A stretch of 64,000 bases of DNA from NCBI RefSeq assembly GCF_022045235.1, contig NW_027266264.1, forward strand, positions 77,376,001 to 77,440,000, written 5' to 3'. The position numbers and the translations under genes were made by a program. Under the pieces are notes generated by a model, which made no database searches, had not been told where the DNA came from, and worked only from the letters and a program-made list of their open reading frames with translations. This document shows, in pieces, positions 1-64,000 of this stretch. The stretch's first letter is position 1. Each line of letters starts with the position of its first letter. Source of the stretch: Haliotis cracherodii. Taxonomy: Eukaryota.

Positions 1-384
1 CATTGAAGATATTTTGCTTGTAACTCAAGTTTTGTGTTTATTGATTTTCGAGATATGGATACATAGAATGAGGCAAGGATTTCTATTAATTGTATCACTA
101 TAGCAATGTAAGACGATAAAGCGACAAACACATGAACGTGATATTTTAATTTTCATTTCATTTTAATTATTCGTTACAAATTACAACAAAACCTGATGTT
201 CAGACGTTTGAAATCTTTTGAAGTTTGAATAAGGCATCTCACAGCGAGTAGAAGGATGTAAGATCATTTACAACAAAGACACATGTGTAAAATCTTTGTG
301 AACTGATACGTAAACATGAAGAGTCTTCCCAGTTCCGAACAGAGATGTATCATGTCTGACTTCCTGTCTTCAATATTCCGAAAT

Positions 385-540
385 ATAGAACGTCAACGCC
401 AGAGACAAACGGTCTCGAGAATCTGCAGAAACGGGTTCATCTGGACATAAAATGAAAATTATAAGAATGGATCACAGAAATCAGTCCTGACACCAGGTGT
501 TCGAGAAACGGGTAAACATGTCCTTCCCTACAGGTAGCGA
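385..540 (-). mobile_element. Family E remnant (3' segment of a Penelope-like element), diverged
   Basis: Plus strand acgtcaacgccagaga...ggatcacagaaatcagtcctgacaccaggtgttcgagaaacgggtaaacatgtccttccctacaggtagc aligns with the reverse complement of 44610-44800 and with 29235-29290. Confidence 0.6.
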
Positions 541-1744
541 ATGCATTTCCTAGACTTAATCTGTCACGCGGAATCCCTTCATTTGGCATTTATTACTTGT
601 AAAACTGATAATTAACAGCAATATATTTTTGGAAGCTATGGAAATTTAAGCAAAAAATTGATTTCTTTTTTCATATTTGTGAAGAACAAACATAAAAACC
701 TAATATCAATGAAAAGATCTTTCATTTAGTTAGTCTAAATGCAATAATACTCATTATTCGTGAGACATTTTGAAAAAAAACCCGAAGTTTCTTCTCAGCA
801 GGAAAAACAATAACCCTACATATCAATGACCTGTCCTTGTCGTTCAGTATTACCTTACCCAATCAATATTCCTTTTACCCTCGTGATTGCATGTCCATGA
901 TATCGTTTGAGCTAAGAAAACGTACCTCACTAAGCGGCTATTAACTCGTTACTGGATTCCTTATATGTAGCCACCAACGTCCTGAGTATGTCCGTCGGAG
1001 CAAGTAACAATACTGGTGCTAGCTTGGTAATTATCAGTGTCATCAACAAAAACCCATTACTGGAATAACACGTATATAGAACATGCTATAAACATACGCT
1101 AACTTCTTTGTATTGCTTACAAAGCACTCGTGTCCTCAAATTGAGGCTGAAGCTCACGTGCCCAAAACCGTTATTACTCTATGTTCAGACAATCTTTTAC
1201 GTATATATCTTTGGTTAGTGATACACAAATTATGCCTCAGACTACATTTTCTTATTGTCACAGGTTCAAGGATCTTAGACGCAACGTAATATGTCTACAT
1301 CGCAATTCTTTCATACATATCACGCATCAACGCTGTCTTGTGGGTCGATTTCAATCAATAATTCAAAGACACACATGCTACATGAAGCTGGCACCGGCTT
1401 AGCTTGAATATCATCTCCACTGAGAGATCGTCACAATGGTGAATGTATTTTTGTAATCAGACATTGCCTTTTACAAAACCCCAATTGTTTGCATATAAAT
1501 GTGTAGAATATATACACAGAAACCATAATATCTGGACAAACTAACCAGACAGTTGAATATTTTTCAAAAGACTGTTTGTTGAGGCTATCACAATATAGAG
1601 ATATTTATCAGTTTGGTAAACGGCAGTTACGATATATAGTATTTCACGCTCAGATATTGATGAAAGACACGTGTACCAGGATGTTTTTTTAGATCAATTT
1701 GGTTGAGAGCCTCTCAAGGAAAACCTCATCTACATATGTGACAG

Positions 1745-2270
1745 TCGGAGATCCGAAATAGTATCTTCATCAAGTAAACATTTACACTCAAAATGTCTTT
1801 GGTAATCTTTGGTAATAGTATCTTCCTCAAGCGAACATCTTCACTCTAACAATCTAAATAGTATCTCCAAGGGAACATTTAAACATTAATGTTGTACATG
1901 TTTGGAGATCATTGATAGTATCTGCATCGAGCGAACATCTTCACTCTAACAATCTAAATAGTATCTCCAAGAGAACATTTAAACATTAATGTACAATATT
2001 CAGGATCTTGAATACTAGTAGTATCTTCCTCAAGCGAACATCTTCACTCTAACAATCTAAATAGTATCTCCAAGAGAACATTTAAACATTAATGTTGTAC
2101 ATGTTTGGAGATCATTAATAGTATCTGCATCGAGCGAATATGTACAAAATGAAGTTATATATTGATTCTTAATGGTAATTTCTTCAATAGAAAGACTAAA
2201 CTTAAATATTTTACATGTTTGGCGATCTTAAATAGTGTCTTCGTCACACGAACATGTAAACTTCCATGTT
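1745..2270. repeat. Degenerate ~100-bp tandem repeat with ABAB (~203-bp) higher-order structure
   Basis: tagtatcttcctcaagcgaacatcttcactctaacaatctaaatagtatctccaag recurs near 1816 and 2019. The variant tagtatctgcatcgagcgaa recurs near 1916 and 2119. Confidence 0.85.
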
Positions 2271-4164
2271 TATTGAATATAGTGTTTTAACTCAAATGAT
2301 AACATCCCTAGTGTACTTGATTGATTACTCGTCATTATTGAAGGATCACCTGGTATGAAGGGTATCAAACAGGAACATATGCTAACAAGCATAACGAGGG
2401 AGGGCTGAGTATATTGACAATGTACGAAGAACATGTTGTTTATGTCTATGTCACTCTGATTGGATGTTTTTATGAAACTGGAAAAATGGACGAAGACTAG
2501 TGAGGACAATGAAAACTTCAAGCTTGAAGGTGATGAAAAAGCTACCTCAAACACACATACTCGTACATGACGAGTAACATTCAATGTTGGTATAGCATGG
2601 TTCAGTCCAGATGCAACTGAACTGCACACTTGGAAGTTGTATATTATCTGCGTGATCCCTCAATAATGACGCCGTGGGAGACCCAGAGTGCCATTTCTGC
2701 CATGAGAACGTCTGAACCATAAAAACTTATTGATGTGACTAATGTGTACACTGGTGTCATCATGTCATCAAAACATGTTCCTACAAGGTTACACATCTAA
2801 AGACGACAGACAGAATTAGATTATTTTCCGAACATTGAAATTAGATATAATCTGCACATGTTTAAAATGATATCTCAGTAAGTGCCACGCCGAAATTAAT
2901 ATAAGAGTGTGACATCAAAGTGTATCTCGTCGTATATGAGACCCCAGGTTCTTTAATCATTAAATAGAATCTCAAACTGACAGCTATGACGACATTCGTT
3001 ACCAGTCGCCCCTTTCCGTAACCTACAAGAAATCTCCGTATCGATCGGTATTTTGTACGAAAACACAACAAACCAATCAGCATACGCATATGACTATAAT
3101 AACTTTCGACAAAGATTTTTCCCTTAAAGTTTAGTGTTCTGATAAAGTACCTAAATTTACAGTTATTGGTGTTAACTATTATCAAAAGTAATAGGTTGCA
3201 AAATAGCCACTCTGACATTAAGATAATATCCGTGAAGCGGTTCAATCAGCTGAGTAGTGTCACGCTGACGTGACTTTTTTAACAAAATGTCGGAGAGAGG
3301 CACCACCCGGCTTGTTCTTTAAATCATGGATTTAGTGAATATTCTGTCATGGAATGAACACAATAACCCTCTAGAAAGGGATGACGTCAAACAGAGCCAT
3401 ATACCTAGCCATTATGGTTGACAAAGTTGGTACACCCACAAAGCAACCAATTAAATATAGATCTATTCATTCTGTTTTAGCAAAACTTATCAAAACAAGT
3501 ACATGGCGAAGATTGACTTTGATGGGCAAGATTATGAATATTGGAAATGCGCATTCGTAATACTATAAACTGTTTTCGAACACCAAAGAATAATAACTTT
3601 GTTTTCGTATAACGTACATCCGTTTGATTGCACATGGCATTTTTTTCATTATTTCAATAACGATCCCGACTATCATTATTATGCTTGAATAAGGAGTTCA
3701 TTAATGCCAATCATACAGAAACATCGCAAATCTTGTTTCTGATCTTCGTTTGTCCAAATTGTCGAAAAAAGTAATTCATAAAAAAGGTATTGATTCACTG
3801 ATGAGGCCAACGTGTCTTCCTCTTGCGTCAAAGCTTTTACAAAATAATGAGAAGCTATATAAACTGATAGCTTTTAATCTTTATGTGGTCCGTTTTTTAC
3901 CAAACATTACAGTCTGTTCTCAATATCAGTAATATTCACTTAGACTAGGCGGTATTTGTTGCAGTATCACTTAGATCGTAAAGTAATCTCATATACATCT
4001 CAAGGTTGTTGTATCCTCGTTAGTTGTCCTCTGTTAGTTAATTGCAACATTGTGCTGCACGCTATCATGATGTGAGTCCCATTATAACAATGCCGACAAG
4101 AATACATCGATGTTTCATCTTAAACAGGGCGTGTATGTGAATGCAAAAAGCATTATGTAAATAT

Positions 4165-4262
4165 AAAACGTCAACGCCAGTGAATTATCAGTCTCGTTTA
4201 GCTGCCGAAACAGATTCCATTGGGCGTAAAAGGCAAAATAACGGTGAAAATCATATCAAAGG
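4165..4262 (-). mobile_element. Family E remnant
   Basis: acgtcaacgccagtgaattatcagtctcg...gaaacagattccattgggcgtaaaaggcaaaataacggtgaaa matches 12125-12240, 39468-39593 and the reverse complement of 44705-44790. Confidence 0.65.
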
Positions 4263-5954
4263 ACCAATCCGTAGTTATTTCAAGATAAATCAATATCAAC
4301 ATTCTACATTTAGTATGTATCAATACATTTAAATGAATTGCCAAATCCAATACGTGGCAGTGCTTGAAAGTCAACAGACATATCTTTGTAGGAGTGAGTG
4401 AGTAAAATTTGTGAAACGAGATAGTCAGCATTTTTCAGCTATCTCACTAGAGTCTGTAAATCGACTAATATGAGCTAGGAAACACCGTTTTGATGACACG
4501 CATGGAGCCATGTTACATATGGTAATCTCCTTTTGGGGCTGGTAAAATATTTAACGCTGTTCTATACAATTTGTTTAAGACGTTGTGGGCTTGAATGCAA
4601 GATCGATATTTAGGTTCAGATATAACTTTTATCTCAAATATAGTTCAATGTGGAAAATCCCGAGTGTCTTTAGTTCAAATCTACATACTTAACCTAATGG
4701 ATATTCTACAACGGAGTCCTTTTCTGTATGTTTCAATTTAATCAATACTTTCAAGAAAGGCAATTTGAAACATTTTAACATCGTCGCATGTCTTGGAGAA
4801 CGCATTTTGATATCATAATAATGTACAGTTCTTCTCATTTTGGATTGCATTTGATTGAGAGGCAAGCTGGAACGTTTCCGTTGATGAGGATTACATTAAT
4901 GCTAATATATTTAAAGGGAGCTCCCGGTGCAAGGCAGCGTGGCGTCAGATAAAGTACAAAATATAAATGCATTAATGGTACAAAACTCGATCGAATTATC
5001 TTACATAGATTTATCATGTATGAAGAGATCGCGAGGACTTAAGTATGCATTAGAGATATGAAATAAAACATAGGAAGCAATTGCATACTGAGATAAAACA
5101 ACAATATTTATGTATGAGAAGTAGGATAAATTGTACCTCTCGCCCATATTTATCAAGAATAACAAACTTCGTAATAAAGATTGCTTTCGCCCCACAGTAT
5201 CGTCGTTGTCGTCATGCAGGCGCCATTGGTCAAGTAAATTGTAATGTCAAGGTCATTGCTAACGTCATGTCGACATTTCTTTCTAAATATAGTACACTAG
5301 TTTTACCATGCTAGTTATGGATTAAAAGCGATAAAGAAAATATTAGTTTCGTGTGTGCAGCATACAATTATTATGCTCTCTAATACATAATCTTTATGTG
5401 TAAAAACTAATATTTTTATTTACTTCGGAATGATGGCTGACGAAGGAGCTGTTTAAACTAACTCAGAAGGATTATATCAGTATTATAGTATGAGATGTTT
5501 CATGCCTAGAGGTAGATATCTGTAAACAAAAGTTCGAGTCTTTGTAGACTCACAATCGTCTACAAAATGCTTATTTTAATACCTCCACAATATTCACAGG
5601 GCAGATTCGCTAGATTGTATATCAATTTAATAAGCCTATTTATTTCTGGAAATAGATATCATAAATTGTAATAACATGTTATGTGATATGCGCAACAGAT
5701 GTCGAACGTTTCATGACGTGAATTAATAAGTAGAATACTTAATACATGTTATTTCATATCATTTGTATTTACTGCATATAAACTTCATTGCGTATTGATC
5801 TTGCCCTTATTACAACAATTGAGGTTTCAATGTCGGACAATGTTACTGAAAACACATTACGTTTTAACCCACGCCGTCTAACCTTAATCTTAGAGATTAT
5901 TCCCTCCTCTTACTCTTCATTGGACCATACAGGAATGTACTCCTTTATAGTCAC

Positions 5955-6120
5955 GGGGGTGGGGCAGCCTATTGGTTAAAGCAACCGACAACGCCGAACG
6001 CCCGGGTTCGATTCCCAACGCGGATAAAAAGTGTGAAGCCCATTTCTGGTGTCTACCACCGTAATTATTCATGGGTATTGCTAAAAGCGGCGTAAAACCA
6101 TCTCACTCATTCACTCACTC
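5955..6120 (+). mobile_element. tRNA-derived SINE, family A
   Basis: A-box-like gcagcctattggttaaa, B-box gggttcgattccc, body gtgtgaagcccatttctggtgtc, tail ctaaaagcggcgtaaaacc followed by (CACT)n. Confidence 0.9.
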
Positions 6121-6855
6121 TTTACCAGATACAGCCTGAAAGCCATTCCCCACTGTTGTGTCATACCCTATAGTACAATCAACGAATTAGACTTAACGAG
6201 AATATGCTACAAGTCAAAAGGAGCGATCATGTTCATAATCTTGAATGGATGCAAAAAAAATAAATATGGCTCAAAAACGTGTTTGGCTACCCAAATAAAT
6301 AATCTGTCTTGAAATAGCAACAGAACAAATATTCTGCCCTAAAACACCCTTCAATTATAGGTCCCTAACCATACAAGGTTTCCTCTTTGATATCGGTCAA
6401 TGTGGATGAATTACACTTAGGGACTCGGATATTTCTGAAATTAGGAAGGATATTAAGCCTGACATTAATCATATATATTCATTTCACAATGATATATCCC
6501 AAACAACATTGAACAGGCATGCGAAATTATTCTGGCATTGTCAGTGTTAAAACCCTACATATAAAAAACTGCAACATTATATGAATAATTTATGACTTAG
6601 CAGTTTGTCCTCCATACTGTATCACACGAAATGATAGACGTGTTTAATCGATAAGGAGAATAAATTGGCGTAGTATCCATTTCGAATAACATGTTGTTAT
6701 TCCAGGCTATTCAGGATGCAGAATTATTGATCGGAAGTAGAACTCTCAAAATACATGCACTGGATACATATGACTTTTTCATTTCATTTAAGTATCACGA
6801 AGTGACATCTGGAAGCCTCACCCCTGCACTCGGGACAGAGTGATTGTCAGCTTTG

Positions 6856-6946
6856 TCACGACTTGGAACGCCAGTGGTGGGATTCACATACTGCACCCAT
6901 ACAGGGGATCGAACCTGGGATCTCTGAACAAGCGAACAGACTGACC
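6856..6946 (-). mobile_element. Highly diverged family A SINE fragment
   Basis: ttcacatactgcacccatacaggggatcgaacctggg...agcgaac resembles ttcacacattgtacccatgt..gaatcgaacccggg...agcgaac. Confidence 0.55.
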
Positions 6947-7159
6947 CCAGAGTTGATCAACCCGCGAAAAATCAGATCAGAACTGGTTATTATCAATGCG
7001 GAAAGCAATTCATGATGTGTTATCAAGAGAATGCATATTAATATCATGGAGTCATGGCAATATATTCAACACATATGTGTTTAATGTTGGCTTCGTATTG
7101 GTGCGGAATCATCTTGCGCATAACCTGAAATATGCTTCTGTTGCTGCTGCTGCTGCTGA

Positions 7160-8343
7160 TGATGATTATTATTATTATTATAATTATTTACAGATTAAAA
7201 TAAAAACTGCAGCAAAGAGGGTTTGGGTGAGAATTTTTCGGAGAATGTGAAGACTCCCGAACACTGCAGCCTTCTGCATTACCCAGATTGTAAGAATGGA
7301 TGTATTCCTGGTAGCAAACCCGGGTACTCTCCCAAAGTCAGTCAACAGATTGGGAGGTAGCAAACGTAAGGCACCGACAACAATGGGGAGTCGGACAACC
7401 TGGTACTTGGGATGCAAGCGCGACATTTCGAGAGCGAGGTCCGCATATTTGCCATGTTTTTCCCGAATCTTGTCAATCACATTAGTGTCAAAAGGGACAG
7501 TAAATTCAATAACATATAAATGATTGCATTGGATTTATCAAAAAGACCAACATCAGGTTTGCTGGCCTGGACAGGTTTGAGGCTGTATACGGGCCTGTTC
7601 CAAAGAATTTTGTTTATTTTTTCATTTTCCATGACGCCCTCTACATGTTAAGGGTCGTACCATGGATGGCAAGCGCGGCGAAGACGGTAATAAAAGGATC
7701 GAGCCACTCCATCATGTCGCTTAAGATACTGTGTTTGTGCCAAAGTTGGGCATCCACTGACAATGTGTTGGACAGTCTCATTAAATTCATTGCTTAATTT
7801 TGCATCATATTTACATTTCAATGCAAACTCACACATTGACGGTTTCGAGTGGTAAGTGACTGGTCTTGAGCAACAAACAGAAAGTCTTCTGTTTCACCTT
7901 TCAGGCCAGTCGACCACATCCAAGCGAAAGACTCTGCAGGGTTGCTGATCATCTCAACGCACTGTACATTAACTCGATGCAGAGGTCGTTCTAGATAGCC
8001 TCTCCTTGAAAAAGTCTGTGCCGATTTGATATGGCACTTCGCTTGATTGACACTTGTTTCTGTACCGCCCAGCAGTACAGAACCATCAACAAAATCAACA
8101 CTGATATTGAGATTATGTCCCACATACTTCGCTCGTTTATGAAAACGTGTGGAATGCCTTTTTTTTCATCATGAGTCTTGACATGCTTCACAAGAGGATC
8201 GTCAGACAAATAAACGTGTGCAAAAGTGCACCATACATTTCTATCCTGAAGAGCCTCTTTATTCTTACAACCACGCTCTCCTATTATGATTGGTAAATAT
8301 AAGCGATTGAGGGAAGGGCGAGTATGGGGGGATCTATTGTCTA
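7160..8343 (-). mobile_element. 5'-truncated, frameshifted non-LTR retrotransposon with restriction-like endonuclease (R4/Dong-like)
   Basis: Minus-strand peptides occur in the canonical order: RLYLP..G.RG; SFAWM..GLKGETEDFLFVAQDQSLTTRN; ETVQHIVSGCPTLAQTQYLKRHDGVA (zinc-knuckle half plus RHD); KILWN; KPDVGLFDK; VIEFTVPFD...EKHGKYADL; PIVVGAL; MQKAAVFGSLHILRKIL. A short 3' UTR ends in (TAA)n. Confidence 0.92.
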
Positions 8344-8375
8344 TTCTTCTTCTTCTTCTTCTTCTTATACAATTA

Positions 8376-8835
8376 CAATGAACCCCGATAATCCAGACTT
8401 TAAGATTCACGACGTAATCGTCTGGATGTATGGATTGCGGTCTGTAATTAATCGAGTCTGGACCAGACAATCCAGTGATTGACATCATGAACATCGATCT
8501 ACGCAGTTGGGATACGATGACATGTATCAACCAAGTCAGCGAGTCTGACCACCCGATCCCGTTAGTAGCCTCTTACGACAAGCATAGTCGCCATTAACGG
8601 CGAGCATGGGTTGCTGAAGACCTATTCCACCCCGGATCTTCACGGGTAGCAACCTTACAGGTAATCATTACATCCGACAGGTCCTGGAACCAGTTGTTGC
8701 CCTCCATTTCTACAACCACCATGCTGAAGATAATTTCTAACCCGGATCTTCAGGGATGGTATTACAATTATACAGTAATCGTTCGGAAATCGGGATGTCC
8801 TGTCTAACGGGGTCCAGATTAACGAGGTGTCACGG
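8376..8835. mobile_element. Possible old pogo/Tigger-like MITE containing nested family B insertions
   Basis: Left end TA-caatgaaccccgataatccagac compared with the reverse complement of the right end, ccgtgacacctcgttaatctggac, gives about 17 of 24 matches. Confidence 0.4.
8437..8647 (-). mobile_element. Family B short retroposon (tail missing), with an extra head fragment at 8718-8756
   Basis: Reverse complement of the 14532-14799 copy, from acccgtgaagatcc through ccagactcgatta. Confidence 0.92.
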
Positions 8836-9379
8836 TTATTTACATTCTTGGAATCTATGCCACTGATTTCAGAATAAGTGGTTAGACATTAATCGTAAAG
8901 GTTCAAAATGTGTTAAAAGAAATGACTTGACGCGACATTCTAAAAGGTTAAAACGTCTCAAAACAAATATCTGCATTGTGAAGTCAACTTCGATGCTGAC
9001 CAGTCCCTCTTTAATCTATACATAGAGAATTTACATGAGCGTATGAAATGTTAGCGGAATGAGAGTTTATGGTGATAGTCTCCGAACGAAAGTAAGAACT
9101 ATAATATTTCGTCTAGATATAAATAGAGAATGACACATGGAGGTGTGTTTAGAACCAGTCTGCATGGCGCAGCAAGACTGAAAATATATGACGTCAATGC
9201 GATTGAAGCCATGACGTCATTAATTCGGTGACGTCACGAATACAAAACTTCAATAAGGAGATGATATCGCTAGTTTAGAAGCAATTTCTTCCTGTTCTTT
9301 GTTGTTATGAATTTCATAAATCCATATTTCTATAATGGTGACCCTTGTTACAGGGGAATATGATCTCTAAGATCTTCAC

Positions 9380-9544
9380 GGGGCGGTCGGGTAGCCTAGT
9401 GATTAAAACGTTCGCGCGTCACGCAGAAGGGCTGGTTTTGATTCCCGACATGGGTACAATGTGTGAAGCCCATTTCTGGTGTCCCCCGCCGTGATATTGC
9501 TGGAATATTGCTAAAAGCGGCGTAAAACCACACTCTCTCACTCT
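9380..9544 (+). mobile_element. tRNA-derived SINE, family A
   Basis: ggggcggtcgggtagcctagtgattaaaacgttcgcgcgtcacgc...gctggaatattgctaaaagcggcgtaaaaccacactctctcactc. Confidence 0.93.
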
Positions 9545-9554
9545 AGGATTTATT

Positions 9555-9705
9555 GGTCGTCGGTTCGAATCCAAGACTGGTCCAATTATGACCTTGGTCT
9601 GTCAGTCAGATAACCAAGTGCGTTGGTTTAACCAAAATAGGAAATTGCCCGAGCCTGTGTTACCACTACTTCAATATTTTGTTGAAATGAAACGATGAAA
9701 CCAAA
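9555..9705 (+). mobile_element. Degenerate tRNA-derived SINE of an unassigned family
   Basis: B-box ggttcgaatcc. The 3' end aatattttgttgaaatgaaacgatgaaaccaaa resembles the tail shared by families A, B and C. Confidence 0.4.
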
Positions 9706-9717
9706 TTAGTCTGGAAT

Positions 9718-10203
9718 CGCGTGCGTGATGTAGTGGATAGCGCGTCCTCCCGGAGAGCGTAAGGTGGGTGGTTCGATCCCTGGCTGCGTCATACCAAAAG
9801 ACGTTAAAATATGGTACTTGTTGTTACTCTGCCTAACGCTCAGTATATTGTTTCGGACTGGAGTATCCATTAAACTGCAACATGGTATCTTAGTGAGGTA
9901 TCACTTAAGAACCGGCATTAGTCCGTTNNNNNNNNNNNNNNNNNNNNNNNNNNNNNNNNNNNNNNNNNNNNNNNNNNNNNNNNNNNNNNNNNNNNNNNNN
10001 NNNNNNNNNNNNNNNNNNNNNNNNNNNNNNNNNNNNNNNNNNNNNNNNNNNNNNNNNNNNNNNNNNNNNNNNNNNNNNNNNNNNNNNNNNNNNNNNNNNN
10101 NNNNNNNNNNNNNNNNNNNNNNNNNNNNNNNNNNNNNNNNNNNNNNNNNNNNNNNNNNGAAATAATCATTTCATTGTAAACTCTATTTCACCTTTCACCT
10201 CTC
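9718..10203 (+). mobile_element. SINE family D (Meta-domain-like), spanning an N gap
   Basis: tRNA-like head (tagtggatag; ggttcgatccc), then gtcataccaaaagacgttaaaatatggtacttgttg. The (CACCT)-type tail follows the gap. Matches the reverse complement of 41963-42301. Confidence 0.85.
9928..10158. other. Assembly gap or masked run (231 N)
   Basis: Run of n. Confidence 1.
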
Positions 10204-10234
10204 CGCGCCCGTTAGTCTGGACCTCGTTAAACCT

Positions 10235-10403
10235 GGGGGGGGGAGGGGGGGGGGGGGGGGGGGGGGGGGGTTTGGGGGGGTTGTCGAGGAAGATGGTTGG
10301 AACTAAAAAATTTCCTTGTGGTTATCTCCCAGTTGTCAGAAAGCTAGTTGTCAGACAGTCAGTTGTCAGACAGCCAGTTGTTAGACAGCCAGTTGTTGGA
10401 CAG
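10235..10403. repeat. Poly-G tract followed by five copies of a 15-bp repeat (cagttgtcagacagc)
   Basis: G run at 10235-10280. The 15-bp units occupy 10330-10403. Confidence 0.9.
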
Positions 10404-11233
10404 TGGAGAAAGGGCGTTGAAATACTTGACAAAGCTAATTATACTTCATATTGTTGTCAAATAAACAAATTGTCTGGCACAAAATGATATTGTTGCAATG
10501 CGCGTTTTAGACAAAATAAATTTATTTAAAAAAATATCTGGCTTTGCAGCTATAGCTGAAACAATATCTGGTCTCAATATACAAGATCCCAATCTACATC
10601 ACAGAGGGAAACTTAAGTCTCTATTGATTCTCAAAGTATAGAAATGCGACCACAATAAATAAGATACAGGCGAACAAGGTGTGATGTGATTCTCTACCTG
10701 GGTTGTTCCATTACCTTGTCTAAGGTAACAGACGGCTTCTTAGATGTGCATCCATCTGGATATGTTGGTGTCTGACAACTGGCCGTCTAACAAATGGGAG
10801 GATACCCTTGCAGTTTGCACACGACACATGCTGCTGGTTCGGTAAGGCAAAGCTGCAATACGTTGGCACCAACATTTAATTGTTTCATTTTCTTCACTGT
10901 TTGTGGTATTGAGACATGGGACTGTAGTTTTTTATTGGGTGATTGACATCCACAGTCTGGACACAATTTCAAGCAAGATCTTTAAGTAGTGCTTGGCATT
11001 GATGTTAAATGTTTTAAGTTACACAAGAACATTTTGAAGATACATATTAATCTCTAAAGTTGCCGTTAAATCAACATTTTCCATTAGTCATCAGTAATTC
11101 ATCAAGATGCATGGCAACATGGACAGACTGTTGCTGCCTTGTCCCGCAGGCTATCGAGTTAGGGCGTGGACTTCCCAATGAAGATCAGACTACGTAATGG
11201 CTTCCATAGAGCCTCTTATCTGAAAAGGACCCT

Positions 11234-11392
11234 GCGGTAGCCGAGTGGTTACAGGCATGGTATTTCACGTTCATGACCCCTGTTTAAATTCCGTACTTTG
11301 GTCAAATGCTTGGAGCCGATATCCGGTGTTCCCCTGTCGTGATATGGCTGGATTATTGCAAAACGCGATATACAACTCCACTCACTCACACA
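11234..11392 (+). mobile_element. Old family A SINE
   Basis: ggtagccgagtggtt head, ccggtgttcccctgtcgtgatatggctggattattgcaaaacgcg tail and cactcactc end. Confidence 0.7.
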
Positions 11393-11487
11393 CCTTGATT
11401 TTTTGTTTACGTTTACATTTAGATGTAAATACAATTAAACATGTCACATATATACAGCTAAATCATGAATGCATTACCTGTTATAGT

Positions 11488-11708
11488 TTCGTTTGTCTGT
11501 TTGGTGTTTTGTGCTGCAGTGAGCAGTATTCCAGCTTTATCACGGTTGTACGTAGTCAGTCTGACGAACCAGTGTTTGATATTATGAGCAACATTCCACA
11601 CCGAGAGGTTTTGATAACAACCGAATCAAACAAGTCATCCCCCGATCCAATGTAGTCACACCACACACAATAGAGTTCTGGGGACTTAATTTAACCGGGA
11701 TCCCACGG
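11488..11708 (-). mobile_element. Old, diverged full-length family B copy
   Basis: Collinear landmarks: gtttgtctgtttg tail, gcagtattccagct, ccagtgtttgatattatgagca, caagtca, cccgatcc, and head ctggggacttaatttaaccgggatcccacgg. Confidence 0.65.
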
Positions 11709-12124
11709 AGTGGTGAAGGTATTCATTTAGGTTAGATAATGTTCGTTAATCAGACCAAGAAACTGCTGGCGTTGTCTAAGACATACAGCAAACTACCAGC
11801 CTCAAGTCTGCTCCAACTGTTCCACTAGCCGACTAATGTGCTTTCTTAACGCATCTGTAAAATCGTGTCTTAGAATTCCCCGGCGTATAAAAAGTGGCGG
11901 CAATTTGAACAAGATTTCAGCTTGGGAATTGTGGGCTAAACGTCTTAAAGCCCTTCATTGACGAAAATGTATCTTCGATACGGGGCCCGTGTAACTGAGA
12001 CGCATGAGATTATTCTATTCACTGTCCTCGTCTTCAAATCAAACCAGAAGTGTTGTGCTTGGCGATACCCTATAATAATCCTATTTTTCCTAGTCCGAAC
12101 ACCATGTCTGGCGCACATATAAAA

Positions 12125-12240
12125 CATCAACCTTAGAGAGAATAACGCGTCTCGATTTCCGCCGAAACAGATTTCATTGGGTGTAAAAGGCAAATGGCGG
12201 TTTCAATCACATGAATTGATTACTGAAAATCGCTGCATGT
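12125..12240 (-). mobile_element. Family E remnant
   Basis: gccgaaacagatttcattgggtgtaaaaggcaaatggcgg...gattactgaaaatc is shared with the copies at 4200 and 39500. Confidence 0.65.
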
Positions 12241-12821
12241 TTTTGGCAAAAGCCTAAGCATTATATCTGAGGCTTGAAAATATGATCTCATTTTGATTTT
12301 GAACAGTACATATTTTTAAAGTTTTAAACGTTTAAGTTGATCAGCTCTATTGTTATAATTCAAGTTGCAGAAACAAAAATGCAACTGTGTTTATACTGTA
12401 TCAAGTGGAAATGTTTATACAAAAAAATAATTTCATAAATATACGATAACATTGGTTTGATGTGAAGGGTATCAGTTCATGTTTGTCTTCTCCTAAGGAT
12501 AGTAATTAGGATGATAGCATCTCCTCCTGTATCTCTATTTCCACCACCGACACCAGCTATCACACCACTTGTATCACATCCAGACCTCACACTGAGACGG
12601 TCACTCCCGAACGATACTCCACCTACCGGATTCGTCTTAACGCCCACAGCATTAATGTTTTTCTTCAAATTAATGCTGTTCAAGGACTACATAATCACTC
12701 TTTATTTCTAAGTTTAGCTTCTGAATAATTGCGATAATAAGATATAACCACGGGAAGGGATGCTATCTTGCTTTAGGTAATTTGAAAGAACGATAGAGGA
12801 TAAAGGCCCATTTAGGCCGAC

Positions 12822-13019
12822 CTAGTGTCAAATTCTATAGTTAAGGATAACTTTGAAATATTGAGATAAACATTCTCAGATATGCCCAAAAGGCAGACAG
12901 CTTGCCTTTTGCATTTCTTACACTTTCAAGCTCTGAATTTCTTACATTATTAGATACTTTTGTATAAGTAAGTGTTTCGAAGTTTCAAAGAATTTCTCAA
13001 AATGAATTTGTGACCCTAG
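12822..13019. mobile_element. Possible old foldback MITE
   Basis: ctagtgtcaaattc...ctttgaaa on the left and ctagggtcacaaattc...ctttgaaa (reverse complement of the right end) form degenerate ~40-bp inverted ends. Confidence 0.35.
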
Positions 13020-13219
13020 ATGATTTAGTTACTGTATTACTGTACTGATATACAAGGAAGAAAGTTCTATGGATATACACCTTCTATATAACAATGTGTA
13101 GATACATACACCGTTATGAAGAAAGTGGCGTGGCATTCATTGTAATATGGAAGTTATATCCATATATCTCACTTGTTCATCATACCAACTTGTAAATGGC
13201 ACTTTAAGAAGTGACTGTA

Positions 13220-13378
13220 CAGTAGACTACGGTTAAAACGAACACGCTTGTAACGAACTGACGTATATAACGAACTTACTTTTTGGTCCCGACTATTTGC
13301 TGTAGTTATGCTGTATATATGCTTATAACGAACTAAAATTAGTAGTCCCTTTGAGTTCGTTATAACTGTAGTTTACTG
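13220..13378. mobile_element. Tc1/mariner-pogo (Tigger-like) MITE
   Basis: TA-CAGTAGACTACGGTTAAAACGAAC ... GTTCGTTATAACTGTAGTTTACTG-TA: 24-bp terminal inverted repeats, TA duplication and internal tataacgaac repeats. Confidence 0.9.
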
Positions 13379-13661
13379 TATCTACATCTCCAGAAACATT
13401 CAGATAACGTTATGTTAAAAGAAAACCCTTTTCGCGAGCCATTATACTCAGACAGTTTGACATGTTGTAGCTTTGCCTGTACATGTAGTGAAGTAAGTGT
13501 AAGCTATACAAGTGTTGATATGAACATGAGCACTATGAGAATATAATCCCCATTCATATGAGCGCATCCATATCTAAAGGTTTTAGCTCATTTCATCTGT
13601 AATGCAGAATCAGTGAGCCAAAACACCGCCGTCCTCATGCCCAGATACCATATGTCAAGTA

Positions 13662-13818
13662 CAGAAAAATCGTTTATAACGAACACGCTTATAACGAACT
13701 GACGGATATAACGAACTTTCTTCGCGGCCATGTGCTGTATGTATGGTTATAACGAAGTACGGTTATAACAAACTAAATTAGTGGCCCATCTTGAGTTCCT
13801 AATAACCGTAGTTTACTG
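13662..13818. mobile_element. Second copy of the same MITE
   Basis: TA-cagaaaaatcgtttataacgaac ... aataaccgtagtttactg-TA. Confidence 0.85.
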
Positions 13819-14003
13819 TACATATTATTTTGATTAGTCTTTCGAATAAATGTACACGTGTACAGGGAGGTTGAAAACAAAGTCTGAGGAATATTGATAT
13901 TTCATTTCCATTTGACGCTCAAGAATGCAATACGTATTTCTGCCGTAGTGTTGTATGTACATATGTGAAGCGGTAGACGCGGGGAGCATTCTGGCATTGA
14001 GAT

Positions 14004-14047
14004 CATGAGACTTGCAACCATGAGACTTGCAACCATGAGACTTGCAA
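14004..14047. repeat. Three copies of a 15-bp repeat (catgagacttgcaac)
   Basis: Seen directly. Confidence 0.9.
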
Positions 14048-14314
14048 TTCAATCAGCTCTTGACGTTTGGCCTACTGTAAAGAGATCATTGAGATATACC
14101 GAAATACAGACACAGCTATCTCCTTACTTGCTTGGCATTTCATATGGGGATGTCCACTGACAATTTGAAACTTGTTTCAGTTCAATCTGTCTTTGCAGCT
14201 TCGGGTTGTGAAATCAAATCTTGCCTCTTAGAAAACAACAATATGACTGCAAACAGAGGCTTGTCATAAACTGCGGGGATTAGTGGGTTGTGAGTTTATG
14301 TGTTGATAAGTGGT

Positions 14315-14374
14315 TGAGTGAGTGAGTGAGTGATAGAGTGAGTGAGCGATAGAGTGAGTGATAGAGTGAGTGAG
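14315..14374. repeat. (GAGT)n microsatellite, interrupted
   Basis: gagtgagtgag...; the same motif as the tail of SINE families A and C on the minus strand. Confidence 0.85.
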
Positions 14375-14531
14375 AAAGCCACATCTAAAAACATTTAATT
14401 TCATGCATAGATAAAATGTTGCATTCTCTGAGATCTAACATTACTTTATGTTCTTTCAGCTATGTACTCCGACATTCATGAAATAGTTGTCACTATCAAT
14501 ACCACCTTTCTGACACCTCTGTACAAATGCC

Positions 14532-14799
14532 GACCCGTGAAGATCCGGGTTAGAACAGGTCTTCAGCACCCCATGCTTGCCGTAAAAGGCGATTATGCCT
14601 GTGGTAAGAGGCGACTAACGGGATCGGGTGGTCAGGCTCGCTGACTTGGTTGATACATGTCATCGTATCCCAAGTGCGTGGAACGATGCTCATGATATCA
14701 ATCACTGGATTGTCTGGTCCAGACTCGATTATGTAAAACCGCCGTCATATAGCTGGAATATTGCTGAGTGCGGCGTTAAACAACCAGCCAACCAACCAA
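14532..14799 (+). mobile_element. Family B short retroposon, full length
   Basis: Runs from gacccgtgaagatccgggttagaa to atatagctggaatattgctgagtgcggcgttaaacaa plus (CCAA)n. At least nine related copies occur in the window. Confidence 0.95.
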
Positions 14800-15597
14800 G
14801 TGTACAGTGGCTATGTTGCAATAAATATGTGTCACATTTGTAATCGAATACGTTTTGTATGAGAGAATCTCACACCAATGAAGTAACTCCATCTGCATGC
14901 TAATGAAAGAGTTCGAACATCACCTTTACACGCTAAAGTCTAACACACGTGGGTTAGCCCTTCGTTGTGTGGGCGCCGTTCAGATTCCGGGCCAGAACAG
15001 GTTACAGAAAAGGAACTGATTTATAAGAGGATTGGGTGGTTACATATGCGACCTGGCTGATTCTGTGTCTTCGTAACCCAGCGTTGGTAGTTACTCCCGA
15101 TACCATCTACTGACTTTTCTGACCCAAGTCTTTGGTGTGACTGCACATTCACTCTTGATTTACGGTAAAGACGCCAGTGAAGTATTCCGTAATTCAGATA
15201 TCTCCTTGCTTGTCATTTCTTGCTGTCACTCCCTTCTTGTGGGGATACATTCAAAGTATGAAATTATGCTTCCGGTCAGTGAGAAATCTCCGCTAACCCA
15301 ATAATAACTAATTGCTTCCTTGGTGACATTTATGAAACAGTGCTGTTCCCAATCATAGTAGTGCAGCCGGTCTTGGATGACATACACACACTGAACGATA
15401 CTTCTTACTGTCATGAAATATGCATTTATATTCAATACACAGGAATAGAGGTTGATGTGCAGGTTTATATATGCTACTGTATCGGCGTTCATTCGAAGTA
15501 GTTTACTGTACTGTCTATCTGTTCAGAATACAAAACACATGTACAGTTTTGCATAGTAGTTTCTGTCTAATTCCGATATATTACGTTTTTTATGAGG

Positions 15598-15815
15598 TTT
15601 TTTTTGTTGTTTAACGCCGTACTCAGCAATATGACGGCGGTCTGTAAATTATCGAGTCTGGAACAGACAATCCAGTGTTTGACCACATGTGCATCGATCC
15701 ACGCAATTGGGACACGATGACATGCATCAACCAAGTCAGCGAGCCTGACCACCCGATCCCGTTAGTCGCCTCTAATGACAAGCATGTGTTGCTGAAGACC
15801 TATTCTACCCCGGAT
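15598..15815 (-). mobile_element. Family B short retroposon
   Basis: ttgttgtttaacgccgtactcagcaata ... cccgttagtcgcctctaatgacaagcatgtgttgctgaagacctattctaccccgga. Confidence 0.93.
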
Positions 15816-16799
15816 TTTTAAAAATGAAAACCCACATGTCAACATTAGCATCGTTGTTCATTAATGCAGGCAACATATCAAATATAAAACAAATGAAAAC
15901 AAATTATTGAACACGCTTTACTGCACACCCAAATCGATAAATAAATTTCTTCACTAAAATTAGATTTGCAGTGTTATTTTCCATGGGTTGTTTTATATTT
16001 TTCAAATGACGTCGACGAGTCTTTATGTTGTTACCGTCGCCTCCCTGATGCATCCAACAAAACAGTGTCTGCATCTCTGACAGTGTAATTCTCTAAAAAA
16101 CATCCTTTAGCCGGCATGTGATATTCAATTTATTATTTAGTTCTAGCCCTTTAGTTATAAATACCTGGGATAATGTTCGCAGACAGAATCACCCCATATC
16201 CCGTAATCGTTGCTCATTTCATCGTCGACTTTTGTTAAAAATGCTTACACACCCTCTCACTTCTCCGGTTCCCCCATCGATCGTCAACGTTGATACTGAT
16301 GAGTTATTTATTTACTTCTTATCGCTTCATATTGTCAACGATAGTTGAGAAATGTCAATGATATTTTAGAAATAGACGAGATAATTCACTTCTCTTCAGC
16401 GGTAGCAATTGGCAGTCTCAGCGAAATCTACATCTTTGTGTAATGAAATATTGATACAGACAGCCGTACATAGTCTCTTTCCTTGCATCAATACATCTAA
16501 GGTGCAGAAACTTGATTGGCAAAGGTTGAATAAATAGCATTCATTTCGATCAATTTTCGAAAACAGACGCACCGTGATGTTTCTGTTTTCAAAACCACCA
16601 ACCGGAGTTAAAGAAAACAGAACAATAAGTCCCGAATGTGTTCATGAACGCATGAAAAAAATATACCAATTTTCACGACAGTTAACTTAAAGTTAAATCT
16701 ATTGTACGCGTTATCATCGAGGAATAAACAGAAATACAAACACACGCTTTCGAATATCGAAATCATGGAATTAAGCGGCTGCGGTTACAGTATCCAATG

Positions 16800-17935
16800 G
16801 GCACCCGTATTGAGAAGACAACGTGCGTATCTTCACTTGTTCACCTTGTCATTAGACCACCCGTACCTATCTAAGACTTGTGTGAAGACAACGGTCTTAT
16901 CTTCACTTGTTCACCTTGCCATTAGACCACCCGTACCTATCTACGACTTGTGTGAAGACAACGGTCGTATCTTCACTTGTTCACCTTGTCATTAGACCAC
17001 CCGTACCTGTCTACGACTTGTGTGAAGACAATGTGCATATCTTCACTTGTTCAACCTTGTCATTAGACCACCCGTACCTATCTACGACTTGTGTGAAGAC
17101 AACGTGCGTATCTTCACTTGTCCACCTTGTCATTAGACCACCCGTACCTATCTACGACTTTCGTGAGCACCACATAAGATAAGATTTTATTATCCCAAGG
17201 GAAATTCATATTGCACAGTTGATTAGAACTAAAATATGTCAAAAAGAAAATATAAGATATCAACATATGTACATTAGAAAATAAGGCACTTACTAATACA
17301 ACCCCAGGTAAAAAACGCTTGTATCTTCAGTTGTCAACCTTGCCATTTGGCCACCCGTACCTATCTACGACTTGTGTGAAGTCAACGGTGTCATCTCCAT
17401 TCACGAACCCTTACAATTGGGCCACCCGCAGCTACCTACGACATATGCGAAGACAACGGCCGATTCTTCAGTTGTCAACCTTGCCATTAGGCCACCTGCA
17501 CCTATATACGACGTGTGGAGTCTACGGTCTTATCTTCAGTTACTAAACCTTACAACTGGGCAACCCGCATCTACCTACGACATATGTGAAGACAACGGTC
17601 GTATGTGAAGACAACGGTCGTATCTTCTGTTGCCGACCCTTACCTACACCCATCTACGACGTGTGTGAAGTCGACGGTCGTATCTCCAATTGACGCACCT
17701 ACCACTGGGCCAACTACACCTATCTACGGCTTGTGTGAAGTCGACGGTTGTATCTCTAGTTGACGCACCTACCACTGGGCCACCTACACCTATCTACGGC
17801 TTGTGTGAAGTCGACGGTTGTATCTCTAGTTGACGCACCTACCACTGGGCCACCTACACCTATCTACGGCTTGTGTGAAGTCGACGGTTGTATCTCTAGT
17901 TGACGCACCTACCACTGGGCCACCGTACCTGCCCC
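16800..17935. repeat. 70-bp minisatellite in two arms, interrupted at about 17165-17317
   Basis: Left unit gtgaagacaacggtcgtatcttcacttgttcaccttgtcattagaccacccgtacctatctacgacttgt. The right-end variant also has a 70-bp period (accactgggc at 17701, 17771, 17841, 17911). Confidence 0.95.
17172..17315 (-). mobile_element. Probable 3' end of a Rex1/L2-like LINE inserted in the minisatellite
   Basis: Minus strand ends gaatttcccttgggataataaaatcttatcttat: a stem-loop, an AATAAA and short tandem tail repeats, as is typical of such 3' ends. Confidence 0.5.
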
Positions 17936-19067
17936 CGGGGAGACCATCCTTGTGACATCGTTTCGCTGGGCCAGTTCAACACAACAGCCCCTTGTGTGAG
18001 ACCACGGTCACTCTTTCTTTAGTCAATGCATATATCACATACAGCCGCCAACAAACTCGCATATACATGTGTGTTGTCAGGTATGGACTACTGACTTGAG
18101 TAGACGTCTAAGATCGGTCGTGTGCATACATTGACGTTAATGACTTAGTACACAACTAAAGAATGATTCTTGTCTTGTTTCCTTCTAATCTCAGTTTTTT
18201 CCTCATTATAAGATTGATGGCAAGATTAATGATTTGTGTCCAAGAAAGGTAATCTTTTGTGATCGTATCTCAAAGGACTGCTTCACGTCATGGCAAAAAA
18301 ACGTTCCCTCCAGATAGTCTCTAACATATGTCTATTAAAATGTTTTACTTCAAGTCATTTTTTAAAACAATTTACCAATAACCGATGACTCAGTAACAGG
18401 ATCCAGACAATTATATAGATGAAGAAAGTGTACAATGGAGAAAATAAGATGTGAGATTACCGTTAATGTGCGTACGAATGGAGATGAATTGTTACTTGTA
18501 TCGTATTTTCACAGAGGGATCCGTTAATCAAAGCAGGAAATATTAAAAAAATATTCCACATCCAAATTTGTTTGATGAATATGTGCTCAGAGCAATAAAC
18601 ACAGTGTCTCATTTATAGGCAGAAATATCCTAATTGTGGCATTAATACATGAGTACGTCAAAGGTTGAATATGATTCGATATTTTGAACATCCCAACTGA
18701 CTCTTGATTGTGGTTTAGATATCACCGGCACATAGAAGCGAGTCATCAATCTCTGACGAGCCAGTCTTTGATCTGTGTATGACAGTATGATAGTTGAGGC
18801 TTTGCGAATGCGGAGTGCTGACTTAACAGCCCCATTTGCATGTGGAAGAAAAACGAGGGGACACAGAAACTGACAGGGAATAATTTGCAATGTGCATTGT
18901 CAATATCAGTAAAGGCCATATTCGGTGCCTTGAGGACAACATGAGTGATGCTTCTATGGTTATTTACATGAATGATGACACTCCCGAACTACCACGTGGA
19001 ACTAACTGCGTCATAGAGTACTGGGGCCCAATTAACAAACGTGATAGTAGCTCTGTTACTGTCATAA

Positions 19068-19276
19068 CTGTTATTAATAATCGAGCCTGGACCAGTCAAT
19101 CTAGTGATTGACATCATGAACATCCATCTACTCAATTGGGATACGATGACATGCATCAACCAAGTCAGTGAGTCTGACCACCCGATCCCGTTAGTCGCCT
19201 CTTACGACAGGCATAGTCGCCTTTTACAGCAAGCATGGGTTGCTGAAGACCTATTCTACCCCGGATTTTCAACGGT
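19068..19276 (-). mobile_element. Family B short retroposon (tail missing)
   Basis: aataatcgagcctggaccag...gtcgcctcttacgacaggcatagtcgccttttacagcaagcatgggttgctgaagacc. Confidence 0.93.
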
Positions 19277-19904
19277 TTCATTCATTGTTACGTGTCCAAG
19301 TGCGTTATGTGTGCGCGTACGTGCAGGTACATGGCACTCGCATGTGGTAGATGGAGTACTATGAGTCATTATGCGTTTGTTGTTGTCACAAAGTGCAATA
19401 GGATTTATCTATGACCATGGACAGCTGATGCCATCTTTGAAACGCTTAATGAGCGTAGTTTTAATTTTAATTGTCGCTTTTGTAGGACTCCTTTGCATGT
19501 CACAGATGCGAAGATGAATGCTCTAGACTAAATGCATTCTTGACGCCAATCTGATGAATTCCATGCATGGGTAATGACATATCTGACGAGTGAGTGAATG
19601 ATGTTCAAACCACAATCAGCTAAAATACGGAAGAATTGACCAGATACGTGCATATACCCAAAGATGATCAGCCATGTCCCTCAATATGACCACCCAATCC
19701 TCATTGACTCTTACGACAAGCTTGGGACACAGAGTCCTATATCATCAGATACTGTACATGCGTGAAGGCAGAGACACAGCGAATTGCCCATTCATTCGCA
19801 CATGTATATCTGAGATGAATTTATTGTACAAAGAGAAACATAATAGCAGAGGCGTGAATGAGGAATTTGGTTTCATTTGTATAACAGTTTTAAGCATGGT
19901 TTAA

Positions 19905-20093
19905 CACGGGACCCGCTGTACAGGGTTGCCTCCCTTATAAAGCTATGATCGTGGGTTCGGATCCATTATGTTTCGTGGTTTGTCGGCACCATACCCTTGC
20001 CCGTGTAATGTTCTAAAGTTATAAAACCTGCATCACTTTCCAACACAGCTGACACTGTGATATAACTGATATACTGTTCTAATCCCATTCACC
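19905..20093 (+). mobile_element. Old family C SINE
   Basis: ctatgatcgtgggttcggatcc, ggtttgtcggcaccataccc, acctgcatcactt and agctgacactgtgatataactg are collinear with 36645-36902. Confidence 0.7.
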
Positions 20094-20203
20094 AAGATCG
20101 GAGACAGGTTAAAACATTCTATTTCTACTTGCCCACTCTATAAAGGTGGATTTATCATATATCCCATACTAATCCCTATATATGAGACTGCTGAGCGAGT
20201 ATA

Positions 20204-20367
20204 TAGTAAACTACGTTTATAACGAACACGCTTATAACGAACCGGCGGATATAACGAACTGTTTTTTTTGTCCCGGCCATTTGCTGTATATATGCTTATA
20301 AAGAACTACGGTTATAACGAACTAAACTTTGTGGTCCCTTTGAGTTCGTTGTAACCGCAGTTTACTG
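20204..20367. mobile_element. Third copy of the Tigger-like MITE
   Basis: tagtaaactacgtttataacgaac ... gttcgttgtaaccgcagtttactg. Confidence 0.88.
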
Positions 20368-21332
20368 AATGTGCTTTGTGCTACAGTAACTTATACTCCA
20401 ACGTACCCCGATGTCGCAGATCGCTGCTCGAAATAACGACTCCAGGTTTGACAAGGGAAGACTGTAATATTTACAGGCCGTCGTTTTAAAACTTGAACAA
20501 AGCTGCGAAAAATAATATTCACTCACTCAAACATTTTTGACATGTTGTTCATTATCGGTAACCGATTAATTATATATTTTTTAAATAAAATAAACATGTA
20601 CTGATTGAAAGTTTCTTTCCATGTTTGATGAAATTAGCCTAGCTAACAAATTTACCGATTTTAAATTCTAATTTGTCACAAAACAATAGTTGACATTCAA
20701 GTAATTGATGTCAGAATATTTATGATCCTAAAACCTTTAAGAATCTTTTGTCTTCTTAACATTTTAATTTTGCGGGGAAAAAATCTTTTTCATGATTACC
20801 AGTTGTCGTACAAATCTCTAAAAGAATCAGATGCAAAGAACTTCGAAGATCAGGTCGAAATGATGTGACCATCGATTCCACATAAACCACTCTAACTGTA
20901 TGTGTTAATTGCATTTTATGGGACAGGTAACCATAAACTTCAAGTTCTGTGCCAACCACATGGTTCAGGTCCATAAAACGGCAAACTTTTTTGCGAGTGT
21001 TTCATGTAGCCACTAGATATAAAAGGAGATCGGACGGTCTGTGAGATATAAAATAAAGATTATCCTTCCAAGTGATTTATAACATATTTATCATGGTGGG
21101 GCAGGTTGCTGGTTGCAGTTTAACGCTGTAAAAACCATCAATTAATTGTTGTTGTTTCATATAATCGGCAGTTGGGAATGGTTGAATTCGAGTCGCAGTA
21201 AATAGGAAGATAAGCATCTTTTGAATGATGGATTAATAGCAATAACAGGACCATGCGGCGTATGAGAAACAAGGAGCTGTTAAAAAACATTGGAAGAAAT
21301 AATTATGATTCTCTGTAGAGTGGATACGAAGT

Positions 21333-21592
21333 TTGGTTTGTTCTTTAACGCTGCACTCAACAATATTCCAGCTGTATGACGATGGTCTGTAAATAATCGA
21401 GTCTGGACAAGACAATCTAGTGATTAATATCATGAGCATCGATCCACGCAATTGGGATCGATGACATGCATCAACCAAGTCAGCGAACCTGACCACCCGA
21501 TCCCGTTAGTCGCCTCTCACGACAAGCATAGCCGCCTTTTACGGCAAGCATGGGTTGCTGATGACCTATTCTACCCCGGATCTTCACGGGTC
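21333..21592 (-). mobile_element. Family B short retroposon, full length with TSD
   Basis: Complete head to tail. Flanked by tggatacgaagt (21321-21332) and tggatacgaggt (21593-21604). Confidence 0.95.
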
Positions 21593-21617
21593 TGGATACG
21601 AGGTAGTCTTCACACGA

Positions 21618-21758
21618 TGGGTGATGGTTTAGCTTAGTGTCACACTGTCCTGAGTTGTATTTCCCACACTGGCACATGGTGTGAGGTCCATTTCTTGTGT
21701 CATTCTTCTTGCTTCTTGACAGGAATATTGCTACAATCACAACTCATTCACACTCACT
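21618..21758 (+). mobile_element. Highly diverged family A SINE
   Basis: tagcttagtg, ttcccacac, gtgtgaggtccatttcttgtgtc, ggaatattgcta, cactcact. Confidence 0.6.
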
Positions 21759-22004
21759 TATGGTAGAAGAGATCGTTATACAATGTTCTGGATAAGACGG
21801 GGTACGAATGGTCACAGTAGCTGATACGTAGGACTTGATAAGGACAGGCTGCCACGTTAGAGCTGACACCTCATTCATATTGACGTGTGCCAATCAAGGA
21901 CAACGATACGTGATTAAGATCATGTGAATGTAACAATGATATTTCTCCAAGTAAGGAATCATCAAGACCGACAAAAGCGGCAACCAATATACACAATGTT
22001 TCTG

Positions 22005-23270
22005 TTTGAAGCATTGGTTACACACAATACATGCTTCTGTAGGGCGGCTGTCTTTAAGATAAGACATTGAAGCAGAGCTTACACTAAATACATGCTTCTG
22101 TAGGGCGGCTGTCTTTAAGATAAGACATTGAAGCAGAGCTTACACTAAATACATGCTTCTGTAGGGCGGCTGTCTTTAAGATAAGACATTGAAGCAGAGC
22201 TTACACTAAATACATGCTTCTGTAGGGCGGCTGTCTTTCAGATAAGACATTGAAGCAGAGCTTACACTAAACACATGCTTCTGTAGGGCGGCTGTCTTTC
22301 AGATAAGACATTGAAGCAGAGCTTACACTAAATACATGCTTCTGTAGGGCGGCTGTCTTACAAGATGAGACATTGAAGCAGAGCTTACACTAAATACATG
22401 CTTCTGTAGGGCGGCTATCTTTAAGGATGAGACATTGAAGCAGAGGTTACACACAATACAAGATTCTATAGGGCGTCTGTCTTACAAGATGAGACATTGA
22501 AGCAGAGCTTACACTAAATACATGCTTCTGTAGGGCGGCTGTCTTTCAGGATGAAACATCATAGCACAGGTTACACACAATACAAGATTCTATAGGGCGT
22601 CTGTCTTACAAGATGAGACACTGTATCGTAGGTGACACGAAATACATGATTATGTAAGTGTGTGTGAGCAGATAACGCTGGAGCGTACGTTACATACAGC
22701 AGAAGATTACGTGGAGCAGCTGTGTTAGAAGGTGGAACACTAGCACGGATTACACACACTGCATGCTTCTGTAGGGCGGATGTCTTTCAGGACGAATCAT
22801 TGTTGCATTGGTTACACACAATACATGCTTCTGTAGGGCGGCTGTCTTTCAGGATGAAGCATTGTTGCATTGGTTACACACAATATATGCTTCTGTAGGG
22901 CGGCTGTCTTTCAGGATGAAGCATTGTTGCATTGGTTACACACAATTTATGCTTCTGTAGGGCGGCTGTCTTTCAGGATGAAGCATTGTTGCATTGGTTA
23001 CACACAATTTATGCTTCTGTAGGGCGGCTGTCTTTCAGGATGAAGCATTGTTGCATTGGTTACACACAATATATGCTTCTGTAGGGCGGCTGTCTTTCAG
23101 GATGAAGCATTGTTGCATTGGTTACACACAATTTATGCTTCTGTAGGGCGGCTGTCTTTCAGGATGAAGCATTGTTGCATTGGTTACACACAATTTATGC
23201 TTCTGTAGGGCGGCTGTCTTTCAGGATGAAGCATTGTTGCATTAGTTACACACAATTTATGCTTCTGTAA
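22005..23270. repeat. 61/62-bp minisatellite with two separately homogenised sub-arrays
   Basis: Core atgcttctgtagggcggctgtcttt. Period is 61 bp at about 22030-22550 and 62 bp at about 22765-23270, with a diverged junction between them. Confidence 0.97.
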
Positions 23271-24897
23271 AGTGACTGTTAGAAGATAGAACGTTGTAGC
23301 AGAGATTGTAGATAAATGATACTGAAAACTGAAGGACAAGTGGCATACAAGATGGATAAAAGTATTGTAGAAATAGTTTCATGACAACCTCAACAACTTT
23401 TATATTCTCATACAACATGAAAAAATGGATAAGTATTCTAAAATTCACTTCCTCTTATAAAAACTGTGACACTATCTGAAATAACCATTCCGCATTTTCA
23501 CAGAATTGCTCGGATGTGTGAAAAATTGCGTTAAGTCGTGTATAAAAATTTAAAAGGAGCCGCAGGACAAATCCGCAGTAAATGAGAACCTAAGAAGGTC
23601 GACTCGTAAGACGTTACAGAGGACTAGATCAACAAACTCATCCGTAAAACCAATCCTGGTTTCAATTTGTGTCCCCGGATTCTTATATACTCTTCATCTT
23701 GTGCAGTCGGGTAAAGAAAATTTGGGACAAAAACCCACCTAGAGCATCTAACGTTTGAAACTAAATGTTGTTAAAATCCCAATGACAGCACACAATCATG
23801 ACAGTTTCGCGAAATAACCGTTAACCCTGGCAGGGGACTATACGTGGCAGTAGTAAGGGGGACAAATAGAAACTATTTGCTTGCCTAAATATCACGTTTT
23901 TACACCAGACTAGGGGGCTTATCTCAAGTCCAATCCGCCGAGCCTCAATTGAAAAATCAAATCCGATCACGCTAGTCTATTAGAAATGATCCGCCAGGGA
24001 TTCGAAACCCGGCTTTTTATCCTTGATTGGAGGGACACACACTGAAGGAAAGGGGTATTGATTAAGAACTCTTCAATTGATGGAGACTAAAAACGCGGGT
24101 ATTGACCGCCACCTTGCCACAGGGGTACAAACCCTTGCTCCATTACGATCAATCTGTTAGATAGCCAGATCAGACAAAGTGGGTTCCCTCGTACGCTCTA
24201 ATACCAGACTCGGAACTTATTTCCCACATCAGGGGCGCTGCCCGGAGCTTGTCTGGGGAGTCTTTACGGATCTGAGATTCTAACAGAGAATTGGTTCAGT
24301 GGCAGAAACCCCCCGTGAGCTTTAATGCCAGACTTTGAGCATATTTAGTACATGAGGGACACTGCCTTGAGCTTTGATTCCTGGAATTCCTTCCTTCTTG
24401 TGATAACAACTTTCCCCAGGCGTCAAGATGCGATATATGTTCTGGGAATGTTCTCGTTTTCATAATATTCGTCAGACATAAATATGATGCCCCGAGTTTT
24501 CGAACCTCCAAGGAAGTAAAGACTATGTCTGTCTTTTACCATTTATTAAACAGAATGCACTCGGACCCAATTTAAGACAGCTCGTCGCTTGTAAGAACAC
24601 CTAGGCCACTGATCAACGGTATATATTCAGCCTATATGCCCACATAGATTATTGGTAACCTAAACACGTGATGCAGGCTTTGTTTATCCAGCTGCAAGTC
24701 CCACAACTCCGTTGGTGTTTTTGTGACGTAAGGTCATATGTATCTGGTGGTTTATTGCATATATATTGTGTATATTGTTCTTCTATATGCATACCGATAA
24801 CACCATAATCAAAATGAACATGTTCCGTTGATAATGTTCTAACGTTATGAATTGTTTGGAAATCATTATTCATAATATAAATATTATTTCCACATGA

Positions 24898-25063
24898 GTG
24901 AGTGAGTGAGTAAGGTTTTACGCCGCTTTTAGCAATATTCCAGCAATATCACGGCGGGGGACACCAGAAATAGGCTTCACACATTGTACCCATGTCAGGA
25001 ATCGAACCCGGGTCTTCGGCGTGACGAGCGAACGCTTTAACCACTAGGCTACCCGACCGTCCC
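24898..25063 (-). mobile_element. Family A SINE, full length with 12-bp TSD
   Basis: atttccacatga at 24886-24897 and 25064-25075. The A box and B box are intact. The 3' half of the head resembles tRNA-Asp (cgctcgtcacgccgaagacccgggttcgattcc). Confidence 0.97.
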
Positions 25064-25099
25064 ATTTCCACATGACAACTATCTGACCAGCGGGCTACA

Positions 25100-25201
25100 G
25101 TGAGTAATTTTTGGCCACTTTGTACATTATTTTAGCCTTGTAACGGGGGAACACACGGAGAAGATGCTTCACATGGTTGTACCCAGGTAGAGAATAGAAC
25201 C
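25100..25201 (-). mobile_element. Very old family A fragment
   Basis: acgggggaacac...gcttcacatggttgtacccaggtagagaatagaacc. Confidence 0.5.
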
Positions 25202-25879
25202 ATAAACGACTAATTTAGTCATCATGATTATCATTATACCACACAACAAGCATGCAATTTAGAATAATTTATCCTTTCTTTTGCAAAACGAACAGAAATG
25301 GTTATAATTCGATATCTCTCCGACTGTGAAAACCCATTAAGCTTAACCAGGAAATTAGAATTATTGCATCTTAGACCGGAGAAGTTGTTTCGAGGCTCGC
25401 GTGAAAGTTCTATATCACTTAAAGTAAATGAGGTTGTCCGTCCCCAGGGGCGTGGAGAGCGTGTCTATATGTCTCTCTCTCGCGCGACCCTTCCCTGTTG
25501 CGTAATGGGAGATTTGATGAGAGTAGATTCGTGTTGGAGTGCTGCATTCTTCACTCTCTGATAGCTATGTATCGATCCAGGTCCCCCCAAACCCTTCAAC
25601 CATCTGTTCGAGCTTCACATGTGTGTGATAAGAGATTGGTTGATACCCTGCACATTACGCATGCATATCAGCCACTTAATATAATACCATTGATTCATCC
25701 GATGCAAGACTCAACTGATCTCGCTAAAAGGGTTGTAATCCTTTTTCGGAATATCGTTAATGAGGGAAAAAACACTTGTAAAGTTTTGATAATTCCGTTT
25801 GCTGCATTTGAGAAATGTTTTATTCCTTTTTGAGAGTGTTTCAACTTCGGGATATAATGTGTGTTAGGTTGGTCATCTT

Positions 25880-26222
25880 GAGTGAGTGAGTGTGCGTGAG
25901 TGAATATGGTCTAATGCCACAAATACAGCAAGGTTCATGGAGGAAGACAGAGACAGGAGTTCCAGGCAACGTTTTGCTAACCTCTGAATGAGTTTTTCCG
26001 TTATGCCGCGGCGTGTCAGCTTGATGTGAGAGAAACGCCCGAGGCGATGCAGGTCTCCGACGTTTACCTTTGTTGAAATCCACGAACACTGGTATGGTGC
26101 AGGCACACTTAGAAATCATTCCGAATCTAAGATTCGAACCCACGACCATAGGTTTCAGGCACGCTTTAGGGACACAACTCTGCACAGCGAAGGGCGGCGC
26201 CTTTAGACGACTAGGCCACCCG
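25880..26222 (-). mobile_element. Family C SINE with an insertion near its tail
   Basis: Matches 28328-28617 from cggcgtgtcagcttgatgtg through agacgactaggccaccc. Confidence 0.88.
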
Positions 26223-26475
26223 GGGATTAGGTTAGTTCGAATGTCTTGCACTGTGCTGTTTACTTAATTTTGGCTTGGAACCAGACCTGGGTCCATTTAT
26301 ATGCTAAGAACATGAGCGAGTGAAAATATATTATTATTTCAGAAATCTTAAGGAAATTGGGGATTGGGGTAGATGATTAGGGATGGGGAGAAGTTGGGAT
26401 GATGCAGGTGTGAGGAATAATAGCGTTTGTAGAGATATGTGTACTGTTACCCCCTACCGTATGTTTTCGTGTAGT

Positions 26476-26631
26476 GAGTGAGTTTGATTTTACGCCGCTT
26501 TTAGCAATATTCCAGCAATATCACGGCGGGGGACATAATGAGCCTCAGACATTGTATCCATGTCGGGAATCGAACCCGGTCTTTGGCGTGACGAGCTAAC
26601 GCTTTAACCGCTAGGCTACCCGATCGCCCGA
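26476..26631 (-). mobile_element. Family A SINE with 9-bp TSD
   Basis: tcgtgtagt at 26467-26475 and 26632-26640. Confidence 0.95.
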
Positions 26632-27879
26632 TCGTGTAGTTCGTCTATTGGTCAGTTAGACCTATCTACTTAACCAACTAAAAATGAGTGTCAGCAACAC
26701 CCAGCCATTTAGATAACATAACGGTATGTGCTTGTGATTGATGAGTAACGTATACACCAGTTAACTATGACGGATGTCATTAACCGACAAAACCTTAACT
26801 GAAAATGATGCTGTTGTTTTTAAAAAAATATTATTGATACATGTATGATGCTATTAGCTGGTAAGACACAGATATTGAGTTTACCGGATCCTGTTCCTGG
26901 TCCTGAAAATAATGGATTCTTTGTTGGCAGCATATATGCCATTTAACTGTGACGGGTGCCGTCAGGCGACGAGACATAGCTATATAAGTGACCCGGTTGC
27001 TGTTGTTATGGACAAAATACCCATTAAGTGGAGGATGGATTGGCAGCACATATGCCATTTATACAATGGCGGATGTTATTGGCCGGATATGAAGTCATAA
27101 CCATTGTCTTGGACATCTGGTTCCATCATTGTCGTTACATTGCAGTGATGATAGTACTTAATCATGTTCTTTCAGCAGACTAATGTTCTATATTGACCCG
27201 TTTTAGTCGCTGACCTTTGAAGCTATGGATCGGCCCTGTATCATCTGCTTAATGTAAAGATAGTGAGGTATCTTAGAGTATAAATACCTACTGTTTGCCT
27301 GAAGACGAGTTTTATTATTAACCCACTTGAGCTAAAATTATTGCCGAAGCAGTATCTTTCAGAAAGTGCGTTCCTTATTCTAACTATGTCTTAACACACA
27401 CCGAAGTGTCTGTGTGCTGCATTTTCGCCATCGAACAAAGAGTATTCCTTTAACATGTCCCTCAAGTCTACACGAGATCATGGAAGGCAGTTGAGTGCTG
27501 CTTCAGGGGACTATGCTACAGCAATAGAACAATACAGTTAAACATTGACCGTTAGGAGAGTCAAGAAAAAACAATCCGTTCGCCCGGTCAGAATTGATCG
27601 CGAATGAGTTCAAACATTCTCAGCACAGCCACCAGTGACCATGCGGTTGTGGGCCTAAAACAATGGTGTGCTCGTCACACAAGGATGGCATCAATCGAAG
27701 AACTCCAAACTTAGTGGAGAAAACAGTGCGTGTGGCGGGTGAGTTTCTTTTGTACGTGTTACACATGGCGAGCAGAACACTATAATCAGAAAACAGTTGC
27801 TGGGAATTAGATGGCATAACAAGCGTAATATATTACGGGTTCTTATTTATAGGAAGCTACATGCAACTTCTTAGAATGT

Positions 27880-28290
27880 AAGCTTTATAATTGGTACTGG
27901 GAGGAACATACCATAAGCCAAATAACAGGTACTTGGAAGTATGTTACATAAGCTTCATCACAGGTACTGGGATGTAAATAACATAAGCTCTTTTACGGGT
28001 ACTAGGATGTAGTTCACATACGTTTTATTGTGGGTACTAGGAGATAAATCATATTAGCTTTATTGTGGGTACTGGGAGGTAAATCACATGAGCTTTATTG
28101 TGGGTACTGGAAGGTAAATCACATAAGTTTTATTGTGGGGTACTGGAAGGTAAATCACATATACTATGTAGCTGGTACTGGTAGGTAATTCACACAAGCT
28201 TTATTGCAGGTACTTGGGGGTAGATCACATTGCTACATAACTGGTACTTGGAAGAAAATCACATAAGCCTCATCCCATGTACTGGAGGAA
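27880..28290. repeat. Degenerate 35-bp minisatellite
   Basis: Consensus approximately aagctttattgtgggtactggaaggtaaatcacat, about a dozen copies. Confidence 0.85.
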
Positions 28291-28327
28291 TACAGAAGCA
28301 ACAATCAATATTTCTTTTATAAGGAGT

Positions 28328-28617
28328 GAGTGAGTGAGTGAGTGAGTGAGTTGGGTTTACCGCCGCTTTTAACAGTATTCCAGTTATATCACGGCGTGTC
28401 AGCTTAATGTGGGAGGAAAGCCCGAAGTGATGCAGGTCTCAGACGTTTACCACTTTGGTGAAACCCACGAGCACGGGTATGGTGCTGACAAACCTAGAAA
28501 CATAATCGGGGCGAACCGGGATTCGAACCCACAATCATAAGTTTCTGGCGTGCCTAAGGGACGCAACTCTGCACAGCGAATCGCGGCGCCTTAGACGACT
28601 GGGCCACCCGTGCCCCC
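28328..28617 (-). mobile_element. Family C SINE, full length with 14-bp TSD
   Basis: cttttataaggagt at 28314-28327 and 28618-28631. Head gtggcccagtcgtctaaggcgcc ... gtgggttcgaatccc; (CACT)n tail. Confidence 0.96.
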
Positions 28618-29149
28618 CTTTTATAAGGAGTCCAGTTTACGATTCCGACTGTATCATAGTCATAAGATCACTTTCAAATAGTAATGATACCAGGTGTTCA
28701 AGATCTAAATATGAAACAAATAAGGTGGTTTCACTGGTCTCTTTTATTATGGAACTTGGGAACCCAGTACAAAAGAGGAGTGGACATGTCTTCAGGTTTT
28801 AGAGTCAAGCCAAAAGTTGATAGCACTGATGCATGGTTTTGGCCAAATTATTCCTCAGTTCCATATTCACTTCTAAACGTATAAACCTTATGGTGTCACG
28901 TAGAAGTCGGACATGTAGCTGCTGACAACATAGTATGAATGTCAACTTCCTTGTTACAAATTTATTTTCAATTATGGAACAGACGTTTCATGTCTGAGAA
29001 CGGTGACAGGATCTGCAGTCAAACGTCGCGCCAATTGTAATGAAGTTAATCGTCCATATTATCTTGTCATCAGTCAAAACTCTGGTAAGACATAGCCACA
29101 TTACTTAAACCGGGGGAATATAACCTTTGTAAGGTAGAAAAAAGCGACA

Positions 29150-29965
29150 CAACGCTTCCATATTCAACAGAGTCGATTGTTTGATTCTATATCATGGGCG
29201 TGTGTTCATGCATCAATATCAAATAGTGATGATACCATGTGTTCGCGAAAGGGTGAGAGTGTACTGTCCCACCGGTGGCACCCGTCACAAACACATGCAA
29301 ATGCAAGTCAATAGTTCACCTGAAAAAACAACAACACGGGAACATATGGTACAAGTCAAAATAGGGAATTGAACTGGACATCATTTTTGTCACTATTGAG
29401 TCAAATTTGGAAAGGTCCTCCACGTGTCTACCATAAAACATTTTGAAAGCTTTAATAAGGCTTTGAATGTTCTAACCTTGATTAAACAACATCTGAGCAA
29501 GAGTCGCTTGACGCTCTTTGAAATGTTGGTAGATAGAGCATGCTCAATTGTATCTCAAATGTTGTGAATGTAAACACCAAAGGAGCTGTTGGAGCTGCTT
29601 GAATATTATCCGACATGAAGGGAACGTTGACTATTGGAAAGTTGAAGTCAAACAGTCCTGTGGAGAGTGTTTTGTCACTCTGAATCTTTATGCATAGATG
29701 TAAATATCGTCTGCTTTATTTCTAGTTCAGGTGGGTAAGAGAATTTGATGGTTATTGAACGATATCAGACCATCGGTATACCAGAAGCTTAAGATAAACT
29801 GTTTGGACAATTACCGTGTTTTGACTTTGCGAAATCCGAGCAGAAATTCCGATTCATGTGCATTGAGAAACAGAGCACATTTGGTGCCCATGGGGATGCC
29901 CACTGATTGCCTAAATGTCTTTCCCAAACATCACACTGTCGAAATCAAGAGCATTTCCATACAAA
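29150..29965 (-). mobile_element. Decayed Penelope-like reverse transcriptase (probably Naiad-type) plus 3' region
   Basis: Minus-strand peptides in order, with stops and frameshifts: FRQSVGIPMGTKCA; FILSFWYTDGLISFNN (degenerate YIDD motif); YPPELE; DFNFPIVNVPFMSDNI; FGVYI; ACSIYQHF...NQG...FKMFYGRH. No GIY-YIG motif is seen after the RT. Confidence 0.82.
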
Positions 29966-30000
29966 GAACTGATCCTGAAATGACCCCACAAACCCTTATC

Positions 30001-30155
30001 GTGAGACTGTAAGGTTTTACGCCGCGTTTGAAAATATTCCAGCAACATCACCACCTGGGTTTCAAGAGATGGGCGTCATATGTACCCATGTGGGAAGTCG
30101 AACCCAGGCCTTCGGTTTGACGAGCGAAACCTTTAACGAGGCTGCACCACCGTCC
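30001..30155 (-). mobile_element. Diverged family A SINE
   Basis: ggttttacgccgc...aatattccagcaa...tgtacccatgtgggaagtcgaaccc...gacgagcgaa. Confidence 0.85.
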
Positions 30156-30189
30156 AAACAAGCCTTAGACAAAGCCATTGTGTTAATAG

Positions 30190-30359
30190 ATATATATCCT
30201 TGTGTTTCTGTTTTACAGAGAGAATGAAGGCATGACACCAATATCTGTCAACATCCAACCTTCTTGTGTTACTAAATATATGTATATATCCTTGCGTTTC
30301 TGTTTTAAAGAGGGAATGAAGCCACCAGTATGTGTTACCAGCCAACCTTCTTGTGTTAC

Positions 30360-30400
<41 letters not shown>

Positions 30401-30555
30401 TTGTGTTTCTGTTTTGAAGAGGGAGTGAAGCCACCAGTGTGTGTTACCATCCAACCTTCTTGTGTTACTAAATATATATATATATCCTTGTGTTTCTGTT
30501 TTGAAGAAGGAATGAAGCCACCAGTATGTGTTACCATCCAACCTTCTTGTGTTAC

Positions 30556-30590
<35 letters not shown>

Positions 30591-31976
30591 TTGTGTTTCT
30601 GTTTTAAAGAGGGAGTGAAGCCACCAGTGTGTGTTACCAGCCAACCTTCTTGTGTTACTAAATATATATATATATCCTTGTGTTTCTGTTTTGAAGAGGG
30701 AATGAAGCCACCAGTATGTGTTACCAGCCAACCTTCTTGTGTTACTAAATATATATATATATATATATATCCTTGTGTTTCTGTTTTAAAGAGGGAATGA
30801 AGCCACCAGTGTGTGTTGCCAGCAAAAATTCTTGTGTTAATAAATATATATATATCCTTGTGTTTCTGTTTTAAAGAGGGAGTGAAGCCGACAGTATGTG
30901 TTACCGTCCAACCTTCTTGTGTTACTAAATATATATATATATATATTTGTGTTTCTGTTTTAAAGAGGGAATGAAGCCACCAGTATGTGTTACCAGCCAA
31001 CCTTCTTGTGTTACTAAATATATATATATCCTTGTGTTTCTGTTTTAAAGAGGGAGTGAAGCCGACAGTATGTGTTGCTATCCAACCTTCTTGTGTTACT
31101 AAATATATATATATCCTTGTGTTTCTGTTTTAAAGAGGGAATGAAGCCACCAGTGTGTGTTACCAGCCAACCTTCTTGTGTTACTAAATATATATATATA
31201 TATATATATATATCCTTGTGTTTCTGTTTTAAAGAGAGAATAAAGCCACCAGTGTGTGTTACCATCCGACCTTCTTGTGTTACTAAATATATATATATCC
31301 TTGCATTTCTGTTTTAAAGAGGGAATGAAGCCACCAGTATGTGTTACCAGCCAACCTTCTTGTGTTACTAAATATATATATATATCTTTGTGTTTCTGTT
31401 TTAAAGAGGGAATGAAGCCACCAGTATGTGTTACCAGCCAACCTTCTTGTGTTACTAAATATATATATAGATCCTTGTGTTTCTGTTTTAAAGAGAGAAT
31501 GAAGCCACCAGATGTGTTACCAGCCAACCTTCTTGTGTTACTAAATATATATATATATCCTTGTGTTTCTGTTTAAAGAGAGAATGAAGCCACCAGTATG
31601 TGTTACCATCCAACCTTCTTGTGTTACTAAATATATAAATATATCCTTGTGTTTCTGTTTTAAAGAGGGAGTGAAGCCACCAGTGTGTGTTACCATCCAA
31701 CCTTCTTGTGTTACTAAATATATATAATATATCCTTGTGTTTCTGTTTTAAAGAGGGAATGAAGCCACCAGTGTGTGTTACCAGCCAACCTTCTTGTGTT
31801 ACTAAATATATATAAATATCCTTGTGTTTCTGTTTTAAAGAGGGAATGAAGCCACCAGTGTGTGTTACCAGCCAACCTTCTTGTGTTACTAAATATATAT
31901 ATATATCCTTGTGTTTCTGTTTTGAAGAGGGAATGAAGCCACCAGTATGTGTTACCATCCAACCTTCTTGTGTTAC

Positions 31977-32011
<35 letters not shown>

Positions 32012-32168
32012 TTGTGTTTCTGTTTTAAAGAGAGAATGAAGCCACCAGTGTGTGTTACCATCCAACCTTCTTGTGTTACTAAATATATATATATATATCC
32101 TTGTGTTTCTGTTTTGAAGAGGGAATGAAGCCACCAGTATGTGTTACCATCCAACCTTCTTGTGTTAC

Positions 32169-32245
<77 letters not shown>

Positions 32246-32400
32246 TTGTGTTTCTGTTTTAAAGAGGGAATGAAGCCACCAGTATGTGTTACCAGCCAAC
32301 CTTCTTGTGTTACTAAATATATATATATATCCTTGTGTTTCTGTTTTAAAGAGGGAATAAAGCCACCAGTATGTGTTACCAGCCAACCTTCTTGTGTTAC

Positions 32401-32452
<52 letters not shown>

Positions 32453-32695
32453 CTTGTGTTTCTGTTTTGAAGAGGGAATGAAGCCACCAGTATGTGTTAC
32501 CAGCCAACCTTCTTGTGTTACTAAATATATATATATATACTTGTGTTTCTGTTTTAAAGAGGGAATGAAGCCACCAGTATGTGTTACCAGCCAACCTTCT
32601 TGTGTTACTAAATATATATATATATCCTTGTGTTTCTGTTTTGAAGAGGGAATGAAGCCACCAGTATGTGTTACCATCCAACCTTCTTGTGTTAC

Positions 32696-32730
<35 letters not shown>

Positions 32731-32887
32731 TTGTGTTTCTGTTTTAAAGAGAGAATGAAGCCACCAGTGTGTGTTACCATCCAACCTTCTTGTGTTACTA
32801 AATATATATATATATATCCTTGTGTTTCTGTTTTGAAGAGGGAATGAAGCCACCAGTATGTGTTACCATCCAACCTTCTTGTGTTAC

Positions 32888-32964
<77 letters not shown>

Positions 32965-33119
32965 TTGTGTTTCTGTTTTAAAGAGGGAATGAAGCCACCA
33001 GTATGTGTTACCAGCCAACCTTCTTGTGTTACTAAATATATATATATATCCTTGTGTTTCTGTTTTAAAGAGGGAATAAAGCCACCAGTATGTGTTACCA
33101 GCCAACCTTCTTGTGTTAC

Positions 33120-33171
<52 letters not shown>

Positions 33172-33843
33172 CTTGTGTTTCTGTTTTGAAGAGGGAATGA
33201 AGCCACCAGTATGTGTTACCAGCCAACCTTCTTGTGTTACTAAATATATATATATATACTTGTGTTTCTGTTTTAAAGAGGGAATGAAGCCACCAGTATG
33301 TGTTACCAGCCAACCTTCTTGTGTTACTAAATATATATATATCCTTGTGTTTCTGTTTTAAAGAGGGAGTGAAGCCGACAGTATGTGTTACCAGCCAACC
33401 TTCTTGTGTTACTAAATATATATATATCCTTGTGTTTCTGTTTTAAAGAGGGAATGAAGCCACCAGTATGTGTTACCAGCCAACCTTCTTGTGTTACTAA
33501 ATATATATATATATATCCTTGTGTTTCTGTTTTAAAGAGAGAATAAAGCCACCAGTGTGTGTTACCATCCGACCTTCTTGTGTTACTAAATATATATATA
33601 TCCTTGCATTTCTGTTTTAAAGAGGGAATGAAGCCACCAGTATGTGTTACCAGCCAACCTTCTTGTGTTACTAAATATATATATATCCTTGTGTTTCTGT
33701 TTTAAAGAGGGAATGAAGCCACCAGTATGTGTTACCAGCCAACCTTCTTGTGTTACTAAATATAGATATATATCCTTGTGTTTCTGTTTTAAAGAGGGAA
33801 TGAAGCCACCAGTATGTGTTACCAGCCAACCTTCTTGTGTTAC

Positions 33844-33898
<55 letters not shown>

Positions 33899-34045
33899 TT
33901 GTGTTTCTGTTTTAAAGAGGGAGTGAAGCCGACAGTATGTGTTACCGTCCAACCTTCTTGTGTTACTAAATATATATATATATATATCCTTGTGTTTCTG
34001 TTTTAAAGAGGGAGTGAAGCCACCAGTATGTGTTGCTATCCAACC
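30190..34045. repeat. Compound minisatellite: about 41 copies of a 74-bp unit, each followed by a variable (TA)n tract
   Basis: Unit ccttgtgtttctgttttaaagagggaatgaagccaccagtatgtgttaccagccaaccttcttgtgttactaaa. (TA)n ranges from about 5 to about 35 units. Confidence 0.99.
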
Positions 34046-35016
34046 TGGCTGTGGCTTATAGGAAGAAGGAATCGACTTGCCAAGGCCGGATATTGCGCAT
34101 AATCCTTGCACAAAGGTCCTGACGTCAATAAACGTAAGGTTTTCGGAGCTCTTGTTCAGAAAATAGTCTTTACCCGAAGAATCAATGCTAACATCAGTAA
34201 GACATCAGTATACCGGCTAAGCTTAATCCCATTATATTTTAAGTCTCAAACAAATCTCGATGGAACGAAAATACTGTTTGTTCCTGGAGGCAAGTTTTTA
34301 AGGCACTTGCATGGACTCGATGTCAGTCAAAGAGGATGTGGGATGTCAGGAAGATGAAGGGGCTCGTCACTCAATTGATTTGATGTGTTCACGTTAAGAA
34401 AACTGAAACAGGATGTAAAAGCGTTTCGTTGATAAGGAGACATTTCAACACCTAGTATTATTCTGAACTCCCTTGTCGTTATCTCTTACTCAGATATTGG
34501 CCTTGTTGATTGTAATATTTAAAAGATAGAATTCGATTATGCTGTTCTGTTTACGATCGGAAGGTACTGCCTGACAGACAAATGACGATGCTTACCGATC
34601 GGTTGACTTCATATTGGACCCTGTTAGTTTACGTTCCTATTGTAAAGTTTACCTGATCTTCCAAGGCGTACTAATCGATAAATGGATTACGTCAGGTTAC
34701 AAGCTTATCAGAGGAGGGGGTATTTTATATGAGATGACGCTTGTGAAATTAGATCAATAATACGTTAAATGCGACATTGCTTATTATGGCTGCATACAAT
34801 GGGTGTATTTACCTCACTTTAAACTGTGCGGGAATTTCAGTCACATTTTAACAATATTTAATGCGTGTATTTTGTGGCATCGCGTATGTAGGATGAAACC
34901 ACTCCTCCCCGCTACCGTTTCATACCATTCTTCTAAGTTGCTGGGCCGAAACAGGTTTATTTTGCAAACATACTTTAGCGTAAATCGCCTAATCCTGCAC
35001 GCTTTCATATTGTTGC

Positions 35017-35153
35017 GGAGCGGTCGGGTAGCCGAAGACCAGGGTTTGATTCCCCACATGGGTACAATATGTGAAGCCCTTTTTTCCGGTGTCCCCCGCC
35101 GTGATATTGCTGGAATATTGCTAAAAGCGGCGTAAAACCATACTCACTCACTC
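35017..35153 (+). mobile_element. Family A SINE with an internal head deletion
   Basis: cggtcgggtagcc joins directly to gaagaccagggtttgattcccc. Body and tail are intact. Confidence 0.92.
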
Positions 35154-36093
35154 TCATCTTGTGCAGAGGACAAACAGATGCGTGCGTGCATGTATTAGGT
35201 CCATTGTTCTGAAAACTGTTAAATAGAAAGCTGTTTCTGATTTACAGAATCGTCGTTAGTTTCCAAGATTTGTGTTAAGTATCAATACTCTCCATTAGAC
35301 ATAAATAAAGCGACAAAAGTCATTTCCATAATCATAAGAATTCTCCACTAAGAGCAGAGCCAATTGTACGATCCCGACTTTAAAAACGACCATTTAGCAT
35401 GCTGTATTAAACCATTTTCTTGATTGCAACTAAAGTTGTCCTGATAATCAATGTCTTCAATACATCGTATGAAATGATCATGAATATTGCGGAAGTATTT
35501 CGAGGGCACAAGTCAGCCTTCAATGGTTATTGAGTAATTGACCATCTCCATCAATAACATCAAAGCGCGATGTTCGTCCACCGGTACCAGACTAATCCAT
35601 TGCCAGACATTACACAGCCGCCATCCCCGATCAAGGGTCTTACAAGCGTCTATATCGTGCCGGCTTCACACACACGTACACATAGGCTCACATAGACTCA
35701 CACAGACCTACATACCCACATGTTGCCACGCAATCAGTTCTTAATGATAAGCAGCATTTCAGGTAAAGCTCAAAACACATGGCAATCATTGCAGAGATCG
35801 GAATCATGAAACCGGAACTGGTTTTATTCGTCAACCAATCCTATGTTTATTTCAAGGGCTTCTATTTTCTATACTTTTGTTCAAGAAAATAACAATGCTC
35901 ATAGAAAAAGACAATAACTTGTAATGACTGATTTTGATTTGCGCTGCGTGCATTTTACAAGTGTTACTGTCGGCAGGGAATCGTTTAGCCCTTCTTGGCT
36001 CCCTTCCTAATACGCCCCAGATACCACAATTTGCTTCAATTAGATCAGAACTCTCCCAGCGTGAAGAGAGAAATCAAACACAGACGGAAAGAT

Positions 36094-36289
36094 CCATAAA
36101 TGGATCCATGGGTGCAGAGGACGGACAGATTTTTTAAGCCCGTGTTTTTTTACCCCAGTAACTTTGATCCCCAGGCTGTGTTTTTCCTTCTCAGGATCTC
36201 GAATTTATCGTGTTTAAATTACATCTTAATGCCCCATTCGTCATTTGTTACATAGGTTGCTAGGCAACGACGACAGCCGTTACGGCAAC
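36094..36289. promoter_or_regulatory. Candidate cis-regulatory cluster (CArG box and RFX X-box)
   Basis: CCATAAATGG at 36094-36103 fits CC(A/T)6GG. GTTGCTAGGCAAC at 36256-36268 fits the RFX consensus. Both lie in apparently unique sequence; this is a motif match only. Confidence 0.3.
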
Positions 36290-36644
36290 TGACGGCATAT
36301 TGGGAATGGATTTTTGATGTACTTGGCCAGAGTTATTACGCTGAAACTACCACCATCTGAGGCTGTAAATTATTCTGAATGTAACGATATAGCAACTCGG
36401 ATGACATACCTATGCTTCTAGATATCCAGACAGGAGAAAATAGCTGATGTAGACATAGCTTACATTGTTTACGAGGAGCAGCCGACTGTAGAACTTGGCG
36501 TGCCGCCACACTATGGACAATTTTAATCGATAATTTTTTCAGGACTGTCAAACCATAAAATATTGGTTTTAACAGACAGAACAGTCGCATGAGTATGTTT
36601 CAATGAACCCTAACCACTGTTTGTAATTGTTAACTAGTCTATAA

Positions 36645-36902
36645 GGGGGCACGGGTGGCCGAGTCGTCTAAGGTGCCGCAGTTCGCTGTGTAAAGTTGTG
36701 TCTCTTGGGCACGCCAGAAACCTATGATCGTGGGTTCGAATCCCGGTTCGCCCACATTATGTTTATAGGTTTCTCAGCACCATACCCGTGCTCATGGGTT
36801 TCACCGAGACCAGCATCACTTCGGGGCTTTCTTTCACATTAAGCTGACACACCGTGATATAACAAGAATACTGTTCTAAGCGGAGTCAAACCCAACTCAC
36901 TC
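36645..36902 (+). mobile_element. Family C SINE
   Basis: gggggcacgggtggccgagtcgtctaaggtgcc...gggttcgaatccc...cccaactcactc. Probable TSD actagtcta at 36633-36641 and 36903-36911. Confidence 0.93.
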
Positions 36903-37071
36903 ACTAGTCTAGTCGTTCCTCACATCGTTAATCTACTTTTGCGGACTATTTTGCACAACAAGATGTCAAGACGACTGCATGCCACCTTGACCGCTCCGTG
37001 ATCTACAAGAAGAGGGTTGGAATCCGATAACTCCTCGCTATTCAGGGCAACCATTGAACCCCGGTTTCCTC

Positions 37072-37360
37072 TGAACCCCTCTATGTTCTACAATATAACC
37101 GTTGGGCCTGAACCCCTCTATGTTCTACAATATAACCGTTGGGATTGATCCCCTCTATGTTCTACAATATAACCGATGGACCCGACCCCTTCTATGTTCT
37201 ACAATATGACAGTTGGACCTGACCCCCTCTATGTTCTACACTATGACCGTTGGGCCCGACACCCAGTGTGTTTTACAAGGTGAACTTGGGTCCGCCGTCA
37301 CTTCTATGTCATACACGATGACAATATGGTCCTGTGTTCTCTGTGTTCTACAAGGTGACC
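37072..37360. repeat. 37-bp minisatellite that decays rightwards
   Basis: gaacccctctatgttctacaatataaccgttgggcct, repeated. Confidence 0.9.
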
Positions 37361-38817
37361 AGTGGACCAAGACGACGGTTTGGCAGGTCTATATCTACCA
37401 CAGCCATCCCCCCCTCCCCACCCCCCTACGCCTGCTACTTTTTACTCCACTATTATCACCGTCGAGGGAAAAACGTTATCAAATCCAAACAAACGACGCT
37501 GCATCCTGATATGGCTTCGACGTTATGCTACATCGGTATAATGGCGTTTGGGTTGACCCTAACCTTGATAGTGCTTTCGACGAAGAGAAACAGTAATATT
37601 GACACTCAAAGACTGGTGTACGTTCGCCGCATCTTTTGTTAAAATAAGGCACATGAGTTTCTTTTCAAAACTTCAGACATCACGTCATTTACTTGCCCGG
37701 GGTTACAGAAAGATACATAGGACTGACTCTTTATTGATACATTGATTACGGAAGTAGCCATAACGTAAGTACGGCATGAAAAGTCATCGACGTTGTCAGT
37801 AGCTCCGGCCATTTACCCACGTGTAATCGTGCATCGATCCATTCTTAAAAGGCGTAAATTTCACCTTTTAACAAAACGACTGCTCACTGTTTACGGTAAT
37901 TGCAAATATTACGCAATCAGCGTCGATGGAATATTTGTGTAGCGCACGGGTTTATAAGGCTAGGAGCGTGGATCTTTCCATCGGGCCAATTTTACCAGTA
38001 TGCCAATCTTTTGTTCATCGCATCGGCGGCGATCGTTTATTCTAACCTCATTGACATTTCACAGGCTGTTTAAAGCGTCCATTATACAATCATATCGTTA
38101 GGTGGTTTGTTTCGGTGGCTAGGTATTCTCGTTGGGATCTTCGATTTCTGCTGTGATGTGTTGACGATAAAGTGTAGTAAGTCGGCCTTATTAAGAAGGA
38201 CGTTTCTTTAGAATTCTGGTTACATTGTTAACCAGTTTGATGATGTTATTGTAAAATCATCACGATCTCGTAAAGTAACAGATTCAATTTCGTAATGACC
38301 CTGATTTGAAGATTGCGATGATTATGGTGATTGTTCCATAGAAACTGTTCAAAATATTGTCCAACCTTAATGTTCTTTAAATCATGCAAAATGGCATTTT
38401 AATGTTTAACCGCCTTGTTTTGTGTAGAAGTGAAATCTCCCTATTGCAATGATTTGCAATGGACAAATACCCATAACTTAGAGTCTACACAAAGGTTCGC
38501 AGTATACTGCGAGTTTGTTGTTATCTCCAGTAGACATCTGCGACGCAGCACTACACACAACCATAAATTTAGTTCTAAGACAAGGTAACTGAAAACTATT
38601 GGGGATTATAATATTCTGAAACCATCTGTACATGGCATTGAATTACTCTTGTTTCATTAAATAAACACGATATATATATTAAAAATATATGTTGTGTGTG
38701 CTACATGTTAAAAATGAATCAATACTGTGTTAGACCAAATTTGCATTTTCCAACGAAATATTATGAAGTACCCACTTATGCAGCATTGGTACCTACCACG
38801 AATGTCAATCATATCTA

Positions 38818-38999
38818 GACCCGTGAAGATCCGGGGTATAACAGATCTTTAGCGACCCATGCTTGCCGTATAAGGCGACTATGCTCGTCGTTAGAGGCGA
38901 CTGACGGGATCGGGTGGTCGAGCCTCGATTACTTTCGACCCGTCATCATTATATGGAATATTTCTGAGAGCGACGTTAAACAACAAACAAACAAACAAC
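38818..38999 (+). mobile_element. Family B copy with internal deletion
   Basis: Intact head gacccgtgaagatccgggg...gggatcgggtggtc joined to ctcgatta and the tail gacgttaaacaa(CAAA)n. Confidence 0.9.
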
Positions 39000-39467
39000 C
39001 TACAGCATACAAACAAACAACCATACAGCATACACACTGATAACAGCCCCAGAGCTAAGATTGTTTTATGAAATAGGACGCAGGGTCTCTAGATACATTG
39101 TCGAGGACTTGCTTTTATTATCATTTCAGTGTTTAGGAATGCACTTCATCACTATCGAGTCGCATGCAAGGACGTCATGGAATGATCCAGGCCTCAATGC
39201 GATCGGAGTGCTCGCAACAGGAGACGACGTGTTCACGTCATGTCGTCATTGCTGTAACAGAATGTGCAGATCGTTAATTAATTTGCACTCTTAATTTCCC
39301 TTTGTCGCTGGTATAAACTTCTTTACGGGTTTTTGACACGATGTTAACACACCTTTCAAATTTGGAGTGTTTTTTATGAGTGAGTGAGTCAGTTAGTTTT
39401 GAACAGTATTTTTAGCAATAGCACGGCGAGTTAGCTTAATGTGTGTTTCGAATCCTGGATTAGTAAA

Positions 39468-39593
39468 ATAACGTCAAGGCCAGAGAATAACCACCCATTA
39501 TCCGATGACACAGATTCTATTAGGCTTGAAAAGGCAAAATAGCAGTAAAAATTATCTGAATGAATCACTGAAAATCAGCGATGATACAAGGTC
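39468..39593 (-). mobile_element. Family E remnant
   Basis: acgtcaaggccagagaat...aaaaggcaaaatagcag...gaatgaatcactgaaaatcagcgatgatacaagg. Confidence 0.7.
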
Positions 39594-41089
39594 ACTTGAT
39601 ATAATGGGAATCTCATAATTTACTCTGCTTTTGGTAGACATATCCTTTGATTATGGAAAGCGTGTTTATTATGACCATGGGAAGATTTGTGTCGCATGTA
39701 TCTTTGTATACATTCACAGTCCCAATGTGTCGATTCTAATTTAGTGTGAAACCAACAACCAACCAACAAATGATACACAATCAACTATTGTATTACAAAA
39801 TTAACTAGGTTTACAACACAGCAATTACAATAGTACACAATAGAGCCTTATTGTCATAGCAGTGGCATAGCAGTGGCAATAACAATGACAAGAATAATAA
39901 TCCCCTCAACAGCAAATCCCGCAACAGAGGTCAAGCTTCCGAGAGAGGCCAAGGCTAGGAATCCAGGGTTAAATGTGATCTTCACACAAAAGCTGTTCTT
40001 GATGTAATGTGAGATGAAATGTCAGGTGAAATGTGACATGAGACAGGCACGCGCCCGCTCCACTTATACAGTCTAACTAGCTTCCAGCACTTTCCACACA
40101 GTGCTTGGCCAGTCCAGCGTCACTTGAACATTACAGAATATTCCACATTTTCTGTAACGCTTGACATCCATCCATCTATGATATTCTGGAAGTTTACAGG
40201 TAATACACGTATCTAAATATAATAACTCGCCACTGTTTACATTAAATAGAAATATATTCATGACAACTAATCATCGTGCAAATACAATGTAATGAACGTC
40301 TACTGCACCTCGCCAGAAACAATGTAATTCAGTAACTGTTACAATCATTGTTTAACAATATATTACACTGCCATATAACAATGTAACAAAAACGTAACGG
40401 TAGTTAACGATAACACCCGCCACGTGTATGAGCCAACACAACTTTCCACTGGTAAATAACACAACCTTTCAAGGTAAAACGTTATCAAGGGTGTGGAGAA
40501 ATTGCCACTTCGTTAAATTTGAAGTAAATGATTACAGTGGTGTTGGTTCCTTGTGGTACTTTCATTTCCGGAGAGAGAATACTGACATTGCAATGAATGT
40601 TAAGACTTACAATGTTAACATTTTGGAACATGTTACAGTTCCAAAAGTAACGAAAACCAACCCGGGTTTAAATGTGAAATGTTTCGAAGGTTAACTTAAT
40701 TAGGTTTGATATGAACGTACACCTTTATAGACACATTCTAAAATACGTAAGAACTGATTCAGATATGTGGACAATATGCGTTACAAGTCCGCTGTTCAGT
40801 TTGTTTCCTACTACAAAATAGTGACGTATCTGTTTGGCACCAAACTAACCCCATTGTCTCAACCAGCATATTATAGCAATCGTTATCCGAATCGATCCCA
40901 CCAAATTCCTCAAATAACAATGATGGTAATCATAAACGAAAACACAAGAACCCCATCAGTAACAAAGCGGCAATCAGATTACCAACTGATCAGAGGCAAA
41001 GACGTTAGAACTATTTCAAATTGTACCCCATTATGCCGACTTAGCCAAAGTTGCTTGTCCGTGGATCTCATTGCAAGCCTTTAAGTGGC

Positions 41090-41430
41090 TGTGAAAGTAT
41101 TGTTACAAAACTATACCGTGGCCATAAAGGCGTGGTTGTCCTTTTTAACCATGTCTTTCATGACCGTTTAATACGCTCTGCAGTGCGTAATACACCACAC
41201 AGAAGATGCAATAACGGCTTTTGCTTGATTGATCGACCAACGATGAAAGTGAAAACATTTCGATCCCGAAAGAATGGTGTGTGCTAGTTTGGACGGCATT
41301 CAAGGTGAAAAGGGGAATTACGTTCCACACAAACATGGATGTTGATAGTTGTAAGTTGGGCAGCGTGAATAATTCTTTTTGATATCATTAACAATGGCCG
41401 TTGCTTTGTGGATTTCTTGACCCCTGGTCA
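41090..41430 (+). mobile_element. Possible very decayed LINE apurinic-endonuclease fragment
   Basis: Peptides RGHKGVVVLF...DRLI and DIINNGRCFVDFL loosely echo the APE motifs RG.GGVAI and N.NG..L..F. Confidence 0.3.
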
Positions 41431-41962
41431 TTTGCTAGGCGTCACAGTTTCCAGCCAAACAGGACATTGTTGAATTGCAGTGACGTGGTTATCAAGAAGC
41501 AATTACTCGACTGGTCGAATTTGTGAAAATATTTGGTAGTACTTAAAGCAAGTTTGAAGTCATTGATATCAACTGTCACATTCGTTAAATGTTCGACACA
41601 GCGGTCAAGATTAAAGACAAGCGTTGTGGTCAGCAATGGAGCATTCTCTATTGATATGACATTAAGTAGAAGTATAAATTCTCCATTGTTAGATTGATTT
41701 GAGGATTTATTGGTATCCAATGTCGCTACTTGTCGATATCTGGCTTAGCTTTACTTTCAAAGAGTCGGTGAAACATATTAAACGGCGGTGCATCTAGGTT
41801 TTTGTCAGTATGTGGAAATACCTTTTCCTCCGTTAAGGTTTCTGGTACCGTGCAGTAAGTTTACATAGATTTGTTTCTGCAGTTTAACTACACAAGGGAA
41901 CAATGATAAGTCACTGTTTAGTACGGCTCAGGGCACAATAGTTCACATGTCGACAACTCAGA

Positions 41963-42301
41963 GGTGAGATGAGGTGAGGTGAAATGGGGTTTAACGTCGC
42001 GTCAAAGATGATATCACTTATATAGCGACGTGCATGCACGTGAATGTGTGTGTGCTTGTACTAGCCCGGACTGATGCCGATTTTACAGTTCTAGCCCACT
42101 GAAATACCGCAGTTGAACATGAATACCCCACTCAGATTCCGAGCCGACCAGTCCTTGTTTTAGCCCCTTAATGCCGAGTGCCAGACAGGGTAACAACAAG
42201 TACCATCTTTTAACGTCTTTTGGTATGACGCGGCCGGGAATCGAATCCCAGACCTTCCGCTCTCCGGGCAGACGCTCTACCACTCGACCACGGGGGCGGT
42301 T
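41963..42301 (-). mobile_element. SINE family D, full length with 13-bp TSD
   Basis: tcgacaactcaga at 41950-41962 and 42302-42314. tRNA-like head; central gtcataccaaaagacgttaaaagatggtacttgttgttaccctgtctggcactcggcattaaggg, which I recall as Meta-domain-like; internal CA-rich tract; (CACCT)n tail. Confidence 0.95.
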
Positions 42302-42431
42302 TCGACAACTCAGAAAGTAAGCATTGGAAAAAAGTGATTTAAAAAAATGTTTACTCACATGTCTCGCTTGAATAGGTGTTTTATAAAAACAAAACGATAA
42401 TAGTTCATAACCCGATACTTGGTACTTTAGC

Positions 42432-42600
42432 GCCGGGGCTAAGTGATCTCCAGCATCCTTGCTTGTTGTAAGAAGCGACTAAAATAAGGATCAGATGATT
42501 GTAAACCTGTTTCATCAATATCTATTCATGATATCAATCACTGGGCCGTCTTGCTAACAGAAGACTATACACTAGACACCGCCAAAAGAAACGCGAACAA
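42432..42600 (+). mobile_element. Old family B relative
   Basis: tgcttgttgtaagaagcgactaa...ggatcag...tcatgatatcaatcactgg. Confidence 0.6.
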
Positions 42601-43612
42601 TAGTAACATATAGAGAAGTATGTACGTTAAGAAGAGATGTTTCCAATGTGTCCCAATTAATGAAAAAAACAAACAAACAGTCAAGTGCTACCACAGAGTG
42701 ACTTTATTCTTATTACGAAATGCTGCACGTGATTTCCAAACTGCACGAGACAAATGGTGCATCTCGGGTCATGGATCTATGACGTCACATGTGATACGTT
42801 CATGAGCATCTGTTCACGAAACATACCACTATGTTCGTTTGTACATCGAACCAACCAAATATCATTTAATATGATTAAATCTTCATATATTAACCAACAT
42901 GCACGGTATTCGCGTTCTTTTAGCGGTTAATATGTTACGAGCATCGCGCAAGCTTCTTTTACGATGTGTTTTCCATTTATCAACACTTTCACGCACGTTT
43001 TAGACCCACAATAGCAGCGGAGTGATCATTGAAACATATTTCTTAAAACTTGCAACATACATGTCCACATACATCGTGATGGCGACTCCTGTGATACCCA
43101 TCAGTCATATTACAACAACACAGACCAGTCGACCGTCAATCGAATCTGTTCACTTTATTTCTGTGTCCATCTGGTGCGGACCTCTCATATTTAATACAAA
43201 GCGTGGTTAGAGCCTGGCGGTATAAAACTCTCGTTAGAATCGATCTGATCCCTAGGAGAAGGTGATTAGTGGAAATATCTCGATCTCTGACCACATGAGT
43301 CACACATGAAAGGCAACGTCAACATCAAACTTGGCTCTTGTCCTGTTTGACTGCTGGCATGTCAATTATGCAATCTGTAACCGAGGCATGTCGTTGCGCA
43401 GCTGGGACAGACACCGCTGTATATATACATCGTATGTATGTGTCAGGCAGTGGCTTGGGAGTGTACAGTGTGTGATCACAGGCAGGGTTTTCAGCATATT
43501 AATTAATTTATACTACTAAAAAATGTCAAAGACCGCCCGATTTTTTCAAGTGTTTACTCACATGTTTTGCTTGAAGAGGTACATGTACTACAGTAAATGG
43601 GTATTGCGATGA

Positions 43613-43754
43613 GGGGCGGTGCGTTCACTCGTCACGCAAAAGGCCCGGGTTCGATTCCCCCGTGGGTACAATGTGTGAAGCTCATTTCTGGTGTCCCCAC
43701 CCGTGATATTGCTGGAATATTGCTAAAATCAGCGTAAAACCATACTCACTCACT
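43613..43754 (+). mobile_element. Family A SINE lacking its A box
   Basis: ggggcggtg joined to cgttcactcgtcacgc; the rest is canonical. Confidence 0.92.
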
Positions 43755-44609
43755 AACTTCAATGCGATGACAGATTAACTACAATAATATGAAAGAATCG
43801 GTAGTCCTTAATTGTTTTGAGTAGGATTATAGAAGTATATGATAAAAGATCAGAAAAACCGTTCACGTTTTGTCTATAGGACTATGTCTTTAGGGAACGT
43901 TCACATAAAGCACCATGTAAACATATGGACACAAATCCACATCCACGTTTCGTTAATCAATACCCTTTCTAGTGATGTTGATATTAACAGGGTTTCGCTG
44001 TATAGAGGTCGCGAAGAGTTGTTCTTGAATATATGACCCCAACGAATATAATTTGGGAGATGTACAAAACCCTTGCGATATTCACGTTGATCTAGTCGAT
44101 ATCTTGCTTCTTTCCATCGTTGTATAATGAGCGGACACACTTACTCTCTGGTTACCGATCGATGGGAGTTATGTGGGGCTAACGTGCCAGTTTCTCTATC
44201 AATATCGCTTACTCTTCCGGAGTATTCGTGTGCATGTGTATAACACACAAGGTACTAATGTCTTACTTCACGTAGCAAAACATTTCTCCAGGCTATAATG
44301 GTACAGGTTATATTTCACAATGCTTGTACGAGGTCAATTACAAAAAGTTAGTTTCTTCTGCAAAGTTTCAATATAAGATTATATGATTTATGTAAAGGCA
44401 GCATTAATACGCTGTTGGCTTTAATTTCTACAAAGCTTATTATAATTGATAAAAAGCGCGACAGCTAGGTACTGTTTGGGTTTACCGGCTTTAAACATTT
44501 CGCTAATACTAACACGCAATTAGATGACCCAGTCCATGCATAGCAGTATTTATTCGAACAGATACTTCAAACGTGTTTCTGGCTCTTACCTTGATTCTGG
44601 TCACAGGTA

Positions 44610-44800
44610 CACAACGTCACAAGGTGCTACCGGTAGGGCAGGCCATGCTTCCCTTTTTCGCGAACACCTGGTGTCATCACTGATTTTCAGTGATCCATTC
44701 ATATAAATTTCACCGCTGTTTTGCCTTTTGCGCGCAGTGGAATGTGTTTATTCAGATAATCGAGACTGGTCATTCTCTGGCGTTGACGTTTAACTTTCAA
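44610..44800 (+). mobile_element. Family E, best-preserved copy
   Basis: ggtgctaccggtagggcagg...ttcgcgaacacctggtgtcatcactgattttcagtgat...cgagactggtcattctctggcgttgacgt. Also present at 47235-47410 and 49333-49508. Confidence 0.75.
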
Positions 44801-45500
44801 AATGAACAATGCCTGGTCTATTGTGATGTAATGTGATGTGATTGTCACATATTTTTAAATCCTGGATCAGCCTTTTTTCCATGCATGTGTGTTTATTCAA
44901 AATTGCGGAAGACCACGACCTGCGTCACTTTGTGTGTTCTCACAAAATAAAACTTACAAGCAGTGTTCCAGCCATCTTCCACATTCACGACGAAATAGAT
45001 GGGAACGGTATCTCGCATTGGATACTGAAGTAATGTTGGCCTTAAATTCCATAATTTTAGTTTCAACTATTTCTGGAGCTAAATATAGAAAGACCCCAGA
45101 CAAATGAATAGTTTCTTCTAGTGTCTACTTAATGTGAGTGTATGTACAAGGAATGTCATGTGAATATAAGTGATACATACTCCACATAGCTAAACGCAGA
45201 CTTGAGCCAAAGCGGATGTTTTTGAAGCTAATATGGCGCACACTCCAAAACAAATTAATAAGTACTAGTATTCATATCAGGGGTAATATGTTACATGGCA
45301 GGAAACATTTGGTGTTTGTCCACACGAAGCTCAGTAGATTATATCTTGGCACCAATACCGCGAGTTCTCGGTATGCATTCCTACTATTTTCGTAGTTCTG
45401 TGCATGACTTCCAACACCAGAACAACTTCCATCAAGAAGCAACATCATGATGCGCTAGCCTTAAACGAAGCATTCCTGGAACATGTTTTACGAAAGCAGT

Positions 45501-45738
45501 AGATCCGGGGTAGAATAGGTCTTCAGCCACCCATGCTTGTCGTAAGAGGCAACTTACGGGATCGGGTGGTCAGGCTCGCTGACTTGATTGATGCATGTCA
45601 TCCTATCCCAATTACGTGGATCGATGCTCATGATGTCAATCACTGGATTGTCTGGTCCAGACTCTATCATTTACAGACCGCCGTCATATAGCTGGAATAT
45701 TGCTGAGTGTGGCGTTAAATAACAAACAAACAAACAAA
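45501..45738 (+). mobile_element. Family B short retroposon (single-hairpin subtype)
   Basis: agatccggggtagaataggtcttcagccacccatgcttgtcgtaagaggcaacttacgggatc ... ggcgttaaataa(CAAA)n. Confidence 0.95.
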
Positions 45739-46501
45739 GCAAGACCCCTGAATGTTTCTACATCAGCTGTCACACCTGTGAAACAAATGTCACGGCTCCA
45801 TAAGGGCCAACGTTCGTTCTTGGATACGTCAACTCAAACTTCTGGGAGCATGAGGAAGGCTCCTGCAGAAGGACAGATAGATATTGCCCCTTAACCAAAT
45901 AGAAGAAATTGGCCCAGGTAGTGTTCCTGATGACAATTCAAGCTAATTACTTGCTCGAGGTCTCAGTCGTACAAGAACATGAAACGTTCATCAACGAGAA
46001 TCATACTGTGCGGTCCTCCTGCAACATAAATATTATCTGAGCATACATAATATTTGTTGCAGATATTACAAGCACTGGATCTGACATATGAAACAATAAT
46101 TTAAAAGTGTGATAATCTCTGAAGGTGGTGTGGAACCTCGTGTTGGTATCATCCATTAATATTTCAATAATAAGCTGCCTGCTGAAATCCGCTTCCCTTG
46201 ATCAAGATGCTGAATCCGTAGCTGGAGCTGTTGGATGTAACAGAAGTCAGTCTGCGTCTCAGCCACGGATCTTATAAGACGCTCTTGCTTTAGGTTTTCT
46301 AAGGTGAAGCTGAAACAAAAACATTGACAGACAGATCATGTAGCATCACTTATTCTCAATAATGTTACGGAGATCGTAAAAAAGGTAGGTAGAATCGTTT
46401 ACACTCGTTAAACGTCGCAACGACACGTGCACGTAGCTCTCATGTCCTGAACGAGTGACGGTTTCGAATCTGACTCATTGCGCGGAACAGTGATAGTGAT
46501 A

Positions 46502-49500
46502 TCAGATAGTGATGATGTCAGTTTGAACTGTATGGAAATGAGAACAATATTGATTCAAATATCATTAGATGAGAGAATCCATTAACAAACTTATTAACGT
46601 TCATCATGATGGTTTTGATATTCTTTGAATGGCGGCTTCAGGCTTTACAAGAATAAAATATTACAAATGATGATTTCAATTTCTTAAAATCAATCACAAT
46701 AAATTAGATCCTAAAATACGCAATTCCCATTTTATTTCTGTTTAATGAATATCCTGTTCCTAAGTTAATGAAATTTTATTGAAATTCTGCCATGGAGCAT
46801 TTTCGTCCGAGGCCATTATTGTTATTCTATGTATTTGGCATATTTTTTTAACAAGTCCCATAATCAATACAATACGAACGACATGAATTTCATTTATGAT
46901 TAATTTGTCAGCCGAAGTTTAAAAGGAACTGTATTTTCTTTTCCATAGTGTATTATTTATGTTTCCTATTCGGTTTACAATGTAAGTATTTAATGATTCT
47001 TGAAGCCTGTAAGCTCGGTTGAGTTTTAGGTAGAAATGGACACGTGTTACATACTGTCTCTTACTTGGTGTCCAGACAGCGTGGTGTCTTACACCAAAGA
47101 CGTGGATCACAGCTCACGATAGTGTGTTACTGATCACTGGATTGTCTGGTCAAAATTCGATTGTTTTCAAGCGGTCGTCGTTTGGCAGGGGTATTGCTTG
47201 ATGCAGTGTTAAACAACAAACAAATTTTGAGAATGGCGGGTGATACTGGTAGGACTGAACACGAAACCTTTTTAGCGAACACCTAATGGCATCACTGATT
47301 TTCAGTGATTCATTTCTATAACTTGCATCACTATTTTGACCTTTACGTCTCATGGAAACTGTTTCCACAGATACCCGAGACTGATTATTCTCTGGCGTTG
47401 AGGGTTTAATTTACTCGTGAGTTAGTGAAATAGTTCCATGTTCCAGCACGTGTATCCCTGATATTGTACACGCGTCACAGCAATATAACGGTAAATCAGT
47501 GCCTCGCTCCGTATTTAGTGAGTACTACATCATGCAGCATCACTTCATAGGTTTGACTTAAAAATAATAAGCCGTATCTTACGTATATTTCCACACCACA
47601 CAAGGGCATGCTCAAAGCTCTATTATTACCCCGGTTACTGGATCAGTGTGCACTCAACAATCATTCTCAGCTCCCTGGGGGGAGTATGCAATCCAAGCTG
47701 CATGTTAGGTGCTGGAAGGCTAACAACCACATTGTCATCATACACACATATATGCATGTAGTTTATTTGTAATCATGTTGTAACTGATAACCCATAACAC
47801 AAAATAAAATAAACTATCATACTGCCCAAATGAACGAGCCAACCCTCTCACCACTAGGCCAGCCCACCTTCGTGTCACCATGGGGTACAGGACGTGTCCT
47901 AAACTAGTCTCCTGTCTACTGATATCTGGCGAAGTGACTATGGAAACGGTTAAAGTAATACGTATGTGTCCATTTCGCAGAAACTGTGTTGTCTTCACTT
48001 CTTGTGTTTCCCTTTGAATAATATACTCAAATGTGTCACTCGTTATTGTAGACGATATCCTAGACTTTCAGGCAACCTTCAGTGAATATTGGACGGATAT
48101 CTCATATTCATGGGATGAAATCCTAATTGTCACATCAATATTAATGAGATGATGTACTAGTAATTAATTGATTTCAACACAAATTCACACTGTTTAGTTG
48201 TAATTTATCTTGTTTTAAGATAAACCTTCTCCAAATACCATTTTTACAAAGTCATACAATTTCAAGCATACATTTTACTTTTTTCTAAGATTCTAAATAT
48301 TTGGCCCAATAATCTACTGAAGTTAAAGTCATTTCCAGCATTTTGATGTTTAGTTCCACAGCAGCAGGATATTTCAATCACGTCTATTGAAGGTTGATAG
48401 TTTCATTTGTGTGTGATCATTTAGGATTTGAAATGATAAACAGTTGATAACTGGTTTCTATACAATGGAGAAATAGACAAAGGTTTACTGACAAAACCCT
48501 TTCAATAATCAAAAGAGATATCTGCTTTTGGCATGCAGTTTAAGGAATCTCCGTTGTACTTTTACGACTTTATCACAAACAGGTGTTTATGAATCACTGT
48601 CAGATAGTGATGATGTCAATTAAAACCGTATGGAAATGAGAATGATATTGATTCAAATATCATTAGATGAGAGAATCCATTAACAAACTTATTAACGTTC
48701 ATCATGATGATTTTGATATTCCCTGAATGGCGGCTTCAGGCTTTACATGGATAAAATATTACAAATGATGATTTCAATTTCTTAAAATCAATCACAATAA
48801 ATTAGATCCTAAAATACGCAATTCCCATTTTATTTCTGTTTAATGAATATCCTGTTCCTAAGTTAATGAAATTTTATTGAAATTCTGCCATGGAGCATTT
48901 TCGTCCGAGGCCATTATTGTTATTCTATGTATTTGGCATATTTTTTTAACAAGTCCCATAATCAATACAATACGAACGACATGAATTTCATTTATGATTA
49001 ATTTGTCAGCCGAAGTTTAAAAGGAACTGTATTTTCTTTTCCATAGTTTATTATTTATGTTTCCTATTCGGTTTACAATGTAAGTATTTAATGATTCTTG
49101 AAGCCTGTAAGCTCGGTTGAGTTTTAGGTAGAAATGAACACGTGTTACATACTGTCTCTTACTTGGTGTCCAGACAGTGTGGTGTCGTACACCGAAGACG
49201 TGGATCACAGCTCACGATAGTGTGTTACTGATTACTGGATTGTTTGGTCAAAATTCGATTGTTTTCAAGCGGTCGTCGTTTGGCAGGGGTATTGCTTGAT
49301 GCAGTGTATAAACAACAAACAAATTTTGAGAATGGCGGGTGATACTGGTAGGACTAAACACGAAACCTTTTCGCGAACACCTAATGGCATCACTGATTTT
49401 CAGTGATTCATTTCTATAACTTGTATCACTATTTTGACCTTTACGTCCCATGGAAACTGTTTCCACAGATACCCGAGACTGATTATTCTCTGTCGTTGAG

Positions 49501-51479
49501 GGTTTAATTTACTCGTGAGTTAGTGAAATAGTTCCATGTTCCAGCACGTGTATCCCTGATATTGTACACGCGTCACAGCAATATAACGGTAAATCAGTGC
49601 CTCGCTCCGTATTTAGTGAGTACTACGTCATGCAGCATCACTTCATAGGTTTGACTTAAAAATAATAAGCCGTATCTTACGTATATTTCCACACCACACA
49701 AGGGCATGCTCAAAGCTATGTTATTACCCCGGTTACTGGATCAGTGTGCTCTCAACAATCATTCTCAGCTCCCTGGGGGAGTATGCAATCCAAGCTGCCT
49801 GTTAGGTGCTGGAAGGCTAACAACCACATTGTCATCACACACACATATATGCATGTAGTTTATTTGTAATCATGTTGTAACTGATAACCCATAACACAAA
49901 ATAAACTAAACTATCATACTGCCGAAATGTACGAGCCAACCCTCTCACCACTAGGCCAGCCCACCTTCGTGTCACCATGGGGTACAGGACGTGTCCTAAA
50001 CTAGTCTCCTGGCTACTGATATCTGGCGAAGTGACTATGGAAACGGTTAAAGTAATACGTATGTGTCCATTTCGCAGAAACTGTGTTGTCCTCAGTTCCT
50101 GTGTTTCCCTTTGAATAATATACTCAAATGTGTCACTCGTTATTGCAGACGATATCCTAGACTTTCAGGCAACCTTCAGTGAATATTGGCCGGATATCTC
50201 ATATTCATGGGATGAAATCCTAATTGTCACATCAATATTAATGAGATGATGTACTAGTAATTAATTGATTTCAACACAAATTCACACTGCTTAGCTGTAA
50301 TTTATCTTGTTTTAAGACAAACCTTCTCTAAATACCATTTTTACAAAGTCATACAATTTCAAGCGTCCCTCACACAAAGCATATCGCGCTCATTTTACTT
50401 TTTTCTCAGATTCTAAATATTTGGCCGAATAATCTACTGAAGTTAAAGTCATTTCCAGCATTTTGATGTTTAGTTCCACAGCAGCAGGATATTTCAATCA
50501 CACCAGTCAAAGAAGGTTGATAGTTTCACTTATGTGTGATCATTAAGGATTTGAACTGAAATGATAAAAAGTTGACAACTGGTTTCTATTCAATGGAGGA
50601 ATAGACAAAGGTTTACCGACAAAACCCTTTCAATAATCAAAAGAGATATCTGCTTCTGGCATGCAGTTTAAGGAATCTCCATTGTACTTTTACGGCTTTA
50701 TCACAAACAGGTGTTTATGAATCACTGTCAGATAGTGATGATGTCAGTTAGAACTGTATGGAAATGAGAACAATATTGATTCAAATATCATTAGATGAGA
50801 GAATCCATTAACAAACTTATTGACGTTCATCATGATGGTTTTGATATTCTCTGAATGGCGGCTTCAGGCTTTACATGGATAAAATATTACAAATGATGAT
50901 TTCAATTTCTTAAAATCAATCACAATAAATTAGACCATATATATACGATGTTTAATGTTTAATGAATATCATGTTCCTAGTTTAATGAAATTAGATTGAA
51001 ATTCTGCCATAGGGCATTTTCGTCCGAGGCTATTATTGTTATTTTATATATTTCGCATATATATAATGAATAATATACTCAAATGTATCACTCTCGTTTC
51101 GTCATTGTAGAATATATCCTAGACTTTCAGGTAGCCTTCAGGTAATATTGGACGGATATCTTATGTTCATGATGAAATCAGAATTGTCACATCAACACTG
51201 ATGAGATTATGTACCAGTAAATTATTGATTTCAACACAAATTCACACTGTTTAGTTATAATTTATGTATGTCTTAAGACAAACATGTATGTGTTAAAATA
51301 CCATTTTTACATACAATTTCAAGCGTCCCTTACACTAAGCAAATCGCGCTCGTTTTAACTTTTTACTGAATATTTGGCGCAATAATCTACTGAAGTTAAA
51401 GTATTTCCAGCATTTGGATGTTTAGTTCCACAGCAGCAGGATATTTCAATCACGCCTGTCAAAGAAGGTTGATAGTTTC
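46502..51479. repeat. Tandem segmental triplication with a ~2.1-kb unit (third copy partial)
   Basis: tcagatagtgatgatgtca starts at 46502, 48600 and 50728. Copies 1 and 2 are near-identical. Copy 3 lacks about 1.2 kb of the middle and is more diverged. Confidence 0.97.
47588..47865 (-). mobile_element. Degenerate SINE with an L2-like tail (duplicated at about 49686-49962)
   Basis: Minus strand begins ggcctagtggtgagagggttggctc (A-box-like) and ends ...ccggggtaataatagagctttgagca. Confidence 0.45.
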
Positions 51480-52976
51480 CTCCCTGGGGCGAGAAGTTAT
51501 TGGCTGAAACGCACGCAATATTTTTCATTTCTCATCTAATTTCCGGCAATTTCGTAAATGATCATGGCACTGAAATTCAAACTCTCCCATAGCCGAAGAG
51601 GAAAATAAAATACTAAAAAGTTCAGGAGGATGAATGACAAAGTCAGGTGTACATATCAAACAATAACTGAACTCAAAGGACTAGTCTTCTTGACGATATG
51701 ATATTAACTATTTATATAGTAAAGACGACCATACATTTCAAGCTTTGATTGTTATTTGACATACTTCTATTCGAATTTTTGCTATTTTAAATATCGTTTG
51801 AAAGTTAAAATATTTGGCCTGTCATAACAAAACATAGTAAATTTACAGAATGCTTATATACGTGTTTACAACATAGAAATACAAATTACAAGCAGGTCTG
51901 CAAAGATAAGGAAGAATCAATGCCTTGGGCAATAACGGATCATCTGTCCCGGGGGAATGTGTGAGGTGTGAGGTGCAAGCCCTATGATTGGGATTCGTTT
52001 CAAGTGGTATACAATCCTTGTATCGGGAGGACTATGTGTCTGATAACATGAGGCAGGATGTCACGTGTGTTCTCACTCCGATGACGTATGAGGCCATGAC
52101 CACGTCGGAAGATTTTGTTGTTCTCACACAACTTTCTCAAACCAGATGTAACGATTTTCATTGTGTTCACAATAAAAACGTATATTTTCAAAATATATGT
52201 CATGTCTTCAAGCAAGAAAAACGCAATCATCGTGGTATTTACACAAATGCGTTTTAGGTGTGTTATTGGCCGACACAATTAAGAATTAACGATAACCGAG
52301 GCACGTTTACATAATGTAGGATTAAAAAATAATGAAAGAGAAAGATGTGCTGACATCGTGGAACACTGCTCGGAACCATCAAAGGAAACCTTTATATTTA
52401 AGGCCAACCGACTTCACTGGCACAATTCCACACGGTTGACATGCAGTATAAATGAACAGCTAATATGCTGATTGTAGAAATTATCATTCGCGCAAAAAAC
52501 AACACAGGAAAAACGTTGTGAAAGGTTGATTGCTATGCGATGAGCCGTATTCAGACTCCTCAGCTGGAAGGTATGTAGCTACGCTGCTAATTTCCTACCG
52601 TCATCCTATCCTCCCCTGCCATGATGGCGTCTGAAGACAACAGTTTAAATTTGTGGACTCATTATAGAAATGTCACAGAATGCCTGTAGCTGTCGGAAAC
52701 ATCAGGGTGATCACTGACACCACCTTAGCTCGCCCACAAAGACAGAGCTTTTACTCCCTTGAGCCAATAGAGCGGTTGTAATTTCCCGGGAATCGTGTTC
52801 AAAATCTACCTGCTTTGACTTATCAATTCCTGCCCGAAGGGACCTCGTTGGATGCCGCTATCAAAGATGTCTGTTTGATTACTGGTGATTAAAGATCCTC
52901 TTCCGATGCCTTAGTAGTATACTGCTTCAAGTTATGTTAGGAATTTCTGTCATATTTGTTTGACACTTGATGTGAG

Positions 52977-53136
52977 TAAGTGAGAACGGTTTAACGCCGA
53001 TTTGAGCAATATTCTAGTAATATCACGGCGGCGAACCCCCGAAATGGGGTTCCCACATTGTACCCATGTGGAGAATCAAACCAAGGTCTTCAACGTGACG
53101 AGCGAACGCTTGAACCACTAGGCCACCCCACCGCCC
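52977..53136 (-). mobile_element. Family A SINE with degenerate TSD
   Basis: cacttgatgtgag (52964-52976) and cacttggtgtaag (53139-53151). Confidence 0.9.
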
Positions 53137-53644
53137 TTCACTTGGTGTAAGCAAGACACATCTGGTAGAATGTGACACGCATGTACATACGTAATAGTAG
53201 CCGTGGAATATGTTGAACGAGAAGTAACTAGGATAGAAAGATCAATAATCCTACAAAACAAATTTACGAATTTGTTTAAAGCCCTTTAATCTGGAATACA
53301 AGTCAGTACATACCAAACCGTTGTTAAAATGGTCCATATATACACTTTGTCGTTAAGTTAGGATCAAATATACAACTACTTAACTTAAATATAATCCCAG
53401 CATCGTCAGTACTTCATGAGCTTGTATTTGCAGCGTTGCCGGATCAACTTTTATCCAACGAATCAAGCCACGGCCTGGTGTCAGCGGGAGGGAAACAGCG
53501 AATGTTCCAACCAATGAGAGCTGAGATTACATCCCACAAACGGCAATGTAAATCCACATGAATAATACCAGTACATTTTCAAATGTCAACCTTTTGGAAA
53601 TGATATGGAGAGTTTGGTGATGCTAGGGTTTGTCAGTACAACGC

Positions 53645-53868
53645 GGGCGCAATTGGTAAAATGGTCGAAATTGTAGAATTGCGCTCCTTAGGTCGTGGGT
53701 TTGAATCACAGATTCGCTCTGATTATGTCGTTTGGTTTGTCATACCATACTCATGTTCGTAAGTTTTATAAAGTGGAAATGACCTTCATCACACCCGAGT
53801 TCCAGCCACATTCCTAAACTGTCACGCTGTGATGTAACAGAAACACGTTAAATTCGACTCACTCACTT
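53645..53868 (+). mobile_element. Old family C SINE
   Basis: tcgtgggtttgaatc, gattatgt, ggtttgtcataccatac, catcac, cacgctgtgatgtaac, actcactcac. Confidence 0.65.
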
Positions 53869-54666
53869 CTACAGCATAATGGACACAGATATTCGATGTA
53901 TAGATGGTGTACCAATAACACAGGAACCTGAAACACACGAAAACGGCGGTGAAAAGGCTTTGGGTGAATGTCATTGACACATAGTTGACAAATATCTCTG
54001 GACGATCAAAGTATTTGTTTGTCCTGCAAGAAAAGCGTGGTCTGTCACCTACAATCCATTGGAAGCTTAATGTCAGTCCTAAACAACACTGTGCTATTTT
54101 GAATGTCCGTATGGCCTTGTAACCTTTACAAAGTTAATACTGGGTCGCTTGGGTGTAATTTTAGGCTTCCTGGTTTACATTTTGCCAATATCCCGCTCTC
54201 GACGTCCCATCAATAATGCAGAAACAGGCGGAAGTGTAATTACAATCTGAGGTGCCTTTTGCATTATACTATAGGCCGGTAGTATGGTGTCACACAACTC
54301 TCAGCAGTGCAATCAGCAGATGGCAGCACAAAGCGAAACCTCGTAAAGCTGTGAGGAGTTGGGATGACGGCAATTTACAAGATGGAGTACGGTTAATTGG
54401 AATTACTTTTCAGTGGTGTCAGTTGTCAGGATTGATATCATGTTCATACTTAGAAAAACACTTAGGATAGAAGATGATAGCAATTACCACGCCAGGTGTT
54501 ATGGGGATAGTTGCAAAAGCGTCATATTTTTTTAATGGTTCACCTTAAAACTAAGGCTATGTACATTTGTTGTTGCAAATTCGGAAACTGTCATTCTAAG
54601 ACATATCCTTGGCTTCATATCTGTTGTACTCATCACCCCGAGGCAAGAGAGTTAACTGTCTATTAA

Positions 54667-55142
54667 AGCGCAGCTTCCAACCTTGCCGAACTAGGCTGGT
54701 ATTATGAAGATAGATTTTGGCTGGACTTACGAGTCTATGCATAGTCCAATCAAAATCGCGCAATGAAATCGAAATCCGGTTCGTGAACTGTCTTGCAGAT
54801 TTCGGTCGATTGCATGATTTGTAAAACATGTGCATCACCAACTCGTTGTCAACAGATATTTTCCAAATCTTTTCATATTATTATTCAAGCTGCTCGCGTG
54901 ATTTGATGCACTTCGCTATGTAAGCCCCGTTTTATCACAATATCGATCTTGATTATCGATCAGATCGTATTGACTGGGCGCCGCCATTTTGTTTGAATGC
55001 AAAATGCAAGTGATACGAGAGGTGGAATCTGATTGGTACATAGGAGAGGCATAGAAGGGACATAACTCGTAATAGCCATTGGTGGCGCTACGATCGAGCC
55101 CAGGAATTCCAGCGTAGTTCGACAAGGGTGGAAACTGGACCT
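54667..55142. mobile_element. Non-autonomous DNA transposon with TTAA TSD and AG..CT termini (Kolobok-like MITE)
   Basis: TTAA at 54663-54666 and 55143-55146. Left end agcgcagcttccaaccttgccgaactaggctgg matches the reverse complement of the right end, aggtccagtttccacccttgtcgaactacgctgg. Confidence 0.8.
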
Positions 55143-55442
55143 TTAAAGACAGTTAACTCTCTTGCCTCGGGAACATGCGTTGTACTATGCTCCCTCAGGT
55201 TCACTTGAACTGCATTAATAGTTACGCTTGAATGGTTGGGTAACATTGTAGGGTTCACGATAATTGTCCCGTGTACAAATAAACCCCAGATAAACCTCAA
55301 TATAATCGTCGGGCAACAAACTTCTGTACCGTACAAACACCTTATATTAAACCGTTTCATCGCCATCCAGCTCACCCCTACTGCTCGTTCTGCGCAAAGC
55401 GCTCACTGTTGTATATCCCTCAATCACAACCCCGTACAGCCC

Positions 55443-55745
55443 AACCACACCACCGCTCACGCAGTTCCTCCGCTCAACCACATCACCGCTCATGCCGTTC
55501 CTCCGCTCAACCACATCACCGATAAACACAATTCCTCCGCTCAGCCACATCACCGCTCATGCCGTTCCTCCACCCAACCACATCACCGATAAACACAATT
55601 CCTCCGCTTAACCACATCACCGCTCATGCCGTTCCTCGGCTCAACCACATCACCGCTCATGCCGTTCCTCCGCTCAACCACATCAACGATAAACACAATT
55701 CCACCGTTCAACCACATCAACGCTCATTAAACTCCACTACTCAAC
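55443..55745. repeat. ~33-35-bp minisatellite with two unit types
   Basis: accacatcaccgctcatgccgttcctccgctca interspersed with accacatcaccgataaacacaattcctccgctca. Confidence 0.93.
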
Positions 55746-57735
55746 CGTCAGGTGCATATTTAGCACCTAAAATGTCGAATGCCCTTGATCATCTGAAAAA
55801 AACATGGATATCTGACAAAAAACAGAATAACACTAAACTATAATTGGTTTTAGTTGGAATGTGATTATTTTCATAATAGGAGATCTGGGGTTACAAACTG
55901 ATGTCATCAGGGAATTACTGAATATTAGCACCACAATAACAACGTTTCCCAGACATCTATGATATAATCACCAATCTTTTTTCATTAATATACAAGTTCG
56001 CCGAGTGTAATTGCCGACATAGATATCATCTGTTAATCATCATAACGCGCTCCTGTTCCCAGCAATCAATACTGCAGTACACTGTGGGCGACAGACTTGT
56101 CCTACCTATGAGTACACCACTGTGATGTACGCACGCACACATTTACACGCTGTGGAAGTGTAATAATCTGGAACCGTAAACCCCATTAAACTTCAACTGG
56201 ATTAAATAGGAATCGAAACCCCAGCCTACGATGCAACAGTCTACACACCACAACACTAATAAGATATCATGCGTGTCAGTGTTCGCAAATCCTGGATGGT
56301 CCTGGTAGGAAGAAAAACTGTATGTAACATTCCGATGATTCCACGACGATCCTAACGCCCATACTTTCACATAGCCGTAGATCGTGTTAGCGCTACGCTC
56401 GCTTCGTGGAAACTGACCCAGGAACGATAACTGTATTGAACGGTGTAACACTAGCTGAGGTTGGTTCAGTTTCAGTTGAGATCTCATGTAAGGTCTATGT
56501 CCTTTGATCATACATGTGCATCGTTTCATGAGCATTGTGTTGTACTGTGATCATATCATGCATCCTCATCTCAAACATCTTGTTTTCTCTTCCTTCAGGC
56601 GTACACTCATTAAAGCCTTAGAATTGGTTCTCTACGCTCTGGTTATATACGGGTAAGCTGACTGTATAACAAACAACCCAAGACTGGACTCATTATTGGA
56701 ATTGACTATGGAATTCAATGTATGGATCTTTTATTTTCTAGTAAGCTTTCGATGTTAATGCCTAATCCTCGATGTTTAGGAAGTGCTTTGATGTTCATTT
56801 TCGACTTTTAATCATTCAAATACAAGCGAGGTATTTTTCGGTTACATTTTGAGCTTTACATGTTGCTGTATTTCATGGGCCTTTGTACACATAGTAATGC
56901 TGTCGTGTGTGGCTATTCGTAGATTCAAATAGACATGGCGGATAGATGTTCGGGTAGATTACGTGTGTACATAATTGGGTTTTTTTCAAATCATATATAA
57001 CCCACTTCCTTTGTCTAGATCTTTTAGTTCAATTGTATGATGTATGTTCGCCTGACATTAAAGGATTGCCTTAATTACACGGAGAAATTGCTCTATGTGA
57101 CATATTACACTAATTACAAATTCAAAGCTAAAACTTGAAATGGGCGCACCCTTAAAAGTGTGTGTCCTGGGTCTTTGACATTAATTCACGAAGCGCCTCG
57201 GCGTTTTCAGCAAACAAAACGACCAAATCCCGAGGCAATAATATGTCGATGATATTTGGATTACTTTGACGTCCAGTGTTCAGAAAGCGATCCCGGCGCT
57301 ATGATTACCATAAGTCTGTAATAGAATAGAAGCATTAAGGTTGTAGAGCGGCGCGGGTCCATGGTTCCGACATGACAAATTCACACGGAAGAATACCTGG
57401 AAGAGTTTCAAAATAAATTCAGTAATGATAAAAAAAATATGAAAACCGGAAGCCATAATCGCTGCCACAACAAAGGCGTGCAAACCCGATAATTCTCGGT
57501 GACCATTCACAGCATTAGTAATACATACTTCACTAAGGTTACAAAGGAATACTTGTAAAATAATAGTTTCCAGGCGAAGGTATATGTAAAACTGTAAAAT
57601 TCTCATCTGTATATTGAGATTGAAATCCGAGTGAGAATAGTACCCCTAAATCTGCTTGTTGTAAGAGGTCCCGTCACTTGCGTTGATTACGTGCAGTAGT
57701 GGACGTCATGGGGCGTTGCTCATAATCGTGCTTAT

Positions 57736-58161
57736 GGTGAGGTGGGGTGAAGTGGGGTTTAACGTCGCGTTCCAGATTATTGCACCTATATTANNNNNNN
57801 NNNNNNNNNNNNNNNNNNNNNNNNNNNNNNNNNNNNNNNNNNNNNNNNNNNNNNNNNNNNNNNNNNNNNNNNNNNNNNNNNNNNNNNNNNNNNNNNNNNN
57901 NNNNNNNNNNNNNNNNNNNNNNNNNNNNNNNNNNNNNNNNNNNNNNNNNNGACGATTTTATAGTGCTGAGATACCATGCCGCAGTTTAACATGAATACCC
58001 CTCTCAGACACAGTATACTGACTCCGAGCTGACCAGTCCTTATTTCAGCAAGACCTTAAATTAATGCCGAGCACCAGGCAGGATAACAACAAGTACCATC
58101 TTTTAACGTCTTTTGGGATGAAGCGGCCGGGGACGCTCTACCACTAGACCATGGAGGCGGT
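57736..58161 (-). mobile_element. SINE family D spanning an N gap, B box deleted
   Basis: Tail ggtgaggtggggtgaagtggggtttaacgtcgcgt lies before the gap. acaacaagtaccatcttttaacgtcttttgg and the head lie after it. Confidence 0.9.
57794..57950. other. Assembly gap or masked run (157 N)
   Basis: Run of n. Confidence 1.
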
Positions 58162-58389
58162 CATATCAACCATGGGTTCGTCTGGCCCAGGCGCGAGTTT
58201 AACAGGCCTCCGCGATGTAGCAGGATTTTCTTTATAAACATGGCGTAAAATAAACAAAAAATACTTTCTCATACCATACACAGTATGTTACCCTTGATTT
58301 GACAACAAAACTATGTCGTGCATGCAGCCGTGCTACATTCCCAAGAGGTCAGTATACCATGTAAGTCCACCATGTAAGTCCACTGTGAC

Positions 58390-59120
58390 TCAAGCGTAAC
58401 CAATGCAATCCTGGAGTAGTCATTACCAACAATGTTTTGGATAAGTTGATAGGAATGAATTATCTTCGATATACCCATTAATGCTATACAATTGCTGGAT
58501 GAAAATGTAAAACTGGGTGTTAAAAAATATTACTGTTTACTTGTGGTTTTTCATTTGTATGGATAAGTCAAGATGTTGGAAATGTGTCAATAATTATGCA
58601 CACCTTTAGACTAAGAGTAAAAGATATATATAAACATAACTGGCAAATAGATGTAAACAATTCTAAATTTCTTAAGCATTGCAGTATAGACTGTTTGATT
58701 GGCACTTTTAGAAGTTTGTAAGTAACAGAGTATGCATAGTAATATAATAAAGAAGTTGTCGTCCACAAACTATCCTGTCTTTACAATTACAGTGTACACA
58801 AATCTCTCCTTCAGCCTGAAATATATATAGCATCAACAAGATATATCATGGTACGAACTTTCTGTAAAATTAGAATCTCGCTACATAAATTTAAGTTTAA
58901 TAATTATAACGTTGATCTTTCAAGTGCAATCAGTAAATCGTGCAAACTGGTAAGCATTGAAGATGGATTTCATGTGTTGTGTATTTGTGAAGAATATACA
59001 AACCTTAGCTCTCAATATGTTCCTGCTAAGCGAAACATGTATAGTCTTCTGTATACTACAAATGTTGATGTAATGAGAACTGCTATCTATCTAAAACATG
59101 TGATTTCACTATGTTAACAT
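58390..59120 (+). mobile_element. Decayed 3' part of a non-LTR retrotransposon ORF2 (RTEX-like C-terminal cysteine-rich region)
   Basis: Peptides LLFTCGFSFVWISQDVGN; WQIDVNNS; LQPEIYI; RTFCKIRISLHKF; CKL..IEDGFHVLCICEEYTNL follow the usual K.R.S.H.L...C..IEDE.H.L..C..Y pattern. Confidence 0.7.
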
Positions 59121-59449
59121 GGATGTTCTATTTAACACTGTCAAGTGACATTTTAGCATGTTCCACTACAATTGTACTATGATAGGGCCCAAAATAAATA
59201 TTAAAAATATATTCTGTTCTGCTCTGTTTCGGATAAAACTGTTTCACACAATTTGTGTTACGTTTATGTTTCCTTAAATCAGAAAAAAACCCATTAGGCC
59301 ACGCCCACTGTTTCTGATTGGGTGGGGCTTGTGTTGCATTATTGCGCTGAACGATGTCGCTCATTTCATATTGTTGTCTACATTTTTTGTGTTCATTATA
59401 CAATAAGCAGCCTGTGTAGTTATTATTGTTGTCGTATTTATTTATTCGA

Positions 59450-59592
59450 ATTGACTTCAATATTTATTTGCGTTCATTGAGTAATAAACGTAAAACCTGC
59501 TGTGCATACTTTGCGTAAAGCCGCTATACACCCTATGCACACAGTTTTTATACGTTTATACCGCCATAAACGCAAATAATATTGAAGTCAAT
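59450..59592. repeat. Long imperfect palindrome (about 70-bp arms)
   Basis: attgacttcaatatttatttgcgtt...ataaacgta...tgtgcata is mirrored by tatgcaca...tacgtttat...aacgcaaataatattgaagtcaat. Confidence 0.9.
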
Positions 59593-60634
59593 ACTGAAAT
59601 TACCTGACTTTTATCATAGATGATTTTCATATAACCCTACTGAGTTCACATCCCTCTAGGGACAAGGGGACACATACAACCACCAAAACGTAATCGGTCA
59701 AGTCGCTATTCCCTACGGTGTGATTGACACACATGTTCTGTCTAACAGTGTTGGTGACTCCAGTTGATCTTAATGCCTGGCATCTAAACACTGCCCCTGT
59801 CAAATACATGTAATCCATTCTCACGGGACGGGCACAATTACAACCAGTTACCGGGACACGGTGGTCGTTATTGCTGCCACTGCTGGTTCACCTTGTGACA
59901 TATGCCCCTATTATTACCTCCTGTGACAGAATGTTTGCCTTTTCTGACCTGCCTTAATGATTCCACAGTAACAAATGTATATTATCGTATTTGCTCTGTT
60001 TGATTTCCTTACATTGAGCATTGGCACTGGTTGGTTACAATAAAAGCTAGCTGGTAATGAAAGCTCACTGAAGTAATTTGCTCTGTATTACATACTGATA
60101 AATTACTACAATGTATTTATCAATGAGACAACGAGGTCTGTAGGCTAATTTAGAATTCGATTTGAAACGTAAATAAAATTTTCCCTCTAATCGTAGAACT
60201 TCCAATAAGCCATCCTACGTCATTAAGTACAACATTTGGGGAAACTGCTTGAACGCATCCTTCGAGGCATTTTAATTAAAATCAATGTTTTAAACTCGGA
60301 CCGAATACTTGACTAATAAGCAAATCCAAATCGCAGAACCTTATTGAAGTTTTTTCCGTTGCGATGTTATTAATATGATATATGTCATAAATATTTCCAT
60401 TACTTTTAACAACTGTAACGCACGAAAAGTGCAACCTTGCTTCGTTAAACACCAATTACAAAAATACCTAGGACTTTTGAAATGAAGAAGAGGCTTTATT
60501 CGGTCCAGCAGTTATGAAGGCAAATTCTATGGCATGTATAATTAATCATCAAGGCACTGTCTCTCTAGAGTCTTGTGTGTTTTCTTTGCATTGACGTATT
60601 GTTATCCGCGAAAGAATACCGTCATCACCATCTC

Positions 60635-62290
60635 TACAGTGGCCTTGTCATCCGAGACACCGCATCCGTACAGGACCTTGTCATCTGAGACACCGCATCT
60701 GTACAGGACCTTGTCATCTGAGACACCGCATCTGTACAGTGACCTTGTCATCTGAGACACCGCATCTGTACAGGACCTTGTCATCTGAGACACCACATCT
60801 GTACAGGACCTTATCATCTGAGACACCGCATCTGTACAGTGGCCTTGTCATCTGAGACACCGCATCTATACAGTGACCTTGTCATCTGAGACACCGCATC
60901 TGTACAGGGGCCTTGTCATCTGAGACACCGCATCTGTACAGGGGCCTTGTCATCTGAGACACCGCATCTGTACAGGACCTTGTCATCTGAGACACCGCAT
61001 CTGTACAGTGACATTATCATCTGAGACACCGCATCTGTACAGTGACCTTGTCATCTGAGACACCGCATCTGTACAGAACCTTGTCATCTGAGACACCGCA
61101 TCTGTACAGTGGCCTTGTCATCTGAGACACCGCATCTGTACAGTGACCTTATCATCTGAGACACCGCATCTGTACAGTGACCTTATCATCTGAGACACCG
61201 CATCTGTACAGGACCTTATCATCTGAGACACCGCATCTGTACAGTGACCTTATCATCTGAGACACCGCATCTGTACAGTGACTTTGTCATCTGAGACACC
61301 GCATCTGTACTGTGACCTTATCATCTGAGACACCGCATCTGTACAGTGACCTTGTCATTTGAGACACCGCATCTGTACAGTGACCTTGTCATCTGAGACA
61401 CCGCATCTGTACAGGACCTTGTAATCTGAGACACCGCATCTGTACAGTGACCTTGTCATCTGAGACACCGCATCAGGACAGTGACCTTATCATCTGAGAC
61501 ACTGCATCTGTACAGTGACCTTATCATCTGAGACACCGCATCTGTACAGGACCTTGCCATCTGAGACAACGCATCTGTACAGTGACCTTATCATCTGAGA
61601 CACCGCATCTGTACAGTGACCTTGTCATCTGAGACACCGCATCTGTACAGTGGCCTTGTCATCTGAGACACTGCCTCTGTACAGTGACCTTATCATCTGA
61701 GACACCGCATCTGTACAGGGGCCTTGTCATCTGAGACACCGCATCTGTACAATGACCTTATCATCTGAGACACCGCATCTGTACAGGACCTTGTCATCCG
61801 AGACACCGCATCTGTACAGGGGCCTTGTCATCTGAGACACCGCATCTGTACAGTGACCTTATCATCTGAGACACCGCATCTGTACAGGACCTTGTCATCT
61901 GAGACACCGCATCTGTACAGGGGCCTTGTCATCTGAGACACCGCATCTGTACAGTGACCTTATCATCTGAGACACCGCATCTGTACAGGACCTTGTCATC
62001 TGAGACACCGCATCTGTACAGTGACCTTATCATCTGAGACACCGCATCTGTACAGGACCTTATCATCTGAGACACCGCATCTGTACAGGACCTTGTCATC
62101 TGAGACACCGCATCTGTACAGTGACCTTATCATCTGAGACACCGCATCTGTACAGGACCTTATCATCTGAGACACCGCATCTGTACAGGACCTTATCATC
62201 TGAGACACCGCATCTGTACAGGACCTTATCATCTGAGACACCGCATCTGTAAAGGGACCTTGTCATCTGAGACACCGCATCTGTACAGGG
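60635..62290. repeat. 33/34-bp minisatellite, about 49 copies
   Basis: cctt(g/a)tcatctgagacaccgcatctgtaca followed by gga, gtga, gtgg or gggg. Confidence 0.99.
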
Positions 62291-62424
62291 GTTGTGATCA
62301 GACAAAAATACTGTTCAAAACAAACCTCATGTCACTCACTCAAGATCTGTACACGTTTTGGTGCCATACGTTTTTCACATACCCTCATCCCGTGTCTAGA
62401 TAATATATATATTCGCCGAACGTG

Positions 62425-62595
62425 TATATAAATAGAGGTTATCACGCGAGTGTGTTTTGGGATGGTAAATATCCTGCATTAGGAATACACATTGTATTCA
62501 GCGAGCCTTGGCGAGCTAAATACATGGTGTTTATTCCTAATACAGGATATTTACCATCCCCAAACACACAAGCGTGATAACCTCTTTATCATATA
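62425..62595. repeat. Long near-perfect palindrome (about 70-bp arms), probably the end of a non-autonomous DNA element
   Basis: agaggttatcacgc..gtgtgttt.gggatggtaaatatcctg.attaggaata matches the reverse complement of the right arm. The loop is around gagccttggcga. Confidence 0.93.
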
Positions 62596-64000
62596 ATGTC
62601 ATTCTTTAATTCTGTGCTTCCCTCTCTCACAGACATTACCGAAACATTGCGAGTTTTCCTGGAATGCGCGCATTAATATTTATTACATCACAGGGTAACT
62701 GATGTGTCAGTCGGACAGTGACAGCAGCCAATATAGTTCCAACTGAAATCTGTTTCTTATACATTGGCGAAGCAACATATACGCAAAACAACAATTGTTT
62801 TTAATTGCCTTTCGTGGCAATCCATCGGTCTGTCCGCTAGAGTAACTGCCCTTTGTCAAAGGGGAGCTACTCTAAACCTAGTCTATGAGACGTCACGGCG
62901 ACGGTCAGACGTTGTTGACAGTCGGCTGTCCTGTCATAACGTTAAGAAGTGTAGTCAGATGTACACACAACGACAAAACCAAACAAGGTAACAATTCAAA
63001 CATATTTCGGCCAAATCCAACTATTTTAATTTGTGGAGAAGGTTTCAAGTCGCAGCTCTAGAGGTCTACAAGCACAGATATGGCTACTGATCCCGCTTGG
63101 CTAGGCCTCGTGCCCTCGCAAAATTGTTTCGAAATTTATATCTCCAAAGTTGCCAAAACTTATAAAATGCCATAGACACTGATTTTCAGTATATTATTAT
63201 TGATAATGATAGCAATTATCCCTGTAGTTTATCCAGATTCCCGATGCTTAATTCTGACTCGATCGCCGAATGACGAGGGCGACGCCATATTTGTTTATAA
63301 ACAGTGAAAGTAGTCCCTACTTGACCTTTGATATTTGCATCTCTATCGGCATATGACTCCAACGGATATCGTTTTTATCCGTTGGCTTTATCCTGCCGAG
63401 AAACCTACCCATTATATGATAAATAATAAATACTTGTAAACATCTGTAAAGGACACGGTATGACCATTGCACCATTCGGCTCACGGGATATGCATGGGAA
63501 ATAAAGAACGAGTTCATGTTAATTCGAATGAGAATTAGGCTTGTTATTCAGGAGTTTTCAGGAGGCCTTTTCCTGATATTTGAACATCAGAAGGTCTAGT
63601 AAGAACCTGTATTTTGGCTCAGGGACTTTATCATTCATTTAGCTGTTATCTACTTGTAGTCCAAAACTTGCAACTGTAAGGAAGAAAATTAATCATTTGG
63701 CAATACTTAGTCATTTGAACATGTCTGATAATTTTCAGATCAATAAGTTCAGTACGTCGAATTATCTCGATTTATTAAAGTAGCCAATCAATACACTAAA
63801 ATTTAAAACCATACATTGCGGAAATTGCTCACGGCCAAATAGGAAGTACAAATCAGAATTAGAAGACTCAACAAGGGAGGTAAACACATTTTCTTCTCGA
63901 ATATCACAATGACAATTATGATACAGTTAGTTTATTGAAAATCGGTGACCAGTTAGCCAATGGCGATATTGTTTCAATCAATAAGTATTGTTCATTTGAT

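Follow-up and report, generated by a model that had tools for sequence, protein, structure and literature searches.

The locus raises the question of what kind of RNA heads a short repeat that begins sharply at position 14532, and whether this RNA is an HDV-like ribozyme, as an earlier note had proposed. The window, that is, the whole 64,000-nt stretch of DNA that was analysed, contained seven recognisable copies of this ~260-bp repeat. The copies, and the tail of the first one, were as follows:

14532..14799, forward strand: full-length LP-type SINE with LP head, body, LINE-like tail and (CAAC)n-type repeats
14739..14799, forward strand: 3' tail of this copy, similar to the tails of intact I/Nimb-like LINEs and of the window's tRNA-derived SINEs
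21333..21592, reverse strand: full-length SINE copy with an exact 9-nt TSD
38818..38996, forward strand: SINE copy with an intact head and an internal deletion
8449..8647, reverse strand: SINE copy with two hairpin units and no tail match
19077..19276, reverse strand: SINE copy with two hairpin units and no tail match
45501..45739, forward strand: single-hairpin SINE copy without the first bases
15606..15818, reverse strand: single-hairpin SINE copy without the first bases

Identity and abundance of the repeat

The common start point that had been claimed was recovered, as the copies at 14532 (+), 38818 (+) and 21592 (-) all open with GACCCGTG. The exact 9-nt TSD ends directly before 21592 and marks the boundary of that copy, as described earlier; no exact TSD of at least 7 nt was found for the copies at 14532 and 38818. 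Among 30 SINE loci, a TSD of at least 7 nt was present at 13, and six of these end exactly at +1. The SINE 5' end is not ragged, as conservation was at background 3 nt upstream of CCCG in the 45 intact-head copies found among 60 loci. Additionally, four SINE families with at least 12 scored copies each all started 1-2 nt 5' of the first predicted stem (S1, see below), the conserved first base of the module was often a purine, and the SINE heads had unrelated flanks.

The head was correctly described as free of Pol III promoter boxes: the B box was absent, and only one A-box-like string with one mismatch was present, inside the hairpin. A Rfam scan of the whole window returned only two weak tRNA matches, none of them in the SINE head. 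A tRNA- or 5S-headed SINE was rejected because the head has neither Pol III boxes nor a Rfam match. The tRNA-derived SINE family of the window, which has both A and B boxes and a LINE-like tail in common with the LP-SINE, occurs at 9381-9544, 24900-25063, 26473-26625 and 52975-53136. The window also contains tandem arrays at 30110-33900 (~87-nt unit), 60596-62354 (33-34), 21945-23338 (61-62) and 46502-51027 (~2100).

Judged by its sequence, the SINE is a non-autonomous member of the LP-SINE family and its head is the LP head; the family and the head sequence have already been described (PMC4758252), which settles whether the motif was in print, a point that the earlier note had left open. According to the accessible text of that paper, LP-SINEs (Matetovici et al. 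2016) are named after a ~70-bp head common to the 5' ends of three LINE families that bear it, Nimb-17_LMi, I-3_DR and RTE-9_CPB; LP stands for 'LINE promoter', the Haliotis families are Hdi_LP and Hmi_LP, the Haliotis LP family is 255 bp long, and the scallop MESC SINEs share the head. The same text treats the head as a presumed promoter by analogy with Pr77, and in its accessible parts it gives no RNA structure, mentions no viruses and names no mobilising LINE. LP-SINEs share with the present SINE the ~70-bp non-tRNA head, a length of ~255-260 bp, a short tandem-repeat tail and TSDs. By eye, the layout of the SINE head matched the 'Nimb-17 homology' block in the accessible part of supplement S2 of PMC4758252, where the scallop LP head had the same layout, hairpin and CUAA, with other but pairing stem bases. 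Identity with Hdi_LP itself we infer from layout and length (the 14532 copy is ~260 bp, near the Hdi_LP consensus length of 255 bp). A search of the openly accessible literature found no structure or test of the LP head.

The SINE head and the intact-LINE heads of this genome showed 78-81% identity over 59 nt, and the body between head and tail had no match in 40 LINE regions beyond interspersed SINE copies. The bipartite non-autonomous LINE derivatives described in the accessible text of Kojima 2018 (PMC5786205) are likewise short and non-coding, with a LINE-derived 5' part and tail, but the present SINE differs from them in its unmatched body and in that the terminal ribozyme of the LINE is absent from it.

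In the genome (1.18 Gb, 80 contigs), 1,334 one-hairpin and 13,906 two-hairpin heads were found as exact pattern matches, and reversed-sequence controls for both patterns gave 0 matches; the SINE copy number is therefore at least 15,240, a lower bound that counts exact-pattern matches only. The single-hairpin form is a minority in this genome, at about 1 in 11. The consensus had been drawn with a single hairpin, but the copies at 14532, 38818 and 21592 each have two tandem 22-nt hairpin units; since all of the named copies are of this kind, the 'single-hairpin consensus' represents the minority form. In a sample of 30 single-hairpin copies selected without using the first 20 nt, ACCCGTG (with up to one mismatch) was present in 14, and the other 16 were mutated or 5'-truncated.

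Predicted fold of the LP head

The fold that we predict for the module consists of an H-type pseudoknot, an AGAAU linker and then a second stem with an internal loop and a GUCG-UAARAGG-CGAC hairpin. In the 14532 copy, its elements lie as follows:

14533-14537 with 14546-14550, forward strand: predicted pseudoknot stem S1, followed by a one-nucleotide loop, U at 14538
14539-14545 with 14558-14564, forward strand: predicted stem S2, the inner stem of the earlier note
14551..14557, forward strand: pseudoknot loop L3, ending in AGAAU in general and in AGAAC in this copy
14570-14572 with 14620-14622, forward strand: stem C, 3 bp here and 5-6 bp in most other families
14574..14595, forward strand: first 22-nt hairpin unit, an altered copy; the tandem duplication is the majority form in the genome
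14596..14618, forward strand: second hairpin unit, GUCG-UAARAGG-CGAC plus UAA, with GUGG in this copy; C14615 is paired

Across families, the predicted pseudoknot is of the classical H-type, with an S1 of 4-5 bp, a one-nucleotide loop, an S2 of 7 bp and a loop ending in AGAAU. Pairing was evaluated with fixed anchors and 10000 partner swaps among 27 representatives, of which this genome supplied 3, metagenome or genome contigs 18 and viruses 6. The set excludes families whose loops carry long insertions, single copies that were degenerate or truncated, duplicates, and three matches due to chance. S2 scored 6.19 versus 5.19 +/- 0.14 in swaps and S1 (the 5' segment with the loop) 4.04 versus 3.40 +/- 0.14, each with 0 of 10000 swaps as good, and stem C (the pre-hairpin segment with the post-UAA segment) scored 4.44 versus 3.91 +/- 0.17, with 12 of 10000 as good; as the families are related, these counts are not probabilities. 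The fold is supported by these results, and the inner stem drawn earlier, which is S2, is conserved across families. The other two pairings of the earlier drawing did not hold up: the outer stem CCCG/CGGG scored 3.07 versus 3.15 in swaps (7337 of 10000 as good; 40.6% of cells paired), and the pseudoknot between the GGGU of the loop and the downstream ACCC scored 3.96 versus 3.84 (2221 of 10000 as good), with no change on both sides. An S2 of at least 6 together with an S1 of at least 4 was present in 17 of the 27 representatives versus 3 of 121 loose-pattern matches, one of these being a true copy; the background consisted of 120 loose viral-pattern stretches, nearly all of them chance.

On alignment A2, 83.6% of cells were paired in the revised fold versus 72.6% in the earlier one. 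In particular, S1 was 84.4% paired, and stem C only 62.8% because its register slips. Five of the seven S2 pairs changed on both sides; the count of such pairs on this alignment was not above shuffles, being reached in 121 of 500. In the LINE heads, each S1 pair was formed in 43-46 of 46, and one S2 pair was A-U in 35 and C-G in 10, which is a compensatory change. The 5' part of the L3 loop carries insertions of 60-150 nt in some families, which mostly still show the 5' strands. The invariance of the 17-mer and of the hairpin was imposed by the search patterns. Single-sequence folding was unremarkable against shuffles (z -1.24, +0.12, -1.67 and -1.42). In this SINE family, the nested energy of the earlier fold was -14.8 kcal/mol versus -13.1 kcal/mol for the nested part of the revised fold, and the MFE structure contains the outer stem; the earlier conformer is thus energetically allowed in the SINE, and both conformers may form.

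These results bear directly on the earlier model of an HDV-like ribozyme lacking P1, with an outer stem, a loop-ACCC pseudoknot, a P4 hairpin and the catalytic C in CUAA. The five-pair register proposed for the hairpin was complete in only 6 of the 27 representatives, versus an intact GUCG/CGAC in 26, and the supposed catalytic C closes this GUCG/CGAC hairpin in 26 of 27 and is therefore base-paired. The CUAA tetramer is also not a fixed feature, as the 46 LINE heads read CCAA in 21, CUAA in 16, CCGA in 7 and otherwise in 2. P1, P3, L3 and P1.1 were all absent from the SINE head, in keeping with the earlier caution that this is not a standard HDV ribozyme; a search for P3 and L3 in the head and upstream flank of the 14532, 38818 and 21592 copies found none, and none of 100 listed SINE heads with an upstream CTAA showed the end of the LINE ribozyme. 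The energetics above allow the drawn nested fold in this family, but its outer stem and pseudoknot are without cross-family support, and with the missing elements, the paired C and the variable CUAA we consider the model hardly credible. The twister, pistol, hatchet, hairpin and hammerhead ribozymes were also considered, and their layouts do not appear to fit the head.

The module in LINEs, viruses and other genomes

In a contig designated L292, the module lies ~380 nt ahead of two ORFs, one zinc-knuckle-like and the other for an endonuclease, and the latter, used as a query, gave 113 scored matches in this genome. Of 40 LINE regions examined, 38 had a long ORF2, and in 33 the module lay upstream at a distance of about 1.7-2.1 kb. 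These partner LINEs have two ORFs, the second with APE endonuclease, RT and RNase H, and we take them to be Nimb-like from this domain layout and from the shared head. All 33 module-bearing copies started 58 nt before the module, at G1 of a minimal HDV-like fold, and none started at the module; the LINE TSD ended at G1 in 27 of 35. Across 46 in-register LINE heads, the P1 (7 bp, with a G1-U wobble), P2 and P3 pairs were each formed in 45-46, P1.1 was formed in 44-46, L3 read UCCUCGU in 41, and the J4/2 C was present; the helices were nearly invariant, with no both-side change. By the defining features given in the accessible text of PMC10879173, PMC3774820 and PMC11331408, the 5' end of the partner LINE would be classed as a canonical minimal HDV-like ribozyme, an example of which is:

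L346:1646-1703 = G000:C3:25424345-25424402, forward strand: LINE ribozyme

A predicted ribozyme of this kind forms the precise 5' terminus of some 700-860 copies of the I/Nimb-like LINEs (L344-L392). Genome-wide, its last junction lay upstream of 756 of 864 LINE-type modules; nine modules without that junction were among the first 100 listed, and all nine keep the ribozyme with point changes. Conversely, the module pattern missed 19 ribozyme cores; in 14 of these a module carrying point changes is present, and the remaining 5 show internal deletions or are interrupted. In three public runs of other organisms, contigs diverge at the same LINE boundary. No ribozyme on I/Nimb-like LINEs was found in print in the literature searched, and the accessible text of Kojima 2018 (PMC5786205) lists six LINE clades with ribozymes, Nimb or I not among them.

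On the question, raised earlier, of whether the motif caps autonomous LINEs, it was found near LINE 5' ends but not in the outermost position, since the HDV-like ribozyme lies upstream in 33 of 33. Likewise, a conserved, pseudoknotted non-tRNA head linked to LINE 5' ends was borne out, but not its HDV-like identity, as the unpaired J4/2 C is absent and a canonical ribozyme is found upstream instead. The tail of the intact LINE resembles that of the SINE, so this I/Nimb-like group is the likely mobiliser of the SINE. The first 131 nt of the LINEs differ by 4.9%, with one compensatory S2 pair, while ORF2 is 75.8% identical; the conserved 5' stretch is ~320 nt long, and its conservation could reflect recent exchange of 5' UTRs. 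Conserved 5' UTR blocks also continue downstream of the module between L292 and the LINEs of this genome.

Several further observations were made on these elements. In L346:1646-1735(+), the strands of the module pseudoknot follow one another as they do in the P1/P2 frame of the ribozyme, and the module linker resembles the J1/4-J4/2 stretch without P4; speculatively, the module may be a duplicated ribozyme minus P3/L3. Dense clusters of intact LINEs, many nested in one another, lie at G000:C2:20.8-21.7 Mb and C6:4.2-5.7 Mb. Two divergent LINE 5' ends on opposite strands, ~700 nt apart, were found in L393 (G000:C1:41090600-41092300), and such pairs occur at three places, including near C1:42288681 and C1:42302782. 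In run X20, 128 antisense small-RNA reads covered the module at L346:1709-1739, 127 of them from one start; they could be piRNA-like, or else repeated copies of a single molecule. Three small-RNA runs gave 1, 31 and 1 reads on the SINE, none in 14532-14611, which is uninformative for a 260-nt RNA. The L292 element (L292:2980-6045), a two-ORF LINE with an LP head, lies inside a bacterial symbiont scaffold, by host contamination or transfer, and by eye has no HDV-like fold upstream of the head.

Outside animal genomes, the 18-mer of the hairpin was found in 10 viral contigs, and the whole module in seven, two of which are the same virus. With a covariance model trained on 16 heads of non-viral origin, the seven viral copies scored 41-73 bits and the three contigs with only the 18-mer 27 and 14 bits. 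Four distinct contigs with the module encode RdRp or RNA-virus capsid domains; a fifth virus-like contig (L031) has an RdRp-like ORF by Atlas features alone (score 0.96, its recognition being below the tool's threshold) and carries the module in tandem, with the second copy cut off. In these five RNA-virus-like contigs, some 5-100 nt separate the last stop from the start of the module, and the distance from the end of the 18-mer to that of the contig is 27-119 nt. The sixth virus is represented by a 212-kb DNA-virus contig in which the module is intergenic, 141 nt before a long ORF. As RNA viruses have no DNA stage, the presence of the module in their contigs indicates that it probably acts as RNA; these viral copies may owe their paired stems to inheritance from host elements. 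Searches with two of the virus proteins recovered only the same viruses. When heads with different bases following the hairpin were sought in viral sequences, 10 stretches came up, and none scored above 18 bits.

The metagenome scan for the 18-mer gave at least 122 stretches, and prokaryote genomes gave 8 matches; together with the viral ones, 143 listed matches formed 35 clusters, the majority being SINE-like families of animals. A bacterial motif was rejected, as most of the prokaryote matches were repeats of eukaryote type, located in host-associated assemblies or at the ends of contigs, and one was due to chance. Related eukaryote-type short elements with an LP head were also seen at the ends of bacterial MAG contigs (L217, L288 and L293), probably by chimeric assembly, and in the L229 family (L173, L207, L214, L225 and L280) the LP head directly precedes a tRNA-like head, as in the scallop MESC SINEs.

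Proposed role and meaning of the LP head

Our tentative reading, to which we give somewhat less than even credence, is that the LP head sets the SINE 5' end by stopping 5'-to-3' exonucleases in read-through transcripts and not by self-cleavage. The SINE would be transcribed from host promoters as part of a read-through RNA, Xrn1/Xrn2 would trim this RNA up to the pseudoknot, the ORF2 protein of the LINE would recognise the SINE tail, and the SINE would then insert by target-primed reverse transcription. In LINEs, the 5' end would be produced by the upstream ribozyme, with the module acting as an additional barrier or in some other capacity. The freeing of the element from longer transcripts, as suggested earlier, is plausible in this form, but not through HDV-like cleavage, the fold for which is unsupported. 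The LINE copies are compatible with a passive block: all start at the ribozyme and none at the module, which speaks against self-cleavage or a fixed-start promoter there, because a cutter or fixed start at the module edge would yield ribozyme-less LINE copies and none was seen. A roadblock also fits a module that marks the end of the SINE yet not that of the LINE, as well as the 3' UTR position in viruses.

A known parallel is offered by the exoribonuclease-resistant RNAs (xrRNAs). Those of flaviviruses and of tombus/luteo-like viruses are, like the module, compact pseudoknots at the start of viral 3' UTRs, sometimes in tandem, according to the accessible text of PMC8374639 and PMC12397905 (often so in flavivirus 3' UTRs, PMC8374639), and they would leave a defined 5' end, as proposed for the module. 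At least one pseudoknot, a criterion for xrRNAs, is present in the predicted module fold; the defining xrRNA ring, of 15-16 nt, encircles the 5' end (PMC12397905, accessible text). The module differs in sequence and secondary structure and in sitting at retrotransposon 5' ends, and it matched no known xrRNA class, either in Rfam or in layout among the classes in the accessible text of these two papers. A stable 5' fold has been proposed to protect uncapped R2 RNA (PMC11331408, accessible text). The HDV-like ribozymes of R2, L1Tc/Pr77 and SIDEs, as presented in the accessible text of PMC3774820 and PMC6765202, resemble the SINE head as 5'-terminal pseudoknotted RNAs with a sharp boundary, but the head has no P3, L3, P1.1 or unpaired J4/2 C and corresponds to the module downstream of the ribozyme.

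Some observations weigh against a roadblock. The protected viral piece would be only about 100-200 nt long, mostly the module itself, which suits a translation or replication signal equally or better; the first base is often a purine, as at transcription starts; and the LINEs keep the module intact behind their ribozyme, so it may have another main job. One such job, unlikely though a serious contender, would be the binding of ribosomes or initiation factors, by which the module would act as a cap-independent translation element in uncapped LINE RNA and in viral 3' UTRs and would tether the SINE to ribosomes. For Alu, the analogous tether is SRP9/14. The sharp 5' end would then be a by-product of the stable fold, and this function is compatible with a roadblock rather than exclusive of it. 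It is favoured by the fact that LINEs retain the module, with a compensatory change, downstream of an HDV-like ribozyme, which gives an uncapped product, by the conserved blocks that continue downstream in the 5' UTRs of L292 and of this genome's LINEs, and by the placement of the module just past the last ORF of the RdRp or capsid contigs and 141 nt before the long ORF of the DNA virus. Uncapped retrotransposon RNAs need IRES-like initiation according to the accessible text of PMC6765202, and the apparent constraint on the module in LINEs and the short viral product favour translation or protein binding (PMC6765202, PMC13725137, accessible text).

A new class of self-cleaving ribozyme, with a core unrelated to HDV, that cuts its own 5' edge and is weak or dead in LINE copies, where the HDV-like ribozyme would act as backup, appears improbable. 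The module is compact and pseudoknotted, has many conserved unpaired bases and lies wholly 3' of the boundary; known ribozymes are found both at the 5' ends of LINEs and in the UTRs of linear RNA viruses, and the UAA stretch varies in ribozyme-bearing LINEs. However, none of the LINE copies examined has its start at the module (33 of 33, and a further 9 of 9), the fold is fully kept in LINEs, the virus contigs were assembled across the module although cutting would remove their 3' end, and no Rfam ribozyme matched. The published LP hypothesis of an internal DNA promoter, perhaps dual like Pr77, which is both promoter and ribozyme (PMC3383444, accessible text), we also regard as rather doubtful. 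The LP head does replace or precede tRNA heads in several SINEs, and the first base is purine-rich, but it is the pairing that is conserved while the loop tolerates insertions of 60-150 nt, the module occurs in RNA-virus contigs, and the ribozyme-less LINE copies that an edge-fixed start predicts were not seen.

The locus thus holds a known element for which the wrong ribozyme model had been drawn, and yet a real, undescribed RNA module. We are evenly divided on the wider proposal that the LP head is an undescribed functional RNA class, either an exonuclease roadblock or a ribosome-binding module and less likely a new ribozyme, which is exchanged whole between LINE clades, SINEs, a DNA virus and RNA viruses unrelated to one another, and which lets promoterless short elements be carved from host transcripts; an HDV-like ribozyme that lost its catalytic core may have supplied, in its P1/P2 frame, the ancestor of the pseudoknot. 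The HDV-like ribozyme on an RNase H-bearing I/Nimb-like LINE lies outside the six clades listed in the accessible text of PMC5786205. The LP head has been a presumed 'promoter' since 2016, and its fold, its viral occurrences and the tandem of ribozyme and module make its role assayable on a 75-nt RNA. The finding bears on the means by which many LINEs and non-tRNA SINEs come to be transcribed and acquire precise 5' ends. If Xrn1 resistance is true, the module would be an xrRNA-like element in animal genomes, which the accessible text of PMC8374639 names as still to be found, and would represent a new route of SINE biogenesis.
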